Shown: piece by piece, positions 1 to 64,000 of the stretch
Numbering within the stretch: position 1 is the stretch's first letter
Layout of the letters: every line of letters begins with the position of its first letter
NCBI GenBank assembly: GCA_051868045.1
Contig: JBJDZN010000041.1
Span: 13,087 to 77,086, forward strand
Direction of reading: 5' to 3'
Origin: Eubacteriales bacterium
Lineage (GTDB): Bacteria > Bacillota > Clostridia > Oscillospirales > CAG-272
Length of the DNA stretch: 64,000 nt
Program-made: the position numbers and the translations under genes
The notes under the pieces: generated by a model
The model's database searches: none
The model's input: only the letters and a program-made list of their open reading frames with translations
Told to the model about the DNA's origin: nothing

Positions 1-706
1 GGTCTACCGTTTCGCCGGTCTTGACGAAGGCAAGACGCTTGTTTTCATCCAGGGTTCTTTCAAGCACGTTGCCGTCAACATCCACATAGGTGTAGACGAT
101 CTCACGGTCCTTCATGTACTTGTAGATCACGTTACCGTTGGAATCCAACTGGTAGGACTCTTCTTTATCCGCCCATGACTTGCTCATGGTCAGGAAGCGT
201 GCCTCATAGAAGGGCAGACGCTCGTTGATATAGAAGGTACGCTCGATCGAGGTCGTTTTTGACGCCTCAGAGCCGGTAGAAACATTCAGTTCCTGAACGG
301 GATAGTAGGTGATCTTCAGATTGTACATACCCTCAGCGGGAACCTGAAGCGTCCAACCAACAATGCCGTCGGCGGGGAGATAGAGAACATCCGTGCCGCC
401 CTCAATGGAAAGCTTTTGGACACCGGTTGCATTGGTAATGTCGGTGTTATAGCCGGTAATCGAGTCACCGGAAAGGGTTACGGTTTCAGTTCCCGAGGGA
501 ATATCCACATACTTTGCCAGATACTCGTTGTAATCAATGGTAGCAAGCAACTGAGCAAGCGTCTGTGTTTCGTAACCTGTCGTTGAAGATGAGCCACTGT
601 CGCCGGTGTCGGTTTCATCGCCGGAGATGCTGATCGTTCCGGGTGTAACAATCACCAATGCGGCAAGGATACCGGCGAGAAGCCTGGTCTTCTTGGTTTG
701 TTTCAT
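1..706 (-). CDS. exported protein, N-terminal ~235 codons only (gene continues past the left edge)
   Basis: ATG at 706-704 is preceded by GGAGGAAATGG (revcomp of 710-720). My translation MKQTKKTRLLAGILAALVIVTPGTISISGDETDTGDSGSSSTTGYETQ... has a signal-peptide-like start and stays open to base 1. It is missing from the ORF track because it is truncated. Confidence 0.6.
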   Translation of the reverse strand, partial: MKQTKKTRLLAGILAALVIVTPGTISISGDETDTGDSGSSSTTGYETQTLAQLLATIDYNEYLAKYVDIPSGTETVTLSGDSITGYNTDITNATGVQKLSIEGGTDVLYLPADGIVGWTLQVPAEGMYNLKITYYPVQELNVSTGSEASKTTSIERTFYINERLPFYEARFLTMSKSWADKEESYQLDSNGNVIYKYMKDREIVYTYVDVDGNVLERTLDENKRLAFVKTGETVD

Positions 707-1514
707 TTGCCATTTCCTCCTTAATAAATATGAAAGCAAATACGGTGCAGAACTCGGAATAGGTTGCAGAAAGTATTATAATAATGAAGAAAATTGTCGG
801 GTATTCCGCACCCCGACCGACAAAAGTGAGCAGGACAGACCGTAATGGTTCTGCCGGCAAGCCGTCCGACGACCCCACGCAGCTTCTTACGCCACAATCC
901 ATATTTGCCACATTTGCATGACTCCGACAGTTCAGACATGAAACACCCGGCTTCGTGTCCGGATTTAAGGGAATCTTTCTTTGTCATGGACTTATCTTAC
1001 CATAAATCAAAAAAAATGTCAACACCCCTCGTCCGCCTCAAAACGCTCATTTCGCCACCCGAAAAGTTTTTTTTGGTTCATGAAAATTCCGTGAATTTTC
1101 TATTTTTCACACCGTTCCTGGCGTCTCTGCTTTTTCGCCGGTTTTCGATCTGCAAATTGTCAATGTTATTTACTATATTCTGCTGTTTTTTCTGGCTTTT
1201 CATTGATTATTTTTGGATATTCACAATTATTTCAAATAAGAGCAGTTTTTATTTACTATTTTGTGGTGATTGACAGATGAACAGACCGAGAACACAGCAT
1301 TGGTAATTTTGCACAATTTTCGTCCCGTTTTTTTTACGTCCTGTAAAATTGCACAAAAATCAGATGCAACCCGTGATTTTCCACAGCTCAGGCACTTTTC
1401 CACAGGAAAAGTGCCAACCGGGAGCAGCCCATGCCGTCCGGACGGCAACCTTCAACGGATTCCGTCCGCCTGCAAATTTTTTTCGAACCGATGCCCCTTT
1501 TTTAGAAAAAGCCC

Positions 1515-1543
1515 TTGATTTTTCTGCGCAAATGTGCTATAAT
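1515..1543 (+). promoter_or_regulatory. sigma-70-like promoter candidate (TTGATT-17-TATAAT with TGc extended -10)
   Basis: TTGATT at 1515-1520, a 17-nt spacer ending in TGC, TATAAT at 1538-1543. It lies about 225 nt upstream of the 1770 CDS. Confidence 0.35.
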
Positions 1544-1573
1544 GCAAAAAAAGAACATTTGTTCTTTTTTTGC
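1544..1573. repeat. perfect 13-bp inverted repeat (GCAAAAAAAGAAC attt GTTCTTTTTTTGC)
   Basis: Read directly from the sequence. It starts right after the candidate -10, and its terminator or operator role is unclear. Confidence 0.6.
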
Positions 1574-1769
1574 ATCCCGGAATAAGTCCCTGTGCGCCTT
1601 TCCGTAATCCCGTCCGACTACATTCACACCGCCCCGTGAGTCTCCGATTTGCCCTGATAGGATGTCCCGTTACGCCGCAAGGCAAAAGCGAAACAAACCC
1701 GTCTGCACCGCCCCGCAGACCAACCTGCATACATACTGCATATGAATTTGAATGAAAGGATGAACGATC

Positions 1770-2147
1770 TTGAACTGGATCTGTTATTTTGAAAAATACA
1801 AATCCGACCGCAAGCTGTTGGACGCCATTGAACTTGAAATTTTCCGACTGGAACGGCAGGGAAACGATCGGGAACGTCTCCGCAAGCTCCGTCAGACTTC
1901 CGAGACCCTTCGGGCAGGCATCCTTCGGGTGGAAGAACTGCTGGAGGGCTATGTTGCCGCCGCAAAAACGCCGAAAGAAGCCTCCCTGCGGGCGCAGGAG
2001 CAGTTATTCCTCTGCCTGCGCTATCAACAGGATATGACCATGGAGCAGACCGCCGAGGCAATGGATGTCAGCCGTGACACCGCTTATCGGATTCGCAAGC
2101 GGATCGTCGCCAGAGGCGACATCTTTTCCTCAACCCGCTCCCGTTGA
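1770..2147 (+). CDS. small sigma-70 region-4-like HTH protein (phage/ArpU- or DUF1492-like class)
   Basis: The C-terminal EQLFLCLRYQQDMTMEQTAEAMDVSRDTAYRIRKRIV looks like a region 4.2 HTH. TTG start with GAAAGGA 9 nt upstream, and no in-frame ATG near the 5' end. Confidence 0.55.
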   Translation: MNWICYFEKYKSDRKLLDAIELEIFRLERQGNDRERLRKLRQTSETLRAGILRVEELLEGYVAAAKTPKEASLRAQEQLFLCLRYQQDMTMEQTAEAMDVSRDTAYRIRKRIVARGDIFSSTRSR

Positions 2148-2214
2148 TTTTTGAGCCTTTTCTTGTCGTAATCTTAACTTTTCGAAAATTTTTACATTAA
2201 TTTCCAAAATCCTC

Positions 2215-2243
2215 TTTACAAACTGCCAAAAGTTTGCTATAAT
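2215..2243 (+). promoter_or_regulatory. sigma-70-like promoter candidate
   Basis: TTTACA at 2215-2220, 17-nt spacer ending in TGC, TATAAT at 2238-2243. Confidence 0.45.
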
Positions 2244-2363
2244 GAAAGAAAGGGTTCGACGGGATGCTGTTGTCCGCCCGATACCCATACGAAAGCAGAC
2301 TGCGCCTTATCGGCTTGGCGGCGGTTCTGCATATTGAGAATGAGAAAGGTTAGGTGTCCACAA

Positions 2364-3590
2364 ATGAACTACAGTGAAGCACGCAAACTGCTGGAAGAAC
2401 ACGGTCAATCCCATCTGCTCGCCTACTACGACGAACTCAACGATGAGTCCAAGGCTTCCCTACTCTCCCAGATCGAAAAGATCGACTGGTCTCTTCTGGA
2501 TCTGCTGAAGAGGGAGGAAATGAAGGTAGAAAAGGGCGTTTTGTCCCCTTTGGGTGCCCTTGAAATCCCCGAAATCGAGGCAAACCGTGAAAAATTCGAG
2601 GCTGTCGGCATTGACGCCCTCAAGGCTGAGAAGGTCGGTGCCGTTCTGCTGGCAGGCGGTCAGGGTACCAGACTTGGCTATGACGGACCCAAGGGAACCT
2701 ATCCCATCGGCGTCAACCGCGAGCTGTACATTTTCCAGTGCCTGATCAACAACATGATGGACGTGGTCAAGCGTACCGGCGCATGGATTCCCCTCTTTAT
2801 CATGACCAGCGAGAAGAACAACGATGCCACCGTCTCCTTCTTCAAGGAGCATGACTATTTCGGCTACGATGCCGGACACATCCGTTTCTTCATTCAGGAA
2901 ATGGCACCCTCCGTGGACTACAACGGCAAGATCTATCTGGAGGCAAAGGACAAGATTTCCCTGTCCCCCAACGGCAACGGCGGTTGGTTCACCTCTCTGG
3001 TGAAGGCAGGCTATCTGGATCAGATCAAGGCAGAAGGCATCGAGTGGCTGACCGTCTTTGCAGTGGACAATGTTTGCCAGCGCATCAATGATCCCGCCTT
3101 CGTAGGAGCCACCATTGCCTCGGGTCGTGAGTGCGGCGCAAAGGTCGTCGCCAAGGCGAACCCCACCGAGAAGATCGGCGTTCTCTGTCTGGAGGACGGC
3201 AAACCCTCCATCGTAGAGTACTACGAGATCACCGAGGACATGAAGAACCTCCGGGACGACAAGGGTGAGCTTCAGTACAAGTTCGGCGTTATCCTGAACT
3301 ATATGTTCAAGGTATCCAAGCTGGAGGACATTCTGAAGGATTCCATGCCCACCCACGTGGTAGAGAAGAAGATTCCCTATCTGGACGAAAACGGCGTTCT
3401 CCAGAAGCCCACAACCCCCAACGGCTACAAGTTCGAAACCCTGGTGCTGGACATGATCCATCTGATGGACTCCTGCCTGAGCTACGAGGTTGTCCGTGAG
3501 CGTGAATTTGCTCCGGTCAAGAACGCCACCGGCGTGGATTCGGTAGAAACCGCAAGAGAGCTTCTGAAGAAGAACGGAGTGGAAATTTAA
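2364..3590 (+). CDS. UDP-sugar / UDP-N-acetylhexosamine pyrophosphorylase (UDPGP family)
   Basis: LLAGGQGTRLGYDGPKGTYPIG nucleotide-binding loop and overall UAP1-like layout. I prefer ATG 2364 (MNYSEARK) over the TTG at 2334 used by the ORF track. Confidence 0.8.
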   Translation: MNYSEARKLLEEHGQSHLLAYYDELNDESKASLLSQIEKIDWSLLDLLKREEMKVEKGVLSPLGALEIPEIEANREKFEAVGIDALKAEKVGAVLLAGGQGTRLGYDGPKGTYPIGVNRELYIFQCLINNMMDVVKRTGAWIPLFIMTSEKNNDATVSFFKEHDYFGYDAGHIRFFIQEMAPSVDYNGKIYLEAKDKISLSPNGNGGWFTSLVKAGYLDQIKAEGIEWLTVFAVDNVCQRINDPAFVGATIASGRECGAKVVAKANPTEKIGVLCLEDGKPSIVEYYEITEDMKNLRDDKGELQYKFGVILNYMFKVSKLEDILKDSMPTHVVEKKIPYLDENGVLQKPTTPNGYKFETLVLDMIHLMDSCLSYEVVREREFAPVKNATGVDSVETARELLKKNGVEI

Positions 3591-3603
3591 GCAAAATCAT
3601 TCA

Positions 3604-3711
3604 GGGGAACTTTTTGAAAAAAGTTCCCCACTCGATGTTTGCTGTTTTTTGCCCTGAAACGGGCAAAAACGGCGGACTCGTCGGGGCAGTGCATTGCAAA
3701 TGCACTGCCCC
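3604..3711. terminator. three consecutive perfect hairpins between convergent genes
   Basis: GGGGAACTTTTT/AAAAAGTTCCCC at 3604-3629, TTTTTGCCC/GGGCAAAAA at 3646-3669, GGGGCAGTGCATT/AATGCACTGCCCC at 3683-3711. Confidence 0.6.
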
Positions 3712-3823
3712 TGAATCCCCTCAAACGCCCGATCAAAATTGCCGTCGGAACGGTTGCTTATGTTATCGCCGTTGCCATCGGGGTTCTGATCGCTTGGGCA
3801 ATGGGCTGACCGTCGGCTCTGCG

Positions 3824-4687
3824 TTAAGGGTTATCCGTGCATCGACCGCCCGTCTTTCCCTCAATCCATCGCTCGTAGTAAAAGAGATACTGCTGGCAAA
3901 GTCCCGCATATCGCCCAAAATCGGGAGCTTTTCCCCTGCATTCGGGATAGTATTTGCCGAGGATCCGCTTGACCCAGACATCCACCGGGAAGGCATCGTC
4001 CTTTCCAAAGCCAAACAGCAGGGCGCAGGACGCCACCTTGACCCCCACACCCCGAACCCTGCACAGCGTTTCAATCGCCTGCGGGGTGGGCAGTTTTCGG
4101 ATCGCCTGAAGATCGAGGGAGCCGTCAGCCACCGATCGGGACAGCTCACGGATGTAGCCCGCCCGATAACCAAGCCCCAATGCCCGCAGATCGTCTTCGG
4201 ATGCCGCAGACAGCTCGACAGGAGTAGGAAAAGCATGATCGCCGTCGGGCAGCCCTCTCCCGTATGTCCTGCACAGCGTTTCGATGATTTTTCGGATTCT
4301 TGCGATGTTGTTGTTCTGGGAGATCACGAAGCTGCACAGTGCCTCCCACGGCTCCTGCCGCAAAATCCGGATTCCCTTTCCTGCCTCCATAGCGGCGTCA
4401 AGATGGGCATCCCCCAGTGCGGACAGCTGCCGCCGGATGGCGGCATAGTCCTCGGACAACCCCAGATAGCCCATCCAAAGGCAGTCAAAATCCGATTTTG
4501 TGCAGCCGGGCAGGATTACCCGATCGCCCTCTGCCTTCACCGACAGCCGCTTTCCGAAGGCGATTCCCGACCAGATTCCATCCTTTTTATAAAAGCGGAA
4601 GCACTGTCCGCAGTCAAAAATCAGATCGGGGTCAAAAGCATCCACCCCGGTCAGCTTCAAATCCTGTCCTATTTGTTGTACATCCAT
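3824..4687 (-). CDS. ogg: 8-oxoguanine DNA glycosylase / AP lyase (Ogg, HhH-GPD superfamily)
   Basis: N-terminal FDCGQCFRF OGG_N-like motif. HhH-GPD region with GVGVKVASCALLFGFGKDDAFPVDVWVKRIL. Confidence 0.85.
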   Translation of the reverse strand: MDVQQIGQDLKLTGVDAFDPDLIFDCGQCFRFYKKDGIWSGIAFGKRLSVKAEGDRVILPGCTKSDFDCLWMGYLGLSEDYAAIRRQLSALGDAHLDAAMEAGKGIRILRQEPWEALCSFVISQNNNIARIRKIIETLCRTYGRGLPDGDHAFPTPVELSAASEDDLRALGLGYRAGYIRELSRSVADGSLDLQAIRKLPTPQAIETLCRVRGVGVKVASCALLFGFGKDDAFPVDVWVKRILGKYYPECRGKAPDFGRYAGLCQQYLFYYERWIEGKTGGRCTDNP

Positions 4688-4728
4688 TGTAAACCGTCCA
4701 TTATGTAAAGATTCAAGGAGAGTATGCC

Positions 4729-5448
4729 ATGGCAGAGACCATCTATACCATACCGATCAACGAAGTCTTCGAGGAGAACATGCAGGAAAATGCCTGCCGA
4801 TGCCCCTTCTGCGTCCTTGCGGGCAAACTGGAATCGGAGGAGCTGGAGATCATCCTGGGAGCCTCCATGATGGAGCCGGACATCCGGATCAAGACCAACG
4901 AGCAGGGATTCTGCGCCAATCACTTTTCCAAAATGCTCCGGATTGCCAAGCGTCTGCCTCTGGCACTGATGCTGGAGAGCCATCTGAACGAAGTTTCGGA
5001 CAAACTGGGCAAAAAGGGGATTTTCAAGCCCTCCCCCGAAAAATACGGCAAAATGCTCTCCGATCTGGCGTCCTCCTGCTACGTCTGCGGCAGAATCGAG
5101 GCAAACGAGAAGCGTCTGCTGTCCAACGCCGCCTATATGTGGAAGGTGGACGACGAATTCCGGAAGAAATTCCGTGCCCAGCCCTATTTTTGTCTGGATC
5201 ATGCCGCCCGACTGCTGGATGCCGCCAAGAACGAGCTCAGCAAGAAGGAGCTTGCCGACTTTACCTCCGAGCTGTCCGATCTGCAAAACAGCTTTCTGTC
5301 CACCCTGTGCGAGGACGTGTCGAAATTTGCCAAATCCTTTGACTACCGCTACGCTTCAGAGCCGCTGACGGACGAGGAAAAAACCTCGGTGGAACGCTCC
5401 ATCCGCTATCTGTCCGGCGACGCCGCCGCACCCATTAAGGATGCCTGA
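4729..5448 (+). CDS. conserved hypothetical Cys-motif protein (DUF6062-like, from memory)
   Basis: AAGGAGAG RBS. IYTIPINEVF...CRCPFC, FCANH, CYVCGR and FCLDH motifs suggest Zn binding. Divergent from ogg. Confidence 0.7.
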   Translation: MAETIYTIPINEVFEENMQENACRCPFCVLAGKLESEELEIILGASMMEPDIRIKTNEQGFCANHFSKMLRIAKRLPLALMLESHLNEVSDKLGKKGIFKPSPEKYGKMLSDLASSCYVCGRIEANEKRLLSNAAYMWKVDDEFRKKFRAQPYFCLDHAARLLDAAKNELSKKELADFTSELSDLQNSFLSTLCEDVSKFAKSFDYRYASEPLTDEEKTSVERSIRYLSGDAAAPIKDA

Positions 5449-5584
5449 GAGCCTCTTATCCCCCGATTATATTCCGGAATACCTTTTCTGACGGGCAAAA
5501 GGACGGCGTAAGCCGACAAGGTGCATTTTCAGTAAAAGCACCGTCTTTGTTCGCATTTGCTTCGATGCTTTCATTATATCACAA

Positions 5585-5613
5585 CCCCTCCCGATTTTCA
5601 AGGTCGGGAGGGG
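5585..5613. terminator. hairpin between convergent genes
   Basis: CCCCTCCCGA ttttcaagg TCGGGAGGGG followed by caatttta. Confidence 0.55.
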
Positions 5614-5660
5614 CAATTTTATTGCTGAATACGGATTCTTTTATTATCGATCCGACTTTT

Positions 5661-6764
5661 TTACTCGTAGTACATGGAGTTCAGCACCTGGGCACTGTAA
5701 AGAAAGAGGACGTCGGTGTTCTCCCCCGTGGGCAGAACCTCCTCGAACAGGGTCAGATGTCGGGTCTTGACCCATCTCAGGTCCACCAGCGTGATCTGTT
5801 TATAGGATTTGACCATCAGCGGGGACAGACTCCGTCCGAAACTGTCCCGGAACAGAATCAGATTCCGGTCGCCGGTGGCGTTGGGGTTCTCGATGACCAC
5901 CACCGCATTTTCCCCGCCGAGAAAGAGATCGTAGCTGTCGTCGCTGTTGACAAATGCCTCGGTATCGTAAACCGAGCCCGACACGGCGGTATCCCCGTTC
6001 AGCACCGTCACCTGACACTCCTCCAGCAGATCGTTCGTCAGGTAAACCATGGTATCCTTTCCCACGGGAAACGCCGCCTGACCGTACAGAACCCCGTAAA
6101 AGTCCCCCGCATCGACCTCGGTCAGTTCCCCATCGGCAAACAACTCGAAGCCCATTGCCTCCGACAGCCGGGACAGGGACTTATCCAGACACTCCTGCCG
6201 CCAATGGATGTCGGTTTTGTAGAAATCCTCAAGGGTCAGGCAGTCCGACAGGTCGATATACTCCGCCTTCTCTCCGAGGGCGGTTTGATAGCAGGACAGA
6301 AGGGTTTCGTAGTCCAGCCCCAGTCCCTTGTCCGCATAGTAACCCTTGTCGTAGATGATGCTGTAATAAACCTGACAGTCGGAAAATCGGCTGTCGATCA
6401 GCCCGGACAGGACCTTTGCGGTATGCTCGTGATTCTGCACCTTGAGGGGGTAGATTTGTTCGAACTCGCTGCCATTCTTGACGGTATATCCGTTGACATC
6501 CGACTGCCCAAGCAGATAGGCGGCGAAGCCCACCTTCAGTCGGCGAAAGGTCAGGCGCAGGGGAAACTGATCGGTCAGATAGGCATCCATCTGATTCATA
6601 TAGGCGGAAAATCCCTGCTGGCTGTCGTATTCGGGAAGCTGTTCCAGCGTCCGACGTTCCTCGGCGGACATCTCTTTATCGGGAATCAGAATCCCGGCAA
6701 GTCCGAATCCCCCAAGGAAAAGCAGAAACAGGGACAGGATCAGGATATTCTTGATTTTACTCAT
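5661..6764 (-). CDS. DHHW-family protein (AlgX/AlgJ-like partner of MBOAT acyltransferases)
   Basis: N-terminal membrane anchor MSKIKNILILSLFLLFLGGFGLAGIL. YKTDIHWRQE matches the DHHW signature region (here DIHW). It sits directly downstream of an MBOAT gene. Confidence 0.85.
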   Translation of the reverse strand: MSKIKNILILSLFLLFLGGFGLAGILIPDKEMSAEERRTLEQLPEYDSQQGFSAYMNQMDAYLTDQFPLRLTFRRLKVGFAAYLLGQSDVNGYTVKNGSEFEQIYPLKVQNHEHTAKVLSGLIDSRFSDCQVYYSIIYDKGYYADKGLGLDYETLLSCYQTALGEKAEYIDLSDCLTLEDFYKTDIHWRQECLDKSLSRLSEAMGFELFADGELTEVDAGDFYGVLYGQAAFPVGKDTMVYLTNDLLEECQVTVLNGDTAVSGSVYDTEAFVNSDDSYDLFLGGENAVVVIENPNATGDRNLILFRDSFGRSLSPLMVKSYKQITLVDLRWVKTRHLTLFEEVLPTGENTDVLFLYSAQVLNSMYYE

Positions 6765-6857
6765 AACATCGCCTCAACTTTGCCTGATATACGGGAAAAT
6801 GCACCCTTTTCCCTCCGAAATTGCCGTTTTGCGTCCAAATAAAGGGCATTTGCAAAA

Positions 6858-8243
6858 TCAGAATCGGAAATACAGGAAGGGATTGAAGGACCCATCCACC
6901 AGATAGGCGGTGACGACCGCCAGTCCGCCAACCATGAGAATCGGCTCGGCAACCGTGCGGACCCCGTCCGGCAGTCTCGCCCACGCCTTTTTGACCACGG
7001 GGGTGGACCCCACGATTCCGAGGACAAAGAGAACCCCGAAGCTCATAAGATAATAGAGGGTCTCCTCTGTGAGAAGCGGCAGACCGCCAAAGCCGAACAT
7101 GGTTGCAAGATTGGCTCCTGCTTCACCCACCGTTGCCGCACTGAAGAGAACGAAGCCCAGTACCACGAACAGAAGGGTATAAAGGTGTCCGATAACCGGG
7201 AATTTCTTCACCCATTTCAGCAAAAACAGCTTTTCGAGAATCAGAAGAACCCCGTAGAGCAGTCCCCACAAAAGAAAATTCCATGCCGCACCGTGCCACA
7301 GTCCTGTCAGCATCCAGACAATCAGTAGATTAACGATCTGACGGGGCAGTCCCTTCCGATTGCCTCCGAGGGGAATATAAACATAATCCCGAAACCAGCC
7401 CGACAGGGTCATATGCCACCTGCGCCAGAACTCGGTAATGGAGCCCGAAATATAGGGATAATCGAAGTTTTCGGGGAAGTGGAAGCCGAACATCTTTCCC
7501 ATTCCGATTGCCATATCCGAATACCCCGAGAAATCGAAGTAGATCTGCAGGGTGTAGGCGATTGCCGACATCCAGGCAAACAGCAGAGATTTTTCGCCGC
7601 TTCCGGCATACAGGGTGCAGATTTCCCCGAATTGATTGGCAAGCAGGACTTTTTTGGCAAGTCCCACGGTAAAGCGAAGGATTCCGTCGGACAGCCCGGA
7701 CAGGGTATACGGACGGTCGGCAAGCTCCGCCTCCACGTCGCTGTATCGGACAATGGGTCCTGCGATCAGCTGGGGAAACAGGCAGAGATAGGTGGCAAAG
7801 GAAAGAGGATTCTTCTGAATTTTAGCCTGACCCCGATAGACATCCACGGTGTAGGACATCGCCTGGAAGGTATAGAAGCTGATGCCCACCGGCAGGGCAA
7901 GCCCCGGAAGGGGAATCTGCCATCCGGTAACGGTGTTCAGGGTGGAGACCAGAAAATCTGCGTACTTGAACAGGGCAAGCATCCCCACATTGCCCACCAC
8001 CGATAGAATCAGCAGAAACTTTCGCAGTCCCTTCCCCGTTTTTTCGGAAAGAAACCGTCCGATCAGCCAGTTGAAAAGGGCGGAAAGGGGCAGAAGCCAG
8101 AAGAGTTTTGACTCGCCGACGAAATAGAACAGCAGAGAGGCGATCAGCAGAACCCCGTTTTTCAGTTTTTTGGGCACAACAGAATAAAGTGCCAGAGTCA
8201 GAATCAGAAAATAAAACAGAAAGGAGGCTGACGAAAAATTCAT
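6858..8243 (-). CDS. MBOAT-family O-acyltransferase (AlgI/DltB-like)
   Basis: Polytopic 461-aa protein with the typical FWRRWHMTLSGWFRDYVYIPLGGNR and GLWHGAAWNF motifs. Confidence 0.92.
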   Translation of the reverse strand: MNFSSASFLFYFLILTLALYSVVPKKLKNGVLLIASLLFYFVGESKLFWLLPLSALFNWLIGRFLSEKTGKGLRKFLLILSVVGNVGMLALFKYADFLVSTLNTVTGWQIPLPGLALPVGISFYTFQAMSYTVDVYRGQAKIQKNPLSFATYLCLFPQLIAGPIVRYSDVEAELADRPYTLSGLSDGILRFTVGLAKKVLLANQFGEICTLYAGSGEKSLLFAWMSAIAYTLQIYFDFSGYSDMAIGMGKMFGFHFPENFDYPYISGSITEFWRRWHMTLSGWFRDYVYIPLGGNRKGLPRQIVNLLIVWMLTGLWHGAAWNFLLWGLLYGVLLILEKLFLLKWVKKFPVIGHLYTLLFVVLGFVLFSAATVGEAGANLATMFGFGGLPLLTEETLYYLMSFGVLFVLGIVGSTPVVKKAWARLPDGVRTVAEPILMVGGLAVVTAYLVDGSFNPFLYFRF

Positions 8244-8371
8244 GAGCGATCGTCCTTTGAATCAAAATTCATCCTTTTTTTACTTTTTATTTCAACTTTT
8301 TTCGATTGACTGTTTTTGCGATTGTTTTTTAGCGGTTCATGCCCGTGTAAGCGGTTTTTCCCGCATTGCCG

Positions 8372-8419
8372 AAAAACGGCGCACCAATCGCCAATTTATG
8401 CGGTCACGTGCGCCGTTTT
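8372..8419. terminator. bidirectional terminator-like hairpin
   Basis: AAAAA-CGGCGCAC ...23 nt... GTGCGCCG-TTTT, between the DUF4358 gene and the MBOAT gene. Confidence 0.5.
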
Positions 8420-8443
8420 CACATATTCGGGAATTATTTGCGA

Positions 8444-9055
8444 TCAGACATCAATGTTCTCAAATGCGCTCTTGATCGCACCGGCACGCTGAATATCGGA
8501 ATCCATGATCAGGAGAATGGAATTGCCATTCACAATCACATCCACTACCGTTGCCGTTACACAAATCCACTTGGCGGGATCTACGCCGGTCCGAATGGCA
8601 TCGGCGATGCTCTGAATGTCTGCGTCGCTATCCAGCGTCAGGACTGCCAGCGTGTAGGGAATGGAACCGATGAGCGGCTCGGATACCTCTGCGTCCCTTG
8701 CGGAGGAAGGAGGATCAATCCCAAAGACATAGCGGAAGGCATCCACGTCTCCAAGATCCAGACTCCGACTTTCCAGCGAGGGGAACTCCACGTCTCCTTC
8801 AAGCTGACTGTAAATCTCTCCGACGATCTCCTCGGCGGTTTTTGCCTCATCTGCCGTGGGCTGTCCTGCGGGATTCTCATCCGTGGTAGCTCCCGTTTGA
8901 GTTGACGTTTCGGCTGATGTCTGGGCAGAGCTTCCCGATGTGTTGGTCTGATCGTTCGTTCCGGTTCTGCCGCAGGATGTCAGCAGCATTGCCGCCGCCA
9001 GCATCAATGCGCAAAGGGAACCGCCGATTTTTGTCATGTTTTTCATTTGTCTCAT
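8444..9055 (-). CDS. DUF4358-like lipoprotein
   Basis: Lipobox LLTSCG after a signal peptide, a Thr/Ser/Ala-rich linker, then a small globular domain. This family classically neighbours MBOAT/DHHW pairs in Clostridia (from memory). Confidence 0.75.
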   Translation of the reverse strand: MRQMKNMTKIGGSLCALMLAAAMLLTSCGRTGTNDQTNTSGSSAQTSAETSTQTGATTDENPAGQPTADEAKTAEEIVGEIYSQLEGDVEFPSLESRSLDLGDVDAFRYVFGIDPPSSARDAEVSEPLIGSIPYTLAVLTLDSDADIQSIADAIRTGVDPAKWICVTATVVDVIVNGNSILLIMDSDIQRAGAIKSAFENIDV

Positions 9056-9341
9056 CCATCCTTTTTGTGTTTTATTTGCATGATTTTGACCGAAAATTTG
9101 GTGCGACGGGTGAAAATTTGCCCATCCAACCCCGTCTGCATTCTACTGAACTCTGTGAACCGTGAATGAACGATTCGTTAAGATTGTCAATAGTCTTTGT
9201 CCATGCCAAGGGATTTATACCACCGCCCGCAAAATTTTCAAAAGACGGCGGTTGTAGGCTTATCTCAAATTTTTTGAGGGATTTTCGGGGGGTCTCATTC
9301 AAATAACGCCAAAAATATTCCCCCGCATCAAATTTTATATC

Positions 9342-10469
9342 CTATCGGATCTTCTTTGCAATCTGCTTTTCGCAGAAGCTGCCGATCCTTGCCGCACTGT
9401 CTCTTCGGATATACCTGTGCTGGGCATTGATCATGGAACGGGCGACATCCGGTCGAAGAACCCGCTCCAATGCGGGAATCAACTCCTCAGGACGCCGTGC
9501 GGGAAGACTCATGCCCCGCTCGGCAAAAAAGGTCAGATTGCAATCCTCGCACCCGGGAATCGGGGACAGATGAATCAGCGGAACGCCCGTCACTGCCGCC
9601 TCGGTGGAGGAAAGTCCCCCGGGCTTGGTCATATAGACCGTCGCCAGATGGAGATAGTCGGGCATCCGATCCACGCTGCGGAGCAGTTGAATCTGCGAAA
9701 AGCCGCCGTACATCCCGTTCAGCCGATCATACAGGGGTTGATTGCTCCCGCAGATCACGATCAGCCGATAGTTTGAATGGGAGGTCAGCCATCCGTGCAG
9801 CAGTGCCACGTCCGCCTCCATTTCACCGGCTCCCATACTGCCTCCGGACAGAACCAGATAGTCGGGATCGGGGGACAGTCCCAGCCGCTCTGCCGCCGAC
9901 TTTTTATCCGTATCTTCGGCAAACTCCCATCGAACGGGGATGCCGAAAGGGTAAATCTTATGCCCGGGGATTCCCCGGTTCAGAAAATCGGCAGTCAGGG
10001 CGGGAGAAGGGGTGATATAGCAATCACAGTCGGTCTCCTCGGTGAAAGGGATGCAGACGTAATCGGTGGCAACGAAGACCGTCATGGGCAGACGGTAGCC
10101 CGATGCCCGCATTCCGGTGATGATCTCCGCCGGAAAAACGTGGGGCATAAAAATGGCATCCACCGGATGGCGTTCCAGATAATCCGCCAGAACCGCCGCC
10201 ATGCCCCGATTGATAAGATAGACCGGCGACTTCCAGGGGACTCTTCTGACCAGATTCCCTGCGGCATAAATTTTCCCGAACAGCTTCGGAGATCTCTGGG
10301 CGATGCCCACATACACACCGCCGATGATCTGATCCACCGATCCCGACAGCAGGGCGTAGGGATCCAGCATTGCCGTTTTCCAGCCCCGTCGGGCAAGCTC
10401 TCTTGCGATGGCGATTCCCGCCGCATTATGTCCCCCGCCGGTGGAGCAGGACAGAATCAACGCTTCCAT
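9342..10469 (-). CDS. MGDG-synthase-type glycosyltransferase (GT28; glycolipid synthase)
   Basis: N-terminal ILSCSTGGGHNAAGIAIARELARRG signature and a C-terminal GT-B half. It overlaps the plsY stop by 13 nt. Confidence 0.8.
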   Translation of the reverse strand: MEALILSCSTGGGHNAAGIAIARELARRGWKTAMLDPYALLSGSVDQIIGGVYVGIAQRSPKLFGKIYAAGNLVRRVPWKSPVYLINRGMAAVLADYLERHPVDAIFMPHVFPAEIITGMRASGYRLPMTVFVATDYVCIPFTEETDCDCYITPSPALTADFLNRGIPGHKIYPFGIPVRWEFAEDTDKKSAAERLGLSPDPDYLVLSGGSMGAGEMEADVALLHGWLTSHSNYRLIVICGSNQPLYDRLNGMYGGFSQIQLLRSVDRMPDYLHLATVYMTKPGGLSSTEAAVTGVPLIHLSPIPGCEDCNLTFFAERGMSLPARRPEELIPALERVLRPDVARSMINAQHRYIRRDSAARIGSFCEKQIAKKIR

Positions 10470-11071
10470 AACAAACTCACCCGAAATGCCTTCTTTTCCT
10501 CATGGCTGCAAAAGAGCCGTACGGTTACCGCAAAGGTGATCAGCCCGCACCCGATCAGCAGAGGGAGATCCCGTTCTGCGATAAACAGATAGACCAATAC
10601 CGACAGATAGGTGACCAGCGTCCGATAAAAGTGAGGAGAAATGCGGAGGATCACCGAATAAAACAGGAAGAAGAAAATCAGCGCAAGAAGGGGACGGTAG
10701 GCAGGCAGAAGTGCCAGAAAACAGCCAAAGGTGGTGGCAATGCCCTTCCCGCCCTTGAAATGGTTAAAAACCGGGAAAATATGTCCCAGCACCGGTGCGG
10801 CAAGCACCAATGGGAAGAGATAGGACGACCGAGCGTCGGGGACCCGGGTCAGATACAGGAGAATCGGTGCCGCACCCTTGCCCATGTCTCCGATCAGCGT
10901 CAGAATCCCGCAGAGAAAGCCGCCCTGCATGAAGGCATTTGCCGTACCGGGGTTCTCGTCCTTGGTCCCCTCAGTCACATCCCTGCCGAACAGCCCGCCG
11001 ATCACTCTGGCGAAAAGAACCGACCCGCACAGATAACCGAGGAAAATGTAAAACACCGATTTCATCGCCAA
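10457..11071 (-). CDS. plsY: glycerol-3-phosphate acyltransferase PlsY
   Basis: GTKDENPGTANAF and HIFPVFNHFKGGKGIAT motifs in a roughly 200-aa polytopic protein. TTG at 11071 has GAAAGGA 7 nt upstream; ATG at 11065 is the alternative. Confidence 0.9.
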   Translation of the reverse strand: MAMKSVFYIFLGYLCGSVLFARVIGGLFGRDVTEGTKDENPGTANAFMQGGFLCGILTLIGDMGKGAAPILLYLTRVPDARSSYLFPLVLAAPVLGHIFPVFNHFKGGKGIATTFGCFLALLPAYRPLLALIFFFLFYSVILRISPHFYRTLVTYLSVLVYLFIAERDLPLLIGCGLITFAVTVRLFCSHEEKKAFRVSLLWKR

Positions 11072-11236
11072 TACTTTATCCTTTCAATGATTTATCAAGG
11101 GTTATATCATCGGAAAACGGGAAGATTGCTGCTTTCCGTTGACCGGTACCCCATTTTACCACAATTTCCGCCGGTTGTCAAGCAACAGATTTGAAAAGAT
11201 GTCTTATAAATGGGCAAAATCCCGTGAAATTTTCGG

Positions 11237-11277
11237 AAAAAGAACGCTGAGGGGCTTTCGCTCCTCAGCGTTCTTTT
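11237..11277. terminator. bidirectional intrinsic terminator
   Basis: AAAAA-GAACGCTGAGG ggctttcgct CCTCAGCGTTC-TTTT, downstream of the rubredoxin gene. Confidence 0.7.
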
Positions 11278-11319
11278 CCTTGCGGGACTTTTTCCCTTTG
11301 GATTTATGGCTTTCAAGCC

Positions 11320-11475
11320 TTATTCGGCTTTCTCAAATGCGTCCTTGCCAAGTCCGCAGATGGGGCATTCGAAATCCTCGGGAACCTCCTCCCAAGGGGT
11401 GCCGGGAGCGATGCCGTGATCGGGATCGCCCACTTCCGGGTCATATTCATAACCACAGGGACAGATGTACTTCAT
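11320..11475 (-). CDS. rubredoxin (51 aa, below the ORF-track length cut-off)
   Basis: My translation is [51 protein letters not shown]. It has the classic GDPD..GI.PGT and CPxCG motifs, and sits 55 nt downstream of rubrerythrin. Confidence 0.85.
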
Positions 11476-11530
11476 GATCGGAAAACCTGCCTTTCGTCAG
11501 TCTTTGTTTTCAGAAGGAGTTGTCCGTGAA

Positions 11531-12079
11531 TTACTTGCCGAAGTATCTCTTCAGCAGTCCCTCGAAGGCTCTGCCATGTCTTGCCTCGTCACGTGCCATC
11601 TCGTGAACGGTATCGTGAATGGCATCCAGATTCAGTGCCTTTGCACGCTTTGCAAGATCAACCTTTCCCTCGGTTGCGCCATGCTCGGCGTCCACTCTCA
11701 TCTGAAGGTTCTTCTCGGTGGAATCGGTAACAACCTCGCCCAGAAGCTCAGCAAACTTTGCAGCATGCTCTGCCTCTTCATAGGCTGCCTTCTCCCAGTA
11801 GAGACCGATTTCGGGATAACCCTCACGGTGAGCCACTCTTGCCATTGCCAGGTACATGCCGACCTCGGAGCATTCGCCGTTGAAGTTGGCGCGCAGATCC
11901 TCCAGAATATCCTCGGGAACACCCTTTGCAACGCCGACAACATGCTCAGCTGCCCAAACCTTCTCGCCTGCCTCCTGCTTTACCATCGGCTTGCCGCAGA
12001 TAGGGCATACCGTGGGAGCGGGCTGACCGTCCGGAACCTCTTCAACATAACCGCATACGGGACATACATATTTTGCCAT
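11531..12079 (-). CDS. rbr: reverse rubrerythrin (N-terminal rubredoxin-like CxxC..CxxC, C-terminal diiron four-helix bundle)
   Basis: [11 protein letters not shown]...VCPICGKP is followed by ExxH-type ferritin-like helices ([18 protein letters not shown]). ATG 12079 has GAGGTG 7 nt upstream; the track's GTG at 12088 would overlap that RBS. Confidence 0.9.
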
Positions 12080-12231
12080 TTGAATCACCTCATAATTTAT
12101 TTGATACCCCTATTATACTCTCTCCTTGTGGCAAAATCAAGTCTAATTTGTGAACATTTAAGACCAAGTCCTAAAAATATTCCCTTGCGATGAAAAAAGC
12201 GAAAATGTGGACAGAAATTTCCATCATAGTC

Positions 12232-12260
12232 TTGAATTGTTAAAAAATTCGGGCTATAAT
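12232..12260 (+). promoter_or_regulatory. sigma-70-like promoter candidate
   Basis: TTGAAT at 12232-12237, 17-nt spacer, TATAAT at 12255-12260. Confidence 0.45.
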
Positions 12261-12285
12261 AGGGGTAACGAACACATATGGAGGT

Positions 12286-13443
12286 ATGACTATGACCAAC
12301 GATACAAACGGTTCCGGCATTGACAATGTCTACAAGCCCAAAAAGACGCCGCTGCTGATCGGCGTAATTCTGCTGGTTCTGGTGGTAATCATCATCGGAC
12401 TGACCGCCTTTCTGCTGCTTCGCGGAGAGGGAGACGAGCCCCTGCCGGTCGATAAGACGACCACTCAGAGTGCAAATACGAGTGCGGGCAACACACCGGT
12501 TATCAGCGATCCGACGGCGACGACAGATGTTTCCACCACGCCTACCCCATCGGGTACCCAGGACGTTCCCTCCACGGGAGCTGCGACCACGCCTGCCGAA
12601 TCAAAACCCACTGAGCCTGCCATCACAACCACTACCCGCCGCTATGATCAGTCTGACCCCGTCGCCATTACGGTTGAAGCCACCGTCACCGATATGTTCC
12701 GCGGCAGTCTGGTTCTGATTGACGAAAACCACCGCTACAACATTTCGGTCGAAAAGCTGATCGGCAGAACCGAGATGAATGGTCTCAGCAGCAGCACCCT
12801 GATGTCCGAATACGGTTTTGTCAAAGTCGCCAGCAGTCCCTATTACACCCGGAAAAGCACCACGCTGTTCCTGAATGCAGAAGCCAATACCGAGTTTGTC
12901 AACATGATGAACGCCTTTGCCGCAGAGACCGGCAACACCGACGTTCAGCTTCGCAACGCCTACTATTACGACAAGGACGAGCAGGTCAGCTACAACTGCA
13001 CCGGTCTGTATGTGGATCTGGAGATTCACAAGGAAGAGGGACTTTATCCCCTGAACTACGAGACCTTCCGTTCGGATTACTACGACTGGTTCATCGACAA
13101 CTGCTACCGTTTCGGTTTTATCCATATGTGGGAAATCAAATCCTCCTCCGGACAGGATCAGTACTCCACCTTCCGTTATGTGGGGATTCCTCATGCCACC
13201 TATATGCACTATAATAACATAGGGGACCTGGAGGATTATCTGGAGATTCTGAAGACCCATCCCATCGAGAAGGTACTGACCATCACCGATGACGACGACG
13301 TGGCATGGCAGGTTTACTACGTTCCCGCCACCGCAGGAACCACCGAGATTGTCCTGACCGGAACCCCCAATTCCTACACCATCTCGGGCAACAATACCGA
13401 CGGTTACATCGTAACCATCAACACCGCTTATTTCAGCAGATAA
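12286..13443 (+). CDS. membrane-anchored VanY/M15B-like domain protein, probably catalytically degenerate
   Basis: N-terminal TM segment, then a Thr/Pro-rich linker. The C-terminal TGLYVDLE, DWFIDNCYRFGFI and FRYVGIPHATYM resemble VanY blocks, but both expected His ligands are replaced. Confidence 0.6.
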   Translation: MTMTNDTNGSGIDNVYKPKKTPLLIGVILLVLVVIIIGLTAFLLLRGEGDEPLPVDKTTTQSANTSAGNTPVISDPTATTDVSTTPTPSGTQDVPSTGAATTPAESKPTEPAITTTTRRYDQSDPVAITVEATVTDMFRGSLVLIDENHRYNISVEKLIGRTEMNGLSSSTLMSEYGFVKVASSPYYTRKSTTLFLNAEANTEFVNMMNAFAAETGNTDVQLRNAYYYDKDEQVSYNCTGLYVDLEIHKEEGLYPLNYETFRSDYYDWFIDNCYRFGFIHMWEIKSSSGQDQYSTFRYVGIPHATYMHYNNIGDLEDYLEILKTHPIEKVLTITDDDDVAWQVYYVPATAGTTEIVLTGTPNSYTISGNNTDGYIVTINTAYFSR

Positions 13444-13460
13444 AAAATATATTGATTTAT

Positions 13461-13495
13461 CCGGGGAAAACTTTTTTGAAAAAAGTTTTCCCCGG
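13461..13495. terminator. perfect palindromic hairpin (same family as 3604 and 21257)
   Basis: CCGGGGAAAACTTTTTT ga AAAAAGTTTTCCCCGG. Confidence 0.6.
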
Positions 13496-13607
13496 ACCCT
13501 TTTCAAAAAACTTATAAAAAAAAGAATTGTTCCTGCGGAAAAGACCGGTCAAATGGCGGTCATTCCGACGTTTTTTCAAAAAAATCCGACTTTTTTTCTT
13601 TCTCCTC

Positions 13608-13636
13608 TTGACAAAGCCATCTGTCTGTGCTAAAAT
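13608..13636 (+). promoter_or_regulatory. sigma-70-like promoter candidate for the aromatic operon
   Basis: TTGACA at 13608-13613, 17-nt spacer ending in TGC, TAAAAT at 13631-13636. Confidence 0.5.
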
Positions 13637-13683
13637 GAGGAAAAATGTACAGAATCGACGGGCAAAGCCATGAAACAGTATTT

Positions 13684-13808
13684 TGCAGCTGCATATTCCT
13701 ACTATTATTTCTATTCTGCGAAATAATAGTGTTTTGTGCTGCACTTTTTTGTGAAATGTCCGTCTGTAACCCCGCAGATGACTCCGCAGCACCGGCTGCG
13801 GTTTTTTT
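13684..13808 (+). promoter_or_regulatory. leader with two tandem terminator-like hairpins (candidate attenuator)
   Basis: Hairpin 1 is TGCAGC...CTATTATTT/AAATAATAG...GCTGCA followed by T6 (13684-13750). Hairpin 2 is CCGCAGC accg GCTGCGG followed by T7 (13784-13808). A second CCGCAG copy at 13772-13777 could form an alternative pairing. Confidence 0.45.
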
Positions 13809-13832
13809 ATTGGAAAAGGAAGGAGCATCCCT

Positions 13833-14663
13833 ATGACTATCGGAATTGTCGGGCTGGGACTGATCGGAGGATCGCTGGCAAAAGCCTACAAGGAGGCAGG
13901 ACACACGGTCTATGCCTGCAACCGCACCCATTCTACGCTGGAGGTCGCCATTGCCGCCGGCGTGGTGGACGAGGAACTGACCCCCGAGTCAATCGAAAAG
14001 TGTGAATTCATCCACCTGACCCTCTATCCCGATGCCTGCATCGCCTGGCTTCGGGAAAATGCCTCTCACATTGCGAAAACCTCCGTCGTGCTGGACGACT
14101 GCGGCACCAAGCGTAAGATCTGCGCCGCCTGCTTTGAAATCGCCCGCCGGTACGGCTTTACCTTTGTCGGCGGACATCCCATGGCAGGAACCCATTTTTC
14201 GGGCTTCCGTTACAGCCGTGCCACCATGTTCAGCGGCGCATCCATGATTCTGGTTCCCGAAAATCAGACCGATTTTCTGCTGATCGAGCGGGTCACCGCC
14301 TCGCTGGAGCCCCTTCATCTGAAAAAGGTGGTCACCACCGATCCGGAAAATCACGACCGCATGATCGCCTACACCTCCCAGCTTGCCCATGTGGTGTCCT
14401 CTGCCTATATCAAATCGCCCTCCGCCCAACGGCACAAGGGGTACAGTGCCGGCTCCTTCCGTGACCTGACCCGTGTGGCATGGCTCAACGAGAAGATGTG
14501 GACCGAGCTGTTCCTGGAAAACGGCGATTTTCTGGCAGATGAGATTGATCTGATCATCAAGAATCTCAGCGAATATTCGGAATCCATCCGTCAGGGCGAC
14601 GCCGAACGGCTGGAGGCACTGCTCCGGGACGGACGGATTGCCAAGGAAAAGTCGGAGTCGTAA
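13833..14663 (+). CDS. tyrA: prephenate dehydrogenase
   Basis: N-terminal Rossmann IGIVGLGLIGGSLA, plus GGHPMAG and HDRMIAYTSQLAH motifs. AAGGAAGGAG RBS. Confidence 0.9.
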   Translation: MTIGIVGLGLIGGSLAKAYKEAGHTVYACNRTHSTLEVAIAAGVVDEELTPESIEKCEFIHLTLYPDACIAWLRENASHIAKTSVVLDDCGTKRKICAACFEIARRYGFTFVGGHPMAGTHFSGFRYSRATMFSGASMILVPENQTDFLLIERVTASLEPLHLKKVVTTDPENHDRMIAYTSQLAHVVSSAYIKSPSAQRHKGYSAGSFRDLTRVAWLNEKMWTELFLENGDFLADEIDLIIKNLSEYSESIRQGDAERLEALLRDGRIAKEKSES

Positions 14664-14768
14664 GCCTTTGGACAAGAAAAGTCACAAAAGCAACCTCCCT
14701 TTGTGCGGTCAATTCTGCCCGGACGAGCATTCCGTTCCCGCCTATTCTCCGAAAACAAGAAAGGATTC

Positions 14769-15827
14769 ATGACATATATGCTCAAAATACCGGTTCACGC
14801 ATCGAAAAACTATGATATTCTCATCGAAAAGGGGCTGTTTAACCAAGTGGGCGAGTTGATCGCCCCCTTCGTGGGACATTCCCGCCTTGCCATCCTGACC
14901 GATGACACGGTGGACGCTCTTTACGGCGAAAAACTGCTTGCCGATCTGATCGGAGCAGGCTATTCAACCGTGAAATACGTGATCCCCCACGGAGAGGCGT
15001 CCAAATGCCCTGAAAAACTCTTTGATTTTCTGAATTTTCTCGCCGAAAACCGTCTGACCCGCTCCGATCTGCTGATCGCCCTCGGCGGCGGCGTGGTGGG
15101 CGATCTCTGCGGCTTTGCGGCATCCATTTTCCTGCGCGGCGTCCGCTTTATTCAGATTCCCACCACCCTGCTTGCCGCCGTGGATTCGTCTGTTGGCGGC
15201 AAAACCGCCGTGGACATCCCTGCCGGAAAGAATCTGGTGGGCTCCTTCTGGCAGCCCGAGCTGGTGATCTGCGATCCCGATCTGCTGAAAACCCTGCCCC
15301 ATGACATCTTCCGGGACGGCTGCGCAGAAGTGATCAAATACGGCGTCATTCTTGACAGAGCCTTCTACGATCGGCTGAGATCGCCCGTCTGGACAGACCC
15401 GGACGCTGTCATCGGACGCTGTGTGGAGATCAAGCGGGATGTCGTGGAAAAGGACGAGCGGGACAGAGGACTCCGGGGACTGCTGAACTACGGTCACACC
15501 CTGGGTCACGGAATCGAAAAATATTCAAACTTCACCGTCTCCCACGGCTCTGCCGTTGCCGTCGGCATGGTACTGGCGGCAAAGGCGGCGGTGCATCTGG
15601 GCATGACCGACCTTCAAACGGCGGATGACATCGAGACGGTGATCCGCTCCTACGGCTTTGAGACTACCTGTCCCTACACCGCCGAACAGCTTTACGATGC
15701 CGCCCTGTCCGACAAAAAGCGCAGTGGCGACTCCATCACGCTGGTTCTGCCCAAAGAAATCGGGGCGTGCATCCTGCACAAGATCCCCTGTACCGAACTT
15801 CTGCCCATCTTACGGGCAATTCTGTAA
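14769..15827 (+). CDS. aroB: 3-dehydroquinate synthase
   Basis: LIALGGGVVGDLCGFAA, GGKTAVD and NYGHTLGHGIE motifs. The start is ambiguous between ATG 14769 and ATG 14778; the track's 14703 start is unlikely. Confidence 0.9.
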   Translation: MTYMLKIPVHASKNYDILIEKGLFNQVGELIAPFVGHSRLAILTDDTVDALYGEKLLADLIGAGYSTVKYVIPHGEASKCPEKLFDFLNFLAENRLTRSDLLIALGGGVVGDLCGFAASIFLRGVRFIQIPTTLLAAVDSSVGGKTAVDIPAGKNLVGSFWQPELVICDPDLLKTLPHDIFRDGCAEVIKYGVILDRAFYDRLRSPVWTDPDAVIGRCVEIKRDVVEKDERDRGLRGLLNYGHTLGHGIEKYSNFTVSHGSAVAVGMVLAAKAAVHLGMTDLQTADDIETVIRSYGFETTCPYTAEQLYDAALSDKKRSGDSITLVLPKEIGACILHKIPCTELLPILRAIL

Positions 15828-15871
15828 TCCCAATTCGGGATATTTTCGAAAATTTCCATCAAGGAGGCAGT

Positions 15872-17140
15872 ATGACCCTGACTCTATCCCCCTCGACGCT
15901 GTCGGGTATCATTCCGGCACCCGTGTCCAAATCCGCCGCCCATCGGCTGCTGATCTGCGCCGCCCTGTCGGACGCCCCCACCGAAATTCACTGCGAGGGA
16001 ACCAATGCCGACATTGACGCTACGATCTCGTGCCTGACTGCCCTGGGGGCAAAAATCACCCGCAACGGCAGTCGGCTGAACATCATTCCCATTTCCATAA
16101 CCGAACCCACCCGCTTCGGAACGCTTGACTGCGGCGAGTCCGGCTCCACCGAGCGTTTTCTCCTTCCCGTTGCCTGTGCGCTGGGTTCGGATGCCACGCT
16201 GATCGGGCATGGCAGACTTCCCGACCGTCCCCTGTCCCCCCTGTACGAGGTCATGGCGGAGCATGGGGCAAAGCTGACCGAAAACGGCAAGCTTCCCCTG
16301 TTTGTGGGAGGAAAACTGACTCCCGGTGACTATGAGATCGACGGAGGCGTATCCTCCCAGTTCATCAGCGGTCTGCTGTTTGCCCTTTCCCTTTTGGGCG
16401 ATCCGTCCGAAATTCAGGTCACGGGCAAAATCGAATCCGCCCACTATATCGGCATGACCGTGTCTGCCCTTCGCACCTTCGGAGTCGATGTCCGGGTGGA
16501 GGGGAACCGTTATCGCATCCCTGCGGGATCGGGCTATCATTCTCCCGGTTTTTGTACCGTAGAGGGAGACTGGTCCTCTGCCGCCTTCCTGCTTGCCGCA
16601 GGAGCGGTGGGAAAAGCTCCCGTCACCTGCTCGGGACTTGACCCTGACAGCCTTCAGGGAGACAAGGAGGTCTTCCCCATCCTCGCCCGATTCGGGGCAG
16701 CTTGCCGGCAGGACGGTGACCGATTCACCGTGGCTCCCGGAAATCTGCGGGGCATCGTGGTGGACGGCAAGCACATTCCCGACTTGATCCCCATCCTGTC
16801 GGTGGTCGCCGCCTATGCAGAGGGGGACACGGTGTTCGAAAACATCGCCCGTCTGCGAATCAAGGAGAGCGATCGGGTCCGGACGGTTCAGGAGCTGCTC
16901 TCTGCCATGGGCATCGCCACCGACGCAACGGAAAACCGCCTGATCGTCCACGGAGGACGACCCGTCGGCGGGCGGATGGATTCCCACAACGACCATCGGA
17001 TTGCCATGTCCGCCGCCATTGCCGCCTCTGCGGCAGAGGGGGACTCAACCTTGGCAGGTGCCGAAGCCGTGAGAAAATCCTATCCCCGCTTTTTCGAAGA
17101 TTATGCCGCCCTCGGCGGGAAGGTAACTTCGGTTCAGTGA
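15872..17140 (+). CDS. aroA: 3-phosphoshikimate 1-carboxyvinyltransferase (EPSP synthase)
   Basis: ATG 15872 follows AAGGAGG. PVSKSAAHRLLICAAL, a DCGESGST-like block, LRIKESDR and HNDHRIAMS motifs. Confidence 0.93.
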   Translation: MTLTLSPSTLSGIIPAPVSKSAAHRLLICAALSDAPTEIHCEGTNADIDATISCLTALGAKITRNGSRLNIIPISITEPTRFGTLDCGESGSTERFLLPVACALGSDATLIGHGRLPDRPLSPLYEVMAEHGAKLTENGKLPLFVGGKLTPGDYEIDGGVSSQFISGLLFALSLLGDPSEIQVTGKIESAHYIGMTVSALRTFGVDVRVEGNRYRIPAGSGYHSPGFCTVEGDWSSAAFLLAAGAVGKAPVTCSGLDPDSLQGDKEVFPILARFGAACRQDGDRFTVAPGNLRGIVVDGKHIPDLIPILSVVAAYAEGDTVFENIARLRIKESDRVRTVQELLSAMGIATDATENRLIVHGGRPVGGRMDSHNDHRIAMSAAIAASAAEGDSTLAGAEAVRKSYPRFFEDYAALGGKVTSVQ

Positions 17141-17213
17141 CGGATTGTGACCGTCAAAGACGGTCTTCATAAAATTTTCAGTTTCAAAATAAATTCCGAA
17201 AGGGGTTCCCATC

Positions 17214-18287
17214 ATGTCATCCATGTTCGGAAACAAAATTCACATATCGGTCTTCGGTCAGTCCCACAGCGAGGGGATCGGCGTGGTCATAGACGGACTT
17301 CCCGCAGGGGAGCCGGTGGACACCGACCGGCTTGCCGCTTTCCTTGCCCGCCGTGCGCCGGGTCAGGGGGCATATGCCACCTCCCGCAAGGAGGCGGACA
17401 TTCCCGAAATTCTCTGCGGACTGCTGGACTCCCGCACCTGCGGTGCCCCTCTTGCCGCTATCATCCGCAACACCAATACCCGCTCCCGGGACTATGACAA
17501 ACTGCGGGACATTCCCCGCCCCTCCCATGCCGACTATGCCGCAAATCTGCGGTATGGCGGCTTTCAGGATGTCCGGGGCGGCGGTCACTTCTCGGGCAGA
17601 CTGACCGCTCCCCTCTGCGTGGCAGGCGGTATCTGCAAGCAGATTCTGGAACGAAAGGGGGTCTATATCGGCGCCCACATTGCCGCCATCGGATCGGTGT
17701 CCGACACCCCCTACAACCCCATGACCCTGACTCCTGCCGATCTTGCGGCATCGGACAAACCCTTTCCCGTCCTTGACCCTGCGGCAGAGGAACAGATGCT
17801 TTCTCTGATCGCCGAGTGCAAAAAGGCGGGGGACAGCATCGGCGGCATCGTGGAGTGCGGCGTGGTCGGCTTCCCTGCCGGCATCGGCGACCCCATGTTT
17901 GACGGCATCGAGAACCGTCTTGCCGCCGCCCTCTTCGGCATTCCCGCCGTCAAGGGGCTGGAGTTCGGCGAAGGCTTTGCCGTAGCAAGAATGCGGGGAT
18001 CGGAAAACAACGACCCCTACCGTATCGTAGACGGAAAAGTAGTCACTGCCACCAATCACGCCGGCGGCATTACCGGCGGCATTTCCACCGGAATGCCCAT
18101 TCTCTTCCGTTCTGCCGTCAAGCCTACCCCCTCCATTGCGGCAGTGCAGGACAGTGTGTCTCTGTCCGCCATGGAGAACACGAAACTTCAGATCGTCGGG
18201 CGGCATGATCCCTGTATCGTTCCCAGAGCCGTCCCCGTCTTTGAGGCAGTCGCGGCGATCGTTCTGCTGGATATGCTGATGGGATAA
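17214..18287 (+). CDS. aroC: chorismate synthase
   Basis: FGQSHSEGIGVVIDGLPAG, RPSHADY and GRHDPCIVPRAVPV motifs. Confidence 0.93.
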   Translation: MSSMFGNKIHISVFGQSHSEGIGVVIDGLPAGEPVDTDRLAAFLARRAPGQGAYATSRKEADIPEILCGLLDSRTCGAPLAAIIRNTNTRSRDYDKLRDIPRPSHADYAANLRYGGFQDVRGGGHFSGRLTAPLCVAGGICKQILERKGVYIGAHIAAIGSVSDTPYNPMTLTPADLAASDKPFPVLDPAAEEQMLSLIAECKKAGDSIGGIVECGVVGFPAGIGDPMFDGIENRLAAALFGIPAVKGLEFGEGFAVARMRGSENNDPYRIVDGKVVTATNHAGGITGGISTGMPILFRSAVKPTPSIAAVQDSVSLSAMENTKLQIVGRHDPCIVPRAVPVFEAVAAIVLLDMLMG

Positions 18288-18331
18288 TTCCCCCGAAATC
18301 CCGAAATCTCACCCGAAAGGAAGAAAATTTC

Positions 18332-19504
18332 ATGAATGCAAAGCCAAATGAAGCGGGCGCAAACGAACTGTCCTCCCTGCGGGAGGAGATCAATCAGATT
18401 GACGACGAGATCTGCCGTCTGTTTGTCAAACGGATGGAGACCTCCCTTGACATCGCCAGGTACAAGAAGGCAAACGGATTGCCGGTACTGGATCCGGTCA
18501 GAGAGCGTCAGGTGCTGAAAAAGGTGTCCGAGCGGGTGGGCGAGGAGTACGAGTCCTATGCACGGATTCTCTATCAGTGCATGATGGACCTGTCCCGCAC
18601 CTATCAGCACGGCTACATGGGAAGTGAAAGCCGGTACGGTGCGACGCTGAACCGTCTGCTGGAATCCACCCCCAAACTGTTCCCCAAGCGGGCAACGGTT
18701 GCCTGCCAGGGCTGTGAGGGTGCCTACTCCCAGATTGCCGCCGAAAAGCTGTTCTCCGCTCCCGACATCAAATATCGGAAAACCTTTGAAGATGTCTTTC
18801 TGTCGGTTGCCGCCGGCGAGTGTGAGTACGGCATCCTGCCCATCGAGAACTCCACGGCAGGCTCGGTCAACGCCATCTACGATCTTTTTGCCAAGTACGG
18901 TGCCAACATCGTCCGCTCGGTCAGAGTCAAGGTGGAACACAGCTTTCTTGCCCTGCCCGGCGCAAAAATGGAGGACATCACCGAAATTTACTCCCATCAG
19001 CAGGCGATCAGCCAGTGTTCCGAATTTTTAAAACGCTTTCCCAATGCCAAAATCATCCCCTTTGAAAACACCGCCACGGCGGCACGGATGGTGGCAAGTT
19101 CGGGCGATCCCGCAAAGGCGGCTCTGTCCTCCGCTCACTGCGCCTCCCTGTACGGGCTGATTCCCCTTGCCGCAGGCGTCCAGAACAGCGACGGCAACTA
19201 TACCCGATTCATCTGCATTTCGTCGGTTCCCCACATCTTCCCCGGTGCCAACCGCACCTCTGTCATGATGATTCTCCCCCACCGTCCCGGTTCCCTGTTC
19301 TCGGTGATGTCCAAAATTCAGGCAGCGGGTGTGAATCTGATCAAGCTGGAGAGCCGTCCCATTCCGGGCAGTGATTTCGGCTTCATGTTCTACTTTGACA
19401 TCGAGGAATCGGTCTACTCCGACGCACTCCCCCGCCTTCTGGACGATCTGGAAGCCAGCGTGGAATATTTCAACTATCTGGGGACCTATCTGGAGCAGAT
19501 CTGA
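18332..19504 (+). CDS. pheA: bifunctional chorismate mutase / prephenate dehydratase (P-protein)
   Basis: N-terminal CM_2-like LREEINQIDDEICRLFVKRM, then a PDT domain (VACQGCEGAYSQ, ENSTAGSV), then an ACT-like C-terminus. Confidence 0.9.
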   Translation: MNAKPNEAGANELSSLREEINQIDDEICRLFVKRMETSLDIARYKKANGLPVLDPVRERQVLKKVSERVGEEYESYARILYQCMMDLSRTYQHGYMGSESRYGATLNRLLESTPKLFPKRATVACQGCEGAYSQIAAEKLFSAPDIKYRKTFEDVFLSVAAGECEYGILPIENSTAGSVNAIYDLFAKYGANIVRSVRVKVEHSFLALPGAKMEDITEIYSHQQAISQCSEFLKRFPNAKIIPFENTATAARMVASSGDPAKAALSSAHCASLYGLIPLAAGVQNSDGNYTRFICISSVPHIFPGANRTSVMMILPHRPGSLFSVMSKIQAAGVNLIKLESRPIPGSDFGFMFYFDIEESVYSDALPRLLDDLEASVEYFNYLGTYLEQI

Positions 19505-19572
19505 TCCCTAATGCTCCGGTTTTGAGAACCGTTTTGTCAATTTTTACAGCATAAGAAAGGGTTGAATCTGTC

Positions 19573-20829
19573 ATGCCAAACTGCGGACTTCTCGGGGAAC
19601 ATCTTCCCCACTCCTTTTCCCCGCAAATTCATCGCCGACTGGGCGATTATTCCTACAATCTGATCGAACTGCCACCCGAGGCAGTGGATGACTTCTTCCG
19701 AAAGCGGGATTTTGATGCCATCAATGTGACCGTTCCCTACAAAAAGGTCGCCTATGCCGCCTGCGACAGTCTGTCCGACACGGCAAGGGAGATCGGCAGC
19801 GTCAATACGGTGGTCAAACGCCCTGACGGCACCCTGTACGGCGACAATACCGACGCCTACGGCTTCGAGCATTTGCTGAAGTCGGCGGGGATTTTGGTTG
19901 CCGGTAAAAACTGCATGGTTTTCGGCACCGGCGGCAGTTCGGTCACCGTCTGCTACGTCCTGAAAAAGCTGGGTGCGGCGGAGGTCAGGGTGATTGCCCA
20001 CAAGGACAACAACAAGGATACCCTTCGTCCCTATTTTGCCGACACCCATGTGATCGTCAACACCACCCCCGTGGGCATGTACCCCAAAAACGGCGTCTCC
20101 CCCGTGGATCTGTCCGATTTCACTGCCCTTTGCGGTGTCGCCGACCTGATTTACAACCCTGCCCGAACAAAGCTGATTCTGGATGCCGAATCCATGGGCA
20201 TCCCTGCCGTGTCGGGACTTCGGATGCTGGTTGCCCAGGGCGTCCGCGCCTACGAGGTCTTCTTTGACACCAAGGCAAGAGAGGGCATCATCGAGGAAAT
20301 TCTCGGCGAGCTGGAGACAGAAGTGCGGAACATCGTGCTGGTGGGAATGCCGGGCTGCGGCAAATCCACCGTGGGACGGATTCTTTCCGAAAAAACCGGT
20401 CGGGAGCTGATTGATCTGGACGATCGGCTGGTTCAGCGGGAGGGCAAATCCATCCCCGACATCTTCGCCGAGGGCGGCGAGAAACTGTTTCGTCGGATCG
20501 AAAGCGAAGTCGTGGAAGAGGTCACCAAGTTGACCGGAAAAATCCTTGCCACCGGCGGCGGAGTGGTCACGATCCCCAAAAACATTCCGAATCTGCGGCA
20601 GAACGGACTGATTTTCTTCATCAACCGACCCCTCTGCCAGCTTGCCACCGACGGGCGTCCCCTGTCCAGGTCAGGAAAGCTCACAGAGATGGCGGAGCGT
20701 CGTCTGCCTCTGTACATAGGGTGTGCGGATTATGAGATTCCCTTTGAAAGCTCTGAGCAGGTTGCAGGTGATATTCTGAAGCTGCTGGAAAGTCGGAAAA
20801 AACATCCGAAAAAGGAGAGAAACCTATGA
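19573..20829 (+). CDS. aroE/aroK: fused shikimate dehydrogenase (N) / shikimate kinase (C)
   Basis: N-half has NVTVPYK, GSVNTV and YGDNTD; C-half has the P-loop LVGMPGCGKSTVGR and GGGVV. Confidence 0.88.
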   Translation: MPNCGLLGEHLPHSFSPQIHRRLGDYSYNLIELPPEAVDDFFRKRDFDAINVTVPYKKVAYAACDSLSDTAREIGSVNTVVKRPDGTLYGDNTDAYGFEHLLKSAGILVAGKNCMVFGTGGSSVTVCYVLKKLGAAEVRVIAHKDNNKDTLRPYFADTHVIVNTTPVGMYPKNGVSPVDLSDFTALCGVADLIYNPARTKLILDAESMGIPAVSGLRMLVAQGVRAYEVFFDTKAREGIIEEILGELETEVRNIVLVGMPGCGKSTVGRILSEKTGRELIDLDDRLVQREGKSIPDIFAEGGEKLFRRIESEVVEEVTKLTGKILATGGGVVTIPKNIPNLRQNGLIFFINRPLCQLATDGRPLSRSGKLTEMAERRLPLYIGCADYEIPFESSEQVAGDILKLLESRKKHPKKERNL

Positions 20830-21248
20830 AAATACTGATCATCAACGGTCCCAATCTCAATTTTTTGGGAGTTCGGGAGCCTGCCATCTACGGAAATCGG
20901 TCCTATGCCGCCCTTCTGGAGTCGCTGAAGAGCTGGGCGGAGGAGCTGGGACTTGAGATCGAGGTCTTTCAATCCAATCACGAGGGTGCGATTGTGGACA
21001 AAATTCAGGACGCATACGGCAAATTTGACGGAATCGTCATCAACCCCGCCGCCTACACCCACACCTCGGTCGCCATTCTGGATGCCCTGAAGACGGTTTC
21101 CATCCCCACGGTGGAGGTTCATCTGTCGGACATCAACACCAGAGAGGCGTTCCGTCAGTTTTCCTATGTGTCGCTGGTCGCAAAGAAGACCATCTGCGGC
21201 AAGGGATTCGACGGTTACCGTGAAGCCCTGGCATACTTTGCCGGATAA
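20826..21248 (+). CDS. aroQ: type II 3-dehydroquinate dehydratase
   Basis: MKILIINGPNLNFLGVREPAIYG, QSNHEGAIVD and INPAAYTHTSVA motifs. ATGA overlap with the preceding gene. Confidence 0.95.
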   Translation: MKILIINGPNLNFLGVREPAIYGNRSYAALLESLKSWAEELGLEIEVFQSNHEGAIVDKIQDAYGKFDGIVINPAAYTHTSVAILDALKTVSIPTVEVHLSDINTREAFRQFSYVSLVAKKTICGKGFDGYREALAYFAG

Positions 21249-21256
21249 AGATCAAT

Positions 21257-21286
21257 CAGGGGGACTTTTGTCAAAAAGTCCCCCTG
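21257..21286. terminator. palindromic hairpin at the end of the aromatic operon
   Basis: CAGGGGGACTTTT gtc AAAAGTCCCCCTG. Confidence 0.6.
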
Positions 21287-21386
21287 ACCCCTAAAAAACC
21301 TTATAAAAGGAAAAAGCATCCCACAAAAGGGTCTGTAGCAAAGGTGCGCCTTTGCTGCAGCCCCTTAAAAACGGACGCTTATTCGT

Positions 21387-21420
21387 CATCCATGCTCCGA
21401 ACTTGTTCGGAGCATGGATG
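21387..21420. terminator. perfect 16-bp hairpin downstream of the metal-exporter gene
   Basis: CATCCATGCTCCGAAC tt GTTCGGAGCATGGATG. Confidence 0.55.
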
Positions 21421-21432
21421 ATGATTCGGCTA

Positions 21433-22395
21433 TCACAGGATTCCGATCACGCCATTGATAACGTATCCCGCCGCAAGTCCCGCCAGAACAACGATTGCCG
21501 TCAGGGCAATGTTCTCCCGAAGGTTCTTGTTCTCCTTGTACAGCACCATGAATCCAAGCCCCGCATTGACGGTCAGTCCCGCCACCACAGAGCCGAGGGT
21601 CAGACCGCCCAGCAGATAGAATTCGGTCAGCACTACGCTGGAGGCGCAGTTGGGAATCAGTCCCACCAGCAGGGCGAGAATCGGCTGGAGCCACAGGCTC
21701 TTCCCCAGAAAATTCACCAGCGTGTCCTCTCCGACCCATGCCACCAGCAACGACATTGCCAGATTGATGAGGAAAAGATACAGAATGATCTTCAGACAGT
21801 GAATCAAGGGGTGCTTCCACTCAAAATGCCCGTCGCCCTCAACGTCGTGATGACAGCATCCGATGGGACCGTGATGCTCCTGAGCGTGACCGTCATGATC
21901 GTCACAGTCATCGTGATCGGGATGTTCGTCATGACCGTGGGGATCCCGGTGATCTCCGTGACCGCTTGTCTCGTCAACACCTGCGGCAGGAACACGCTTC
22001 TTCCAAAGGAGCAGGACGGGATAGCCCACCGCAAGAGCCAGAACAATCTTGATCCCCACCAGCAGAGCCAGGTCCACATAGCGATCGGGATGGGACAGCA
22101 GAATGGGGATTGCCTCATCCGAGGTGGCGATGTAAACCGCCGCCAGTGCGCCCGCCGACAGCGTTCCCTTGGCAAACAACTCAGTGGATGCCACCGAAAA
22201 TCCGCATTGGGGAACCGACCCCAGCAGTGCGCCGAACAGAGGGGACAGCTTTCCCTGAAGAAGCAGGGTTCTGCCCGCCTTTACATAATTTTTATACTCA
22301 ACCCACTCGATCAGCAGATAAACAATCAAAAGAATGGGCAAAACTCTGAGTGCGTCCAGAAGCGCATCCAGAAGACAGTCAAAAAAGACCTGCAT
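21433..22395 (-). CDS. 10-TM putative heavy-metal exporter (ArsP_2 / putative manganese transporter family) with a His/Asp-rich loop
   Basis: LGSVPQCGFS and IPNCASSV paired Cys motifs in two homologous halves. The central loop is HGDHRDPHGHDEHPDHDDCDDHDGHAQEHHGPIGCCHHD. Confidence 0.8.
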   Translation of the reverse strand: MQVFFDCLLDALLDALRVLPILLIVYLLIEWVEYKNYVKAGRTLLLQGKLSPLFGALLGSVPQCGFSVASTELFAKGTLSAGALAAVYIATSDEAIPILLSHPDRYVDLALLVGIKIVLALAVGYPVLLLWKKRVPAAGVDETSGHGDHRDPHGHDEHPDHDDCDDHDGHAQEHHGPIGCCHHDVEGDGHFEWKHPLIHCLKIILYLFLINLAMSLLVAWVGEDTLVNFLGKSLWLQPILALLVGLIPNCASSVVLTEFYLLGGLTLGSVVAGLTVNAGLGFMVLYKENKNLRENIALTAIVVLAGLAAGYVINGVIGIL

Positions 22396-22452
22396 GAATA
22401 AACCTTTCCTTTCCGAGTCCGAGAAAAAGCAAGAAAGCCTCGGTATTGGTTC

Positions 22453-22481
22453 ATCATACCACAGATCAGGGGATTTGTCAA
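22453..22481 (-). promoter_or_regulatory. sigma-70-like promoter candidate for the exporter gene
   Basis: On the minus strand: TTGACA (22481-22476), 17-nt spacer, TATGAT (22458-22453). Confidence 0.5.
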
Positions 22482-22717
22482 GTCAAATTTGAGAAAATGA
22501 TAACATTTCCATGGGAACCGTGAATTCCCGTGGAAATTTGCGTCGAAACCGTCGGCGGAAGTCCTCCGCTTTCTTCATATTCATGGCAATCCCGTCTTTC
22601 CGATAAAATCAATGGGATTTGAAAAAGTTCCTGCCTGCTTTCTGCCCAAAATTCGCCAATCATGCCGGGATTTTTCCGATGCTTAGGTGGAAAATCCCAT
22701 CTTTTTTGCCGAAAAGG

Positions 22718-22746
22718 TTGATTTATTCACAATTATCTGCTATACT
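22718..22746 (+). promoter_or_regulatory. sigma-70-like promoter candidate for the LCP gene
   Basis: TTGATT at 22718-22723, 17-nt spacer ending in TGC, TATACT at 22741-22746. Confidence 0.45.
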
Positions 22747-22888
22747 GAGTTTATCTATTGTCAGAACGCTTATCACTCAAACAACCAAGTATAAAGAAAA
22801 TCGACGAAATCTGCCGATTTCAAAGGATTTTTCGCCTTCATCCGAAACATCATCCTGTATGTCCGAATTCACAGAAAGGAAAATGAAA

Positions 22889-24103
22889 ATGAACGACCAA
22901 ATCTCAACTCCATCCCCCGAAGAAAAGCCGAAAAAGCAGAAGAAAAAGAAACCGCCCCTGAAGAAATCTCAGCTTGCTCTGCGCATTATCCTGATTGTCC
23001 TCGGCGTCCTGATTCTGCTCCTTCTGGCAGCAGGCATCACCCTCTATGCCCTGTTCTCCCACTACTACAACAAGATTGAAATCATAGATCCTTTCGACAC
23101 CAACAGCCCCTACTACTCCGAGGAAGAAATCATCTGGGACATTCCCGATGAAACCGACGATCCCAACGATCTCTTTTATCCCCCCGCCACATCGCCCACG
23201 GGAGGCAATCCCGAAACCGGGGATGCCCCTGCAACAGGCGAGGCTCCCACAACGGGGACGCCGCCGGTAACCGACACGCCGATCACGATTGAGGGTCCTC
23301 CCACCTCCGATGCAGGCTATGTGATGCAGTTTTCGGACAAGGTTCAGAACATCCTTCTGATCGGCACCGACGGGCGTACCGCCACGGAGCGGGGCAGATC
23401 GGACTCCATGATTCTTCTGACCATTAACGAGGAAACCAATCAGATCGTCATGACCTCCCTGATGCGGGACATCTATCTTCACATTCCCGTGGTGGACACC
23501 TACAACCGGATCAATGCCGCCTACGCCTACGGCGGAGTTTCCCTGCTCGCCCAAACCATCGAGGAAAACTTCAAGATTCACATTGATAAGTACGTCCGGA
23601 TCAATTTCACCGGATTTGAGGACGTCGTCGATATTTTGGGCGGGGTTGATGTTCAACTTAATGCCGACGAGATCAAGTTTGTGGGTCTGGAGGGTCAGGC
23701 AACGCCCGGTATCGTCCATCTGACGGGTGCCACTGCCCTGAAATTCTGCCGTTGCCGTTATCTGCCCAGAAACGGACTCAGCGGCGATTTTGCCCGCACG
23801 GCAAGACAGAGAGAGTTCCTGACTCTGATCTCTGACAAACTGAGAACGAAGTCCCTCTTTGAGATCAACGATCTGCTTAACAGCTTCCTTCCGGAAGTCA
23901 CCACCAATCTGACCAAGGATGAGCTGTTGTCCATGCTGATGAAGATCACCACCTACTTCAGCTATGACATCAAGTCCTATTCCCTGCCCATCTCCGGCTC
24001 GTGGCAGTACGCTACCATCCGGGGAATGTCGGTTCTGTCCATCAACTTCAAGAAGAACTACGAAGCATTGGAGAAGATGATCAACGGCACCTACGAATCG
24101 TAA
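22889..24103 (+). CDS. LytR-CpsA-Psr (LCP) family cell-wall polymer ligase
   Basis: TM anchor, Pro/Thr-rich linker, then ILLIGTDGR...RSDSMILLTINEE...MTSLMRDIYL. ATG 22889 (or 22883) follows GAAAGGA; the upstream part of the 22619 ORF has no support. Confidence 0.9.
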   Translation: MNDQISTPSPEEKPKKQKKKKPPLKKSQLALRIILIVLGVLILLLLAAGITLYALFSHYYNKIEIIDPFDTNSPYYSEEEIIWDIPDETDDPNDLFYPPATSPTGGNPETGDAPATGEAPTTGTPPVTDTPITIEGPPTSDAGYVMQFSDKVQNILLIGTDGRTATERGRSDSMILLTINEETNQIVMTSLMRDIYLHIPVVDTYNRINAAYAYGGVSLLAQTIEENFKIHIDKYVRINFTGFEDVVDILGGVDVQLNADEIKFVGLEGQATPGIVHLTGATALKFCRCRYLPRNGLSGDFARTARQREFLTLISDKLRTKSLFEINDLLNSFLPEVTTNLTKDELLSMLMKITTYFSYDIKSYSLPISGSWQYATIRGMSVLSINFKKNYEALEKMINGTYES

Positions 24104-24128
24104 AAATCCTCGATAAAACCGCATATGG

Positions 24129-24176
24129 ACCAAAGGGGCTGCAAAAAAGTGTGCGGACTTTCTTTACAGCCCCTTT
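24129..24176. repeat. long imperfect hairpin containing a short box repeated at 25326
   Basis: CAAAGGGGCTGCAAAAAAGT gtgcgg ACTTTCTTTACAGCCCCTTTG. Confidence 0.5.
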
Positions 24177-24202
24177 GGAACCCCACAAAAGCTTCAAAAT
24201 AG

Positions 24203-24246
24203 AAACAGAGCTGTCACACGGCAAATGGACAGCTCTGTTTGTTTTT
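24203..24246. terminator. bidirectional intrinsic terminator between the LCP gene and pflA
   Basis: AAACAGAGCTGTC acacggcaaatg GACAGCTCTGTTT followed by GTTTTT. Confidence 0.7.
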
Positions 24247-24274
24247 GGATTCATCGTTCGGTATCTTTGCTCCG

Positions 24275-25000
24275 TCAGCCCTTCCATGCCTCATTGACAA
24301 TGGCTTCGATTCTCGGAATTTCCTCTTTAGCAAAGGCAGGCGTATCCCCCAACGGGTAGGCAATGCCCATCTTCTGATACTTGACCTTCCCCATGGTGTG
24401 ATAGGGCAGAAGCTCCAGCTTTTCCACATTGGGATGCGCTTTCAGCCAAAGTCCCAGTTCGGTCAGTTCCTGCTCGTCATCGGTGATTCCGGGAACCACC
24501 ACATGACGGATCCAGACCGGCTTTTGAATCTCCCTCAGATAATCGCCGAACTGCCGGATGGGGGCGGGGTCCCTGCCGGTCAGGCGGAGATGCCCTTCCC
24601 TGTCGGTATGCTTGATGTCCAGCATGACCAGATCGGTGACTTCCATCAGGCGGTCGATTTCCTCCCGGCGATCCTCGTCAAAGCAGATTCCGCAGGTGTC
24701 CAGTACCGTATGGATGCCCTCTGCCTTGGCACGGGCAAAGAGATCGGTGAGAAATGCCATCTGAAGCATGGGTTCCCCACCGGTGGCGGTAATGCCGCCG
24801 GTGGTATAGAAGGGACGGTTGCGGACCAGACGGGCGATCAGATCGGCAGAGTCGGTGTCCTTGCCGTCCGGAAGTTCCCATGTGTCGGGGTTATGGCAAT
24901 AGAGACAGCGCATGGGACAGCCCTGAAAGAAGACCACGAACCGCACTCCGGGACCGTCCACGGTTCCGAAGGTCTCAACCGAATGAATTTTTCCGATCAT
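24275..25000 (-). CDS. pflA: pyruvate formate-lyase activating enzyme (radical SAM)
   Basis: GTVDGPGVRFVVFFQGCPMRCLYCHNPDTW. ATG 25000 (MIGKIHS) has AGGTGA 4 nt upstream, so I prefer it to 25057. Confidence 0.93.
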   Translation of the reverse strand: MIGKIHSVETFGTVDGPGVRFVVFFQGCPMRCLYCHNPDTWELPDGKDTDSADLIARLVRNRPFYTTGGITATGGEPMLQMAFLTDLFARAKAEGIHTVLDTCGICFDEDRREEIDRLMEVTDLVMLDIKHTDREGHLRLTGRDPAPIRQFGDYLREIQKPVWIRHVVVPGITDDEQELTELGLWLKAHPNVEKLELLPYHTMGKVKYQKMGIAYPLGDTPAFAKEEIPRIEAIVNEAWKG

Positions 25001-25370
25001 ACCGTCACCTGCCTGAAAAATTTTGCGGTACCGTCCCGCCTGTGCAGGGCATTTCATCCTTGCCCGATCTTCTTTTTACAGAAGTTTCTGAGGATTGAAG
25101 AGGACTGTAAAAAATGGAAGTACTGTCATTTTGTACAAAAGTTTTCGCCCGCCTTTTTCAAAAGGCGGTGGGGTCGAGGGCGCATAGCCCTCGTCGCACT
25201 CCGCAGAGTGCGAAATTCCCCTCGGCGCTTCTCTTTTTGCTAAGCTTTTTCTCTTGCGCCTTTTGGGTCAAGAGAAAAAGCGGGTGTTGAATTTGTGCAT
25301 TTTGACAGTCCACGATGAAAATTGTGGACTTTTTTTACAGCCCCTTTTTATAGAGCATCAAACGTATTCC

Positions 25371-27602
25371 TTACAGGCTCTCGTGGAAGGTTCTGGAAAT
25401 CACCTCATCCTGCTGTGCTTTGGTCAGCTTGATGAAGTTGACCGCATAGCCGGACACACGGATGGTCAGCTGAGGATAGTTTTCGGGATGCTTCTGGGCA
25501 TCCAGCAGGGTCTCACGGGTGAAGACATTGACGTTCAGGTGATGTCCGCCCTTCTGTGCATAGCCGTCCAGCAGGGCAATCAGATTGTCCTCACGGTTCT
25601 TCTCATCTCTGCCAAGGGCATCGGGAACAATGGAGAAGGTGTTGGAAATGCCGTCCTGTGCAAGCATGAAGGGAATCTTCGCTACCGATGCCAGCGATGC
25701 CACTGCACCGGAGGAATCTCTGCCGTGCATGGGGTTTGCACCGGGAGCAAAAGGCTGACCTGCCTTTCTGCCGTCGGGAGTTGCACCCGTATTCTTACCG
25801 TACATGACGTTGGAGGTGATGGTCAGTACAGAAGTGGTGATGATGCCGCCTCTGTAAGTAGGATTCTCAGACAGATAGCCCATAAACAGGCGGAGAACCT
25901 CTTTTGCCAGGCTGTCCACACGGTCATCATCATTGCCGTACTTGGGATAATCGCCCTCGACGATATAATCCACAACCAGACCCTTCTCGTCACGGACGGT
26001 CTTGACCTTGGCGTACTTGATGGCGGACAGGGAGTCTGCGACCACCGAGAATCCGGCAATACCGGTTGCAAACCATCTCTCAACGTTACGGTCGTGAAGT
26101 GCCATCTGGAGACGCTCGTAGGAGTACTTGTCGTGCATATAATGAATGACGTTCAGTGCGTTGACGTAAACCTTCGCCAGCCACTTCATCATAGCCTTGT
26201 AGCGGGTCATGACCTCGTCAAAATCCAGATACTCGGAGGTAATGGGTCTGCTTTCGGGACCGACCTGAACGCCGGTCATCTCATCCACGCCGCCGTTGAT
26301 GGCATACAGCAGGCACTTGGCAAGATTGGCTCTTGCACCGAAGAACTGCATCTCCTTGCCGATTCGCATGGAGGACACGCAGCAGGCAATGCCGTAGTCG
26401 TCGCCGTGTACGGGACGCATAACGTCGTCGTTCTCATACTGGATTGCCGAGTGCTTGATGGAGGTCTCGGCACAGAAACGCTTGAAGTTTTCAGGGAGCT
26501 TTACCGACCAAAGAATGGTCATATTGGGTTCGGGAGCGGCACCCAGATTGTTCAGGGTGTTCAGATAACGGTAGGACATCTTGGTAACCATATGTCTGCC
26601 GTCCAGCGCAACGCCGCCGATGGATTCGGTAACCCATGTTGGATCGCCTGCGAACAGGTTGTTGTAATCGGGGGTACGGGCAAATTTCACCAGACGGAGC
26701 TTCATGATGAACTGATCCACGAACTCCTGAATTTCCTTCTCGGTGAAGGTGTGATTGATCAGGTCACGGGTCGCATAGATGTCCAGGAAGGTGGAGGTTC
26801 TGCCCAGCGACATTGCCGCACCGTTCTGCTCCTTCACGGCAGCAAGATAGCCGAAATAGAGTGCCTGAATGGCTTCCTGCACGTTGGTTGCAGGCTTCGA
26901 AATATCACAGTCGTAAATCTTTGCCAGTTCCTTGAGAAGTTTCAGCGCACGAACCTGCTCAGCAATTTCCTCACGCTCACGGATGACCGATTCGGTCATG
27001 ACACCGCTGCTGGTATTCTCCATCTGGGATGCCTTATCCTCGATCAGTCGGTCCACACCGTACAGAGCCACTCTGCGGTAGTCGCCGATAATCCGTCCTC
27101 TGCCGTAGGCATCGGGCAGTCCGGTAATAATATGATTGGAGCGGCAAACCCGCATTTCGGGAGTATAGGCATCAAAAACGCCTGCATTGTGGGTCTTTCT
27201 GTGGATCGTGAAGAACTCCTGCATTTCGGGATCAACCGTGTAGCCGTAAGCTGCGCACGCCTGAGTTGCCATACGGATGCCGCCGTAGGGCTGGAAGGCG
27301 CGCTTGAAGGGCTTGTCGGTCTGGAATCCGACAATCTTCTCCTTCTCCTTATCCAGATAACCGGCAGCGTGAGAGGTAATGGTGGATACGGTCCTGGTGT
27401 CCATATCCAGAACGCCGCCCGCCTCTCTCTCCTGCTTGTTCAGCTCCATGACCTGCTTCCAAAGAGCCTTCGTGTCCTCGGTAGGACCTTCCAGAAAAGA
27501 GGCATCTCCGTCATAGGGAGTGTAATTCTTCAGGATAAAATCCCGAACGTTGATTTCACTCTCCCATGCGCCGCCGACAAATCCATTCCATGCGTTTTCC
27601 AT
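25371..27602 (-). CDS. pflB: formate C-acetyltransferase (pyruvate formate-lyase)
   Basis: 743 aa. Active-site GIACCVS (adjacent Cys pair) and the C-terminal glycyl-radical motif [11 protein letters not shown]. Confidence 0.97.
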
Positions 27603-27809
27603 TTTTCATTCCATCCTTTCAAACTTAAAACCATTCTCGACAAAACGGGTTCCTTTCATTCCGTTCTGCCGAATTATGCAATAAAAAAGGCGCAGACATC
27701 CAGGTCTTATGCGGCATATGCCGCAATCAACTGCCCAGACGGTCGGCGCATACAGATCATATTCCCCCGTGGTTCACCACAAATCCGTCAGTCATATGAT
27801 CCTGATAAC

Positions 27810-27839
27810 AGTATAACACATTCATTCCCTTTTTGTCAA
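27810..27839 (-). promoter_or_regulatory. sigma-70-like promoter candidate for pflB (implies a ~200-nt leader)
   Basis: On the minus strand: TTGACA (27839-27834), 18-nt spacer, TATACT (27815-27810). Confidence 0.4.
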
Positions 27840-28007
27840 GGGTCCTTTCTGATTTTTTTGAATTTCGGAGGTTGGCACAAAAACCGGTGATTTTACCGGT
27901 TTTGCTTTGTCAAAAATTCCGGACGTCTCCGCCGTTTCCTGCCAAGTCCGACAGGGCGTTCCATTGCTGTTTTTTTGGGAATCGCTCCAAAATCTTTATT
28001 TTACATC

Positions 28008-28036
28008 TTGCAAAGAGCCGAAAAATATGCTATAAT
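28008..28036 (+). promoter_or_regulatory. sigma-70-like promoter candidate
   Basis: TTGCAA at 28008-28013, 17-nt spacer ending in TGC, TATAAT at 28031-28036. Confidence 0.45.
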
Positions 28037-28122
28037 AGGGTCAGACACCCGGCGGAAATCAAAAATCAGGCAAATTTTTTTCGATTATCCGCCAAAAATC
28101 GGTTATACTAGGAGAGTAAAAC

Positions 28123-29139
28123 ATGAAAAACCAAAGTAAACGCATTTCTTCCCTGCTCTGCACCCTTCTTCTGTCCGCTTCCTTCATCCTGACCGGATGT
28201 GACGGCGGCACCTCTTCGGTGACCACGGACGGTACCACCCAAAACACCGACAATCTGACCGCAACCGAGGAAACCTCCGCTCCCGAAACCACCCCTCTCA
28301 CCGAACCCGCCATTGAAGATGACGGATGGGTGACGGCCTTCTTCGGCGGCGGACCCCTCGTAACCGGACTCATCAGCCGTACCGGCTATCTTGAGCAGAT
28401 CCGCAATTCGGGCTACGACACCGTCATCGTCTGGTCGGTTCATGTCCATGACGACGGTTCCCTGTGGCTCAACGATGTCGAAGTCGCAAGGGACGGCGAA
28501 ATTGTCGCAAATAGCCGATATACGGCAACATGGAACCAGATCAAGGGCGGAGACTCCACCGTCAACCGTGTGGAACTGTCCGTCGGCGCATGGGGCTGTG
28601 CGGATTTTGAGAACATCGGAACGCTGATGGCTCGGGACGGCACCGGCAGCGACACCGTTCTCTACAAGAACTTCAAGGCACTGATCGACGCCTATGACGC
28701 CGATGCCGTCAACTTCGACGACGAAAGCTGCTATGATGTGAACGTTCTGACCGATTTCGGCAAAATGTGCGAAGATATGGGCGTCAAGGTCACTCTCTGC
28801 CCCTACACCAGGATGGATATGTGGGTGCAGGTCAAGGAAAATCTCGGCGACAACGTGGATCGTGTCTATGTTCAGTGCTATGACGGCGGTGCAGGAAACG
28901 TTTCCCAGCTCAGCACTTGGAAGCGTGCCTTCGGAATGGACGTTATCCCCGGTCTTTGGGCATCCAGAACCGACATTTCCACCACTTCGGACTTCCTTTC
29001 TTCCAACGAGAAATACATCACCGGCTGTTTCTTCTGGCTCTACGATGAAATGGCAACCATGACCTCCCCCCGTTCCTTTGAGGATTACGCCGCCGTGGTC
29101 AATGATGCCAACAAGTTTGCCGAGAGCGAGGATCAGTAA
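28123..29139 (+). CDS. lipoprotein with a GH18-like (chitinase / endo-beta-N-acetylglucosaminidase-like) TIM-barrel domain
   Basis: Lipobox ILTGCDGG. DAVNFDDES fits the GH18 DxxDxDxE block as DxxNxDxE. No other family signature recognised. Confidence 0.5.
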   Translation: MKNQSKRISSLLCTLLLSASFILTGCDGGTSSVTTDGTTQNTDNLTATEETSAPETTPLTEPAIEDDGWVTAFFGGGPLVTGLISRTGYLEQIRNSGYDTVIVWSVHVHDDGSLWLNDVEVARDGEIVANSRYTATWNQIKGGDSTVNRVELSVGAWGCADFENIGTLMARDGTGSDTVLYKNFKALIDAYDADAVNFDDESCYDVNVLTDFGKMCEDMGVKVTLCPYTRMDMWVQVKENLGDNVDRVYVQCYDGGAGNVSQLSTWKRAFGMDVIPGLWASRTDISTTSDFLSSNEKYITGCFFWLYDEMATMTSPRSFEDYAAVVNDANKFAESEDQ

Positions 29140-29223
29140 CGGCAGTTTCCTTCTCCTTGCGGTCCTTCCAAAAGGAGAAGGTTCAAATCCATTTTGCTTA
29201 CAATGACAGAACGGAGGATTTTG

Positions 29224-29937
29224 ATGCCATTTTTCTATATGGATTGGCTATATATCCTGCTGGTTCTTCCGGCAGTGATCTTTGCCATGATCGCCGGTGT
29301 AAAGGTGAACAGCACCTTCAATCGCTATTCGGAACAGATCAGCCGCAGAGGAATCACCGGTCGGGAGGCAGCCGAACGGATCCTTGCCTCCAACGGACTC
29401 AGTCACATCCGGATAGAGCGGATCAACGGCAAGTTGACGGATCACTACGATCCACGGGCGGAAGTGATCCGCCTGTCGCCCGACGTCTATAACGGAACCT
29501 CCACTGCCGCCATCGGGGTTGCCGCCCACGAGGTCGGTCATGCCATTCAGAAGTCAGAAAATTATGCTCCTTTGAGGATTCGCAACGCCATCATTCCGAT
29601 AACCAATGTCGGCTCCAAACTGGCATTGCCCCTGATTCTTCTTGGTCTTATTCTGACATCGGTAGGCTCTCAGTTTATCTGGATCGCCTATGCGGGGGTG
29701 ATCTGCTTCGGACTGTCCACCCTGTTCCAATTGGTGACCCTGCCCACCGAATTTGACGCCAGCCGCAGAGCCATGCGCTGTCTGGAGTCCTACGGAATTC
29801 TGGACGAAGATGAACTTCAAGGTTCGAGAAAGGTTCTGACGGCTGCCGCCATGACCTATGTCGCCGCCCTTGCCGTCTCTCTGATGCAACTGCTCCGCCT
29901 GCTGATCATCGTCGGCGGAAACCGGAATCGGAGATAA
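29224..29937 (+). CDS. YugP-type membrane zinc metallopeptidase (Zn_peptidase_2)
   Basis: HEVGHAIQ motif, an N-terminal TM and two C-terminal TMs. ATG 29224 has GGAGGA 6 nt upstream. Confidence 0.85.
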   Translation: MPFFYMDWLYILLVLPAVIFAMIAGVKVNSTFNRYSEQISRRGITGREAAERILASNGLSHIRIERINGKLTDHYDPRAEVIRLSPDVYNGTSTAAIGVAAHEVGHAIQKSENYAPLRIRNAIIPITNVGSKLALPLILLGLILTSVGSQFIWIAYAGVICFGLSTLFQLVTLPTEFDASRRAMRCLESYGILDEDELQGSRKVLTAAAMTYVAALAVSLMQLLRLLIIVGGNRNRR

Positions 29938-29981
29938 GAGTCAAATCGAGAGATACCGATAAAGCAATGGCAAATCAAATC

Positions 29982-30021
29982 AACCGAGGCAATCGCACGA
30001 AAGTGCCGTTGCCTCGGTTTT
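29982..30021. terminator. bidirectional terminator between the peptidase gene and atpC
   Basis: AACCGAGGCAA tcgcacgaaagtgccg TTGCCTCGGTT followed by TT. Confidence 0.65.
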
Positions 30022-30042
30022 GATATTTGGAAGGAATAAAAC

Positions 30043-32560
<2,518 letters not shown>

Positions 32561-32612
32561 TTTGAATCTACCTTTCTGAATCCCCCCGGCTGGCAGGGGC
32601 GTTTCAATCCTA

Positions 32613-34111
<1,499 letters not shown>

Positions 34112-34115
<4 letters not shown>

Positions 34116-34642
34116 TCCTGCATCACTTCCTTTACATCACTAAGTCGGTGCCGCAGACTGCCGTCAATGCGGACACCGTCAATTTCCACGACCATTCCCC
34201 CAAGCAGGGTAGGATCGCAGTCGCAAAAAAGCCTGACACTCTTGTGAAATTTCTTTTCCAGAGCCGTTTTCAGACGGGCGATCTCGTCCTTTGTCAGCTC
34301 TCTTGCCGAGCGCACCTTGGCAGGCAGGATTCCCGCCGCCTTGTCGTACAACTCCCGATAATCTGCTATGCAGTCGGGAATCAGGTGCGCATGGTTCTTT
34401 TCGGTCAGGATCTGCAAAAAGGAAAGGACATACTCGGGAAGGCTGTCCCCGAAAGCCTCTGCCAATGCGGCGGTGCGCTCCGACTTGGGGATGGTGGGAC
34501 AGGAGAGAAAGAGGACGTAACCGGGATTTTCGGTCAGAAGGTCCCTTACCTGTTCAAGTGCCGCAAGGGTTTGCTTCTCGCTGCTGCTTTCGGTTGCCAG
34601 CGAGAAGAGTGCCATTGCATATTCCTTACTGCTCTGCTTCAA
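34112..34642 (-). CDS. atpH: F1 ATP synthase delta (OSCP) subunit
   Basis: Its position between atpF and atpA, with an ATGA overlap with atp[10 protein letters not shown] start and [17 protein letters not shown] end. Confidence 0.9.
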
Positions 34643-34675
34643 CTTAATTGACCATGCCTTTCAATCGTAAAATCG

Positions 34676-35218
34676 TTACTTCGTTTCCGGTTCGTCCAGC
34701 TGTGTCAGGAAGGACTCAATCAAACGGTCGTGATCCTTCGGATTGATCTCACGCTCCAGCATTTTCTCTGCCAGCGCAGCAGACAGATCGGCGATTTCCT
34801 TTTTCATCTGCTGATCCGCCGCTCTCTGCTCCAGTTCAATCTGATCCTTGGCAGACCGAACCATCTGGTCGGCGTCCGCCTTCGCATTTGCAAGAATCTT
34901 TTCCGACTCACTCTTTGCCAGATCGGTGGCAGTGCGGATTCTGCGGTCCGACTCCTCGTCAGCCTTGGAGAGCTTCTCTGCCCATTTTGCGGCATCAGCC
35001 TCGGCACCCGCTTTGGCATCCTCGGTCTCCTTCACCGTATCGTCCAGCTCCTTCTGCCTTGCCGCAAGCATCTTGCGCACCGGCTTATAGAGGAACTTTT
35101 TGAGAATCAGGAAAAGGATCAGCAGGTTGCATAAGGAGATCAACATCTGCCAGAGATTGAACGAGATCACTTCCTGGGTTGCCGCCAACGCCAAAATTGG
35201 CAAAAATTGACTTTGCAT
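34676..35218 (-). CDS. atpF: Fo ATP synthase b subunit
   Basis: Single N-terminal TM followed by a long charged helix. ATG 35218 has GGGGAG 8 nt upstream. Confidence 0.88.
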   Translation of the reverse strand: MQSQFLPILALAATQEVISFNLWQMLISLCNLLILFLILKKFLYKPVRKMLAARQKELDDTVKETEDAKAGAEADAAKWAEKLSKADEESDRRIRTATDLAKSESEKILANAKADADQMVRSAKDQIELEQRAADQQMKKEIADLSAALAEKMLEREINPKDHDRLIESFLTQLDEPETK

Positions 35219-35234
35219 GAATGTCACTCCCCGC

Positions 35235-36574
<1,340 letters not shown>

Positions 36575-36652
36575 TTTGATTCTTTCCTTTTCATCTTCAT
36601 CCAAAAGGTTCATTCAAAAGGATTTTTCGTCAGAAGACCCGTTTGCAGCAGG

Positions 36653-37093
36653 TCAGTCCCGCATATTTTTGAACAGAGGAAAAAACATCTGGGCGATGGG
36701 CGGGAAGAACAGGGGAATGATCACGGCGAAGGGATTGAAGATTTTCGGAAGCAACAGTCCCAGGGCGGCGATCACGATGTACATCAGTCTTCTTAACAGA
36801 AAGGAGGTCCGGATCTTCTGACGCTGAAGCTTTTCATCCTCCTCGCCGGCGGCACGGGACAGTGCGACGGCATACCACCAAAAATTCAGGACTGCCGCAG
36901 CTGCCGACAGAAGATTGCCCAGCAGAACGGTATAGTCCCATTTTCCGATGATCAGAAAGACGCTTTGCATCAGGAGGCTGAGGATCAGCGTCCATGTCAG
37001 AATATAAAGGGTGCTTTTCCGCACCACATTCCGATTGTCCACAGCACTGCCTCCGAATTCACATTTATTATCATGATTCATTTCCGTTTTCAT
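36653..37093 (-). CDS. atpI: AtpI-like small membrane protein (first gene of the atp operon)
   Basis: Its position upstream of atpB, with 3-4 hydrophobic helices. The start codon is uncertain because there is no clear RBS. Confidence 0.6.
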   Translation of the reverse strand: MKTEMNHDNKCEFGGSAVDNRNVVRKSTLYILTWTLILSLLMQSVFLIIGKWDYTVLLGNLLSAAAAVLNFWWYAVALSRAAGEEDEKLQRQKIRTSFLLRRLMYIVIAALGLLLPKIFNPFAVIIPLFFPPIAQMFFPLFKNMRD

Positions 37094-37106
37094 TCGCTTA
37101 TTATGG

Positions 37107-37135
37107 TATTATAACCCTTTTCCCGCCGATTGTCA
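37107..37135 (-). promoter_or_regulatory. sigma-70-like promoter candidate for the atp operon
   Basis: On the minus strand: TTGACA (37135-37130), 17-nt spacer, TATAAT (37112-37107). Confidence 0.5.
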
Positions 37136-37330
37136 AGCCGATTTTCGCAAAAATCAGGGGTGTGGAAAAAAGTTTACCAATTTGGCACATTTTGGACAAA
37201 ATCGCAATAAAGCCGAACGCATATCCATACGATTTTGCGAAAGTGTCTTATTATTTTACTTTTTCCTTATCCGAAACGCATCCACAGGATCCAAACGGAT
37301 AAATTCACCGGCGGAAGGGAGTCCCAAGCC

Positions 37331-38701
37331 TTATAAAAAAATGTCGTCCAGCGTATTCAGGGCGGCTTTGACGGCGGAAATGACGATGACATGATCGCCC
37401 TCCAGAATCACCGTGTTGCCGTCGGGGATGATCGCCTGATCCCCGCGAAGAATCGCTCCCAGCAAAATGTGTTTTTTCAGCTTCATTTCGGAAGATTTCA
37501 GGGGGATTCCCAGCTTTTTCCCGGTGGGATAAGCGATAAACTCGGTTGCCTCTGCCTGTGCATCGGCAATCCGGTAGAGACGCTGGATGTCGTTGCCCTT
37601 CTCATTGTAGACCGCCAGATTGCGCACGCAGGCGAGAATCCGATCCACCGAAATCACCGCAGGGGAGAAGGTGTTCTGGATATTGACGCTGTGAAGCAGT
37701 CTCTCATAGGAAGGAGAGGTCAGCTTGGTCAGAATCGACGGCACCTTACAGGACCAGGCAAACATGGAGATCGCCAGATTGTCCTCGTCCTTGCCGGTCA
37801 GCGATACGCAGGCGTCCGCCGACTCGATGCCCTCCTCCTTCAGCACATCGGCATCGGTTCCCTCCCCGAAACAGACGTTGGCATCGGGAAGAAGGTTCGC
37901 CAGTTCCACGCACCGATCCTTGTCGGACTCGATGACCGTCACCGATTTATGCTCCGAAAGCAGCCGTTTCGCCAGATAATAGCAGACGGTGCCGCCGCCA
38001 ACGATCAGAACGCTCTTCGCCGGCTTCTTCATCAGTTCCAACTTGGTCAGAACCTGCTTCATGGAGTCGTTGGGAACGATCAGACCCAGCACATCCTGCC
38101 GTTCTATCACCAGTGCGCCGTTGGGAATCAGCACCTTCCCCTTTCTGGACACCGTTCCCACCAGCAGATTGGTTTCAAAGTACTCCCGAATCTGCCGCAG
38201 GGACATTCCCACCAGTGGGGAGCCGTCCCCGACCGTATAGGAGAAAAGCACCACCGAAGAGCCGAAAAAGCCCTCCGCATGAACCGTTCCGGGCAGACCG
38301 ATGTGCATTGCCATCTCTGCTGCCGTGTCCAGCTGGGGATTGACGGTGAAATCAATTTTGAAATCCCGGTTCAGACTTTCGGTTTCCTCCGAGAAATCGG
38401 GATTGTGAACCACTGCCACCGCATATCGGGTGCCGTAACTCTTTGCCGCCGCACAGCACATGACATTGATCTCGTCCGATCCCGTCACCGAGATGATCAG
38501 ATCGGCGGTGTCCGCCCCGGCTTTCATCAGTGTGGCACGTGTGATCCCGCTGCCGCAGACTCCGCCTACGTTGTATTTATCGGTAACTTCTTCCACAGCC
38601 TTCTGACTGCGATCAATGACCGTTACGTCGTGTCCGTCACGGGGAATCCGATCGGCAAGCATCCGTCCGACCCGTCCCATTCCCACAATGATGATTTTCA
38701 T
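37331..38701 (-). CDS. trkA: TrkA-type tandem RCK (NAD-binding) regulatory protein
   Basis: MKIIIVGMGRVGRMLA and a second LIVGGGTVCYYLAKRL Rossmann motif. ATG 38701 overlaps the antiporter stop (ATGA), and AAGGGAGGA lies upstream. Confidence 0.9.
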   Translation of the reverse strand: MKIIIVGMGRVGRMLADRIPRDGHDVTVIDRSQKAVEEVTDKYNVGGVCGSGITRATLMKAGADTADLIISVTGSDEINVMCCAAAKSYGTRYAVAVVHNPDFSEETESLNRDFKIDFTVNPQLDTAAEMAMHIGLPGTVHAEGFFGSSVVLFSYTVGDGSPLVGMSLRQIREYFETNLLVGTVSRKGKVLIPNGALVIERQDVLGLIVPNDSMKQVLTKLELMKKPAKSVLIVGGGTVCYYLAKRLLSEHKSVTVIESDKDRCVELANLLPDANVCFGEGTDADVLKEEGIESADACVSLTGKDEDNLAISMFAWSCKVPSILTKLTSPSYERLLHSVNIQNTFSPAVISVDRILACVRNLAVYNEKGNDIQRLYRIADAQAEATEFIAYPTGKKLGIPLKSSEMKLKKHILLGAILRGDQAIIPDGNTVILEGDHVIVISAVKAALNTLDDIFL

Positions 38702-40041
38702 AGTCTTCCTGTCCTCCCTTTCCGCATCCAAATCAGTTGTCCATGTTTTCCCGAATCTGCTTTTTCCGACAGTCTTGCCGCCTTATGCTTCTCAATCTTC
38801 CGATAGACCGGCTTGACCGTCATGCCCTGCACCAGCACGGTGAACAGGATGATGAAGAAGGCACTGTTCTGCACGATCAGATAAACCGGTTCGCTGAGAA
38901 ATTCCTTGGTACTCAGTGCCAATGCCAGGGTCAGTCCCCCTTTCAGGGCACTCCAGGTCATCAGCATGACGAATTCGGACAGGCAGTAGCCTCCGGGAAT
39001 GCTCCGTTTTCCGGTCAGCAGGGCAGACGATCCCGCCCCCGCCCACCGGGAGAGAATTGCGATCAGAATCGCAAAAGGAATGACGATCAGGGCATAGGAG
39101 CTGATCTCCAGTGACAGCACCGACAGTCCCACCAGAACGAAGAGAATCGAGTTCAGCACCGACTCCAGCACCTCCCAGAAATCCACGTACAGGTTGCGGG
39201 AGTCCACCACTGCCCGTCTGCGCTCGATCTTGCCCATGCTCCAGGAGAAATACATTCCGCAGATGACCGAGGCAAGAACTCCCGAAAATCCGGCGTGTTC
39301 GCAGACCACATAGACCGCTCCCACGTCCACAAGGCTGATCACGATGTGCATGACGGGGTCCTTGGTCAGTTTCAGCAGTTGGAAAAGCAGGAAGGAGAAG
39401 ACAAGGGCAACCACCACGGCACCCAGCACCTCTTTTGCCATGACCAGAAAGAAGTTTGCCGTGCCGTCCTGCTTGACGATGCTCCCCACGAAGACGAACA
39501 GTGCCACGCCGATGCCGTCGTTGAACAGCGACTCGCTTTCAATGACGGCGGTGACATTCTTGGAAAGTCCCAGTTTGTTCAGAATTGCCGTTGCGGCAAT
39601 GGGATCGGTGGGGGAGACGATGCACCCGATCAGCAGGCAGACCCAAAGGTTGACCGGCAGACCGAAGATCAGGGCAACCAGCCAGAACAGCAGTCCGTAG
39701 ACCGCCGAAGAAATGACGGTGGTCAGCAGAGCCAGCAGACTGATGACCTTCAGATTCTGTCTGAATTTGCGGAAATTCAGCTTGCCCGCTCCGGCAAACA
39801 GCATAAAGCAGAGAACGAAATCCAAAAGGTACTCGCCGAACCGGAAATTGTCTCCCGAAGGGATCAGTGACCGGAGGCTCTCCAATCCGGGGATCCGCCC
39901 GAGGGCAAAAAAAACTCCGCAGAAAATCAGCGTAAAGAGCAGGAGTGCAATGTCGCCCTGCAAATGAAAAATCCGCTCATTCAACAGTCCGATCAGGACG
40001 ATGAAAAAGAGCGTCATGACCCAGAATCCCAGTGTACCCAC
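38698..40041 (-). CDS. CPA1-family Na+/H+ (cation/proton) antiporter, NhaP-like
   Basis: Roughly 12 TM segments, with IVSPTDPIAA and ESLFNDGIGVALF motifs typical of Na_H_Exchanger. GTG start with GAGAGGG 7 nt upstream. Confidence 0.85.
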   Translation of the reverse strand: MGTLGFWVMTLFFIVLIGLLNERIFHLQGDIALLLFTLIFCGVFFALGRIPGLESLRSLIPSGDNFRFGEYLLDFVLCFMLFAGAGKLNFRKFRQNLKVISLLALLTTVISSAVYGLLFWLVALIFGLPVNLWVCLLIGCIVSPTDPIAATAILNKLGLSKNVTAVIESESLFNDGIGVALFVFVGSIVKQDGTANFFLVMAKEVLGAVVVALVFSFLLFQLLKLTKDPVMHIVISLVDVGAVYVVCEHAGFSGVLASVICGMYFSWSMGKIERRRAVVDSRNLYVDFWEVLESVLNSILFVLVGLSVLSLEISSYALIVIPFAILIAILSRWAGAGSSALLTGKRSIPGGYCLSEFVMLMTWSALKGGLTLALALSTKEFLSEPVYLIVQNSAFFIILFTVLVQGMTVKPVYRKIEKHKAARLSEKADSGKHGQLIWMRKGRTGRL

Positions 40042-40156
40042 CGAAATGCCCTCTCAATCCCAAGAATTTACGATTTCCCTTTATTTTAGCATATTTTCGT
40101 CGGATTGTCAAGACAGCCGCAACATCTTTTCAGGGCGAAAAAACGCCGCCAACGGC

Positions 40157-40185
40157 TTGACAAATTCTTCCGGATTAGGTATAAT
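40157..40185 (+). promoter_or_regulatory. sigma-70-like promoter candidate
   Basis: TTGACA at 40157-40162, 17-nt spacer, TATAAT at 40180-40185. Confidence 0.5.
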
Positions 40186-40248
40186 AGATTCAGATGTCAG
40201 AAGTCGTTCAGGAAAACGCCAAAATCAGAATTACCAAGGAGGACAACC

Positions 40249-41517
40249 ATGAAAGTCCAAAACATCCTCTCCCTTCTTTTATCCCTGACCCTCTCCCTGC
40301 CCCTGCTCGCCGGATGCAATACAGAGACACCGGCAAACAGCAGTGACACCGGCACGGATGTCGGCATTGGCACCGGAACGGATACCGCCACCGGTATTCC
40401 CACGGACACCTTCAGCACCACCGTCTCTGCCACCATCCCATCGGAATCGCCAACCGAACCGGAGGTACCCGGGAACCAGTGGAAGACCGTCTGTGCCGGA
40501 CAATCCTGCTATGCCGCCATTACCGGGGACGGCTCCCTCTATATGTGGGGCATAAATACCAACGGGCAACTGGGCAACGGTACGAAGGAGGACAGTCCTG
40601 TTCCCGTCAAAATCATGGACAATGTGCAATCGGTCAGTCTGGGCAGTATGCACAGTGCCGCCGTTACCGAAAGCGGAGATCTCTACCTATGGGGAAGCAA
40701 CATCTACGGACAACTGGGGACCGTTGAAAATAAATCCAGCTTAACGCCGATCAGGATTATGAGAAACGTAGCCTCCGTCTGCCTCTCAGAGACCCGCAGT
40801 GCCGCCATCACCACCGACGGTGAACTCTATCTGTGGGGGAAGAACCCCAACGGAGAGATCGGAACCGGTACAGCAGAGGACAGTCCCGTTCCCGTCAAAA
40901 TCATGGACAACGTACAATCGGTCAGCCTTGGCTACATGCACACTGCGGCGATCACCACCGACGGCTCGCTTTATCTGTGGGGTGACAACGCCGAAGGGGA
41001 ACTCGGAACCGGGAACCGGAAGTCCAGTATGACGCCGGTCAAGGTCATGGACAACGTGCAATCGGTCAGCCTCGGTTTTTTGCACAGTGCGGCGATCACC
41101 AAGGACGGCAAACTCTATCTGTGGGGAAGCAACTGCGCCGGACAGATCGGATGCGGGCTCAGCGAGGATCCGACTGAAGCCTTCCTGTCCCCTGTCAAAA
41201 TCATGGACAATGTGCAATCGGTCAGCACCGGCTTCGATTTCACTGCCGCCGTCACGAAAAGCGGCATCCTCTACCTATGGGGATGGAACAAATACGGTCA
41301 GTTGGGCAACGGAAAAACGGCAGACAGCGGTACGCCTGTCAAAATCATGAGCAAGGTTGCCTCTGTCAGTCTCTGCAATTTAAACAGTGCCGCCATCACC
41401 ACCGACGGTGAGCTCTACCTTTGGGGGTTGAACAGCCACGGACAGTTGGGCGACGGCACAACGGAGAACAGCTCTACCCCCGTCAAACTCGCTCCCCCCG
41501 AATCGGGCGAAGACTGA
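40249..41517 (+). CDS. RCC1/BLIP-II repeat lipoprotein (seven-bladed propeller)
   Basis: AAGGAGGA RBS and lipobox LLAGCN. Seven repeats of the YLWGxNxxGQLGxG...PVKIMDNVQSVS type. Confidence 0.85.
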   Translation: MKVQNILSLLLSLTLSLPLLAGCNTETPANSSDTGTDVGIGTGTDTATGIPTDTFSTTVSATIPSESPTEPEVPGNQWKTVCAGQSCYAAITGDGSLYMWGINTNGQLGNGTKEDSPVPVKIMDNVQSVSLGSMHSAAVTESGDLYLWGSNIYGQLGTVENKSSLTPIRIMRNVASVCLSETRSAAITTDGELYLWGKNPNGEIGTGTAEDSPVPVKIMDNVQSVSLGYMHTAAITTDGSLYLWGDNAEGELGTGNRKSSMTPVKVMDNVQSVSLGFLHSAAITKDGKLYLWGSNCAGQIGCGLSEDPTEAFLSPVKIMDNVQSVSTGFDFTAAVTKSGILYLWGWNKYGQLGNGKTADSGTPVKIMSKVASVSLCNLNSAAITTDGELYLWGLNSHGQLGDGTTENSSTPVKLAPPESGED

Positions 41518-41531
41518 CCCATGACAAATTC

Positions 41532-41568
41532 AGAGCGGCAGAATCGGTTCTGCCGCTCTGCTCTTTTT
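41532..41568 (+). terminator. intrinsic terminator after the RCC1 gene
   Basis: AGAGCGGCAGAA tcgg TTCTGCCGCTCT followed by GCTCTTTTT. Confidence 0.75.
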
Positions 41569-41626
41569 GAGGCGGAATTTCTCGCTCAATTCCCGTCCGA
41601 ACGCCCATCAAAATGGTCAAAACCCC

Positions 41627-41655
41627 TTGACAAATGCGCCGAAATGGTGTACAAT
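41627..41655 (+). promoter_or_regulatory. consensus sigma-70 promoter for proS
   Basis: TTGACA at 41627-41632, 17-nt spacer, TACAAT at 41650-41655. Confidence 0.55.
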
Positions 41656-41701
41656 TGGCATGACTGTAATAAAAATCCCACATACAAAGGAGAACAAAAA
41701 A

Positions 41702-43429
41702 ATGCTGGTCAGCAAAATGCTTGGAGAGCGGCTGAAGGAAGCCCCCAAGGACTGTGTAATCGAGAGTCACGCCCAGATGATCCGGGGCGGCTATATGAAA
41801 TATGTGAGCAACGGCAGCTATTCGCTGTTCATGCCCGGAAAACGAATCACCCGCAAGATCGAGGAGATTATCCGCCGTGAAATGGACAAAATCGACGGTC
41901 AGGAGGTTCTCTTCCCCGTCGTTATGCCTGCATCCCTCTGGGAGGAGTCGGGCAGATACACCTCCATCGGCAGTGAGATGGCAAGATTCACCGACCGTAA
42001 CGGCAATCCCATGGTACTGGGCATGACCCACGAGGAGGCGGCAGTTCAGCTTGCCAGAGACACCGCCAAATCCTACACCGACTTTCCCTTCATGATCTAT
42101 CAGATTCAGACCAAGTTCCGGGACGAGCCTCGTGCCAGAGGCGGTCTTATCCGCGTCCGTGAGTTCACCATGAAGGACGCTTACTCCTTCCACACCTCTA
42201 TGGAGGATCTGGAGCAGTACTATCAGCGTTGCTACGATGCTTACGTGCGCATCTACAAGAAGGCGGGCGCAAAGAACGTGGTTGCCGTCAAGTCCGACTC
42301 GGGCATGATGGGCGGCTCCGTCTCCCATGAGTTCATGCTTCTGTCCGAAATCGGCGAGGACACCCTTGCCATCTGCTCCGACTGCGACTACAAGGCAAAT
42401 GTGGAAGCGGCAGAGTGCATCGTGGACAACGGAACTCCCGCCGAGCCCGAAGAGCTGACCGAAGTCTCCACCCCCGGCGTCAAGACCATCGAGGCTCTTT
42501 GCAATCTGCTGTCGGTCAAGGCGAAAAAGCTGTGCAAGGCGGTAGTTTATCAGAAGAATGAGACCGACGAATATGTGATCGTCTTTATCCGGGGCGATCT
42601 GGAGGTCAACGAGACCAAACTGCGCAACTACCTGCGTGAGAACATTCATCCTGCCGCCGAGATTGACGGGGACTGCGGCATCGTTCCCGGATTCATCGGA
42701 CCCGTTGGACTGTCTGCCAAGGCGACGGTGGTCTACGACCGTTCGCTGTCCGGCACTTCCAATCTGGTCTGCGGTGCCAACAAGGAAGACACCCATTTGA
42801 AAAACTTCAACATCAGCCGTGACGTGGACAATCCCGTCTTCGTGGACGTTGCCAAAGCGACCTCCGGCGGAATCTGCCCGATCTGCGGCAGACATTCCAT
42901 CAAGCTCTTCAAGGGCATCGAGGTCGGCAACATCTTCCAGCTGGGAACCAAGTACACCAAATCCATGAACATGACCTATCTGGACCGTGACGGACAGAGA
43001 CAGTACCCCATCATGGGCTGTTACGGCATCGGTGTCGGCAGACTGTCGGCATCCATCTGTCAGGAAAGCCACGACCAGTACGGACCCATCTGGCCCATTA
43101 CCATCGCCCCCTGGCAGGTAGAGATCTGCAATCTGCGCACCGACGATCCCACGGTCAACTCCATTGCAGACAAGCTGTATGCCGATCTTCAGGATGCCGG
43201 CGTGGAGGTTCTGTACGACAACCGTGACATCCGTCCCGGCTCCATGTTCGCCGATGCCGACCTGTTCGGCATTCCCGTCCGTGTGGTGGTCAGCCCCAAG
43301 ACCTGCGGAAGGGGCGTTGTGGAGGTTGCCACCCGTGACAAGAGTTACAAGGCAGACATCGCCATTGAAACTGCCGCATCCGAGATCACTGCCATGGTCA
43401 ACAGGATGCTGAAGGAATACGAGGACTGA
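41702..43429 (+). CDS. proS: prolyl-tRNA synthetase (bacterial type with an inserted editing domain)
   Basis: FPVVMPASLWEESGR, FRDEPRARGGLIRVREFTMKDAYSF and GCYGIGVGRL class II motifs. ATG 41702 follows AAAGGAG. Confidence 0.95.
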   Translation: MLVSKMLGERLKEAPKDCVIESHAQMIRGGYMKYVSNGSYSLFMPGKRITRKIEEIIRREMDKIDGQEVLFPVVMPASLWEESGRYTSIGSEMARFTDRNGNPMVLGMTHEEAAVQLARDTAKSYTDFPFMIYQIQTKFRDEPRARGGLIRVREFTMKDAYSFHTSMEDLEQYYQRCYDAYVRIYKKAGAKNVVAVKSDSGMMGGSVSHEFMLLSEIGEDTLAICSDCDYKANVEAAECIVDNGTPAEPEELTEVSTPGVKTIEALCNLLSVKAKKLCKAVVYQKNETDEYVIVFIRGDLEVNETKLRNYLRENIHPAAEIDGDCGIVPGFIGPVGLSAKATVVYDRSLSGTSNLVCGANKEDTHLKNFNISRDVDNPVFVDVAKATSGGICPICGRHSIKLFKGIEVGNIFQLGTKYTKSMNMTYLDRDGQRQYPIMGCYGIGVGRLSASICQESHDQYGPIWPITIAPWQVEICNLRTDDPTVNSIADKLYADLQDAGVEVLYDNRDIRPGSMFADADLFGIPVRVVVSPKTCGRGVVEVATRDKSYKADIAIETAASEITAMVNRMLKEYED

Positions 43430-43554
43430 CAGAAGACTGACAAGAGAAAGAACCGCATTCGGGGGCTTTCCCTTGAAGGCTCCGACTTGTCAAAATGCTC
43501 TGCCAAAAGAGAAGTGCCGAAGGAGAATTGCGCTCTCTGCGCCTTCAATCTTGC

Positions 43555-43576
43555 TTTTCGCCCTTACGGGCGAAAA
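43555..43576. terminator. short hairpin downstream of proS
   Basis: TTTTCGCCC ttac GGGCGAAAA. Confidence 0.4.
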
Positions 43577-43647
43577 ATTACCGTACTTCATCACAATAAC
43601 CGATTCCTATTGCCTCTTACTTCAAACTTCAAAAAGCGGGGGTTCTC

Positions 43648-44319
43648 ATGGATTTTCGCATTTTTATCGTCGAGGACGATCCCGTGATCGCCGGGGCGAT
43701 TCAAAAACAGTTCCGAGGCTGGGGCTGTGACACCTTCACCGTGTCCGATTTTGCGTCAGTCACTGCCGAATTCGTCCGGGCGGACCCCCATCTGGTGATT
43801 CTGGACATTTCCCTGCCCTTCTTCAACGGTTATCACTGGTGCGCAGAGATCCGCAAGCTCTCAAAAGTGCCCATTCTCTTCCTGTCTTCGGCATCCGACA
43901 ACCTGAATATCGTCATGGCAATGAACATGGGCGCCGACGATTTTATCGCAAAGCCCTTCGATCTGGAGGTCCTCACCGCCAAGGTTCAGGCACTGCTCCG
44001 CCGGGCGTATGACTTTGCTCCCCACATAGGGTTGATGGAATACCGGGGGCTGATGCTGAACCGATCGGATTCCAGCTGCCGATACGGGGATCAGGAGGTG
44101 GAACTGAGCAAAAACGAGTTCCGAATCCTCCGGATTCTCATGGAAAACCGGGGATCGGTGGTCACACGGGATGCCATCATGACCGCTCTCTGGAAATCGG
44201 ACAGTTTCGTGGACGAGAACACCCTGTCGGTCAACGTGGGACGCCTGCGCAAGAAGCTGGAGGGCGTGGGTCTTCCCGATTTCATCAAAACCAAGAAGGG
44301 CATTGGATACCTCGTCTGA
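43648..44319 (+). CDS. OmpR/PhoB-family response regulator
   Basis: Receiver domain (IVEDDP...LDISLP) plus a winged-helix domain (ELSKNEFRILRIL...LSVNVGRLRKKLE). Confidence 0.92.
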   Translation: MDFRIFIVEDDPVIAGAIQKQFRGWGCDTFTVSDFASVTAEFVRADPHLVILDISLPFFNGYHWCAEIRKLSKVPILFLSSASDNLNIVMAMNMGADDFIAKPFDLEVLTAKVQALLRRAYDFAPHIGLMEYRGLMLNRSDSSCRYGDQEVELSKNEFRILRILMENRGSVVTRDAIMTALWKSDSFVDENTLSVNVGRLRKKLEGVGLPDFIKTKKGIGYLV

Positions 44320-44377
44320 CGATACTTCCGTATCCGAACAAACTCCCCCGCAAACAAGCATCGAAAGGGGCATTTTC

Positions 44378-45358
44378 ATGTTGTTTTTGTCCTATCTGAA
44401 GAAAATCCGGATGCAACTGATTTCCGTCCCGGTCTGCGCCCTGATTCTCACCGCCATCACCCTGCTGTCCGATCTTCCCGCCGCAGAACTGCTCTACGGC
44501 GGGATTCTTTGCCTGGTTTTTCTCCTGATTCTCGCCATCGTGGACTTTGTCCGCTTTTATCGCCGACACGTTCTGATGAAGAAGATCGCAGAGGGTCTGC
44601 CTCTGAGTCTGGAGCACCTGCCAAAGCCCTGCGATCTTGCCGAAGAGGACGATATTCAGCTGATTGAAAGCCTCCATCGGGAAATCACCGCCCTGTCCGA
44701 CCGTTTTACCGCCGAGCGGCGGGAACGGGAGGACTACTATACCGTCTGGGCGCACCAGATCAAGACCCCCATTGCCGCCATGCGGCTGCTGATGCAATCG
44801 GGGGAGATCGCCTGTCCCGAGGCGGAAGGGGAACTGTTCGAGATCGAGCAGTATGTGGAGATGGCACTGGGCTATCTTCGCATGGAAAGCGAGTTCACCG
44901 ATTATCGCATCCGGCAGTGCGATCTTGACGGCATTCTCCGGTCGGTCATTCACGCCTATGCGGGACAGTTTATCCGAAAAAAGCTGTCGCTGGACTTCCG
45001 TCCCACCTCTCTGACGGTTCTTACCGATGAAAAGTGGCTTTCCTTCGTCATCGGACAGATTCTGCAAAACAGTTTGAAATACACCCGACAGGGCGGGATC
45101 ACGATCCGAAGCGAGGGAAGAAGTCTGATCATCGAAGACACGGGCATAGGAATTGCTCCCGACGACCTGCCGAGAATCGGGCAGAAGGGATTCACGGGGC
45201 ATAACGGCAGACTGGAGCAGAAATCCACCGGACTGGGGCTATACCTGTGCAGGACGATTCTCGGACGTCTTTCCCACACGCTGGAGATCACCTCAACCGT
45301 GGGTGTTGGAACAAAGGTGGTCATCGGACTGGATCGGACCCATCTCCAGGTGGAATAG
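44378..45358 (+). CDS. intramembrane-sensing histidine kinase (BceS-like)
   Basis: Two TM helices with a roughly 10-aa loop, H-box WAHQIKTPIAAM and an HATPase_c domain (IEDTGIGI, GLGLYLC). ATG 44378 follows AAAGGGG. Confidence 0.88.
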   Translation: MLFLSYLKKIRMQLISVPVCALILTAITLLSDLPAAELLYGGILCLVFLLILAIVDFVRFYRRHVLMKKIAEGLPLSLEHLPKPCDLAEEDDIQLIESLHREITALSDRFTAERREREDYYTVWAHQIKTPIAAMRLLMQSGEIACPEAEGELFEIEQYVEMALGYLRMESEFTDYRIRQCDLDGILRSVIHAYAGQFIRKKLSLDFRPTSLTVLTDEKWLSFVIGQILQNSLKYTRQGGITIRSEGRSLIIEDTGIGIAPDDLPRIGQKGFTGHNGRLEQKSTGLGLYLCRTILGRLSHTLEITSTVGVGTKVVIGLDRTHLQVE

Positions 45359-45512
45359 GCACAGGCGGCAGATGCTCCCCGCCGACAAAGGGAGTCTCCT
45401 CCCAAAGATTTGACCCTTTGGGGTAAAAACCTCCGTCCACCTGCAAACCTCCCTCAAAAAGGGCGGCAATATTCCCATTTATCATCAAACCCATCTTCAG
45501 AAAACAACCTTT

Positions 45513-45557
45513 GAGGCTGCAGCAAAAACGACAATTTTTGCTGCAGCCTCATTTTTG
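45513..45557. terminator. strong bidirectional terminator between the kinase gene and the transglutaminase cluster
   Basis: GAGGCTGCAGCAAAAA cgacaa TTTTTGCTGCAGCCTC followed by ATTTTTG. Confidence 0.8.
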
Positions 45558-45583
45558 TTATCTACGATATGCGATTGCTCTTC

Positions 45584-48500
45584 TTATCGGTGCTTCTTAC
45601 GGTTCCGTTTTCTCAGAATCCCCGCCGCAAGCAGCGACGCACCGATCAGGACGCCCAGCGACACCCACAGGATGACGGGAACCGGATGCTCGGTCTTTTC
45701 CGTCACTCTGATGGGATACGGATAGGATGCCGCCTCGTATTCGGGTACGCCATCCCCGTTAAGGTCCCACGGGTCGCAGTTCATGACCAGAATCGCAGAC
45801 CCCGTCCGGATTCCGTAAAGGCGGCTGCCCTCCAGCCGAACGGTTCCGTTTGCGTCACTGAGCCGATAGCTTGCCGGAAATGCCGCAATCCCATCCGACC
45901 ATGCCACATCGGTCAGTTCCAGTTTTCCGTCAACCGGGACGGTCAGCGTCCGTCTGGCAAGGGGAAGGGGAGCAGGTGTGACGGTCAGTATGCCCGAATA
46001 AACGGTGAGGCTGTACAGCCGGGTCACATCCTTGCCCTGGGCATCCAGCACAACCAGACTGCCGCAGACGTTTTCCGTGCTTCCCGCATAAAGCTGATAG
46101 CTGCCCGACTTTATCACAATCTGATCTCCCTCCCTGAGGGCTCCCGACAGCAGTCGGAAATCCTGACAGGTCAGGGGCGTTCCGTCGTATCCGGCACTTG
46201 CATCCCCCATGGTGAGGCTGACGGCAATATATTCGTTTCCGTCGGGTCCCGTCACCAGAATCGGCTCAAATATGCCTGCATTCTCAACCTCGCCGGCAGA
46301 AAGGGCTTCGTCGCCGTTTTTGTCCACTACCGTGACGCTGGGGAAGGACTCGATTTCAAGTCTGAGGGTTGCCTTTCCCTCCGGAATGGTGTCCTCGTCA
46401 ACGTCAAACTCGTAGAGGATGCTTCCCTTTGATGCCATAAAGGTGTGAATCCGTTCGGGGTCTTCACTGTCAGGCTTTGCTCCCGTACAGTTGATACGGA
46501 CGATGGGCGTTACGCCAAACAGAACCTCCGGCATGTCTTCGGTCATCAGCTCCGAAATCGCCGGCAGCGTCAGGTCCGTCCCAAGATACACCTTGACCTC
46601 ATCGGGATTTATCTTGATCTCAATGGGATTCACCGTCAGCGTTCCGTCCAGGACGATCAGGTCGTACTCGTCGGTCACATCTCTGCCGGAACTGTCGTGA
46701 ATTTCAAGAATTTCGAAGTAAGAGGAAGAACATCCGGCGAAAAGCTGACTTCCGCCGACTTTTGCTATGATATAGTCGCCCTCCCGAAGGGATCCGGTAA
46801 GAATCTCATAGCCATCTGCAATCAGGGGCGAGCCGTCATAGTCCTTCTCCCCGGAATTCGGTACCACAACCAGAGCATCGCCCTGCGTAATATAGCCGTC
46901 TCCGGTGACTTCCACGGGAATCCAACCGAAGCTGTCCAGATAGATTTCCACCCATGCGTGAGCATTCAGGGCATTGAAGGCGGTCATCCTGCCGCCCTCG
47001 GCATCCACCATGAAGCCTCCCACCAAGCGGGCGGGAATCCCCAGCGTCCGATACATCAGCACCGCCGCCGAGGCGAAATGGATGCAGACCCCCTCCCGAC
47101 TCTCAGTCAGGAAGTAGATCACGGGATCCACCCCGTCCGGGCAGGACTCGTAGAACAGATTGTAGGATGCGCAGCCACGGATATAGTCACGGACTGCCGG
47201 AATCATGGCAGCCGGATCGGTGTCCTCTGCGAGCTTATACCGGGAGGCAAGTGTCAGCATTTCTGCCCGTATATCGTCGGGAACCGTCAGATAGTTGGCG
47301 TAGACGTAATATTTTTGGTAGTAAGCATCATCCAGCAACACGGAGCCGTCCTGCCGGCACGCCAGAATATCCTCCAGATCGTCTTGAGGCAGGAAGTTCA
47401 CCGAATACCCGACCGCCACATCGTGACTCCAGGGCATATTGCAGTCGTTGGGATAGTCCAAATCAACACCAAGACCGGGAAGAAGGTCGTAGCCGGGATT
47501 GGTGTAAAGTGTGATCGTCCCGGGCAGCACGGGATAATTGTAACTGTTTTTCAGAATATATCCGGCACTTTCCAGAGCACTAAGCTCCGGCATTCCCGGT
47601 ATCAGGTTTTCGGTACACAAATCCGGCATTCCCCATCTGCCGCCGCCCAGATAATCGCCGAAGCTGGTCATACGCAGGTAGTAGGAGCCGCTCTGTTCTG
47701 CCACCAGATTGCCCAGAGGTCCCAGATAGTCGGGAAGTCCGGAGTTCATGGGAATGTCGCCCGACAGATCGCCCAGCCCCGAAATCTGATCCAGTGAGGG
47801 AATTCCCTCGGGCAGAGTGATCGGCAGGTCTCCCGGGTCAGTACCCGGTATGGTACCCGGTGTGGTACCGGGTGTGGTACCCGGTGTGGTACCGGGTGTG
47901 GTCTCAGGAGGAACGTAGTCCGATTCCTTGACGGTCAGGGTTCCGTTTACATAGGTGATGGCGTAATTGGTCGTCACCGCCTCGCCACTCGGGAGATACA
48001 GTCCGAAGGACACCACATTGACCCGGCTGCCCACCTGGGTCTGCTTGGCATAAGACAGTGCCGTGAGAGCGGTATGGGGATCTGCCAGCGTCCCCTCCAG
48101 CAGGACATATCCGGTGGAATACAGGGGCGTTCCGTCGTAGAATTTCTCCGCCGTATCGGTTTGCAGGGTGATCTCCCGTCTCTTCACGGTCAGTTTGCCG
48201 TAGGTTGCCGTGATCTGATAGTTTGCCGTCACATCCTGACCGTCCGGGTCGAGGATGGTGCAGACAAAACTGTTGTCCGCACTGCCGGCATTGGTCAGCT
48301 GACGGAATACCGGCTTCAGCGTGTCCCCCTTAAGCAGGGTTCCGCCTGTCTGGGTATAGTTCTCGCAAACAAGGGGAGTCCCGTCGTACACCTTTTCGGC
48401 AGAGCCGGTGGTAAAGGACAGCTCGATGGGGGTCACTTTCAGTACGCCGCTGGTCTGAACAATCTCATAGCAGGAACTGACATCCATGCCATTGCTGTCC

Positions 48501-49549
48501 TGAACGGAAAAACGGAGAAGATTGGAGACGGTTCCCACATTCACAATGGAGGTGACCCCTTCAATGACCAGCCGATGTCCGTACAGCAGACTGCCGCCCA
48601 AAAGGTCATAGCCCATTTCCGACAGGGCATAGCGGTCGTATTGCTTGGTCGCCGAATGGGTTTGGATTGTCAGCCGTCTTGGCTCCACGGTCAGCGTGCC
48701 GTCCTGAAGGATCAGATCGTACGTTTCGGTCACATCGTTGCCGTCGGAATCGTAGATTCTGCCGGTAATGCTGTTGACGGCAACGCCCGGTTCGGTGATC
48801 ATGCCCTCCACGGTCACGTCCAGACGGTCGCCCTCCCGAAGGGTGCCGGATTCAAGGGTCCATTGGGGATTCTGCAAAAAATTTCCGTCGTAGACCTTGC
48901 TCGCACTTGAAGCCACTACCGTCAGCTTCCGTTTGATCACCGTCAGATAGCCCGACTCCACCGTCAGATTGTAGCAATCGGTCACGTCGGCACCGTTTTG
49001 GTTGACAATACGGAAATTGAGGATCTCCACCGACCGGCTGGTCTGAAGTTCCCCCGTAACCGAAAGTTCCACCCCGTCCAGACGGTCGCCGTCTGCCAGA
49101 TTGGACACGCGGATCCGACTTTCCAGTTCCGATGCCCGGGTGCCGTAATAAAGGGTGGTATCGGGAAAGGTGATCTTGGCATTCCGTCGGCTGATTTCAA
49201 AACTGCTGCCCACCTGCCGCACCGTTCCGAAGGGATTGCGGGTCTCGGCGATCATCTCATAGGAACCGATCTTTTCGGGATAGTCATCCGACCAGTCGTC
49301 ACTGCCCGTTTCGGCAAAACGGTAGTCCGGGAATGCCAGAAAGGCAGTGGCTCCGTAGCTCGGAGTGTCTCCGTATACGGCATTTTCACTGTATGCTCCG
49401 CCGAAAAAGGTACCGGAGTAGAAAAGCAGTACCAGAATTGCCGCCAAAAGCACCAGTGCAAGGATGACGAACACCGGCTTGTGCCGCTTGACGAAGTCGA
49501 TCCGACGGGCAATCTTCCGCATTTTTTCCACATACGCATCATAGGTCAT
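45584..49549 (-). CDS. 1321-aa envelope protein: N-terminal TM, MBG(YDG)-type repeats, PT linker, transglutaminase-like Cys-protease core, more MBG repeats, C-terminal TM
   Basis: TM PVFVILALVLLAAILVLLFY. Repeats of the KVYDGTPL...G.L..GD...DVT.NY.I....G.L.V type. Core EGVCIHFASAAVLMYRTLGIPARLVGGF...NAHAWVEIYLDSFGWIPVEVTG. C-terminal VPVILWVSLGVLIGASLLAAGILRKRNRKKHR. Confidence 0.85.
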   Translation of the reverse strand: MTYDAYVEKMRKIARRIDFVKRHKPVFVILALVLLAAILVLLFYSGTFFGGAYSENAVYGDTPSYGATAFLAFPDYRFAETGSDDWSDDYPEKIGSYEMIAETRNPFGTVRQVGSSFEISRRNAKITFPDTTLYYGTRASELESRIRVSNLADGDRLDGVELSVTGELQTSRSVEILNFRIVNQNGADVTDCYNLTVESGYLTVIKRKLTVVASSASKVYDGNFLQNPQWTLESGTLREGDRLDVTVEGMITEPGVAVNSITGRIYDSDGNDVTETYDLILQDGTLTVEPRRLTIQTHSATKQYDRYALSEMGYDLLGGSLLYGHRLVIEGVTSIVNVGTVSNLLRFSVQDSNGMDVSSCYEIVQTSGVLKVTPIELSFTTGSAEKVYDGTPLVCENYTQTGGTLLKGDTLKPVFRQLTNAGSADNSFVCTILDPDGQDVTANYQITATYGKLTVKRREITLQTDTAEKFYDGTPLYSTGYVLLEGTLADPHTALTALSYAKQTQVGSRVNVVSFGLYLPSGEAVTTNYAITYVNGTLTVKESDYVPPETTPGTTPGTTPGTTPGTIPGTDPGDLPITLPEGIPSLDQISGLGDLSGDIPMNSGLPDYLGPLGNLVAEQSGSYYLRMTSFGDYLGGGRWGMPDLCTENLIPGMPELSALESAGYILKNSYNYPVLPGTITLYTNPGYDLLPGLGVDLDYPNDCNMPWSHDVAVGYSVNFLPQDDLEDILACRQDGSVLLDDAYYQKYYVYANYLTVPDDIRAEMLTLASRYKLAEDTDPAAMIPAVRDYIRGCASYNLFYESCPDGVDPVIYFLTESREGVCIHFASAAVLMYRTLGIPARLVGGFMVDAEGGRMTAFNALNAHAWVEIYLDSFGWIPVEVTGDGYITQGDALVVVPNSGEKDYDGSPLIADGYEILTGSLREGDYIIAKVGGSQLFAGCSSSYFEILEIHDSSGRDVTDEYDLIVLDGTLTVNPIEIKINPDEVKVYLGTDLTLPAISELMTEDMPEVLFGVTPIVRINCTGAKPDSEDPERIHTFMASKGSILYEFDVDEDTIPEGKATLRLEIESFPSVTVVDKNGDEALSAGEVENAGIFEPILVTGPDGNEYIAVSLTMGDASAGYDGTPLTCQDFRLLSGALREGDQIVIKSGSYQLYAGSTENVCGSLVVLDAQGKDVTRLYSLTVYSGILTVTPAPLPLARRTLTVPVDGKLELTDVAWSDGIAAFPASYRLSDANGTVRLEGSRLYGIRTGSAILVMNCDPWDLNGDGVPEYEAASYPYPIRVTEKTEHPVPVILWVSLGVLIGASLLAAGILRKRNRKKHR
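47840..47903. repeat. about five tandem 12-nt units (GGTACCNGGTGT) encoding (TPGT)n
   Basis: Read directly from the sequence. It corresponds to ETTPGTTPGTTPGTTPGTIPGTDPG in the 1321-aa protein. Confidence 0.9.
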
Positions 49550-49598
49550 GTTCTGTTACCGATTCCTTTCCCGATTTTTTGTGATTTGCGGTGTCCGT

Positions 49599-50198
49599 TC
49601 ATTCCTGATCCGAAGCGGACACCATATAGTCTTCCAGATTTTTGACGATGTAGGTTCCGCCGGTTCTTCCGACATCATCTTCCCATTTGATAACGAACAT
49701 CAGGCTGTCGCCGCCCTGAAGGGTCATCTCACCGGGCAGATCCAGATAGCTTTCCTCTTCCCAATCATCGTCCGAACCGTCCTCGGCGGCAAGATAGACG
49801 GTATTTACCGAACGGGTCCCATTGTACTGGGTACAGCTGAGATCGGTGATCCGCAGCTTGCCCGACCCCCGCTTGTAGATTCGAAGGGTATAGCTGACAT
49901 AGCCGTCCCCGCCGTCTGAGGAGGTATACACCTGAAGGTCAAGACAGCGAAGCTCAAAGGAGCTGCTCGTGGTGCTTGTCTCTTCAATTGCGGGCTTGGG
50001 ACGGCTGCTGATCCCTTCGGTATTGACGCTGTACACGGGACTCTGATCGGGAACCGACGGGTCGTCCCAAAACAGTCCGAATACCGCCAGTGTCAGCAGC
50101 AGAATCAGCACCAATGCCAGACTGACGATAGCTGTGGCAAGGATGCGGATTCCGCCGTCCCGGATCACGGTTTTCTTTCTTGGATTTTGTATTTTCAT
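49599..50198 (-). CDS. small bitopic membrane protein with an acidic extracytoplasmic beta-rich domain (no family recognised)
   Basis: MKIQNPRKKTVIRDGG, then TM IRILATAIVSLALVLILLLTLAVFGLF. Its ATG and RBS lie inside the duplicated segment. It ends 49 nt upstream of the transglutaminase gene. Confidence 0.7.
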   Translation of the reverse strand: MKIQNPRKKTVIRDGGIRILATAIVSLALVLILLLTLAVFGLFWDDPSVPDQSPVYSVNTEGISSRPKPAIEETSTTSSSFELRCLDLQVYTSSDGGDGYVSYTLRIYKRGSGKLRITDLSCTQYNGTRSVNTVYLAAEDGSDDDWEEESYLDLPGEMTLQGGDSLMFVIKWEDDVGRTGGTYIVKNLEDYMVSASDQE

Positions 50199-51345
50199 CT
50201 GTTATCCTGCCTTTCGGGAAGGTTGCCCGACTTCTGTGTCGGTCGATTTTTCAATGGAGGAATTTGCCAAGGGTGCGTCTGCACAGGGGAAGTCCGTCCT
50301 CCCCGAAGAGGTTGTCCAGACAATCCTCCAGCCCCTTTGCCTCGGTGCGCACATAAACCGGATTCTGATTTTCCAGCTTCCGCAGTACCTTCCGGGCGAT
50401 GATCTGATCCACACCGTCCATCTCCCTGCCTCCGCAGGCGAGATAAACCGGGATAAAGCCCTCGATCTGGCTCATAATCCGGTTCCCGAAGGTGATGCCC
50501 AGATGTCCGATCAGATAGGCATCCAGTGCCTCGATCTTCTCCCGCACCTCTTCGCTGAGCCGATATTTCACCCTTGCCTCACGGAACAGCCTGTCCAGCT
50601 GATTTCCCGTCAGACTCACGCCCTCGGCACTCCCGGAGGCGGAAAAGGGCTTCGCCCGGCGATCCAGATCCAGCACCATGGCACGGTCGTAGACCTTGTC
50701 CGAGATGGCGAGGGTCGAATCGTCGTTGTTTGCCGTTCCCACGAACCAGACCGTGTCGGGAATGTGGAGCTTGCCGTTCTTCAGCCGTTTGGGATCGTCC
50801 GAACGGCTGTCGGACACGATCTCAACGGTGCGGCTCTGACTGTCGGGTAGTTCCAGAACCGACAGAAATTCGGCAAAATAATATTCCACACGGGCGATGT
50901 TCATCTCGTCCAGCACGGCGACATAGACTCTGTCGTTGGTTCCCGCCTCGTACAGCTTCTGGAGCAGTTCGGTCTCATGGAAGGTGCCGGTGAACTCGTT
51001 GAAATAGCCCAGCAGATCGGTTCTGTCCTTCCAGGAAGGCTGAACGGGAACCATCACGGCATCGTTGCCCATGAATTTTCCGAAGGCATACGCCAGCGAG
51101 GTTTTTCCGGTGCCGGAAATGCCCTGCATAATGATCAGCTTGGTCACCGACATCCCGGCGACGAAGGATCGGATCACGTCGGCATCGTAGTACAGTCCCA
51201 TCTGTCCGGCGGCGAAATTCCGGAAACGGGTGCAAAGCTCGGACAGGGTCAGATTGGGGTCCCCCTTGGGGGTCTGCACCGTCTGACGGTCGGTCTGACA
51301 CAGCCGATAAAACCGGGGTTCCTCTTCCGCCCCCTTGGCGGAACC
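50195..51345. repeat. direct repeat copy A (1151 bp) covering the AAA+ core, stop codon, 52-nt spacer, RBS and ATG of the next gene
   Basis: It aligns to 53264-54414 at a constant offset of 3069. By eye there are no mismatches over 50195-51177 and about eight mismatches in 51178-51345. Confidence 0.9.
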
Positions 51346-51708
51346 TTTCCACGACAGATTTTTTCGGGAGGACGTCCGAAAGCGGAGGGCGATCAGGAAG
51401 AGAATCAGAAGAATGAAGAGAATCAGAAAGCCCAATGCCAGAATCAGCACGATGGATTTGGGAAGTGAGAGCAGCTGGCTCCATCCCTCGCTGTCCTCCT
51501 CGGTGGTATGAACCGTCAGCGAGAGAATCAGCAGAATCCCCAAAATCAGCACGGGAATCAAAAACCATGCCGCAAGGGAGGGTCGGTTGTCCTTTTTATC
51601 TTTTTTCATATGGGTTGTCAATGCCTTTCTCCAATCCGTTGGAATAATATCGTTCGAATAGGTTATTTCCGACAATAATTGGGGGGATTTCACAAAAGGG
51701 AGTCGCAT
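50251..51708 (-). CDS. membrane-anchored McrB-family AAA+ GTPase, paralog 2 (two predicted TM helices)
   Basis: Walker A GISGTGKTS. VQPSWKDRTDLLGYF. Walker B-plus VAVLDEMNIARVEYYFAEFLSVLE. VWFVGTANNDDST (NxxD). TM helices AAWFLIPVLILGILLILSL and IVLILALGFLILFILLILFLIAL. Start is ATG 51708 (preferred, see findings) or ATG 51609; the GTG at 51810 is rejected. Confidence 0.8.
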   Translation of the reverse strand: MRLPFVKSPQLLSEITYSNDIIPTDWRKALTTHMKKDKKDNRPSLAAWFLIPVLILGILLILSLTVHTTEEDSEGWSQLLSLPKSIVLILALGFLILFILLILFLIALRFRTSSRKNLSWKGSAKGAEEEPRFYRLCQTDRQTVQTPKGDPNLTLSELCTRFRNFAAGQMGLYYDADVIRSFVAGMSVTKLIIMQGISGTGKTSLAYAFGKFMGNDAVMVPVQPSWKDRTDLLGYFNEFTGTFHETELLQKLYEAGTNDRVYVAVLDEMNIARVEYYFAEFLSVLELPDSQSRTVEIVSDSRSDDPKRLKNGKLHIPDTVWFVGTANNDDSTLAISDKVYDRAMVLDLDRRAKPFSASGSAEGVSLTGNQLDRLFREARVKYRLSEEVREKIEALDAYLIGHLGITFGNRIMSQIEGFIPVYLACGGREMDGVDQIIARKVLRKLENQNPVYVRTEAKGLEDCLDNLFGEDGLPLCRRTLGKFLH

Positions 51709-51722
51709 ACCTGATTTCCGAT

Positions 51723-53267
51723 TCAGCCCTGTCCGTCCCCGTTTTCTGCCGTTTTCTTGCCCTTTTTGAACAGTTCCTCCTTGCGGATTCGCTGTTTCGC
51801 CAGTCTCCACTGATGCTTGTAGTACTTCTCAAAGGCAAAATACTCCCGCTCCAGTCTCAGAAACCGTTCCCTTGTGGTGTAATCGGTTTCTTCTTCCTTT
51901 TCACCGGCAAGCAGGCGACAGCCTCTGAGCTGTCCGACAAGCAAAGCCCGTTCCTGCTCCCAAACCTCTTCCCTTTCGGAAAGTTCCTTTTCGTGGAGCC
52001 GATCCCGCTCCAACAGTGCCTTTTCCGAGCGGATAACCTCATCGGAAAGCATCTTTTCGCCCTGCTTCATCGCCGCACGGACATCCTGCTCCAGCGAATC
52101 CATCCGCCGAAGCTGCTCCTCTGCGCGGACCTTTGCCTCATCAAGCCGACTCTCTGCCTCTGCATTCTGCCGTTCCGATTCTGTCAGCCGATCGGACAAA
52201 TCCCGATTAGCCAAAAGAACCCTTTCAAGACGGTCTTCCAGCAGTGCAATGTACTCCTTGTCGGACAGCTTCTCCCGTCCTGCCGCAATCTCCTGCCGGA
52301 CCTCCTCATGATACCGAATCTCTTCCTCTTTCAGAAGCTCCTCCAATTGGGGTACCCTGTCGCAAGCCAGATCGGAAAAGACCAGACGTAGCATTTCTCC
52401 GATCTCGCTCAGCATTTCCCGATCCCTTTGGGGCAGTTCCTTTCTGCTCTCCTCCCGACTTTCTACCCGATAGCCGGTGCCCCGGTAGGCATGAAGATAG
52501 GAGTACAGCTCGTATGCCGCCGCAAAATGGCGGTTGCTCCGCAGAACGTTGGTCTGAACCACCGGAGGACGAAGCAGAGGGGCTTTCGCCACCTCTTGCA
52601 TCAGATCGGTGGCAAGCAGGGTTTCGATCTGGGCAAGAATTTCGGACAGGCGTTTGGTAGGCGATGTCGGATCGGTTCCCCGTGCGGTACGGGTATCGGT
52701 CATCCGATTCTGCCAGAGAAGTTCGCTGTCCCGGTCGCTGACCCCCATGCTGCTGCACAGTTCCAGCATCCTGCCCTCGCTGACTCCTGCCATTTCACGG
52801 TATTTCAGGGAAACAAAGTCCTTGATGTAAAGAAACAGGGCGTAAAGAAAGCGATTTTCATAGACGGCGTAGTTTTCGGAATTTTCAATGATGTAGATCT
52901 CCTCGGGAACCAGACGTTCCTCGTCATCGGGATGGGGTTTGAGCAGTTCCGAGTGACCCGCCAGATGGCGCACCGATTCCTTGGTGGGATGCTTGGCGCG
53001 GTCAATGCGTACCACGTCCCCCTCCTTATTGATCTGACTGCGCTGCTGCTCCACCGCTTTAACCAGATGGGGCATGGCGTTCTCGATCTGCTCGATCCAG
53101 TCGTCGCACAGCTCGCACTGCTGACTGCGGAAGGTCAGTTCAAAGGGGGTCTCGCCGACCTCGGTAAACGCCGGTTTTCCCTTGCTCCGCTCCCTGCAAA
53201 GGCTTCGGAGAACCCGATAATATTTCAGATCACGGGAGTTATCATTTTTTTCGTTTGTTAGGCTCAT
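51723..53267 (-). CDS. McrC-like N-terminal region fused to a long coiled coil; no nuclease motif seen
   Basis: The ENYAVYENRFLYALFLYIKDF block resembles the YENRF signature of McrC/DUF2357 N-domains (from memory). Residues ~290-470 are heptad-like and E/R/L/K-rich. I find no PD-(D/E)xK or HNH pattern. Confidence 0.7.
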   Translation of the reverse strand: MSLTNEKNDNSRDLKYYRVLRSLCRERSKGKPAFTEVGETPFELTFRSQQCELCDDWIEQIENAMPHLVKAVEQQRSQINKEGDVVRIDRAKHPTKESVRHLAGHSELLKPHPDDEERLVPEEIYIIENSENYAVYENRFLYALFLYIKDFVSLKYREMAGVSEGRMLELCSSMGVSDRDSELLWQNRMTDTRTARGTDPTSPTKRLSEILAQIETLLATDLMQEVAKAPLLRPPVVQTNVLRSNRHFAAAYELYSYLHAYRGTGYRVESREESRKELPQRDREMLSEIGEMLRLVFSDLACDRVPQLEELLKEEEIRYHEEVRQEIAAGREKLSDKEYIALLEDRLERVLLANRDLSDRLTESERQNAEAESRLDEAKVRAEEQLRRMDSLEQDVRAAMKQGEKMLSDEVIRSEKALLERDRLHEKELSEREEVWEQERALLVGQLRGCRLLAGEKEEETDYTTRERFLRLEREYFAFEKYYKHQWRLAKQRIRKEELFKKGKKTAENGDGQG

Positions 53268-54414
53268 CTGTTATCCTGCCTTTCGGGAAGGTTGCCCGAC
53301 TTCTGTGTCGGTCGATTTTTCAATGGAGGAATTTGCCAAGGGTGCGTCTGCACAGGGGAAGTCCGTCCTCCCCGAAGAGGTTGTCCAGACAATCCTCCAG
53401 CCCCTTTGCCTCGGTGCGCACATAAACCGGATTCTGATTTTCCAGCTTCCGCAGTACCTTCCGGGCGATGATCTGATCCACACCGTCCATCTCCCTGCCT
53501 CCGCAGGCGAGATAAACCGGGATAAAGCCCTCGATCTGGCTCATAATCCGGTTCCCGAAGGTGATGCCCAGATGTCCGATCAGATAGGCATCCAGTGCCT
53601 CGATCTTCTCCCGCACCTCTTCGCTGAGCCGATATTTCACCCTTGCCTCACGGAACAGCCTGTCCAGCTGATTTCCCGTCAGACTCACGCCCTCGGCACT
53701 CCCGGAGGCGGAAAAGGGCTTCGCCCGGCGATCCAGATCCAGCACCATGGCACGGTCGTAGACCTTGTCCGAGATGGCGAGGGTCGAATCGTCGTTGTTT
53801 GCCGTTCCCACGAACCAGACCGTGTCGGGAATGTGGAGCTTGCCGTTCTTCAGCCGTTTGGGATCGTCCGAACGGCTGTCGGACACGATCTCAACGGTGC
53901 GGCTCTGACTGTCGGGTAGTTCCAGAACCGACAGAAATTCGGCAAAATAATATTCCACACGGGCGATGTTCATCTCGTCCAGCACGGCGACATAGACTCT
54001 GTCGTTGGTTCCCGCCTCGTACAGCTTCTGGAGCAGTTCGGTCTCATGGAAGGTGCCGGTGAACTCGTTGAAATAGCCCAGCAGATCGGTTCTGTCCTTC
54101 CAGGAAGGCTGAACGGGAACCATCACGGCATCGTTGCCCATGAATTTTCCGAAGGCATACGCCAGCGAGGTTTTTCCGGTGCCGGAAATGCCCTGCATAA
54201 TGATCAGCTTGGTCACCGACATCCCGGCGACGAAGGATCGGATCACATCGGCATCGTAGTACAGTCCCATCTGTCCGGCGGCAAAATTCCGAAAACGGGT
54301 GCAAAGCTCGGACAGGGTCAGATCGGGATCCGCCTTGGGGGTCTGCACCGTCTGACGGTCGGTCTGACACAGCCGATAGAACCGGGGTTCCTCTTCCGCC
54401 CCCTTGGCGGAACC
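53264..54414. repeat. direct repeat copy B (1151 bp)
   Basis: See copy A. Confidence 0.9.
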
Positions 54415-54609
54415 GCCGCTTTTGGCGCCGACCGTCTGCACCTGATGAAACCGCAGGGTCAGGAGGACGACGAAAAGGATCAGCAGGAGAAGAAGGGCGA
54501 TCATGTACAGAAAGACAGCGGTGTGTCCGGTCAGTGCCGACCAGATTCCGGAATTCCGGATACTTTGCAGAAAATCCGAATTGTCAAGGGAAAGAGCGGG
54601 AATAACCAT
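53320..54609 (-). CDS. membrane-anchored McrB-family AAA+ GTPase, paralog 1 (one predicted TM helix)
   Basis: Same AAA+ core as paralog 2, with an identical C-terminal ~325 aa. N-terminal MVIPALSLDNSDFLQSIRNSGIWSALTGHT, then TM AVFLYMIALLLLLILFVVLLTL. AAAGG RBS 9 nt upstream. Confidence 0.85.
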   Translation of the reverse strand: MVIPALSLDNSDFLQSIRNSGIWSALTGHTAVFLYMIALLLLLILFVVLLTLRFHQVQTVGAKSGGSAKGAEEEPRFYRLCQTDRQTVQTPKADPDLTLSELCTRFRNFAAGQMGLYYDADVIRSFVAGMSVTKLIIMQGISGTGKTSLAYAFGKFMGNDAVMVPVQPSWKDRTDLLGYFNEFTGTFHETELLQKLYEAGTNDRVYVAVLDEMNIARVEYYFAEFLSVLELPDSQSRTVEIVSDSRSDDPKRLKNGKLHIPDTVWFVGTANNDDSTLAISDKVYDRAMVLDLDRRAKPFSASGSAEGVSLTGNQLDRLFREARVKYRLSEEVREKIEALDAYLIGHLGITFGNRIMSQIEGFIPVYLACGGREMDGVDQIIARKVLRKLENQNPVYVRTEAKGLEDCLDNLFGEDGLPLCRRTLGKFLH

Positions 54610-54880
54610 ATCGTAAACCTTTCTATAAAAAACGGCATCGAGCCGAGTGCAGGATGCGGGGCGGACCGGCTCCCCGAAACGGGGAGTCGGTCACCCGGAC
54701 TTCTTTTTGCGGGATGGTCACAAGGACAAAAGTCGTGCAGATGGTCGATGCCAAAATTGGATTTGTGGAGGGTGATTTCGGTAGACCCCGTCAAAGGGAC
54801 GGATGCTCTACCTTTTTATTCTATTGAAAAAGAAAAATTCCTTCCGATTTTTAAAATTTTGCAAAGAAATGTTGTCAATT
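54610..54880 (-). promoter_or_regulatory. structured ~250-nt leader / possible small RNA upstream of the AAA+ cluster, with a weak promoter candidate
   Basis: On the minus strand: TTGACA (54878-54873) with only a poor -10 (TTTAAA/TAAAAA), then several GC-rich helices (details in findings) ending in GATGCCGTTTTTT just before the RBS. Confidence 0.3.
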
Positions 54881-54985
54881 CTTGTTGCTACAGGGAATTA
54901 TCCGCTCATGGCTAAGGGGATGAAGGGGAAAACGGCAAAGCCGCAACCCGTCCGCTCAGACAACTGTGCCGAACCGCACGTCGGA

Positions 54986-57211
54986 TCACACCCGATAGTG
55001 ATTGATCAGGCAACCGTCGGCAATGATCTGCCTCTCCTCGGGGGACAGACTGCCGAGACTCAGGATCAGCTCCCGAACAGAGCCGTCCCCACCGATCACG
55101 TGGGCGACCGTCTCAGATGCTCCCGACAGGAGCAGGTCACGGACACCGGTAATCAGAATGTAGTCCCCCTTCTCCAGATTGGGGTCTTCGGGAACGGTAA
55201 AGGGCAGCATACCCCAGTTGATCAGATTGGAGCGGTATCTCTTGGTGGCGTATTCGATGGCGATATTGGCGACGCCGCCCAGCACCCTCTGACAGGATGC
55301 CGCCTGCTCTCTTGCCGAGCCGTCACCCGGCTTGACGGCATAGATCAGCGTACCCAGCAGAATCTCTTCCTTGGGGGTATCGGTGTAGGGTGCGATTTTC
55401 TCATAAATTTCCGACAGCCCGTCGGGAACCTTTCCGACTCTGCGTCCCGCCTCCAGAGTGCGGACTTCCTTTGCAGTCTGAACATAGGAGGGATCCCGTC
55501 TGGACAGGGCAAAGGAGGACAACCGCTCGGGATTGGAACGGTAGGACGAGGTCTCGCCGGAAGGGATCAGCTCGTCGGTGGTGGTAACGGGGTCCTTCAG
55601 AACGCTCGCCACCTTCAGAAGGCAGGTGTCGGGTGCCGCAGGGAAATCGGGCCAGTCGGCGATATTCGGACCAAAGACCAGCTTTTCCTCGGGATTTGCC
55701 CGTCCGAAGCCGTTATAAACCCGGTTTCTGTAAACCGTATCGTCATAGCGATAATCGGGAGCGGTGTATTCCACTTCCAGATCGGTGGCGGGAGTCAGTA
55801 CGCCGCCCATTTTTGCCGTTGCGGCAATGGAGCGGGAGTCCATCAATGCCACAGCCGCAATCTGTCCCTCGCCGGGCTTGGAGCCTTCACGGTTGGGGAA
55901 ATTACGGGTGGAATGACGGATGGACAGTCCGCCGTTGGCGGGAACATCGCCTGCACCGAAGCAGGGACCGCAGAAGGCGGTACGCAGGACGGCACCTGCC
56001 TCTGCCAGTGTGGACGCCCTTCCCGTGCGGAGCAGACCCAGCAGGGTGGGCTGGGATGCGGGATAAACCGACAGTCCGAAGCCGCCGGATCCCACCGATC
56101 CGCCTGCCAGAATGTCGGCGGCGGCGCAGAGATTTTCATAGGAGCCGCCTGCACAGCCTGCAATGACGCCCTGATCCACATAGAATTTTCCGTCACGATA
56201 TTTGGAGCGAAGGTCCGGCTTGACGCCCAGCTCCTTTTCTGCCGTTTCCTCCACCTTTTCCAGATAGGTCGGGGCATTCGCCAGGAAATCCCGGACGGTG
56301 TAGGTGTTGGAGGGGTGGAAAGGCAGTGCGATCATAGGTTCGACGGCGGAAAGATCAATCTCCACCAGTCCATCGTAGTAAGCGACTCCCTTGGGTGCCA
56401 GACGACGATAGTCTCCGGCTCTGCCGTGAAGGGCGAGGAATTCCTCGGTCTTCTCATCGGTCATCCAGATGGAGGACAGGCAGGTGGTTTCGGTGGTCAT
56501 AACATCCACACCGTTGCGGAAATCCATGGACAGTCCGGAAATGCCGTCGCCGACGAACTCCAGAATCTTGTTCTTGACAAATCCGCCGGGGAAGGTAGCC
56601 CCAACCAGTGCCAGTGCCACATCGTGGGGACCCACACCGGGGCGGACCTTGCCGGTCAGATGAACGGCAATCACCTCGGGACGGGGAATGTCGTAAGTAC
56701 GGCAGAGCAGCTGCTTGACCAACTCGGGTCCGCCCTCGCCAATGGCAAGGGTTCCCAGTGCGCCGTATCTTGTATGGGAGTCAGAGCCGAGAATCATCTT
56801 GCCGCATCCCGCAAAGCACTCCCGCATATAGGAATGGATCACCGACTGATGGGCGGGGACGAAGATGCCGCCGTATTTTTTTGCGGCGGACAGACCGAAG
56901 AGATGGTCGTCCTCATTGATGGTGCCGCCTACGGCACACAGCGAATTGTGACAGTTGGTCAGCACATAGGGGATGGGAAATTTCGTCAACCCCGATGCTC
57001 TGGCGGTCTGGATGATGCCCACATAGGTGATGTCGTGGGATGCCATTGCATCAAATTTTATCTTGAAATTCTCCTCGTTGCCCGAATGATTGTGGGCGGT
57101 GAGGATGGAATATGCCATGGTGTTCTTCCGTGCCTCTTCTGCCGGGATTTCCGCACCGTCGAGAAACTGCCCGTTTTCGTAGAACACGCCGTGTCTGACC
57201 AATTTTACCAT
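54986..57211 (-). CDS. aconitase-family hydratase (mitochondrial-type aconitate hydratase-like, 741 aa)
   Basis: [21 protein letters not shown] and [11 protein letters not shown] cluster-ligand motifs, plus a C-terminal swivel domain. Confidence 0.75.
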
Positions 57212-57289
57212 TTTCGTTACCGTTCCTTTACTGATACTGAGATTGCCTGATTTACCCCTGTTTGCGATTCATTGTCAATGGGTATCTTC

Positions 57290-57318
57290 ATTCTATCACA
57301 TTTTCTCATTCTTTGCAA
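57290..57318 (-). promoter_or_regulatory. sigma-70-like promoter candidate for the hydratase gene
   Basis: On the minus strand: TTGCAA (57318-57313), 17-nt spacer ending in TGA, TAGAAT (57295-57290). Confidence 0.45.
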
Positions 57319-57443
57319 GGGCTTTTTTGCTCTTTTTTTCGTTCCGAAGCGAATTTCCCGCCGGACAACCTTCCGCACGGGCTGACTTTTCAATTTTGCA
57401 ACAAATTCTTTACAAAATGTGTAGATAAAATTATATAATCCTC

Positions 57444-57472
57444 TTGACACGTTTCACATTTTGTGCTATAAT
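57444..57472 (+). promoter_or_regulatory. consensus sigma-70 promoter with extended -10
   Basis: TTGACA at 57444-57449, 17-nt spacer ending in TGC, TATAAT at 57467-57472. Confidence 0.55.
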
Positions 57473-57548
57473 ATTGATGTGAGCAAGGGACCCCGCTCCC
57501 CGAAAATCGGTGTTTCCAAAAAAAATTTTACCCGAAAGGACAAATCCC

Positions 57549-58199
57549 ATGAGCAAAAGCGTCTATTCTCTGATTCTCAGCGACGAGGTTGTTGCCGCCG
57601 TCGATCGGCTCGCCTATCAAAAGGGGCTTTCCCGATCTGCGATGGTCAACGAGCTGTTGGCATCGGCGGTTTCCTGCGTCACTCCGGAAATGTGGGTGCG
57701 GCAGATTCTGGACCGACTGGACGAAGGGTTGTCCGACGGCGTTTTTCTTCCCGTCCAAAGCGGCGGAACGGCATACTCGGTGCGCTCCAGACTGGTCTAC
57801 AAATACAACCCTTCCCTGCGCTTCTCCATCGAACTGTCCAAGGCGGCACTGCCCGAAATCGGCTGGCTCAAGGTAGGACTGCGGAGCCGCAGCGATCAGC
57901 TGATTCTGCTACTGCTGGATTTCTTCGAGCTGTGGCAGACCGTGGAGTCTGCCTACTGTCCCGATGCCAAATACGCCGTCCGTGACGGCAGGCTGGAACG
58001 GGAATTGGTGCTTCGGGAGCCCACTCACCCAAATCCCACTCCGAAGGTCATCGGGGATAGCATCGTGGCATATATCAATCTGCTCAACAACGCCATCGGC
58101 TCCTTTTTCGAGCAATCCTGCGACAAATCCCTTGCCGTTTCCCCGATTTTGTCCCTGTGCGATCGGTATTACCGCCGTCAGGACGTTCTGCGAATCTAG
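57549..58199 (+). CDS. hypothetical protein with an N-terminal ribbon-helix-helix (CopG/Arc-like) motif
   Basis: MSKSVYSLILSDEVVAAVDRLAYQKGLSRSAMVNELL is RHH-like. ATG 57549 follows AAAGGA. The remainder matches no family I recognise. Confidence 0.65.
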   Translation: MSKSVYSLILSDEVVAAVDRLAYQKGLSRSAMVNELLASAVSCVTPEMWVRQILDRLDEGLSDGVFLPVQSGGTAYSVRSRLVYKYNPSLRFSIELSKAALPEIGWLKVGLRSRSDQLILLLLDFFELWQTVESAYCPDAKYAVRDGRLERELVLREPTHPNPTPKVIGDSIVAYINLLNNAIGSFFEQSCDKSLAVSPILSLCDRYYRRQDVLRI

Positions 58200-58293
58200 C
58201 GATCCCGACCCGATTCCGTGACGAATCAACAAAATTTATCCAAAACCAATACAAGAATTATCCAAAATCCGTACAAGAAAGGATGTCTGACAC

Positions 58294-60879
58294 ATGAAAG
58301 ACAACAAATATACTCAAAAATCCATGGAAGCCCTGCGGACGGCACAGAATCTCGCCGAAGAGAACGGCAATCCCTCTCTTCTGCCCGAGCATCTGTTCTG
58401 CGCCCTGGTTTCCGACTCCGAGGGACTCCTTCCCCGCCTGCTGTCCAAAATGGGCGTGGATGCGGCTTCCCTTCACCGTGACCTGATCTCCGAGATCGGA
58501 CGGCTGCCGAAGGTTCAGGGCGGCGAACTGTACGCCTCCCGGGAGCTGTCCGAGGTCATCCGTATTGCCGAAAGCGAAGCCGAGAAGATGCACGACAGCT
58601 ATCTGTCCGCCGAGCATCTGATGCTGGGACTGATGGAAAAGCCCACCGATAAAATCTCCGCCCTGCTCAGTCGCTACGGCATCACAAAAGATGCTTTTCT
58701 GTCCGCTCTGAAGGAGGTCAGAGGCAACCGCTCCGCCGACTCGGACAATCCCGAGGCAACCTACGATGCCCTGAAGAAATACGGCACCGATCTGTGCGAA
58801 AAAGCCCGCGCCCAGAAGCTGGACCCTGTCATCGGGCGTGACGAGGAGATTGCCAACGTCATCCGGATCCTGTCCCGTAAGACCAAGAACAATCCCTGCC
58901 TGATCGGCGAACCCGGCGTAGGCAAAACCGCCATTGCCGAGGGACTTGCCCAGCGTATCGTCAAGGGCGATGTTCCCCAGAATCTGAAGGACACCTCCCT
59001 GTTCTCGCTGGACATGGGTGCGCTGATCGCAGGTGCCAAATTCAGAGGCGAATTCGAGGAGCGTCTGAAGGCGGTGCTGAACGAAATCAAGGCGTCCGAC
59101 GGCAAGATCATTCTGTTCATCGACGAGCTTCACACCATTGTGGGCGCAGGTGCCACAGAGGGTGCCATGGATGCCGGCAATCTGCTGAAGCCGATGCTTG
59201 CCAGAGGCGAGCTGCACTGCATCGGTGCCACGACCCTGAACGAATACCGGAAGTATATCGAAAAGGATGCCGCCCTGGAGCGTCGTTTCCAGCCGGTCAA
59301 CGTTCCCGAACCCACCGTTGAGGACACCATCTCCATCCTCCGTGGACTGAAGGAGCGGTACGAGGTCTATCACGGCGTCAAAATTCACGACAATGCTCTG
59401 ATTTCGGCGGCAACCCTGTCCGACCGTTATATTTCCGACCGTTTCCTGCCCGACAAAGCCATCGACCTGGTGGACGAAGCCTGTGCAATGATCAAATCCG
59501 AGATGAATTCCATGCCCCAGGAGCTGGATGAGGTTCGCCGTCGGATTCTACAGCTTCAGATCGAGGAAGCGGCACTGAAAAAGGAGACCGACAAGCTGTC
59601 CGCCGACCGTCTGGAGACCATTCAGGGCGAACTTGCCGACCTGAACGAAAAGTTCAGCAGTATGAAAGCCCAGTGGGAAAGCGAAAAGTCCTCCATAGGC
59701 AAGGTTCAGAAGCTCCGTGAGGAAATCGAGCAGGTGAACGAGCAGATTGAAAACGCCCAGTCCACCGGCAGTTACGACCTGTCCAAGGCGGCTGAACTTC
59801 GTTATTCGGTTCTGCCCCGTCTGCAAAAACAGCTTGCCGAAGAAGAGGAAAAGGCAAAATCGGCTCCCACCACCTCCTATCTGCGCACCTCGGTTACCGA
59901 GGAGGAAATCGCCCGTATCGTGGCAAGATGGACGAAAATCCCCGTCTCCAAGCTGATGGAGGGCGAAAAGGAAAAGCTCCTTCGTCTGGAGGACACCGTC
60001 CATGAGCGTGTCATCGGTCAGGATCAGGCGGTAACGGCGGTCTGCGATGCCATTCTGCGTTCCCGTGCAGGCATCCAGAACCCCAACCGTCCGCTGGGTT
60101 CCTTCCTGTTCCTGGGTCCCACCGGCGTGGGCAAGACCGAGCTTGCCAAAACCCTTGCCGAGACTCTGTTTGACGACGTCCGCGCCATGATCCGGATTGA
60201 TATGTCCGAGTATATGGAGAAGCATTCGGTAGCGAGACTGATCGGAGCACCTCCCGGCTATGTGGGCTACGACGAGGGCGGTCAGCTGACCGAAGCGGTC
60301 CGCCGCCGTCCCTATGCGGTCATCCTCTTTGATGAGATCGAAAAGGCGCACCCCGACGTCTTCAACATCCTGCTTCAGGTGCTGGACGACGGCAGAATCA
60401 CCGATTCCAAGGGCAGAACGGTGGACTTCAAGAACACCATCATCATCCTGACCTCCAATCTGGGCTCCGACATCCTGCTGGAGGGGATCACCCCCGACGG
60501 AGAAATCTCCGATGAAGCCAAGGCTCAGGTGGATGCCCTGCTGAAACGCTCCTTCCGTCCCGAATTTCTCAACCGTCTGGACGAGATCAGCACCTTCAAG
60601 CCTCTGACCGAGGCAGACATCCGAAAGATCGTCGATCTGATGCTGAAGGATCTGGAGAAACGTCTTGCCGACAAGCAGTTGATCCTCAGAGTCACCGATT
60701 CTGCCAAAGCCAGAATCATCAAAGAGGGCTACGATCCCATCTACGGTGCCCGTCCTTTGAAGCGGTATATCCAGTCCCATGTGGAGACGCTGCTGGCAAG
60801 GTATATCATCGCCAGAGACCCCACTCCCGACTCCATCGTCACGGTGGACGACGGCGAAGACGGTCTGACGGTACGGTAA
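58294..60879 (+). CDS. clpB: ClpB disaggregase (two AAA+ modules plus a middle coiled coil)
   Basis: Clp_N repeats, [10 protein letters not shown] and [12 protein letters not shown] Walker A motifs, and an M-domain. Confidence 0.97.
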
Positions 60880-60904
60880 CTCCGCTCCCTCAAAACAAAC
60901 GGTT

Positions 60905-60941
60905 CCCCTGCACCCGATAAATCGAGTGCAGGGGAATTTTA
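60905..60941. terminator. terminator between clpB and the convergent lipoprotein gene
   Basis: CCCCTGCAC ccgataaatcga GTGCAGGGG followed by AATTTTA. Confidence 0.6.
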
Positions 60942-60956
60942 TTGAAACTCGGTGAA

Positions 60957-61853
60957 TCATTCTATGGGGACAATCAACGCAGGATCGACATCCACAAATT
61001 CCTCGGGCGCATAATGCTCATAGGAGGCGGCAATCAGATGATAGCAGACGCCGTCCTTCTGCGTTGCCGAAAGTTCCTCGAACTGCGCCATGGTTCCCGC
61101 AATCAGCAGTTCGGCATCCTCAATGGCGACGCCCTCCCGCTGGCGGGCATACCGATGATCGGTCAGAACCTCAAATCCCAGCGACTCCAGATAGGACTCC
61201 TGCGCCGCCAACCATTCTTCCTTGTCCTCGTAGCGACCTGTGGGATCGTTGGTTTTTACCTGAATGCCGTTTTCATCGGTTGTTTCAAACCAGAAGCTGA
61301 CCCGGCATACCGTCCTGACCTCAACCGTATCAACGGTGAGGAAGTAGGACGGAAGGTTCCACACCGTGCCTTCCAGCTCATACCCGGGCTCCACTATATA
61401 GGAAGCATAATCCGACTCGGTTCCGGAACCGGTAAAATCATAGTACAGACCGTCCTGGATTCTGGAAGACCAGAACAAATCCCCACGATAGCTTCTGTCC
61501 GGCAGCTTCGTCCATTTTCCGTTTTTCTGCGAAAAGACATAAAACTGCTTTACGCCATCGGAGGTCACCAGAACCGCCGATTTCGGCTGACCCAGATCCT
61601 CCAAATAGCGGTCGTAAAAAATCTCACCCTCCTCTTGGGCAGTCAGCAAGACAGGACCGGCAGGCTCGGTCGTTTGGACGGGAGACGCCGTAGTAGTAGT
61701 AGTAGTAGTAGTAGTAGTATCGGATGCTTCCGTGGAAGCCGATCCCGTTCCGTCACCCCCCGCAGGCAGACTGCCGGCAGGATCGGCGCATCCCGAAAGC
61801 AGGGTCAAAAGCAGGGTCAAGGTAAGTACGGCGGTTAAAATCTGTTTTTTCAT
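60957..61853 (-). CDS. lipoprotein with a poly-Thr linker (no family recognised)
   Basis: Lipobox LLSGCADP with a GGAGGGAACC RBS. T10 run encoded by (ACT)10. Confidence 0.75.
   Translation of the reverse strand: MKKQILTAVLTLTLLLTLLSGCADPAGSLPAGGDGTGSASTEASDTTTTTTTTTTASPVQTTEPAGPVLLTAQEEGEIFYDRYLEDLGQPKSAVLVTSDGVKQFYVFSQKNGKWTKLPDRSYRGDLFWSSRIQDGLYYDFTGSGTESDYASYIVEPGYELEGTVWNLPSYFLTVDTVEVRTVCRVSFWFETTDENGIQVKTNDPTGRYEDKEEWLAAQESYLESLGFEVLTDHRYARQREGVAIEDAELLIAGTMAQFEELSATQKDGVCYHLIAASYEHYAPEEFVDVDPALIVPIE
61690..61719. repeat. trinucleotide microsatellite, 10 units of GTA (ACT on the coding strand)
   Basis: Read directly from the sequence. Confidence 0.95.
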
Positions 61854-62097
61854 AAGGTTCCCTCCATTATAAATTTTGCAATAATTCCATGGGTTATCCC
61901 CACATAAGGCAGTCCAATCTCTTAATTTGTTTCAATTTTCATATATAATTATATAACACATTTTGAATAAAGTCAACGGTTTTTTTGGACAAAATTGCGG
62001 ATTCGATTTTATTCATTTTATACAATTATTTTTCCTGAAACAGTCTTCTGAAAAAGCAATCTTGCGGAGCAGTCCCGCCGAGTCCCCGCTCTTTGCC

Positions 62098-62126
62098 TTG
62101 ACAAAAGGCAAAAAATGTGCTACAAT
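62098..62126 (+). promoter_or_regulatory. consensus sigma-70 promoter with extended -10
   Basis: TTGACA at 62098-62103, 17-nt spacer ending in TGC, TACAAT at 62121-62126. Confidence 0.55.
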
Positions 62127-62152
62127 GGGCAAAAAAGAAAGGATTCCCGCAT

Positions 62153-63607
62153 ATGAAAGCCAAATTTCCTCTGATTTGGATCCCAATGGCCGTTCTTGCC
62201 GCACTTCTCTCAGCCGCAGGACTGCTCTACCTGCCCCTATGCGTCATCGTCCCCCTGATCGGTCTGCCCATCCTGCTGATTCTTCCCGTTTTCAGCCGGA
62301 AATACGTGGATGGCAGACGGATGCGGGGCTGTCTGTACGGCAATCTTTGCCTTCGGGCGTTCTGCCTTTCCGTTCCCGTCACCGTAGCGGTGCAGATCGG
62401 AGCGATGGTCTGCTTTTTCCCCAACCGCCGGTACGGAGAATTGATCGCCAGCCTTGTAGTGGCGATTCTCGTTGAGGCACTGCTTTTCTGGATCGGGATA
62501 ATCGCCGTCTACTGCACCTCCGGCAAGGTAGGCGTGAAGCTGCGGGTCATTGGCATCCTGTGCGGACTCATTCCCATTGTCCATCTGTTCGTCCTTGCCG
62601 AAATTCTGCGCCGGACTACGGTGGAAATCGTCTCTGAGCATGAGACTCTGCTTCGCCGGAGGGAACGGGCAGGGCAGGAAATCTGCCGCACCCACTACCC
62701 CATTCTGCTGGTTCACGGAGTCTTCTTCCGGGACACCCACTTTTTCAATTACTGGGGACGGATTCCAAAAGCCCTTGAGGAAAACGGTGCGCAGCTGTAT
62801 TACGGCAATCACGCCTCTGCCGCATCGGTGGAAGCCTGCGGCGATGAGCTTGCCGGGCGGATTCGTGCCATCGTCGAAGAGACGGGATGCGGCAAGGTCA
62901 ACGTGATCGCCCATTCCAAAGGAGGACTGGACTGTCGCTATGCCATTGCCAAGGGCGGCGTCTCCCATCTGGTGGCATCGCTGACCACCGTGAACACACC
63001 CCATCACGGCTGTACCTTTGCCGACTGGCTCCTGTCCTCTGTACCGGAATCCTTCAAGAATCGGGTGGCAACAGGATACAATGGCGTTCTTTCCCGACTT
63101 GGGGACAAAAATCCCGACTTCATCGCCGCCGTCACCGATCTCACGGCTGACTCCTGCAAGAAGCGAAATCAAGCCCTTTCCGATGCCGAAGCCGGACTAT
63201 ATTATTCCGTTCCCGGCAAGCCAACGGCAAATGCCGTGGAAAAAGCGTCAGAATCCGGCGAGGGCGAACCGATGATCCCTGCGGGAGATGACCCGGCAGC
63301 GTCTTCCGACGGGGGCAAAATCTTCCGTCAAAGCATCGGATCGGTAATGCACAAACCCGCAGGCGGGGTGTTCCCCCTGAATCTGACCTATCGGCTGGCG
63401 GGGTATTTTGAGGGTCCAAACGACGGATTGGTTTCCGAATCCTCCTGCCGTTGGGAGGGATGCCGTCACACCGCCCTTCTGCCGAAGGGAAAGCGGGGCA
63501 TTTCACACGGGGACGTCATTGATCTATGCCGGGTGGATGCCGACGGCTTTGACGTCCGTGAGTTCTACATCAAACTGGTCAGTGAGATGAAAGAAATGGG
63601 ACTATAA
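62153..63607 (+). CDS. polytopic membrane domain fused to an alpha/beta-hydrolase lipase/esterase domain
   Basis: About 5 N-terminal TM helices, then ILLVHGVFF and the VIAHSKGGLD nucleophile elbow (AHSxG as in small Bacillus-type lipases). ATG 62153 follows AAAGGA. Confidence 0.8.
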   Translation: MKAKFPLIWIPMAVLAALLSAAGLLYLPLCVIVPLIGLPILLILPVFSRKYVDGRRMRGCLYGNLCLRAFCLSVPVTVAVQIGAMVCFFPNRRYGELIASLVVAILVEALLFWIGIIAVYCTSGKVGVKLRVIGILCGLIPIVHLFVLAEILRRTTVEIVSEHETLLRRRERAGQEICRTHYPILLVHGVFFRDTHFFNYWGRIPKALEENGAQLYYGNHASAASVEACGDELAGRIRAIVEETGCGKVNVIAHSKGGLDCRYAIAKGGVSHLVASLTTVNTPHHGCTFADWLLSSVPESFKNRVATGYNGVLSRLGDKNPDFIAAVTDLTADSCKKRNQALSDAEAGLYYSVPGKPTANAVEKASESGEGEPMIPAGDDPAASSDGGKIFRQSIGSVMHKPAGGVFPLNLTYRLAGYFEGPNDGLVSESSCRWEGCRHTALLPKGKRGISHGDVIDLCRVDADGFDVREFYIKLVSEMKEMGL

Positions 63608-63652
63608 AGCCCGAAGAATGGGCGTTATGGGGGTATTTTCGTGTACCCGCCG

Positions 63653-63692
63653 AAAAAACACAGGTTGCCTTAACAAGCAACCTGTGTTTTTT
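63653..63692. terminator. bidirectional intrinsic terminator
   Basis: AAAAAACACAGGTTGC cttaacaa GCAACCTGTGTTTTTT. Confidence 0.8.
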
Positions 63693-63736
63693 CCTTTTAT
63701 TTTGCGTTTTCCGAGGAATTGCGCCGCCGCAAACGC

Positions 63737-64000
63737 TCAGTTTTTCCCGTTTCGCATGGGGATCAGCGACAGGACGAAGGCTGCCAGTGCCAGTGCCAGA
63801 TTCAGGAAGATCACCAGCAGACAGCCGATGGGAAGCAGTTCGAGTATGAGGAACACCAACAAAATCACCAGTGTGGGCATCAGAGCCAGCATCTTCAGAA
63901 GCATCTGAACCATCATCTGCACCGCATTCGGCAGGGACGTCGGCACGATCAGACCGGTAAGCAGTCCGCTCGCCGAGCAGAAGAGGCTTACCGAAATCAG
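63737..64000 (-). CDS. membrane protein, C-terminal part only (gene starts beyond the right edge)
   Basis: The frame of the 63737-63946 ORF stays open to base 64000 (...LISVSLFCSASGLLTGLIVPTSLPNAV...) and is highly hydrophobic. Confidence 0.5.
   Translation of the reverse strand: MISVSLFCSASGLLTGLIVPTSLPNAVQMMVQMLLKMLALMPTLVILLVFLILELLPIGCLLVIFLNLALALAAFVLSLIPMRNGKN

Follow-up and report, generated by a model that had tools for sequence, protein, structure and literature searches.

We found that five minus-strand genes in the window (the whole 64,000-nucleotide stretch of DNA that was analysed) probably specify a membrane-tethered, McrBC-derived GTPase machine serving a cell-surface transglutaminase-fold protein, and not a restriction or defence system; we put the probability of this reading at about 0.6. 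The genes encode two McrB-type GTPases (A1 and A2), a nuclease-less McrC homolog (C), a bitopic protein (S) and a very large envelope protein (T), and, judged from the sequence, they constitute one operon, A1-C-A2-S-T.

All five open reading frames delineated by an earlier note on this DNA are present where it placed them, and its gap lengths of 52, 14 (or 113), 52 and 49 nt are correct. It had seen no strong hairpin with a T-run in the gaps; indeed, a search of all four for minus-strand terminator-like sites found none. The cluster is bounded upstream by an untranslated leader (54610–54985, minus strand) that separates the start codon of A1 from the stop codon of the aconitase gene. The leader RNA is predicted to pair over a long range (GGCAUCGACC...GGCUCGAUGCC), and a U-run comes after this stem, immediately 5′ of the ribosome-binding site. 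The fold of 54600–54850 on the minus strand (−81.2 kcal/mol, z = −4.0) bears out the structured leader that had been proposed at 54.6–54.9 kb, and the structure is kept in a relative locus (L001) with compensatory changes in an inner hairpin. By sequence, the leader was found only in the window and in this relative, and it has no Rfam match at E ≤ 1. On the other side, between T and a convergent histidine-kinase gene, lies the bidirectional terminator hairpin that had been described as a 16-bp element at 45513–45557. It is indeed present; however, we measured a stem of 17–18 bp at 45512–45551, with a T-run that is clear on the plus strand and weaker on the minus strand. The flanking genes are of housekeeping type (aconitase, ClpB, ProRS and a two-component system), and the GC content of the cluster is the same as that of its surroundings.

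Both GTPases match McrB (NCBIfam, E = 1e-5; PDB 6HZ4, E = 1e-5) and have all motifs intact, namely Walker A (GISGTGKTS), Walker B (VLDEMN) and the signature GTANNDD. By sequence, their cores belong to the NxD branch of McrB GTPases. Core identity is 50% with CoCoPALM-type GTPases, 38% with a coiled-coil McrB from a Deinococcus plasmid and 23% with the E. coli McrB protein. A1 also matches the PADLOC candidate PDC-M26A (E = 5e-44), but this match is common to all NxD GTPases and is thus a domain-level one only. Hydropathy and the positive-inside rule, from which alone transmembrane (TM) helices and topology were called, reproduced the TM pattern noted earlier. A1 (429 aa; 53320–54609, minus strand) has a single TM helix at residues 32–50, with a predicted outside N-terminus carrying the conserved ecto-motif W..(L/I)T(G/S)H.A.F.Y and a predicted cytoplasmic AAA+ core. 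A2 (50251–51708, minus strand) has a two-TM hairpin anchor (residues 44–62 and 86–104) with a conserved GW...L..P in the external loop. Its start codon could be ATG 51708 (485 aa) or the internal ATG 51609 (452 aa), and a GTG-extended form begins at 51810. We favor ATG 51609, since family members begin with MKK directly before the first TM helix.

A1 and A2 are not independent paralogs in the window; only their membrane anchors differ. The earlier note had overlooked a direct repeat of 1151 bp. One copy (53264–54414) comprises the A1 core, stop codon, a 52-nt spacer and the ATG of C, and the other (50195–51345) the A2 core, stop codon, a 52-nt spacer and the ATG of S. The copies are 99.39% identical; read in the direction of the genes, all seven mismatches fall within the initial 168 nt. 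Since the spacers lie inside the repeat, two of the gaps have the same length of 52 nt. GTPase cores are 99.4–99.9% identical within a genome, whereas identity between genomes is 83–84%. Across loci, identity between paralogous cores is bimodal, other lineages having about 70% at the DNA level. Since homogenized cores recur in many lineages, the sequences indicate that the A1 and A2 cores are held near-identical by recurrent gene conversion.

Protein C (514 aa; 51723–53267, minus strand) has a DUF2357-type N-domain (approximately residues 55–270) followed by a long coiled coil, and its C-terminal helix is basic, aromatic and conserved; hydropathy gives no TM helix. On the strength of profile comparisons, C is a homolog of DUF2357, the McrC N-domain. 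Pfam DUF2357 is matched by 16 of 28 C-family members (best E = 2.7e-7), the window protein itself staying below threshold (E = 1.4e-3), and hhalign aligned C to a DUF2357 protein encoded beside a coiled-coil McrB gene with 92% probability (E = 6e-7). A direct hhalign comparison with E. coli McrC gave no detectable similarity. The AlphaFold2 model (pLDDT 77) features a 118-residue helix at 336–453; according to this model and the Pfam search, the C-terminal half is all-helical and the nuclease is absent. The motifs YENRFL and PP..TN, as well as W487 and I494, are invariant in the family. Foldseek returned no match for the full C model, and neither C nor S was placed in a well-characterized unrelated family by profile and Foldseek searches. 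The claim that the McrBC-like motor lacks DNA-binding and nuclease domains held up as well, there being no match to DNA-binding, nuclease or HEPN domains in Pfam, NCBIfam or PADLOC.

S (199 aa; 49599–50198, minus strand) crosses the membrane once: behind a short cytoplasmic tail come the TM helix, a linker and, on the outside, a β-sandwich of seven strands. In the AlphaFold2 model (pLDDT 66) the helix spans residues 15–42 and the strands 80–187. Foldseek retrieved only generic ApaG-like and TRAP-β-like sandwiches, and just four close homologs were present among 5.8 billion proteins. Distant orthologs occupy the same position in type I loci and conserve the tail motif EKARM. S is missing from type II loci and is therefore not a core part of the system. 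T (1321 aa; 45584–49549, minus strand) begins with a cytoplasmic tail (MTYDAY..K...KRHK), a TM helix (residues 26–44), MBG/YDG repeats and a Pro/Thr linker. These are followed by the transglutaminase core, further repeats, a DLNGDG..E motif, a C-terminal TM helix (residues 1290–1308) and a basic tail. The N-terminal tail and the C-terminal motif are conserved in the family. According to Pfam, T has the adhesin-type domains AgI_II_C2, YDG and MBG; no LPXTG motif is present in it. The transglutaminase-like (papain-fold) core (aa 774–880; 46910–47230, minus strand; Pfam Transglut_core, E = 5e-22) carries Cys in EGVCIHFAS, His in AHAWVE and Glu in GWIPVEVT, and its best PDB match is P. aeruginosa TgpA (6G49, E = 3e-10). 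Cys and His are conserved across 43 family cores, the third residue being mostly Glu and sometimes Asp. With these residues and a TgpA-like core, the enzyme is probably active. The catalytic acid of most members is Glu instead of the canonical Asp, which counts against the machine proposed here.

Relatives of C were found in 374 GTDB species genomes, and all 80 loci examined taxonomically belong to Clostridia. The neighborhood, whose conservation had been set beforehand as a refuting test, keeps its gene order in dozens of independent genomes. The order A1-C-A2-S-T persists even where C identity is just 33–36% and the flanks are different, and in many relatives the genes overlap by 4 nt or are 1–5 nt apart. 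Over 83 non-redundant loci, counting those with enough flank, a GTPase gene lies upstream of C in 64/66 and downstream in 71/80, a transglutaminase core is present in 33/37, and a T-family gene follows in 43/43. The co-operonic association of a membrane-anchored motor with a giant transglutaminase envelope protein, proposed from the window alone, is thereby upheld. Two GTPase paralogs surround C in type I loci and three in type II loci. Type II loci also encode, one after another, two or three transglutaminase/MBG proteins of very large size, and have up to three transglutaminase cores. Flanks vary between lineages and consist of housekeeping genes; a relative of 80% identity keeps the synteny of the locus. 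A search of 2.9 million viral contigs yielded no relatives. Taken together, genome comparisons identify the five genes as an operon that is widely conserved in Clostridia of the gut and rumen.

A membrane-anchored, nuclease-less McrBC module was already known from the CoCoPALM systems named by Bell et al. (2024, eLife 13:RP94800; PMC11090510), but the present gene composition is not previously described. Thus, the earlier note, which could name no system of this make-up, was right about the composition and had missed a named sister. For CoCoPALM we found the name only, and no published analysis or experiment. As in CoCoPALM, an NxD-branch GTPase (GTANNDD) is anchored by N-terminal TM helices, the McrC homolog retains DUF2357 with a coiled coil in the nuclease's place, and in Bacillota the module is linked to large proteins that are secreted or located at the surface. 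Compared with three loci that fit the CoCoPALM description (L006, L008 and L009), GTPase cores are about 50% and C N-domains about 26% identical. Unlike in CoCoPALM, S26 signal-peptidase-like genes are absent from the window and all 80 related loci, the GTPase has no FtsB-like coiled coil, two (type I) or three (type II) paralogs instead of one GTPase flank C, and the partners are TgpA-like transglutaminase/MBG proteins. Sequence relationships thus define a transglutaminase-linked sister branch of CoCoPALM within the NxD branch. With classical McrBC (E. coli McrB/McrC; PDB 6HZ4, 6UT6) the cluster shares the AAA+ GTPase core with Walker A/B and the Asn-Asp signature, and a McrC-lineage partner encoded immediately downstream. 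However, TM helices stand in place of the N-terminal DNA-binding domain, a coiled coil in place of the PD-(D/E)xK nuclease, and envelope partners in place of DNA targets.

The earlier comparison with MoxR-DUF58-transglutaminase clusters (P. aeruginosa TgpA, bifidobacterial PFNA pkb2-fn3-aaa-duf58-tgm and the mycobacterial moxR1 operon) was apt, in that an AAA+ NTPase and its dedicated partner share an operon with surface Ig/FN3-like proteins and with an external, membrane-anchored protein of transglutaminase fold. Such clusters, known from bifidobacteria and mycobacteria, provide one precedent (PMC8430577, PMC12067865). Nevertheless, here a McrB-type motor and its McrC-type partner take the place of MoxR and DUF58/VWA, the motor itself is membrane-anchored, and T carries MBG repeats and a pair of TM helices instead of the multi-TM TgpA_N domain; the resemblance is one of analogy or module replacement, not orthology. 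A second precedent, for recruitment of a McrB-family NTPase to a non-defence envelope role, is Staphylococcus aureus PcdA, an AAA+ protein of cell division that directs division-plane selection (PMC12272431). PcdA has a degraded nucleotide pocket and no McrC partner and acts with DivIVA and FtsZ, whereas the system described here has intact motifs, a McrC homolog and surface proteins as partners.

The topology is consistent with cytoplasmic GTPase cores and external S and T domains, and conserved elements occur on both sides of the membrane: ecto-motifs in A1/A2 and cytoplasmic tails in S/T. By analogy with McrB hexamers, A1 and A2 may form a GTPase ring under the membrane through interchangeable AAA+ cores, into which the DUF2357 domain of C, as a McrC homolog, would plug to stimulate GTP hydrolysis. 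The coiled coil replacing the nuclease might dimerize or scaffold the complex, and the basic aromatic C-terminal helix of C could be a binding element for the membrane or for partner tails. The conserved anchor ecto-motifs and S/T tails could link the motor to S and T. One possibility is that GTP-driven movements then act by inside-out mechanotransmission, switching or positioning the external transglutaminase/protease domain of T (Cys-His-Glu/Asp); another is that they help T to assemble, as a chaperone would. T, for its part, could cross-link or process surface or wall proteins. Mechanotransmission is a feature of FtsEX-type systems (FtsEX with PcsB, EnvC, CwlO or RipC, and MacB-type ABC transporters), in which cytoplasmic NTP hydrolysis controls, via TM segments, an external enzyme with coiled-coil elements. 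The likeness is conceptual only, as their ABC ATPases are unrelated in sequence and fold to the AAA+ GTPases considered here, for which such coupling is our proposal. Transglutaminase-fold enzymes require no energy input, which counts against a machine of this kind, as do the position of the nearest characterized GTPase relatives in defence systems and the strong PDC-M26A match.

It is possible, though we consider it rather unlikely, that the motor is an assembly/export chaperone or fiber-assembly factor for T and not an activity switch. GTP would then be used to insert, fold or polymerize the giant MBG/transglutaminase proteins, possibly into covalently cross-linked surface fibers, in analogy to MoxR chaperones and to the pilus-assembly role proposed for CoCoPALM (PMC11090510). 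The tandem giant proteins of type II loci and the adhesin-type domains of T would suit such a role. Sister CoCoPALM loci join the same module to S26 signal-peptidase-like genes and giant proteins (PMC11090510), and MoxR-family AAA+ proteins beside transglutaminases are regarded as chaperones (PMC8430577). However, no threading or unfolding of proteins by McrB-type rings is known, the signal-anchor and stop-transfer helices of T are ordinary and could be managed by the Sec/YidC pathway, S26 peptidase, sortase and LPXTG motif are all absent from the locus, and type I loci have no pilin-like small subunit.

Of the two functions suggested initially, the envelope role turned out to have far stronger support than defence. 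A McrBC-derived anti-phage or abortive-infection module, in which S/T external domains or anchors sense infection or envelope damage and the GTPase-C complex triggers an effector such as anchor pore formation or transglutaminase-mediated wall modification, seems to us improbable. Characterized McrB-family members are restriction enzymes, the closest non-membrane relatives are plasmid-borne coiled-coil McrB proteins adjoining DUF2357 genes, and the PDC-M26A match is strong; yet that match is domain-level, PADLOC has none for C, S or T, and toxin domains, including nuclease and HEPN domains, are absent. Moreover, housekeeping flanks instead of a defence island, synteny in a relative, unremarkable GC content, viral contigs devoid of relatives and the invariable linkage to adhesin-like giant proteins all argue against it. 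We give very little credence to the idea that the GTPase/C module and S/T are mere neighbors without shared function, or that the duplicated core is an assembly artefact. Gaps of 49–113 nt in the window do leave room for internal promoters, near-identical 1.15-kb repeats are a classical cause of mis-assembly, and the locus is a break point in many metagenome-assembled genomes. Against this, the 43/43 linkage spans lineages with different flanks and often overlapping stop and start codons, the repeat copies differ in their 5′ parts, at seven positions and in the downstream gene, and the two-copy layout appears in independent assemblies, including lineages with copies only about 70% identical. 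Thus, the GTP motor of a restriction enzyme, without its DNA-binding and cutting parts and paired with surface transglutaminase-like proteins, points to an uncharacterized envelope machine.

The five-gene cluster is a previously undescribed variant, linked to transglutaminases, of little-known membrane-anchored systems derived from McrBC, the textbook GTP-dependent restriction enzyme, with a putative function and mechanism at the cell envelope. The earlier note had read the DNA as McrBC-like motor parts joined to membrane anchors and a giant transglutaminase envelope protein, and our analysis supports this reading. All five minus-strand open reading frames are present exactly where they had been placed: A1, a McrB-type GTPase anchored by a transmembrane (TM) helix (54609-53320, 429 aa); C, a McrC-like coiled-coil protein (53267-51723, 514 aa); A2, the second anchored GTPase (51708-50251, 485 aa, with an alternative ATG at 51609); S, a bitopic protein (50198-49599, 199 aa); and T, an envelope protein with MBG repeats and a transglutaminase core (49549-45584, 1321 aa). 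The same gaps of 52, 14 (or 113), 52 and 49 nt were recovered and, in line with the claimed absence of intergenic terminators, none of the four holds a minus-strand hairpin followed by a T-run. The bidirectional terminator proposed downstream of T corresponds to a hairpin with a 17-18-bp stem at 45512-45551, between T and a convergent histidine-kinase gene. The cluster has the same GC content as its flanks, which consist of housekeeping genes (aconitase, ClpB, ProRS and a two-component system), and a promoter scan gave matches at chance level.

The motor had been assigned to the McrB type rather than the MoxR type, and rightly so: A1 and A2 match the NCBIfam McrB model (E 1e-5), their best solved structures are those of E. 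coli McrB in the PDB (E 1e-5, motifs aligned), and searches returned zero AAA_3, DUF58 or VWA matches. The Walker A (GISGTGKTS), Walker B (VLDEMN) and signature (GTANNDD) motifs are intact. The N-N-D-D signature suits the pattern 'NxD followed by a second D', and in a gap-free alignment it pairs with NHDE of a coiled-coil McrB; set against NTAD of E. coli, it can be read as NxxD too. Compared with the GTPases of CoCoPALM-like loci the core shows 50% identity; the figures are 38% for the coiled-coil McrB of a Deinococcus plasmid and 23% for E. coli McrB. As expected from the first reading, no DNA-binding domain was matched on either protein; their N-termini are 30-110 aa long, contain one or two TM helices and lead into the core through a short charged stretch. 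Hydropathy and the positive-inside rule predict that A1 has its N-terminus outside, one TM helix and the GTPase core inside, and that A2 has its N-terminus inside, an external loop and the core inside. Conserved motifs lie at the outer TM end of A1, W..(L/I)T(G/S)H.A.F.Y, and in the external loop of A2, GW...L..P. PADLOC assigns the GTPase core to PDC-M26A (E 5e-44); we take this match as domain-level only and reject PDC-M26 membership, since PDC-M26A is common to CoCoNuT-like and CoCoPALM GTPases and C, S and T have no partner match. Searches with A1 in phages and plasmids gave core-level matches only (28-40% identity), with the anchors unmatched.

The putative partner of this motor, C, begins with a conserved domain bearing the invariant motifs YENRFL and PP..TN, followed by a coiled coil of variable length and a conserved basic aromatic C-terminal helix. 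In its AF2 model (pLDDT 77), the α/β N-domain gives way to long helices only, predicted over residues 280-509. The N-domain is a McrC-type, putatively ring-binding domain of the DUF2357 type, not of the E. coli McrC type: DUF2357 is matched by 16 of 28 family members (best E 2.7e-7), and hhalign relates the family profile to a DUF2357 protein encoded beside a coiled-coil McrB with 92% probability (E 6e-7), whereas hhalign finds no similarity to E. coli McrC, which belongs to a different Pfam family; the DUF2357 protein is the relevant reference here. A search of the PDB with the alignment profile of C returned coiled-coil proteins only; Foldseek with the full-length model, uninformative because the long helix dominates, gave coiled-coil or noise matches against the PDB (E > 0.5). 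The supposed lack of a nuclease is borne out by the absence of a PD-(D/E)xK domain from C and zero nuclease matches in domain searches.

Every component except C had been taken to be membrane-embedded, and TM helices are indeed predicted in A1, A2, S and T. S, predicted by hydropathy and the positive-inside rule to run from an internal N-terminus through one TM helix to an external C-terminus, consists of that helix, a conserved cytoplasmic tail motif (EKARM) and a seven-strand β-sandwich (AF2, pLDDT 66) for which Foldseek finds generic β-sandwiches. Its homologue search yielded only 4 close matches, so S is fast-evolving, and for the same reason its AF2 model is shallow. By the same topology criteria, T has TM helices at both ends, basic cytoplasmic tails and about 1240 aa outside. 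The description of T as a giant transglutaminase/MBG protein proved apt: between the TM helices lie MBG/YDG/AgI_II_C2 repeats, a Pro/Thr linker and a Transglut_core domain (E 5e-22). Cys and His are kept in 43 T-family cores, the third catalytic residue usually being Glu, and two further motifs are conserved, MTYDEY..K...KKH in the cytoplasmic N-tail and DLNGDG..E ahead of the last TM helix.

Used as a query, C retrieved about 30 full-length relatives (30-36% identity) from metagenome-assembled genomes of Clostridia. On their contigs the same five-gene order is retained amid unrelated flanks, often with 4-nt gene overlaps, so the neighbourhood is conserved in related genomes. When one genome per GTDB species was scanned, 374 proved to carry a relative of C. 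The best 80 of these loci are all from Clostridia, including Oscillospiraceae, Christensenellaceae and various "Eubacteriales", and one carrier is a cultured isolate, Pumilibacter muris CLA-AA-M08. The window itself had no exact match among GTDB genomes. The N-domain family of C comprises 1107 representatives at 50% clustering (E <= 1e-3). We surveyed open reading frames and jackhmmer matches in 83 non-redundant loci, counting only those with enough flank: a GTPase lies upstream of C in 64/66 and downstream in 71/80, a T-family gene lies downstream in 43/43, and the transglutaminase core is recognisable in 33/37. The loci follow two layouts. The type I layout, found in the window, is A1-C-A2-S-T, and type II is A0-A1-C-A2-T'-T'', where T' and T'' have one or two transglutaminase cores each. 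A0 has a degenerate McrB-like core, with Walker A lost. This core is preceded by a TM hairpin and by a large N-domain, either GH3_C plus Fn3-like or a zinc ribbon, which topology would place in the cytoplasm; A0 might serve as a sensing or regulatory subunit. Genes of this type occur at L010 5118-8495, L062 4871-8257 and L035 3131-4885, with similar ones in L041, L069, L075, L078, L084, L085, L088 and L089.

A feature absent from the earlier note is a 1151-bp direct repeat (50195-51345 and 53264-54414, 99.39% identical), which covers the whole AAA+ core of A1 and A2 together with the stop codon of each gene, the 52-nt spacer behind it and the start codon (ATG) of the gene that follows, with all seven mismatches within its first 168 nt. 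A1 and A2 are thus distinguished by their N-terminal anchors alone. We considered and rejected the possibility that the duplication is an assembly artefact. Core identity within a genome is 99.4% for the window and 99.9% for its closest relative, L001 (80% identical), while between these two genomes the cores are 83-84% identical and the unique anchors and C 81-88%. Across loci, A1-A2 identity is bimodal: about 20 loci have 97.8-100%, three have 88-94% and about 20 have 69-75%, and both high and low states occur in both layouts. Such a pattern points to recurrent gene conversion, which would in turn imply interchangeable cores with anchor-specific functions; identical cores carrying distinct anchors suggest a mixed ring. 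The repeat also contains, on the antisense (plus) strand of each 52-nt spacer, a small GC-rich hairpin with a T-run (50214-50245 and 53283-53314), duplicated along with it. Many C-carrying metagenome and isolate contigs are only about 2-3.5 kb long with GTPase-core fragments at one or both ends (L025, L027, L029, L031-L034, L036-L038, L040, L051-L053, L057, L064-L066, L072-L074, L077, L080, L082 and L086, and also L093), because assemblies break at the near-identical cores. The C protein of the window itself recurs on a 1978-bp short-read contig, namely the unique segment between the repeats. The locus is thus systematically fragmented in short-read metagenome-assembled genomes, a practical warning for such assemblies.

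The earlier note knew of no described system with this composition. The composition is indeed undescribed: literature queries combining McrB or McrC with transglutaminase found no description of such a system, and the text and available supplements of Bell et al. (2024) do not mention a transglutaminase association. However, a sister system has been named. Bell et al. (2024) describe an NxD branch of McrB GTPases and within it "CoCoPALM" systems, in which a GTPase fused to an FtsB-like TM helix and coiled coil is combined with a McrC homologue that likewise has a coiled coil and with genes for S26 signal peptidases; their analysis the authors deferred to a later paper (PMC11090510); our literature search found no such follow-up. 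Three loci that fit this description (L006, L008 and L009) form the nearest outgroup of the window's clade. Shared with CoCoPALM are the coiled coil on the McrC homologue and the absence of a nuclease. Unlike CoCoPALM, the window's clade has no FtsB-like coiled coil on the GTPase and no S26 genes; it differs further in its additional GTPase paralogues and its link to transglutaminases. None of the five proteins of the cluster matched S26, and jackhmmer with three CoCoPALM S26-like proteins matched only L006-L009 and 0/80 loci of the window's clade. CoCoNuT (Bell et al. 2024) differs as well, since A1 and A2 lack a coiled coil and HEPN and nuclease domains are absent from the cluster and its flanks. 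The CoCoPALM-type loci have two S26-like genes each and a protein of >3200 aa, and c-di-GMP-related genes adjoin their GTPase/C module (EAL at L006 6144-6917, PilZ at L008 12783-13466), which hints that they make c-di-GMP-regulated surface structures.

The leader between the aconitase gene and A1 (54610-54985, minus strand, 376 nt) is structured, as had been proposed: its RNA folds much better than shuffled controls (z = -4.0), with a long-range stem and then a U-run immediately 5' of the ribosome-binding site. The fold is kept in L001 (8401-8657) with compensatory changes (CUCCCC/GGGGAG versus CUUCUC/GAGAAG), and nhmmer against all loci detected the sequence only in these two. A c-di-GMP riboswitch, an idea taken from the PilZ and EAL neighbours of the CoCoPALM loci, was dropped: Rfam recognised no known riboswitch in this leader or in seven related loci. 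The leader matches no Rfam family at all, so it is a candidate for an as yet unclassified cis-regulatory RNA or attenuator. Elsewhere in the window, a ZMP/ZTP riboswitch (RF01750, 27726-27805, minus strand, 59.9 bits, E 3e-7) precedes a 743-aa minus-strand open reading frame and is unrelated to the cluster; an RCC1-repeat (β-propeller) protein (40105-41517, plus strand, WD40_RLD E 1e-136) is encoded with internal DNA repeats at 40512-41427 that are 71-75% identical.

In the mechanism we propose, A1 and A2 would form a McrB-like GTPase ring beneath the membrane, the DUF2357 domain of C would plug the ring and stimulate GTP hydrolysis as McrC does, and the coiled coil of C would scaffold or pair complexes. 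GTP-driven movements would be passed on by the anchors to S and T, so that the external transglutaminase/protease is switched or positioned, or the assembly of T is chaperoned. The conserved external motifs of A1 and A2 and the tails of S and T are features that a contact of the motor with S and T would predict. We consider it probable (roughly 0.6) that the cluster is a machine of the envelope whose function is coupled to T in one of these ways. Contained within this estimate is a narrower and distinctly tentative version, mechanotransmission, in which a GTPase ring of two differently anchored subunits, their cores held identical by gene conversion, would be driven by a coiled-coil shaft formed by C and would do GTP-powered mechanical work on the TM helices of T, the enzyme thus being switched or positioned to cross-link or process surface proteins; it is with the same reserve that we entertain a so far undescribed type of machine that couples energy across the membrane of monoderm bacteria.

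As a rival reading, an assembly or fibre-building role of the motor for T appears doubtful as the specific mode. A role in defence is more doubtful still. The cluster shares with McrBC the McrB-type AAA+ GTPase core and the McrC-type ring-binding partner, but its GTPases have no DNA-binding reader domain and C has no nuclease; relatives of C were absent from 2.9 million viral contigs, and S. aureus PcdA, a McrB-family protein with a role in cell division, is a precedent for a non-defence McrB (PMC12272431). Compositional analogues of the cluster are found in MoxR-DUF58-transglutaminase clusters (PMC8430577, PMC12067865). The earlier analogy to this TgpA-like operon gained support, the best solved relative of the T core being P. 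aeruginosa TgpA (6G49, E 3e-10); as in such clusters, the membrane-anchored TgpA-like core is predicted to face outward, in T from between two TM helices with positive-inside tails. In contrast to those clusters, the motor here is McrB-type, without MoxR (AAA_3) or a DUF58/VWA partner, and T lacks the multi-TM TgpA_N domain.

If the proposed reading is true, the McrBC motor, ring and McrC plug alike, would have shed everything that acts on DNA and been remade into a membrane machine; hundreds of Clostridia species from the gut and rumen carry the cluster, in which the motor is consistently coupled to surface transglutaminases of the TgpA type. Gene conversion between differently anchored GTPases offers a natural experiment on core interchangeability, and the cultured Pumilibacter muris strain (L086) is a possible experimental route. 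The locus provides a new test case for the repeated wiring of AAA+ NTPases (MoxR, McrB) to membrane transglutaminases (TgpA, PFNA cluster), and it is relevant to the question of how Gram-positive cells drive or regulate reactions beyond their membrane.

Follow-up and report, generated by a model that had tools for sequence, protein, structure and literature searches.

The window, i.e. the whole stretch of 64,000 nucleotides analysed here, contains a five-gene operon (minus strand, from 54609 to 45584) whose motor module consists of two membrane-anchored McrB-type paralogs, and on balance we favour the interpretation that it encodes a non-restriction, envelope-associated derivative of McrBC related to the CoCoPALM branch, in which a restriction motor would have been re-used at the envelope. 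The genes follow each other in the 5' to 3' order paralog 1 (53320..54609, 429 aa), a McrC-like gene (51723..53267, 514 aa), paralog 2 (50251..51609, 452 aa), a small bitopic membrane protein (49599..50198, 199 aa) and a giant surface protein (45584..49549, 1321 aa), all on the minus strand. The spacers of 49-113 nt are operon-like, and within the five genes there is no minus-strand terminator comparable to the terminator-like hairpin at the end of the operon (45512..45551, minus strand, with an 18-bp stem that leads into a T-rich tail). The locus is flanked by housekeeping genes (aconitase and ClpB), a synteny shared with the related locus L001, and the same five- or six-gene order is also found in divergent MAGs.

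All four motifs that the initial annotation had quoted from the two paralogs are present in both, and both reading frames, with outer limits 50251 and 54609, lie on the minus strand. GISGTGKTS (Walker A) occupies residues 140-148 of paralog 1 and 163-171 of paralog 2, VQPSWKDRTDLLGYF residues 166-180 and 189-203, LDEMNIARVEYYFAEFLSVLE residues 210-230 and 233-253, and VWFVGTANNDDST residues 264-276 and 287-299, respectively. HMMER and hhalign place them in gapless register with GPPGVGKT, VQFHQSYSYEDFIQGY, IDEINRANLSKVFGEVMMLME and VYIIGLMNTADRS of E. coli McrB. Comparison of 44 diverse homologs reveals that the four motifs are invariant or nearly so; since K146 of Walker A, D211/E212 of Walker B, N271-D274, R286 and R354 are strictly invariant in this set, the cores of both paralogs are expected to be active NTPases.

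The earlier proposal that these cores are of the McrB rather than the MoxR type is borne out by several kinds of search and by the DUF2357 gene located between the paralogs. In hhalign the core matches E. coli McrB with 96.2% probability (E 2.7e-9) and the MoxR-family protein RavA with 1.1%. In the PDB, E. coli McrB is the best match of a phmmer search with the core (E 1e-5) and the sole structure that a search with the family profile finds at E<=0.1 (best E=2.4e-5), with no MoxR-family chain at E<=1. Among NCBIfam models McrB is the top match (E 1.1e-5), albeit far below the cut-off of that equivalog, the others being weak P-loop matches. In Pfam the core reaches 21.7 bits for AAA_5 against a gathering threshold of 22, and has no AAA_3/MoxR match at E<=0.1. 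McrB is absent from the top 50 Foldseek matches of the core model, among which dynein, MCM and NorQ have E-values similar to each other, so the assignment of McrB as the nearest characterised relative of both AAA+ cores is a sequence-based one.

The order of genes for an AAA+ protein, a small protein and a transglutaminase-like membrane protein recalls the MoxR-DUF58-TgpA operons, in which an AAA+ chaperone is paired with an outward-facing transglutaminase-like membrane protein, and the Foldseek matches include the MoxR-like proteins NorQ and CHU_0153, although this likeness is only at the level of the general clade. We nevertheless regard it as very improbable that the cores are MoxR-type chaperone ATPases and the operon a version of the MoxR-DUF58-transglutaminase (TgpA-type) system: the profile search of the PDB finds McrB and no MoxR-family protein, the partner is a DUF2357 protein rather than a DUF58 or VWA one, the AAA+ protein is itself membrane-anchored, and the accessory proteins are unrelated. 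Membership in the MoxR family is thus not supported, while a functional analogy with MoxR operons is conceivable, since in both systems a small accessory protein accompanies an AAA+ NTPase and an outward-facing transglutaminase-like protein anchored in the membrane.

The putative NxxD guanine-specificity pattern reported in the initial annotation holds as far as its position is concerned: N271-N272-D273-D274 at the sensor-1 position is invariant in the 44 homologs and falls without gaps on N-T-A-D of E. coli. It may also be read in another way, as CoCoPALM-type GTPases with the same NNDD motif have been classed as 'NxD followed by D' (Bell et al., PMC11090510).

Analysis of the N-termini confirmed one hydrophobic helix in paralog 1 and two in paralog 2. 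Paralog 1 comprises an exoplasmic N-terminal tail with the motif W..LT(G/S)H, one TM helix (aa 31-52, 54454..54519, minus strand; peak of the 19-residue Kyte-Doolittle mean 3.36), a short linker rich in Gly, Ser and Pro with low pLDDT (aa 55-98), and the cytoplasmic AAA+ core. AlphaFold2 (mean pLDDT 85 for this protein) models residues 29-62 as a single helix, with pLDDT of 90-95 over its hydrophobic part, and the length and the start of the protein are identical in its ortholog P0003. The conserved juxtamembrane motif directly before the helix, IWSALTGH (54523-54546, minus strand), is present in most one-TM homologs. With ~30 residues before the TM helix and ~45 between it and the AAA+ fold, a reader domain would find no space, as had been noted before, and no DNA (modified-base) reader was found at the N-terminus of either paralog: a short tail is followed there by one or two TM helices and then by a linker of ~45 residues, with nothing else before the core. 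The N-termini are membrane anchors that replace the DNA reader. This architecture is not a product of chance: the matches listed include >8000 database homologs, and among the 120 best of these almost every one possesses one or two N-terminal TM helices. Among loci with the order core, middle gene, core, the combination of one TM helix in paralog 1 and two in paralog 2 is found in 29 of 33.

For paralog 2 our findings contradict two of the earlier proposals, namely that translation starts at ATG 51708 and that, given this start, the homologous N-terminal tails would lie on opposite sides of the membrane. The 86%-identical ortholog in L001 starts at the equivalent of ATG 51609, and the Lys-rich start obtained in this way (MKKDKKDNR) fits the pattern of the family. 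Starts at ATG 51708 and at 51810 are both ruled out by the comparison with L001, in which the in-frame region upstream of the ATG contains two stop codons and the intergenic regions differ from those of the window by indel blocks of ~20-40 nt. The segment that separates paralog 2 from the McrC-like gene (51610..51722, minus strand) is therefore a non-coding spacer, in which the last ~30 nt alone are conserved; they include a ribosome-binding block, GGAGAAAGGCATTGACAACCCAT-ATG in the window, with a few bases different in L001. Of the two strings previously taken as a shared N-terminal patch, IWSALTGH and DWRKALTTH, both exist, but the latter lies in non-coding DNA and is a translation of the ribosome-binding block rather than a peptide of paralog 2.

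The protein starting at 51609 has a basic cytoplasmic N-terminus followed by a TM hairpin (51385..51576, minus strand), comprising TM1 (aa 12-33, 51511-51576, peak 2.71), an acidic exoplasmic loop (aa 34-52, 51454-51510) and TM2 (aa 53-75, 51385-51453, peak 3.52), and then by the same AAA+ core as in paralog 1. This topology agrees with the charges of the flanks, i.e. four K/R on the N-terminal side, and no K/R and four D/E in the loop. In the alignment of the two paralogs TM2 falls on the single TM helix of paralog 1, and 'EGWSQLLSLPKS...TM2' of paralog 2 corresponds to 'GIWSALTGH...TM' of paralog 1. As the two stretches are both exoplasmic and juxtamembrane, the apparent topological paradox disappears.

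The motifs are common to both paralogs because the genes form a near-perfect DNA repeat. Positions 50195-51345 and 53264-54414 (minus strand) are direct copies of 1151 nt at an offset of 3069, with 7 mismatches, all of them within the 5'-most 170 nt, while the 3'-most ~980 nt are 100% identical. The copies extend from codon ~66 of paralog 1 and codon ~89 of paralog 2 to the stop codon, and further through a 56-nt spacer that includes the ATG of the next gene. Within-locus identity of the repeat is 97.7-100% in 21 loci from 21 species, whereas identity of cores between loci reaches at most 86.9% (median 70%), a pattern of concerted evolution. Gene conversion thus maintains the identity of the motor halves of the two paralogs at the DNA level.

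A perfect repeat of 1.1 kb is difficult for short-read assemblers, and several related contigs are interrupted precisely within the core (L017, 1079 nt; L053, 1057 nt, coverage 761; L039), as might be expected if one gene had been written twice or two strains had been merged. Such breaks are, however, also the expected product of a real repeat; moreover, the 5' ends of the copies are different and conserved, identity fades gradually at the junction, duplication recurs in >20 independent assemblies, and the order core, middle gene, core persists in seven loci with copies of 73-90% identity, too different to be confused (L011, L013, L033, L051, L056, L058, L082). We therefore give almost no credence to an assembly artefact.

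The identical copies might also serve as a recombination switch, compatible with the envelope interpretation, in which crossing-over would delete, and perhaps re-insert, both the McrC-like gene and the two-TM anchor and so toggle between a five-gene and a three-gene form. Four loci (L002, L031, L054, L055) have exactly the predicted product, i.e. a one-TM anchor of the paralog 1 type with its core, followed directly by the small or the big gene, and as the next gene's start codon marks the end of the repeat, a deletion product would retain its translation signals. The loci without the middle gene are nonetheless fixed in separate lineages, and the three-gene form may just as well be the older one, which makes a switch rather improbable in our opinion. 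The same four loci show that some lineages can do without the McrC-like partner.

The McrC-like partner comprises a DUF2357 (McrC N-terminal) domain at ~aa 40-290, a long coiled coil at ~aa 300-455 and, at aa 466-502, a basic helix that is conserved at the C-terminus. It has no TM segment. Pfam DUF2357 matches 14 of 23 members of this family (best E 2.7e-7); the protein from the window itself scores 18.3 bits, i.e. under the gathering threshold of 23.3, and is connected to the above-threshold DUF2357 protein of L076 by hhalign with 99.9% probability (E 4e-33). In the AlphaFold2 model residues ~280-510 form long helices, among them a continuous helix of 118 residues (336-453, pLDDT ~90), with a coiled coil of roughly 17 nm, and a PDB profile search with the helix region found coiled-coil proteins only. 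hhalign detects no similarity between the protein and E. coli McrC itself (0.1%), and its model matches no fold in the PDB, so that the connection to McrC goes through DUF2357, which has been equated with the McrC N-domain (PMC11090510).

A PD-(D/E)xK nuclease domain was not found in the partner: it matches no nuclease family in Pfam, NCBIfam or PADLOC, and no (D/E)xK motif occurs among the invariant columns of its family. The McrB-type core next to a DUF2357 partner might still suggest a conventional Type IV (McrBC) restriction enzyme with a reader and a nuclease that escaped recognition. Yet the TM helices leave no spare sequence in the N-termini of the paralogs, a PD-(D/E)xK fold would not fit into the C-terminal half of the partner, which is one long helix, Pfam detects no nuclease gene in the operon, and DNA translocation would be an awkward task for a ring tethered to the membrane; we consider this possibility extremely unlikely.

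The system differs from the Type IV enzyme E. coli McrBC (6HZ4, 6UT6, 7VSR), with which it shares the adjacent partner gene and, loosely, the use of one motor in two isoforms (annotated as McrB-L and McrB-S in E. coli; two anchors with one core in the window). The proteins of the window lack the DNA-binding N-domain and are membrane-anchored, their partner has neither the nuclease nor detectable similarity to McrC, and the isoforms come from two genes instead of an internal start.

The 199-aa protein is predicted to have a basic cytoplasmic N-terminal tail and a single TM helix, with a beta-rich domain of ~150 aa on the exoplasmic side. It belongs to no recognised family and evolves fast, with only 5 relatives in 1.8 billion representatives; positional orthologs are found in L001, L002, L009-L013 and L057. 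The 1321-aa protein consists of an N-terminal TM segment (aa 26-44), repeats of the YDG/MBG/AgI_II_C2 type, a transglutaminase-like core with Cys822 and His864, and a C-terminal TM segment (aa 1290-1308) with a basic tail; Pfam matches are Transglut_core (E 5e-22), MBG_2, YDG and AgI_II_C2. In all 43 related loci a homolog of this protein comes after the last core gene, as a big-protein ORF located <=1.5 kb away, and Transglut_core was found in all five loci sampled. The tie between the motor and the surface proteins is, for its part, purely one of gene order.

These partners bear also on a role in anti-phage defence within the McrBC/CoCoNuT lineage, where surface proteins or TM anchors would sense infection at the envelope and the membrane-embedded GTPase ring would act as an effector, e.g. 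by membrane disruption or abortive infection. Ancestry in a restriction system agrees with such a role, as does the best PADLOC match, which is also the strongest library match, the defence candidate PDC-M26A (E 5e-44); TM effectors are frequent in defence systems, which the TM anchors would fit, and a fast-evolving small protein would fit an arms race. However, PDC-M26 is itself a candidate on which we found no paper, neither a nuclease nor another recognised effector domain was found (Pfam, NCBIfam, PADLOC), and the middle, small and big proteins match no PADLOC model. The position between housekeeping genes with synteny kept in a relative also speaks against defence, and the 43/43 linkage to adhesin-like giant proteins is atypical of defence islands. 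We consider a defence role unlikely.

The match to PDC-M26A nevertheless places the cores in the same broad branch of McrB-like GTPases as CoCoNuTs. The McrC homologs of CoCoNuTs are often nuclease-less and contain coiled coils (PMC11090510), as does that of the window. CoCoNuTs always possess HEPN or another nuclease together with helicases (PMC11090510), whereas Pfam detects neither in the window operon, and their GTPases have long soluble coiled coils instead of TM anchors.

A close resemblance exists to CoCoPALM, named in one paragraph and deferred to a 'forthcoming publication' (Bell et al. 2024, eLife 13:RP94800, PMC11090510). Sequence comparison makes both the core and the McrC-like partner homologs of those in the uncharacterised CoCoPALM loci: the GTPase core shares ~51% identity with its counterpart in loci that have CoCoPALM features, the sensor-1 block GTANNDDST(F/L)AISDKVYDR is identical, the McrC homolog is composed of DUF2357 and a coiled coil (hhalign 99.9%), and in both systems the GTPase is membrane-anchored, the nuclease is absent, and the link is to envelope or surface proteins, not methyltransferases. 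There are also clear differences. The GTPases of the window lack the FtsB-like coiled coil after the TM helix, while a heptad-like stretch follows this helix in L076, L084 and L069, unlike in paralog 1. The window has two paralogs predicted to be active, one-TM and two-TM, placed on either side of the McrC-like gene and kept alike by gene conversion. None of the five operon proteins is an S26 signal-peptidase-like protein according to Pfam, and the 199-aa profile matches the L076 protein with the S26-like 'TGSMEG' motif (itself without a Pfam S26 match) with only 0.5% probability. In L076 a weak S26 match (E 6e-4) falls on a neighbour other than the 'TGSMEG' protein. Finally, the small bitopic and giant transglutaminase/MBG partners are found in 43/43 window-type loci and in 0/19 CoCoPALM-type loci.

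In the envelope interpretation, two McrB-family isoforms combine an identical soluble motor with different membrane anchors, paralog 1 having a single TM helix with the N-terminus outside and paralog 2 a TM hairpin with the N-terminus inside, and both AAA+ cores lie in the cytoplasm directly beneath the membrane. By analogy with E. coli McrBC, the isoforms may co-assemble as hexameric rings, with identical cores favouring mixed ones, and the cytoplasmic McrC-type partner, which has lost its nuclease, may dock into the ring and stimulate nucleotide hydrolysis. Recurrent gene conversion keeps the motor domains identical, while the anchors remain distinct. The ring would then work on the co-encoded surface proteins and not on DNA. 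In most loci the big proteins have only very short cytoplasmic tails, which makes classic AAA+ threading of these tails unlikely. The work may be conveyed through the TM helices and their exoplasmic juxtamembrane motifs. Candidate jobs include assembly, display, remodelling or signalling of the surface proteins. The anchored motor pair, the nuclease-less McrC-like partner and the operon with a giant surface protein thus make it most likely that, in hundreds of species of gut bacteria, a restriction motor has been turned to a task at the cell envelope.

Analysis of the region encoding the two McrB-type AAA+ proteins anchored by transmembrane (TM) helices reveals five minus-strand genes separated by intergenic spacers of 49-113 nt: paralog 1 (53320-54609, ORF of 429 aa), the McrC-like middle gene (51723-53267, 514 aa), paralog 2 (50251-51609, 452 aa with the start MKKDKKDNR, within a maximal ORF of 50251-51810), the gene of a small bitopic protein (49599-50198, 199 aa), and that of a giant protein (45584-49549, 1321 aa), 3' of which lies a strong hairpin with a T-rich tail (45512-45551). 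The hairpin is bidirectional and common to the operon and a response-regulator/histidine-kinase gene pair (43648-45358, plus strand) that converges on the operon 3' end. An aconitase gene is located upstream of paralog 1, across a gap of 376 nt, and the operon is flanked by housekeeping genes, not by a defence island. Rfam scans of the window DNA 5' of the operon for a riboswitch (e.g. c-di-GMP), and of seven whole related loci, returned no match.

The initial annotation described both paralogs as McrB-type cores (soluble motor domains) that carry TM anchors and lack a reader domain, which is borne out by sequence and profile matches and by the TM peaks; all four motifs quoted in it are found in both proteins at the expected places. 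Searched against the PDB, the single protein matches E. coli McrB best (E 1e-5), and a profile of the 44-member family retrieves McrB from the PDB with E 2.4e-5 and nothing else at E<=0.1. In hhalign, the family matches E. coli McrB with 96.2% probability (E 2.7e-9), in an alignment that is gap-free through the Walker A, signature, Walker B and sensor-1 blocks, whereas the same profile matches RavA, a representative of the MoxR family, with 1.1%. Pfam AAA_5 scores 21.7 bits on the core, slightly under the cut-off of 22, and AAA_3 is not matched in the Pfam scan; the top NCBIfam match is McrB (E 1.1e-5, far below the equivalog cut-off), the remainder being weak P-loop matches. A Foldseek search of the PDB with the core model (pLDDT 85) returned dynein, MCM, NorQ and MoxR-like structures at ~1e-6 to 1e-5, with McrB absent from the top 50 matches; as this comparison is not discriminating, the assignment to the McrB type rests on the sequence and profile evidence, by which the answer is yes. 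Since the catalytic residues are invariant across the family (the Walker A Lys, the Walker B Asp-Glu, N271-N272-D273-D274, R286 and R354), the core is expected to be an active NTPase.

The start of paralog 2 had been placed at ATG 51708, on account of the resemblance of 'DWRKALTTH' to 'IWSALTGH' in paralog 1, but comparison with the ortholog from the Eubacteriales MAG locus L001 (related loci in other genomes are numbered L001 onwards) establishes ATG 51609 as the start. The L001 protein, 86% identical to paralog 2, begins with MTSEKKNK... at the equivalent ATG, upstream of which there are two in-frame stop codons; the intergenic regions of the window and L001 before paralog 2 differ by indel blocks of ~20-40 nt, and the sole part they share is the ribosome-binding block before the ATG (GGAGAAAGGCATTGACAACCCAT-ATG in the window, with a few different bases in L001). 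For these reasons we assign paralog 2 to 50251-51609, and 'DWRKALTTH' is the translated ribosome-binding block; the wrong start codon adds 33 spurious residues to the protein. Lys-rich starts are typical of homologs with two TM helices, and that of paralog 2 fits.

The mean Kyte-Doolittle hydrophobicity over 19 residues peaks at 3.36 in the TM helix of paralog 1 (residues 31-52), and at 2.71 and 3.52 in TM1 (residues 12-33) and TM2 (residues 53-75) of paralog 2; all three peaks are far over the threshold, and residues 29-62 of paralog 1 form a single confident helix in the AlphaFold2 model. The N-terminus of paralog 2 is basic and its loop acidic, while in both proteins a basic stretch follows the last TM helix. 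This charge distribution, and the need of the motor for cytoplasmic nucleotide, supports a predicted topology in which paralog 1 is N-out with one TM helix and paralog 2 is N-in with two. 'GIWSALTGH' and the TM helix of paralog 1 align without gaps with 'EGWSQLLSLPKS' and TM2 of paralog 2, and both juxtamembrane motifs are exoplasmic; the puzzle that homologous tails lie on opposite sides of the membrane arose from the wrong start codon. The earlier interpretation of the paralogs is partly right; it errs on these two points, and it also overlooked the direct repeat, the gene of the McrC-like protein, and the operon shared with surface proteins.

The paralogs share their motifs because the two genes constitute a direct DNA repeat (50195-51345 = 53264-54414; 1151 nt, offset 3069), whose 3'-most ~980 nt are 100% identical, with all seven mismatches confined to the 170 nt that adjoin the divergent 5' portions of the genes. 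Each copy extends 56 nt past the stop codon, and its end coincides with the ATG of the gene that follows: the middle gene in the case of paralog 1, and the gene of the 199-aa protein in the case of paralog 2. Direct repeats of 1.0-1.2 kb with 97.7-100% identity and a spacing of 2.9-3.8 kb are present in 21 species-level loci (window, L001, L007, L009, L010, L014, L015, L018-L020, L022, L023, L026, L028-L030, L034, L036, L043-L045), where they always start after the TM region and end at the stop codon or shortly after it; between loci, this segment reaches no more than 86.9% identity (median 70%). At the protein level, the soluble parts of the two paralogs are 100% identical within the window, L001, L007 and L009, and orthologs from these loci are only ~50-86% identical to each other. 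The anchors are orthologous across species and not homogenised, so that the duplication must be old and the cores repeatedly converted. The pattern is one of recurrent gene conversion of the cores that spares the membrane anchors, and this concerted evolution is unusually clean, with DNA-identical motors and conserved distinct anchors in 21 independent species. Computation shows two membrane-tethered McrB-type motors, predicted to be catalytically intact, with identical soluble parts.

An assembly artefact could also produce a duplicated core, but it is ruled out by about ten loci that escaped conversion, in which the copies are 73-90% identical or too diverged for blastn. The repeat does break short-read assemblies: the short contigs of L053 (isolate of Pumilibacter muris, 1057 nt, coverage 761), L017 (1079 nt) and L039 (ends overlapping by 141 nt) comprise the core alone, or the core through the middle gene to the core, and look like assemblies collapsed or broken at the repeat. 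Many public genomes probably contain this locus in split or mis-assembled form. Several loci (L002 10001-15854; L031, L054, L055) lack both the middle gene and the second core and possess a paralog-1-type core with one TM helix followed directly by small or big genes; this arrangement is exactly what crossing-over between the two cores would yield, though it could also represent the ancestral state. Identical motors with distinct anchors point to a functional need for identical ring subunits, a recombination-based switch, or both.

The middle protein of the window matches Pfam DUF2357 weakly (18.3 bits), and 14 of the 23 members of its family match this domain, with a best E of 2.7e-7. The first ~250 residues of the family are unambiguously homologous to a protein of locus L076 that passes the DUF2357 threshold (hhalign 99.9%, E 4e-33), and DUF2357 is treated as the N-terminal domain of McrC by Bell et al. 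(PMC11090510). The conserved N-terminal half carries the motifs VYENRFLY and APxLxPPVxRTN; it is accompanied by a variable long helical region, modelled as a continuous helix at residues 336-453, and by a basic helix at the C-terminus, also conserved, with the motif QWKxAKxRIRKE. We found no similarity between the family profile and E. coli McrC in a direct comparison, and no match below E 0.6 in a Foldseek search of the PDB with the model, the latter because the long helix dominates the model; against PDB sequences the profile matches only coiled-coil proteins. The putative link to McrC is one step removed, since the direct comparison with McrC and the PDB fold search found nothing. No nuclease family is matched by the middle protein in Pfam, NCBIfam or PADLOC, and the model leaves no room for one. 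Computation shows a cytoplasmic partner that comprises DUF2357 and a coiled coil and lacks a nuclease.

The 199-aa protein evolves very fast: a word-indexed search found four relatives, and a full HMMER scan of 1.8 billion representatives five. It belongs to no family in Pfam, NCBIfam or PADLOC and shows no similarity to an S26-like protein. One of its relatives (P0205, 1009 aa) contains three copies of the exoplasmic domain. The giant protein has a membrane anchor at either end, namely an N-terminal TM helix and a C-terminal one with the tail RKRNRKKHR. This C-terminal anchor is restricted to the subgroup of the window (L001, L002, L010-L012, L057), and we rejected a C-terminal sorting signal on the giant proteins, as the TM helix with a basic tail is limited to these close relatives. 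Big proteins of most other loci have an MBG-type repeat at the C-terminal end. All five sampled big proteins possess Transglut_core; in the giant protein of the window the usual Asp position of the transglutaminase core is apparently Glu (GWIPVEVT). The cytoplasmic tails of the big proteins comprise only 5-25 residues.

The protein family search returned more than 8000 matches (protein clusters), and nearly all of the best 120 homologs have one or two N-terminal TM helices. At least 573 loci are present in species-representative genomes, most of them in MAGs from the gut or rumen that belong to Clostridia (Christensenellaceae, Oscillospiraceae), Bacilli, Anaeroplasmataceae and Haloplasmataceae. 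We fetched and examined 78 loci, about 55 of which belong to the surface-protein type of the window, termed here type A, with the order: core with one TM helix, DUF2357 protein, core with two TM helices, small or large bitopic protein, giant protein. The one-TM copy precedes the two-TM copy in 29 of 33 type A loci, and in all 43 loci with enough flank no more than 1.5 kb separates the last core from the start of a big-protein ORF. Motors and outward-facing bitopic proteins, including the transglutaminase/MBG giant, are shown by computation to share an operon, and their linkage is strictly conserved. Type A is often preceded by a third core copy of ~1100 aa (L007 4751-8008, L014 1112-4447, L018 6599-9937 and 18 other loci), which has no counterpart in the window and in none of the 21 cases retains Walker A and B. 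The copy scanned, from L007, has an N-terminal region with Glyco_hydro_3_C and Fn3-like domains, a TM hairpin, and a McrB-like core. The occurrence of the system in the wall-less Anaeroplasmataceae (L030, L036, L044) indicates that it does not depend on peptidoglycan anchoring.

In type B loci, a protein with a TM helix, an FtsB-like coiled coil and the core is followed by the DUF2357 protein, and a big protein is absent from all 19 such loci. Type B corresponds to CoCoPALM as described by Bell et al. 2024 (PMC11090510), who named this McrBC branch; examples with the TM helix and FtsB-like coiled coil on the GTPase and a DUF2357 protein are L076 (9545-14732, in a HiFi-assembled Christensenellaceae chromosome), L062, L069 and L084. 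Near the L076 genes, the type B locus examined in detail, there are two signal-peptidase-like genes, the first carrying a TGSMEG motif, the second matching Peptidase_S26 weakly. The type B core is ~51% identical to that of the window and shares with it the GTANNDDST block, whereas two of the four features stated for CoCoPALM are absent from the window system, which we would class with the McrBC-derived, CoCoPALM-related systems, as a variant. Literature searches turned up neither later work on CoCoPALM nor a paper about McrB anchored in the membrane; for McrB with transglutaminase, adhesin, DUF2357 or PDC-M26 the sole relevant paper was that on CoCoNuT (PMC11090510), the supplementary text of which mentions neither transglutaminase nor transmembrane.

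The observation itself is confirmed and far from chance, and we are highly confident of the identity of the parts; their joint action as an envelope machine is the function we favour, at about even odds. By analogy with the structures of E. coli McrBC, the motors would form hexameric rings, in which identical cores would allow mixing of the two kinds of anchors, and the partner would plug the ring and stimulate hydrolysis. The surface proteins may receive the output via the TM helices and the juxtamembrane motifs on the exoplasmic side, so as to be assembled, displayed or remodelled, or to signal; since the big proteins have such short cytoplasmic tails, these are unlikely to be threaded. The main rival is a role in defence, as suggested by the best PADLOC match of the operon, the defence candidate PDC-M26A (E 5e-44); however, no other protein of the operon matches PADLOC, and an effector is not recognisable. 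The envelope machine can be elaborated, tentatively and with more doubt than belief, into a restriction motor domesticated for trans-envelope work: two-anchor rings of motors kept identical by gene conversion and gated by a nuclease-less coiled-coil McrC would use GTP hydrolysis to assemble, tension or remodel giant transglutaminase-bearing surface fibrils, and recombination between the cores would switch between five-gene and three-gene forms.

McrBC is the textbook DNA restriction motor. The loci compared here establish a large family of McrB homologs anchored in the membrane, which has lost all nucleic-acid-related parts, and in loci of the window type these homologs are strictly linked to giant surface proteins. 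With them, gut commensals (Christensenellaceae, Oscillospiraceae, Bacilli-class MAGs and Anaeroplasmataceae) offer a target that is both concrete and abundant. If the envelope role is true, the single published hint of re-use of the McrBC engine at the cell envelope, CoCoPALM, would be extended. The domesticated trans-envelope motor, the more doubtful elaboration, would represent a class of surface-protein machinery that had gone unrecognised although it is common among gut Clostridia, Bacilli and the wall-less Anaeroplasmataceae.

Follow-up and report, generated by a model that had tools for sequence, protein, structure and literature searches.

McrBC is the classic example of a restriction enzyme that depends on GTP, and the systems related to it are taken to be defence systems that target nucleic acids. 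The gene described here, called C, raises the question of what function a McrC-like protein can serve when a long helical region stands in the place of the nuclease. C lies in a 64,000-nucleotide stretch of a Clostridia contig, referred to as the window. A sequence-only reading had delimited the open reading frame and pointed out a YENRF block, an E/R/L-rich stretch and a basic tail, and all of these were found again, the frame at exactly the same coordinates. An AGGA sequence is located 7-10 nt 5' of the ATG. The gene and its parts are as follows.

51723..53267 (-), gene C, 514 aa, ATG start; DUF2357-type N-domain, helical rod and conserved C-terminal helix
52428..53267 (-), N-domain of C, residues 1-280; predicted helical bundle with beta elements (AF2 pLDDT 81)
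52845..52862 (-), YENRFL motif, residues 136-141; best-conserved block in the family
51888..52427 (-), rod of C, residues 281-460; E/R/L-rich, predicted alpha-helical, variable in sequence
51741..51872 (-), C-terminal basic/aromatic helix, residues 466-509; motif W487-x2-A-K491-x2-I494-R495

The gene C product: N-domain, rod and the missing nuclease

The N-terminal domain of C can be assigned by profile similarity to DUF2357 (PF09823), the McrC N-domain family. As proposed from the sequence alone, this assignment holds at the level of the family, the single sequence being marginal. Indeed, the consensus of a 58-sequence N-domain alignment (A2) scores 31.5 bits (E = 1.3e-7, profile positions 64-214 of 251) against a curated gathering cut-off of 23.3 bits, whereas C alone stays under this cut-off at 18.3 bits (E = 0.0014). 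DUF2357 is matched by 14 of 23 close family members, with a best E of 2.7e-7. Homologues that match C at E = 1e-10 to 1e-17 reach 36-42 bits, and P0035, P0040, P0064 and others score 39-42 bits. The conservation of C sits in this N-domain and not in the rod, and the N-domain alone is matched by 1107 cluster representatives. The sequence ENSENYAVYENRFLYALFLYIKDF, residues 128-151, contains the YENRFL motif, which is invariant in the 23 members of the family alignment (A1); Y136, E137, N138 and F140 are invariant in A2 as well. The AF2 model of the domain also displays a long beta-hairpin at residues 165-194.

Searches directed at known structures returned no McrC. Structures of E. coli McrC are 6UT6, 6HZ4-9 and 7VSR. 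Foldseek gave no PDB match for the full-length model (best E = 0.67) and, for the model of the N-domain only, listed neither McrC nor a nuclease (best E = 0.06). An hmmsearch of PDB sequences with the A1 and A2 profiles yielded coiled-coil noise only such as ApoA-I, myosin and CAF-1. When the N-domain of the family was compared by hhalign with the one sequence of E. coli McrC, the probability was 0.2%. This last result is expected and uninformative, because E. coli McrC belongs to another Pfam family (it matches PF10117, not PF09823). As none of the Foldseek, PDB-profile and hhalign searches recovered McrC, the docking and stimulation step proposed below is suggested by family membership and synteny. 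Foldseek and hhalign likewise gave no support to the proposal of the sequence-only reading that the YENRF block is what inserts into the McrB ring.

Beyond residue 280, the AlphaFold model of C is entirely helical, with a single unbroken helix at 336-453 (pLDDT about 85-92), and no transmembrane or hydrophobic segment was found in the protein. Residues 280-460 (about nt 51888-52430) contain 21% E, 13% R, 15.5% L and 5% K, with one proline. The E/R/L-rich character of this stretch was confirmed, and its composition, its predicted helices and the periodicity of the family agree with a coiled-coil domain on the McrC homologue, as in CoCoPALM. The term heptad-like needs a qualification for this particular protein. 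A whole-region Fourier test at period 3.5 showed no excess over shuffled sequences (p = 0.36), and this analysis was replaced by a windowed, family-wide periodicity test. For C alone, the latter gave z = 0.9, 1.9 and 2.5 at periods 3.5, 3.6 and 3.67; for 31 family members, the mean z was 3.6-4.5, against about -0.5 at control periods. Heptad periodicity in C itself is therefore weakly supported, and an amphipathic periodicity of 3.5-3.67 is present at the family level. The PDB profile matches of the rod are marginal and comprise ApoA-I, the myosin rod and NDC80 only. Measured from PPxxxTN to the W motif, the rod keeps a length of 253-259 residues in the majority of the closest members, despite an identity of about 30%. 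The rod is followed by the C-terminal helix, in which conservation across the family is 90% or higher for R466, F469, L472, E473, W487, K491, I494 and R495; its W..AK..IR motif is confined to the transglutaminase-type subfamily P0001-P0031. The protein ends in the basic tail ELFKKGKKTAENGDGQG.

The canonical hallmark of McrC, a C-terminal PD-(D/E)xK domain bearing D...(D/E)xK, is missing from C. The D...(D/E)xK strings that do occur are restricted to the variable helix (356-379), where their conservation is 4-30%. C shows neither a GIY-YIG nor a PLD pattern, and its single HNH-like and two Rx4-6H strings all fall in the N-domain (residues 67-105), none in any C-terminal domain. No conserved acidic/Lys triad was found in the alignment of the C family. 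A scan for nuclease Pfam domains was negative for C and for 53 related proteins, namely the 23 members of the family alignment and 30 further homologues of up to 1333 aa. The first claim that nothing nuclease-like follows the N-domain was thereby confirmed, and the search for a cryptic nuclease fold in the predicted structure, suggested at the same time, revealed none among the listed Foldseek PDB matches.

The operon and its relatives

C is the second gene of a tight five-gene operon, B1-C-B2-S-TG, with intergenic gaps of 52, 14, 52 and 49 nt.

53320..54609 (-), B1, 429-aa McrB-like GTPase; one N-terminal TM segment (residues 32-50)
50251..51708 (-), B2, 485-aa McrB-like GTPase; two N-terminal TM segments (TM hairpin)
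49599..50198 (-), S, 199 aa; one N-terminal TM segment, predicted extracytoplasmic domain, no Pfam match
45584..49549 (-), TG, 1321 aa; N- and C-terminal TM anchors, MBG/YDG-type repeats, transglutaminase-like core
45512..45551 (-), terminator-like hairpin, 18-bp stem, 33 nt past the TG stop; probably closes the operon

The start of B2 was taken as the ATG at 51708, 14 nt past the C stop; the automatic open reading frame uses a GTG at 51810 instead, which makes it overlap C. GTPase partners are found on both sides of C, in the same orientation. B1 carries the motifs GISGTGKT (Walker A), VLDEMN (Walker B) and ANNDDS (signature). Its best PDB match is E. coli McrB (6hz4, E = 1e-5), with Walker A, Walker B and N-x(x)-D aligned, and the NCBIfam McrB model also matches the GTPases. 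The N-termini of B1 and B2 consist of one and two TM helices, respectively, with short tails, and the N-terminal nucleic-acid-binding specificity domain of canonical McrB is missing from both. At the other end of the operon, TG matches Transglut_core (E = 5e-22), YDG and MBG_2 in Pfam and contains the motifs GVCIHFA ... HAWVEIY ... PVEVTG in a core that resembles transglutaminases and cysteine proteases; its TM segments and triad-like motifs are conserved in loci L001 and L003, where, as in other loci, the position of S is conserved too. The sequence-only reading had noted neither the membrane anchors of the GTPases, nor their number, nor the transglutaminase-like surface protein that closes the operon; taken together, these features move the system away from nucleic-acid restriction.

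This arrangement is recurrent. All five genes are found again at 80% and at 35% identity in other loci, 34 of the 36 testable loci retain B1-C-B2 as a sandwich, and in 30 of 34 a transglutaminase core lies downstream, the exceptions retaining an MBG/YDG surface protein. A literature search for McrB, McrC and transglutaminase together yielded no relevant paper, and the searched supplements of Bell et al. 2024 mention neither transglutaminase nor CoCoPALM. The five-gene context, in which C stands between membrane GTPases and is followed by S and TG, is undescribed within the literature searched.

The architecture of C itself has precedent. A coiled coil replacing the nuclease in the McrC-like subunit had been put forward as a different architecture; Bell et al. 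2024, in the eLife paper on CoCoNuT systems, had already noted McrC homologues without nuclease and with coiled coils, including the unexplored CoCoPALM clade. The present locus resembles CoCoPALM in its McrB-like GTPase, anchored by an N-terminal TM segment and carrying a signature that may be of the N-x-D-(D/E) type (NNDD here), in its McrC homologue made of DUF2357 and a long coiled-coil-like region without nuclease, in its operon running on into exported or giant surface proteins, and in its occurrence in Bacillota. The signature T-A-N-N-D-D-S fits an NxD followed by a second D; in an ungapped alignment to the NTAD of E. coli it also reads NxxD. In sister loci of the S26 type, the same GTPase and a DUF2357 coiled-coil protein occur together with signal peptidases of the SipW type, exported proteins resembling TasA, and a giant protein; these loci match the CoCoPALM description of Bell et al. 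2024. The GTPase of one of them, L004, is 52% identical over 263 aa to that of the window. In contrast with these loci, B1 and B2 lack the FtsB-like coiled coil that would separate TM segment and GTPase domain, a place where the L004 GTPase does have a coiled coil; two GTPase paralogues flank C instead of one; the partner is an MBG-repeat protein with a transglutaminase core; and the W..AK..IR helix of C is absent from S26-type proteins. S26/SipW-like signal-peptidase genes were detected by tblastn (two queries) in L004-L006 only, and neither these genes nor TasA-like 'AWFT' proteins were found in the window or in any transglutaminase-type locus. A homology between S and the TM/beta-domain protein of an S26-type locus was also considered and not retained, as the BLASTP matches are not significant (E = 0.016-0.11).

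CnuC proteins of CoCoNuT systems, such as that of Type III-A, in which PD-(D/E)xK is lost (Bell et al. 2024), also combine DUF2357 with coiled-coil segments. However, the large coiled coil of CoCoNuT is carried by a soluble GTPase (CnuB), neither of which holds here, and another nuclease (HEPN and others) is always encoded in the operon, often with a helicase, whereas none is encoded here. The five operon proteins were searched for the CoCoNuT features, and neither a GTPase fusion to a long coiled coil nor tandem HEPN, PD-(D/E)xK or PLD nucleases were found. E. coli McrC (EcoKMcrBC) is, like C, encoded by the partner gene of a McrB-type GTPase, but it is a PF10117 protein of 348 aa with a PD-DxK nuclease. 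By eye, and outside any alignment, the block DTLANRIIK of E. coli McrC resembles YENRFLY of C.

Envelope output or defence

C is very probably the nuclease-less DUF2357 partner of the flanking GTPases. That the output of this machine is an envelope function, as its gene neighbours suggest, we regard as an even call. Taken as a whole, the reading that we favour with moderate confidence is that C represents the McrC-equivalent subunit of a membrane-anchored, nuclease-less GTPase complex derived from McrBC, with an output at the envelope. If E. coli McrBC is taken as the model, the DUF2357 domain would dock on or in a hexameric GTPase ring and stimulate GTP hydrolysis. The helical rod, standing in place of a dimerising nuclease domain, could mediate dimerisation or bridging, or else set a constant distance, and the C-terminal helix might be where another component, or the membrane, docks. 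The machine would then assemble, anchor, activate or remodel the transglutaminase/MBG surface protein rather than cleave nucleic acids. In operons of the MoxR-DUF58-TgpA type, an AAA+ ATPase and an adaptor accompany a membrane transglutaminase, and FtsEX-type systems activate extracellular hydrolases. The analogy is that of a cytoplasmic NTPase coupled through membrane-spanning parts to an extracytoplasmic transglutaminase or hydrolase; the NTPase families (MoxR, ABC) and the adaptors are different, and the likeness is offered as an illustration only, not as homology.

Should this envelope reading be correct, the AAA+ GTPase ring, together with its McrC 'plug', lends itself to a new use as a motor or switch acting across the membrane, and the CoCoPALM clade would gain a second, independent example pointing the same way. 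A bolder version, in which we place somewhat less than even confidence, is that the McrBC motor was exapted into a GTP-driven membrane machine where two TM-anchored GTPase paralogues and a nuclease-less McrC 'ruler' assemble, anchor or activate a giant transglutaminase surface protein in gut and rumen Clostridia. Such a machine would be the first of the McrBC type to serve the cell envelope rather than defence, forming a sister pair with the SipW/TasA-linked CoCoPALM systems.

The main alternative places the operon in the CoCoNuT/CoCoPALM lineage as an anti-phage or conflict system, in which the membrane GTPases and C would form a sensor or switch, the rod would transmit or gate the signal, and the TG surface protein (or a perturbation of the membrane) would be the effector or the receptor that senses the phage. 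The McrBC ancestry of the GTPases speaks for it, and Bell et al. 2024 treat the whole clade as restriction-related. B1 and B2 moreover match the PADLOC model PDC-M26A, a 'phage defence candidate', at E = 5e-44, the best stretch covering positions 312-436 of the 724-position model; a literature search for PDC-M26 found no describing paper. The distribution is patchy as well: relatives of C occur in at least 374 species, 374 of the 185,579 species genomes searched, all Clostridia, and one MAG harbours two systems (L036 and L080); a homologue (L084) is also encoded by the cultured Pumilibacter muris CLA-AA-M08. This strong match and this distribution fit a defence role equally well, and the rapid divergence of the rod and the gene conversion of the paralogues, described below, point in the same direction. 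However, only the GTPases match PDC-M26 models; C is matched by neither PADLOC nor NCBIfam, and PADLOC returned nothing meaningful for its homologues or the consensus. No nuclease, HEPN or other known toxin was found in any of the five operon proteins, although nuclease-less CoCoNuT McrC homologues 'always' come with another nuclease gene according to Bell et al. 2024. The operon is flanked by housekeeping genes (aconitase, ClpB, ProRS) and not by a defence island, and no homologue was found on the plasmids (72,556) or phages (50,697) searched. On this balance, a defence function appears unlikely, if still worth serious consideration.

It is much less probable that C is a generic coiled-coil scaffold which tethers or organizes membrane proteins and is functionally unrelated to McrC. 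Its marginal Pfam score taken alone and the Foldseek and hhalign searches without McrC would agree with such a role. Against it, the family consensus and many homologues clear the DUF2357 gathering score, the conserved part is the N-domain, McrB-like GTPases keep strict synteny with it on either side at 34 of 36 loci, and the Pfam difference from E. coli McrC makes a miss with a single sequence expected. Least probable is a cryptic or degenerate nuclease that still cuts nucleic acid, located in the beta-rich 165-275 region or the SVxHLAxHS block (98-106): H101 and H105 are 91-96% conserved, along with E62, E128, E137, R76, K92 and R139, and the modelled alpha-beta-beta-alpha-beta order of elements 136-275 may loosely recall a PD-(D/E)xK core, but residues 165-280 contain no conserved D or (D/E)xK, the conserved residues lie within the DUF2357-aligned region and not in a catalytic domain, and the PDB matches listed by Foldseek, as seen above, include no nuclease.

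The GTPase repeat

The two GTPase genes share a direct repeat of 1152 nt, which extends beyond the coding sequence.

53264..54415 (-), upstream copy; B1 GTPase domain, 52-nt leader, RBS and ATG of C
50195..51346 (-), downstream copy; B2 GTPase domain, leader, RBS and ATG of S

A base-by-base comparison of the copies (offset 3069) revealed 7 mismatches, all within 51178-51346, and the B1 and B2 proteins are identical at 362 of 364 positions over the repeat. Gene conversion has homogenised the two GTPase domains repeatedly. An assembly artefact was considered and rejected: the N-terminal membrane modules of B1 and B2 are distinct and individually conserved, and 34 of 36 loci show the same arrangement, some of them with copies only about 70% identical. 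Homogenised GTPase domains joined to distinct membrane modules constitute a clean natural experiment on interchangeable parts. From a practical standpoint, these 1.1-kb repeats break up short-read assemblies around gene C.

The operon and its membrane proteins

The gene encoding the McrC-like protein, C, lies in a tight operon ordered B1-C-B2-S-TG, with gaps of 52, 14, 52 and 49 nt, and an 18-bp-stem terminator is found 3' of the last gene. The position assigned to C in the sequence-only reading proved to be exact, and AGGA stands 7-10 nt 5' of its start codon.

Genes of the operon
54609..53320, minus strand: B1, McrB-like GTPase, 429 aa, one TM segment
53267..51723, minus strand: C, McrC-like protein, 514 aa, ATG start, no TM segment
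51708..50251, minus strand: B2, McrB-like GTPase, 485 aa, two TM segments
50198..49599, minus strand: S, small TM protein, 199 aa, one TM segment
49549..45584, minus strand: TG, transglutaminase-like surface protein, 1321 aa, TM anchors at both ends, MBG/YDG repeats, Transglut_core at E = 5e-22

The surrounding genes in the window are housekeeping ones (aconitase, ClpB, ProRS, a two-component system). An ORF with many RCC1-like repeats (...YLWG.N..GQLG...) and a lipoprotein-like N-terminus, at 40105-41517 on the plus strand, is unrelated to the operon.

The core of TG keeps Cys (GVCIHFA) and His (HAWVEIY) at residues about 820-880 (window 46700-47449). The third catalytic residue of such a core is expected to be Asp. 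At that place PVEVTG is conserved in the TG proteins of the window and of two related loci, L001 and L003, and the third residue may be Glu or be located elsewhere in the sequence.

The domain identities, operon structure and conservation of this system are established here, together with its predicted membrane topology. Because every other protein of the operon spans the membrane, and because the only non-GTPase catalytic domain is extracytoplasmic, an output of the C/GTPase system at the cell envelope can be proposed with middling confidence. A serious rival, held to be possible but doubtful, is a role in defence with the surface protein acting as sensor or effector.

Paired GTPases and distribution of the locus

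By sequence, B1 and B2 belong to the McrB-type GTPases. Of the solved structures, E. coli McrB matches them best (E = 1e-5), and the alignment takes in Walker A (GISGTGKT), Walker B (VLDEMN) and the signature, where ANNDDS faces MNTADRS. B1 and B2 match PDC-M26A of PADLOC at E = 5e-44. The two GTPase domains are identical at 362 of 364 residues. They are contained in a direct repeat of 1152 nt (window 50195-51346 and 53264-54415) that also takes in the following gene's leader, RBS and ATG, so that C and S have an identical leader; 983 nt are perfect, and the 7 mismatches are all clustered at one end. The membrane modules of B1 and B2 are distinct from each other, each being conserved across loci. 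Among 36 loci, the nucleotide identity of the paired GTPase regions is bimodal (at least 95% over about 1.1 kb in 14, 88-94% in 3, about 70% in 19), which indicates recurrent gene conversion, the N-terminal membrane modules staying distinct. Many public contigs with C are only 2-3.5 kb long, with C central and partial GTPase genes at both ends (L023, L025, L027, L029-L032, L034-L036 and others), probably because these near-identical repeats break short-read assemblies. MAGs probably show the C family in fragments or less often than it occurs.

The C gene belongs to a large unannotated Clostridia family. At least 374 of 185,579 species genomes encode a relative by pattern scan, and the N-domain alone retrieves 1107 representatives of 50%-identity clusters at E <=1e-3, 209 of them at <=1e-30. 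Of the 80 loci listed, nearly all have titles of Clostridia type and come from MAGs of gut or rumen (Eubacteriales, Oscillospiraceae, Christensenellaceae, Ruminococcus), Pumilibacter muris being the one isolate, and no homologues were found on plasmids or phages. The five-gene operon also occurs in one relative at 80% identity and in another at 35%. The B1-C-B2 sandwich is present in 34 of the 36 loci whose flanks are long enough on either side, and the transglutaminase core in 30 of the 34 with at least 4.5 kb 3' of B2; an exception, L083, keeps the MBG/YDG surface protein without this core. The MAG JAZUSJ01 carries two different C homologues on two contigs (L036 and L080, 32% and 28% identical to the query), which suggests that the system is present more than once in some genomes.

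At some loci, the window not among them, the gene 5' of B1 encodes about 1050-1110 aa with Glyco_hydro_3_C and Fn3-like domains.

Examples of the gene 5' of B1
L083:3097-6435
L007:5525-8659

The upstream gene is also found in L033, L039, L042, L056, L060, L067, L073, L076, L081 and L086. In these ten loci and L083, not in L007, it includes a stretch 20-25% identical to the GTPase domain, which would mean that a glycosidase-like region is joined there to a third McrB-like module of divergent sequence.

Domain architecture of C

The McrC/DUF2357-type N-domain proposed from sequence alone is borne out at the family level. C by itself matches DUF2357 (PF09823) at E = 0.0014 and 18.3 bits, under the 23.3-bit cut-off. 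The domain is matched by 14 of 23 full-length relatives (best E = 2.7e-7), by a consensus built with hmmemit from a 58-sequence N-domain alignment (31.5 bits, E = 1.3e-7, profile positions 64-214 of 251), and at 36-42 bits by remoter homologues, themselves matching the N-terminal 45% of C at E = 1e-10 to 1e-17. The assignment can be regarded as solid for the family, the single sequence staying sub-threshold. The YENRF-type block was correctly quoted (ENSENYAVYENRFLYALFLYIKDF, residues 128-151): YENRFL (136-141) is invariant in all 23 full-length relatives, and its Y, E, N and F, like P121, F151, T239 and N240, in all 58 N-domain sequences. Within the same domain, an S-V-x-H-L-A-x-H-S block (residues 97-105, window 52953-52979) is conserved, with H101 and H105 at 91-96%; it fits neither HNH nor HEPN patterns.

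Beside these matches stand several negative searches, and comparison of folds did not bear the assignment out. Foldseek returned no McrC and nothing at E < 0.06 with the whole model (pLDDT 77.6) or the N-domain model (pLDDT 81.2), profile searches of the PDB with the family gave coiled-coil noise only, and hhalign found no match to E. coli McrC, which itself matches another Pfam model, PF10117. That C is a scaffold unrelated to McrC is judged improbable. The E. coli McrBC mechanism, as Bell et al. summarise it, would by analogy have the DUF2357 domain dock on a hexameric B1/B2 ring and stimulate GTP hydrolysis.

Past this domain, a long E/R/L/K-rich, heptad-like stretch with a basic tail had been described. 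The tail (KKGKKTAENGDGQG), the composition (21% E, 13% R, 15.5% L, 5% K and one proline at residues 280-460) and the predicted helix stand; the heptad spacing is clear across the family and weak in C itself. Over the whole rod, a period-3.5 test of C gave no excess over shuffles. The windowed test gave z = 0.9, 1.9 and 2.5 at periods 3.5, 3.6 and 3.67 for C, and mean z of 3.6-4.5 for 31 relatives; at the control periods of 3.0 and 4.2 that mean was about -0.5. The rod is therefore helical and amphipathic, with heptad/hendecad-like spacing, and for C a coiled coil is plausible but unproven. The rod is poorly conserved in sequence and conserved in length: PPxxxTN and the W motif lie 253-259 residues apart in the majority of the nearest relatives, identity being only 30-35%, and 319-390 apart in a second group. 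In the last helix, R466, F469, L472, E473, W487, K491, I494 and R495 are at least 90% conserved, the W..AK..IR motif being confined to the transglutaminase-type subfamily. By analogy the rod would occupy the position of the dimerising nuclease domain and may serve in dimerisation or bridging, or as a spacer of set length; the terminal helix could bind a further component or the inner face of the membrane.

The claimed absence of a nuclease is upheld. The predicted model past residue 280 is helix only (280-302, 305-333, 336-453, 466-509), with 336-453 continuous at pLDDT about 85-92. No GIY-YIG pattern was found, as had been stated, nor any PLD pattern. One HNH-like string does occur, with two Rx4-6H strings, in the N-domain (residues 67-105), and strings fitting D...(D/E)xK occur in the variable helix 356-379 only, kept in 4-30% of relatives. 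The conserved charged or His residues of the N-domain (E62, R76, K92, H101, H105, E128, E137, R139, R206) and of the helical part (R331, E344, R466, E473, E475, K491, R495) form no nuclease-type triad, and no nuclease Pfam domain was detected in 30 homologues scanned outside the 23-member alignment, the longest (738-1333 aa) included. A cryptic nuclease is very unlikely.

Relation to CoCoPALM systems

The reading of C as a nuclease-less McrC-like protein is thus supported; its presentation as a new architecture is not. In the McrBC survey of Bell et al. 2024 (PMC11090510), coiled-coil insertions are frequent in DUF2357 domains, and McrC homologues of the coiled-coil clade 'often lack the PD-(D/E)xK endonuclease entirely'. 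In its CoCoPALM clade the GTPase is TM/FtsB-like, both subunits bear coiled coils, and signal-peptidase genes are present; the analysis of this clade was deferred by its authors to a later paper, which our literature search did not find. Remoter homologues of C, such as P0040 (677 aa), sit in CoCoPALM-like loci, whose TM-plus-coiled-coil GTPase shares 52% identity with B1 and which also encode two S26/SipW-like peptidases, exported proteins resembling TasA and one protein of >3000 aa. The window system shares with them the GTPase type and the DUF2357-plus-rod protein. Missing from it are the peptidase, the TasA-like genes and a coiled coil on the GTPase; added are a second GTPase, S, the transglutaminase protein and the W motif near the C-terminus of C. 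The C operon is probably a sister of the CoCoPALM systems that is linked to a transglutaminase; no description of it was found in the literature searched, nor any paper connecting McrB or McrC with a transglutaminase.

Three S26-type loci (L004-L006) encode two S26 peptidases resembling SipW, along with proteins whose signal sequences are of the TasA-type 'AWFT' kind. Their GTPase (L004:8396-9964, also in L005 and L006) appears in the gene calls as a pair, 427 and 73 aa long, and the shorter piece aligns with the C-terminal end of B1/B2; the gene could be truly split, or a frameshift or an error of sequencing could be the cause.
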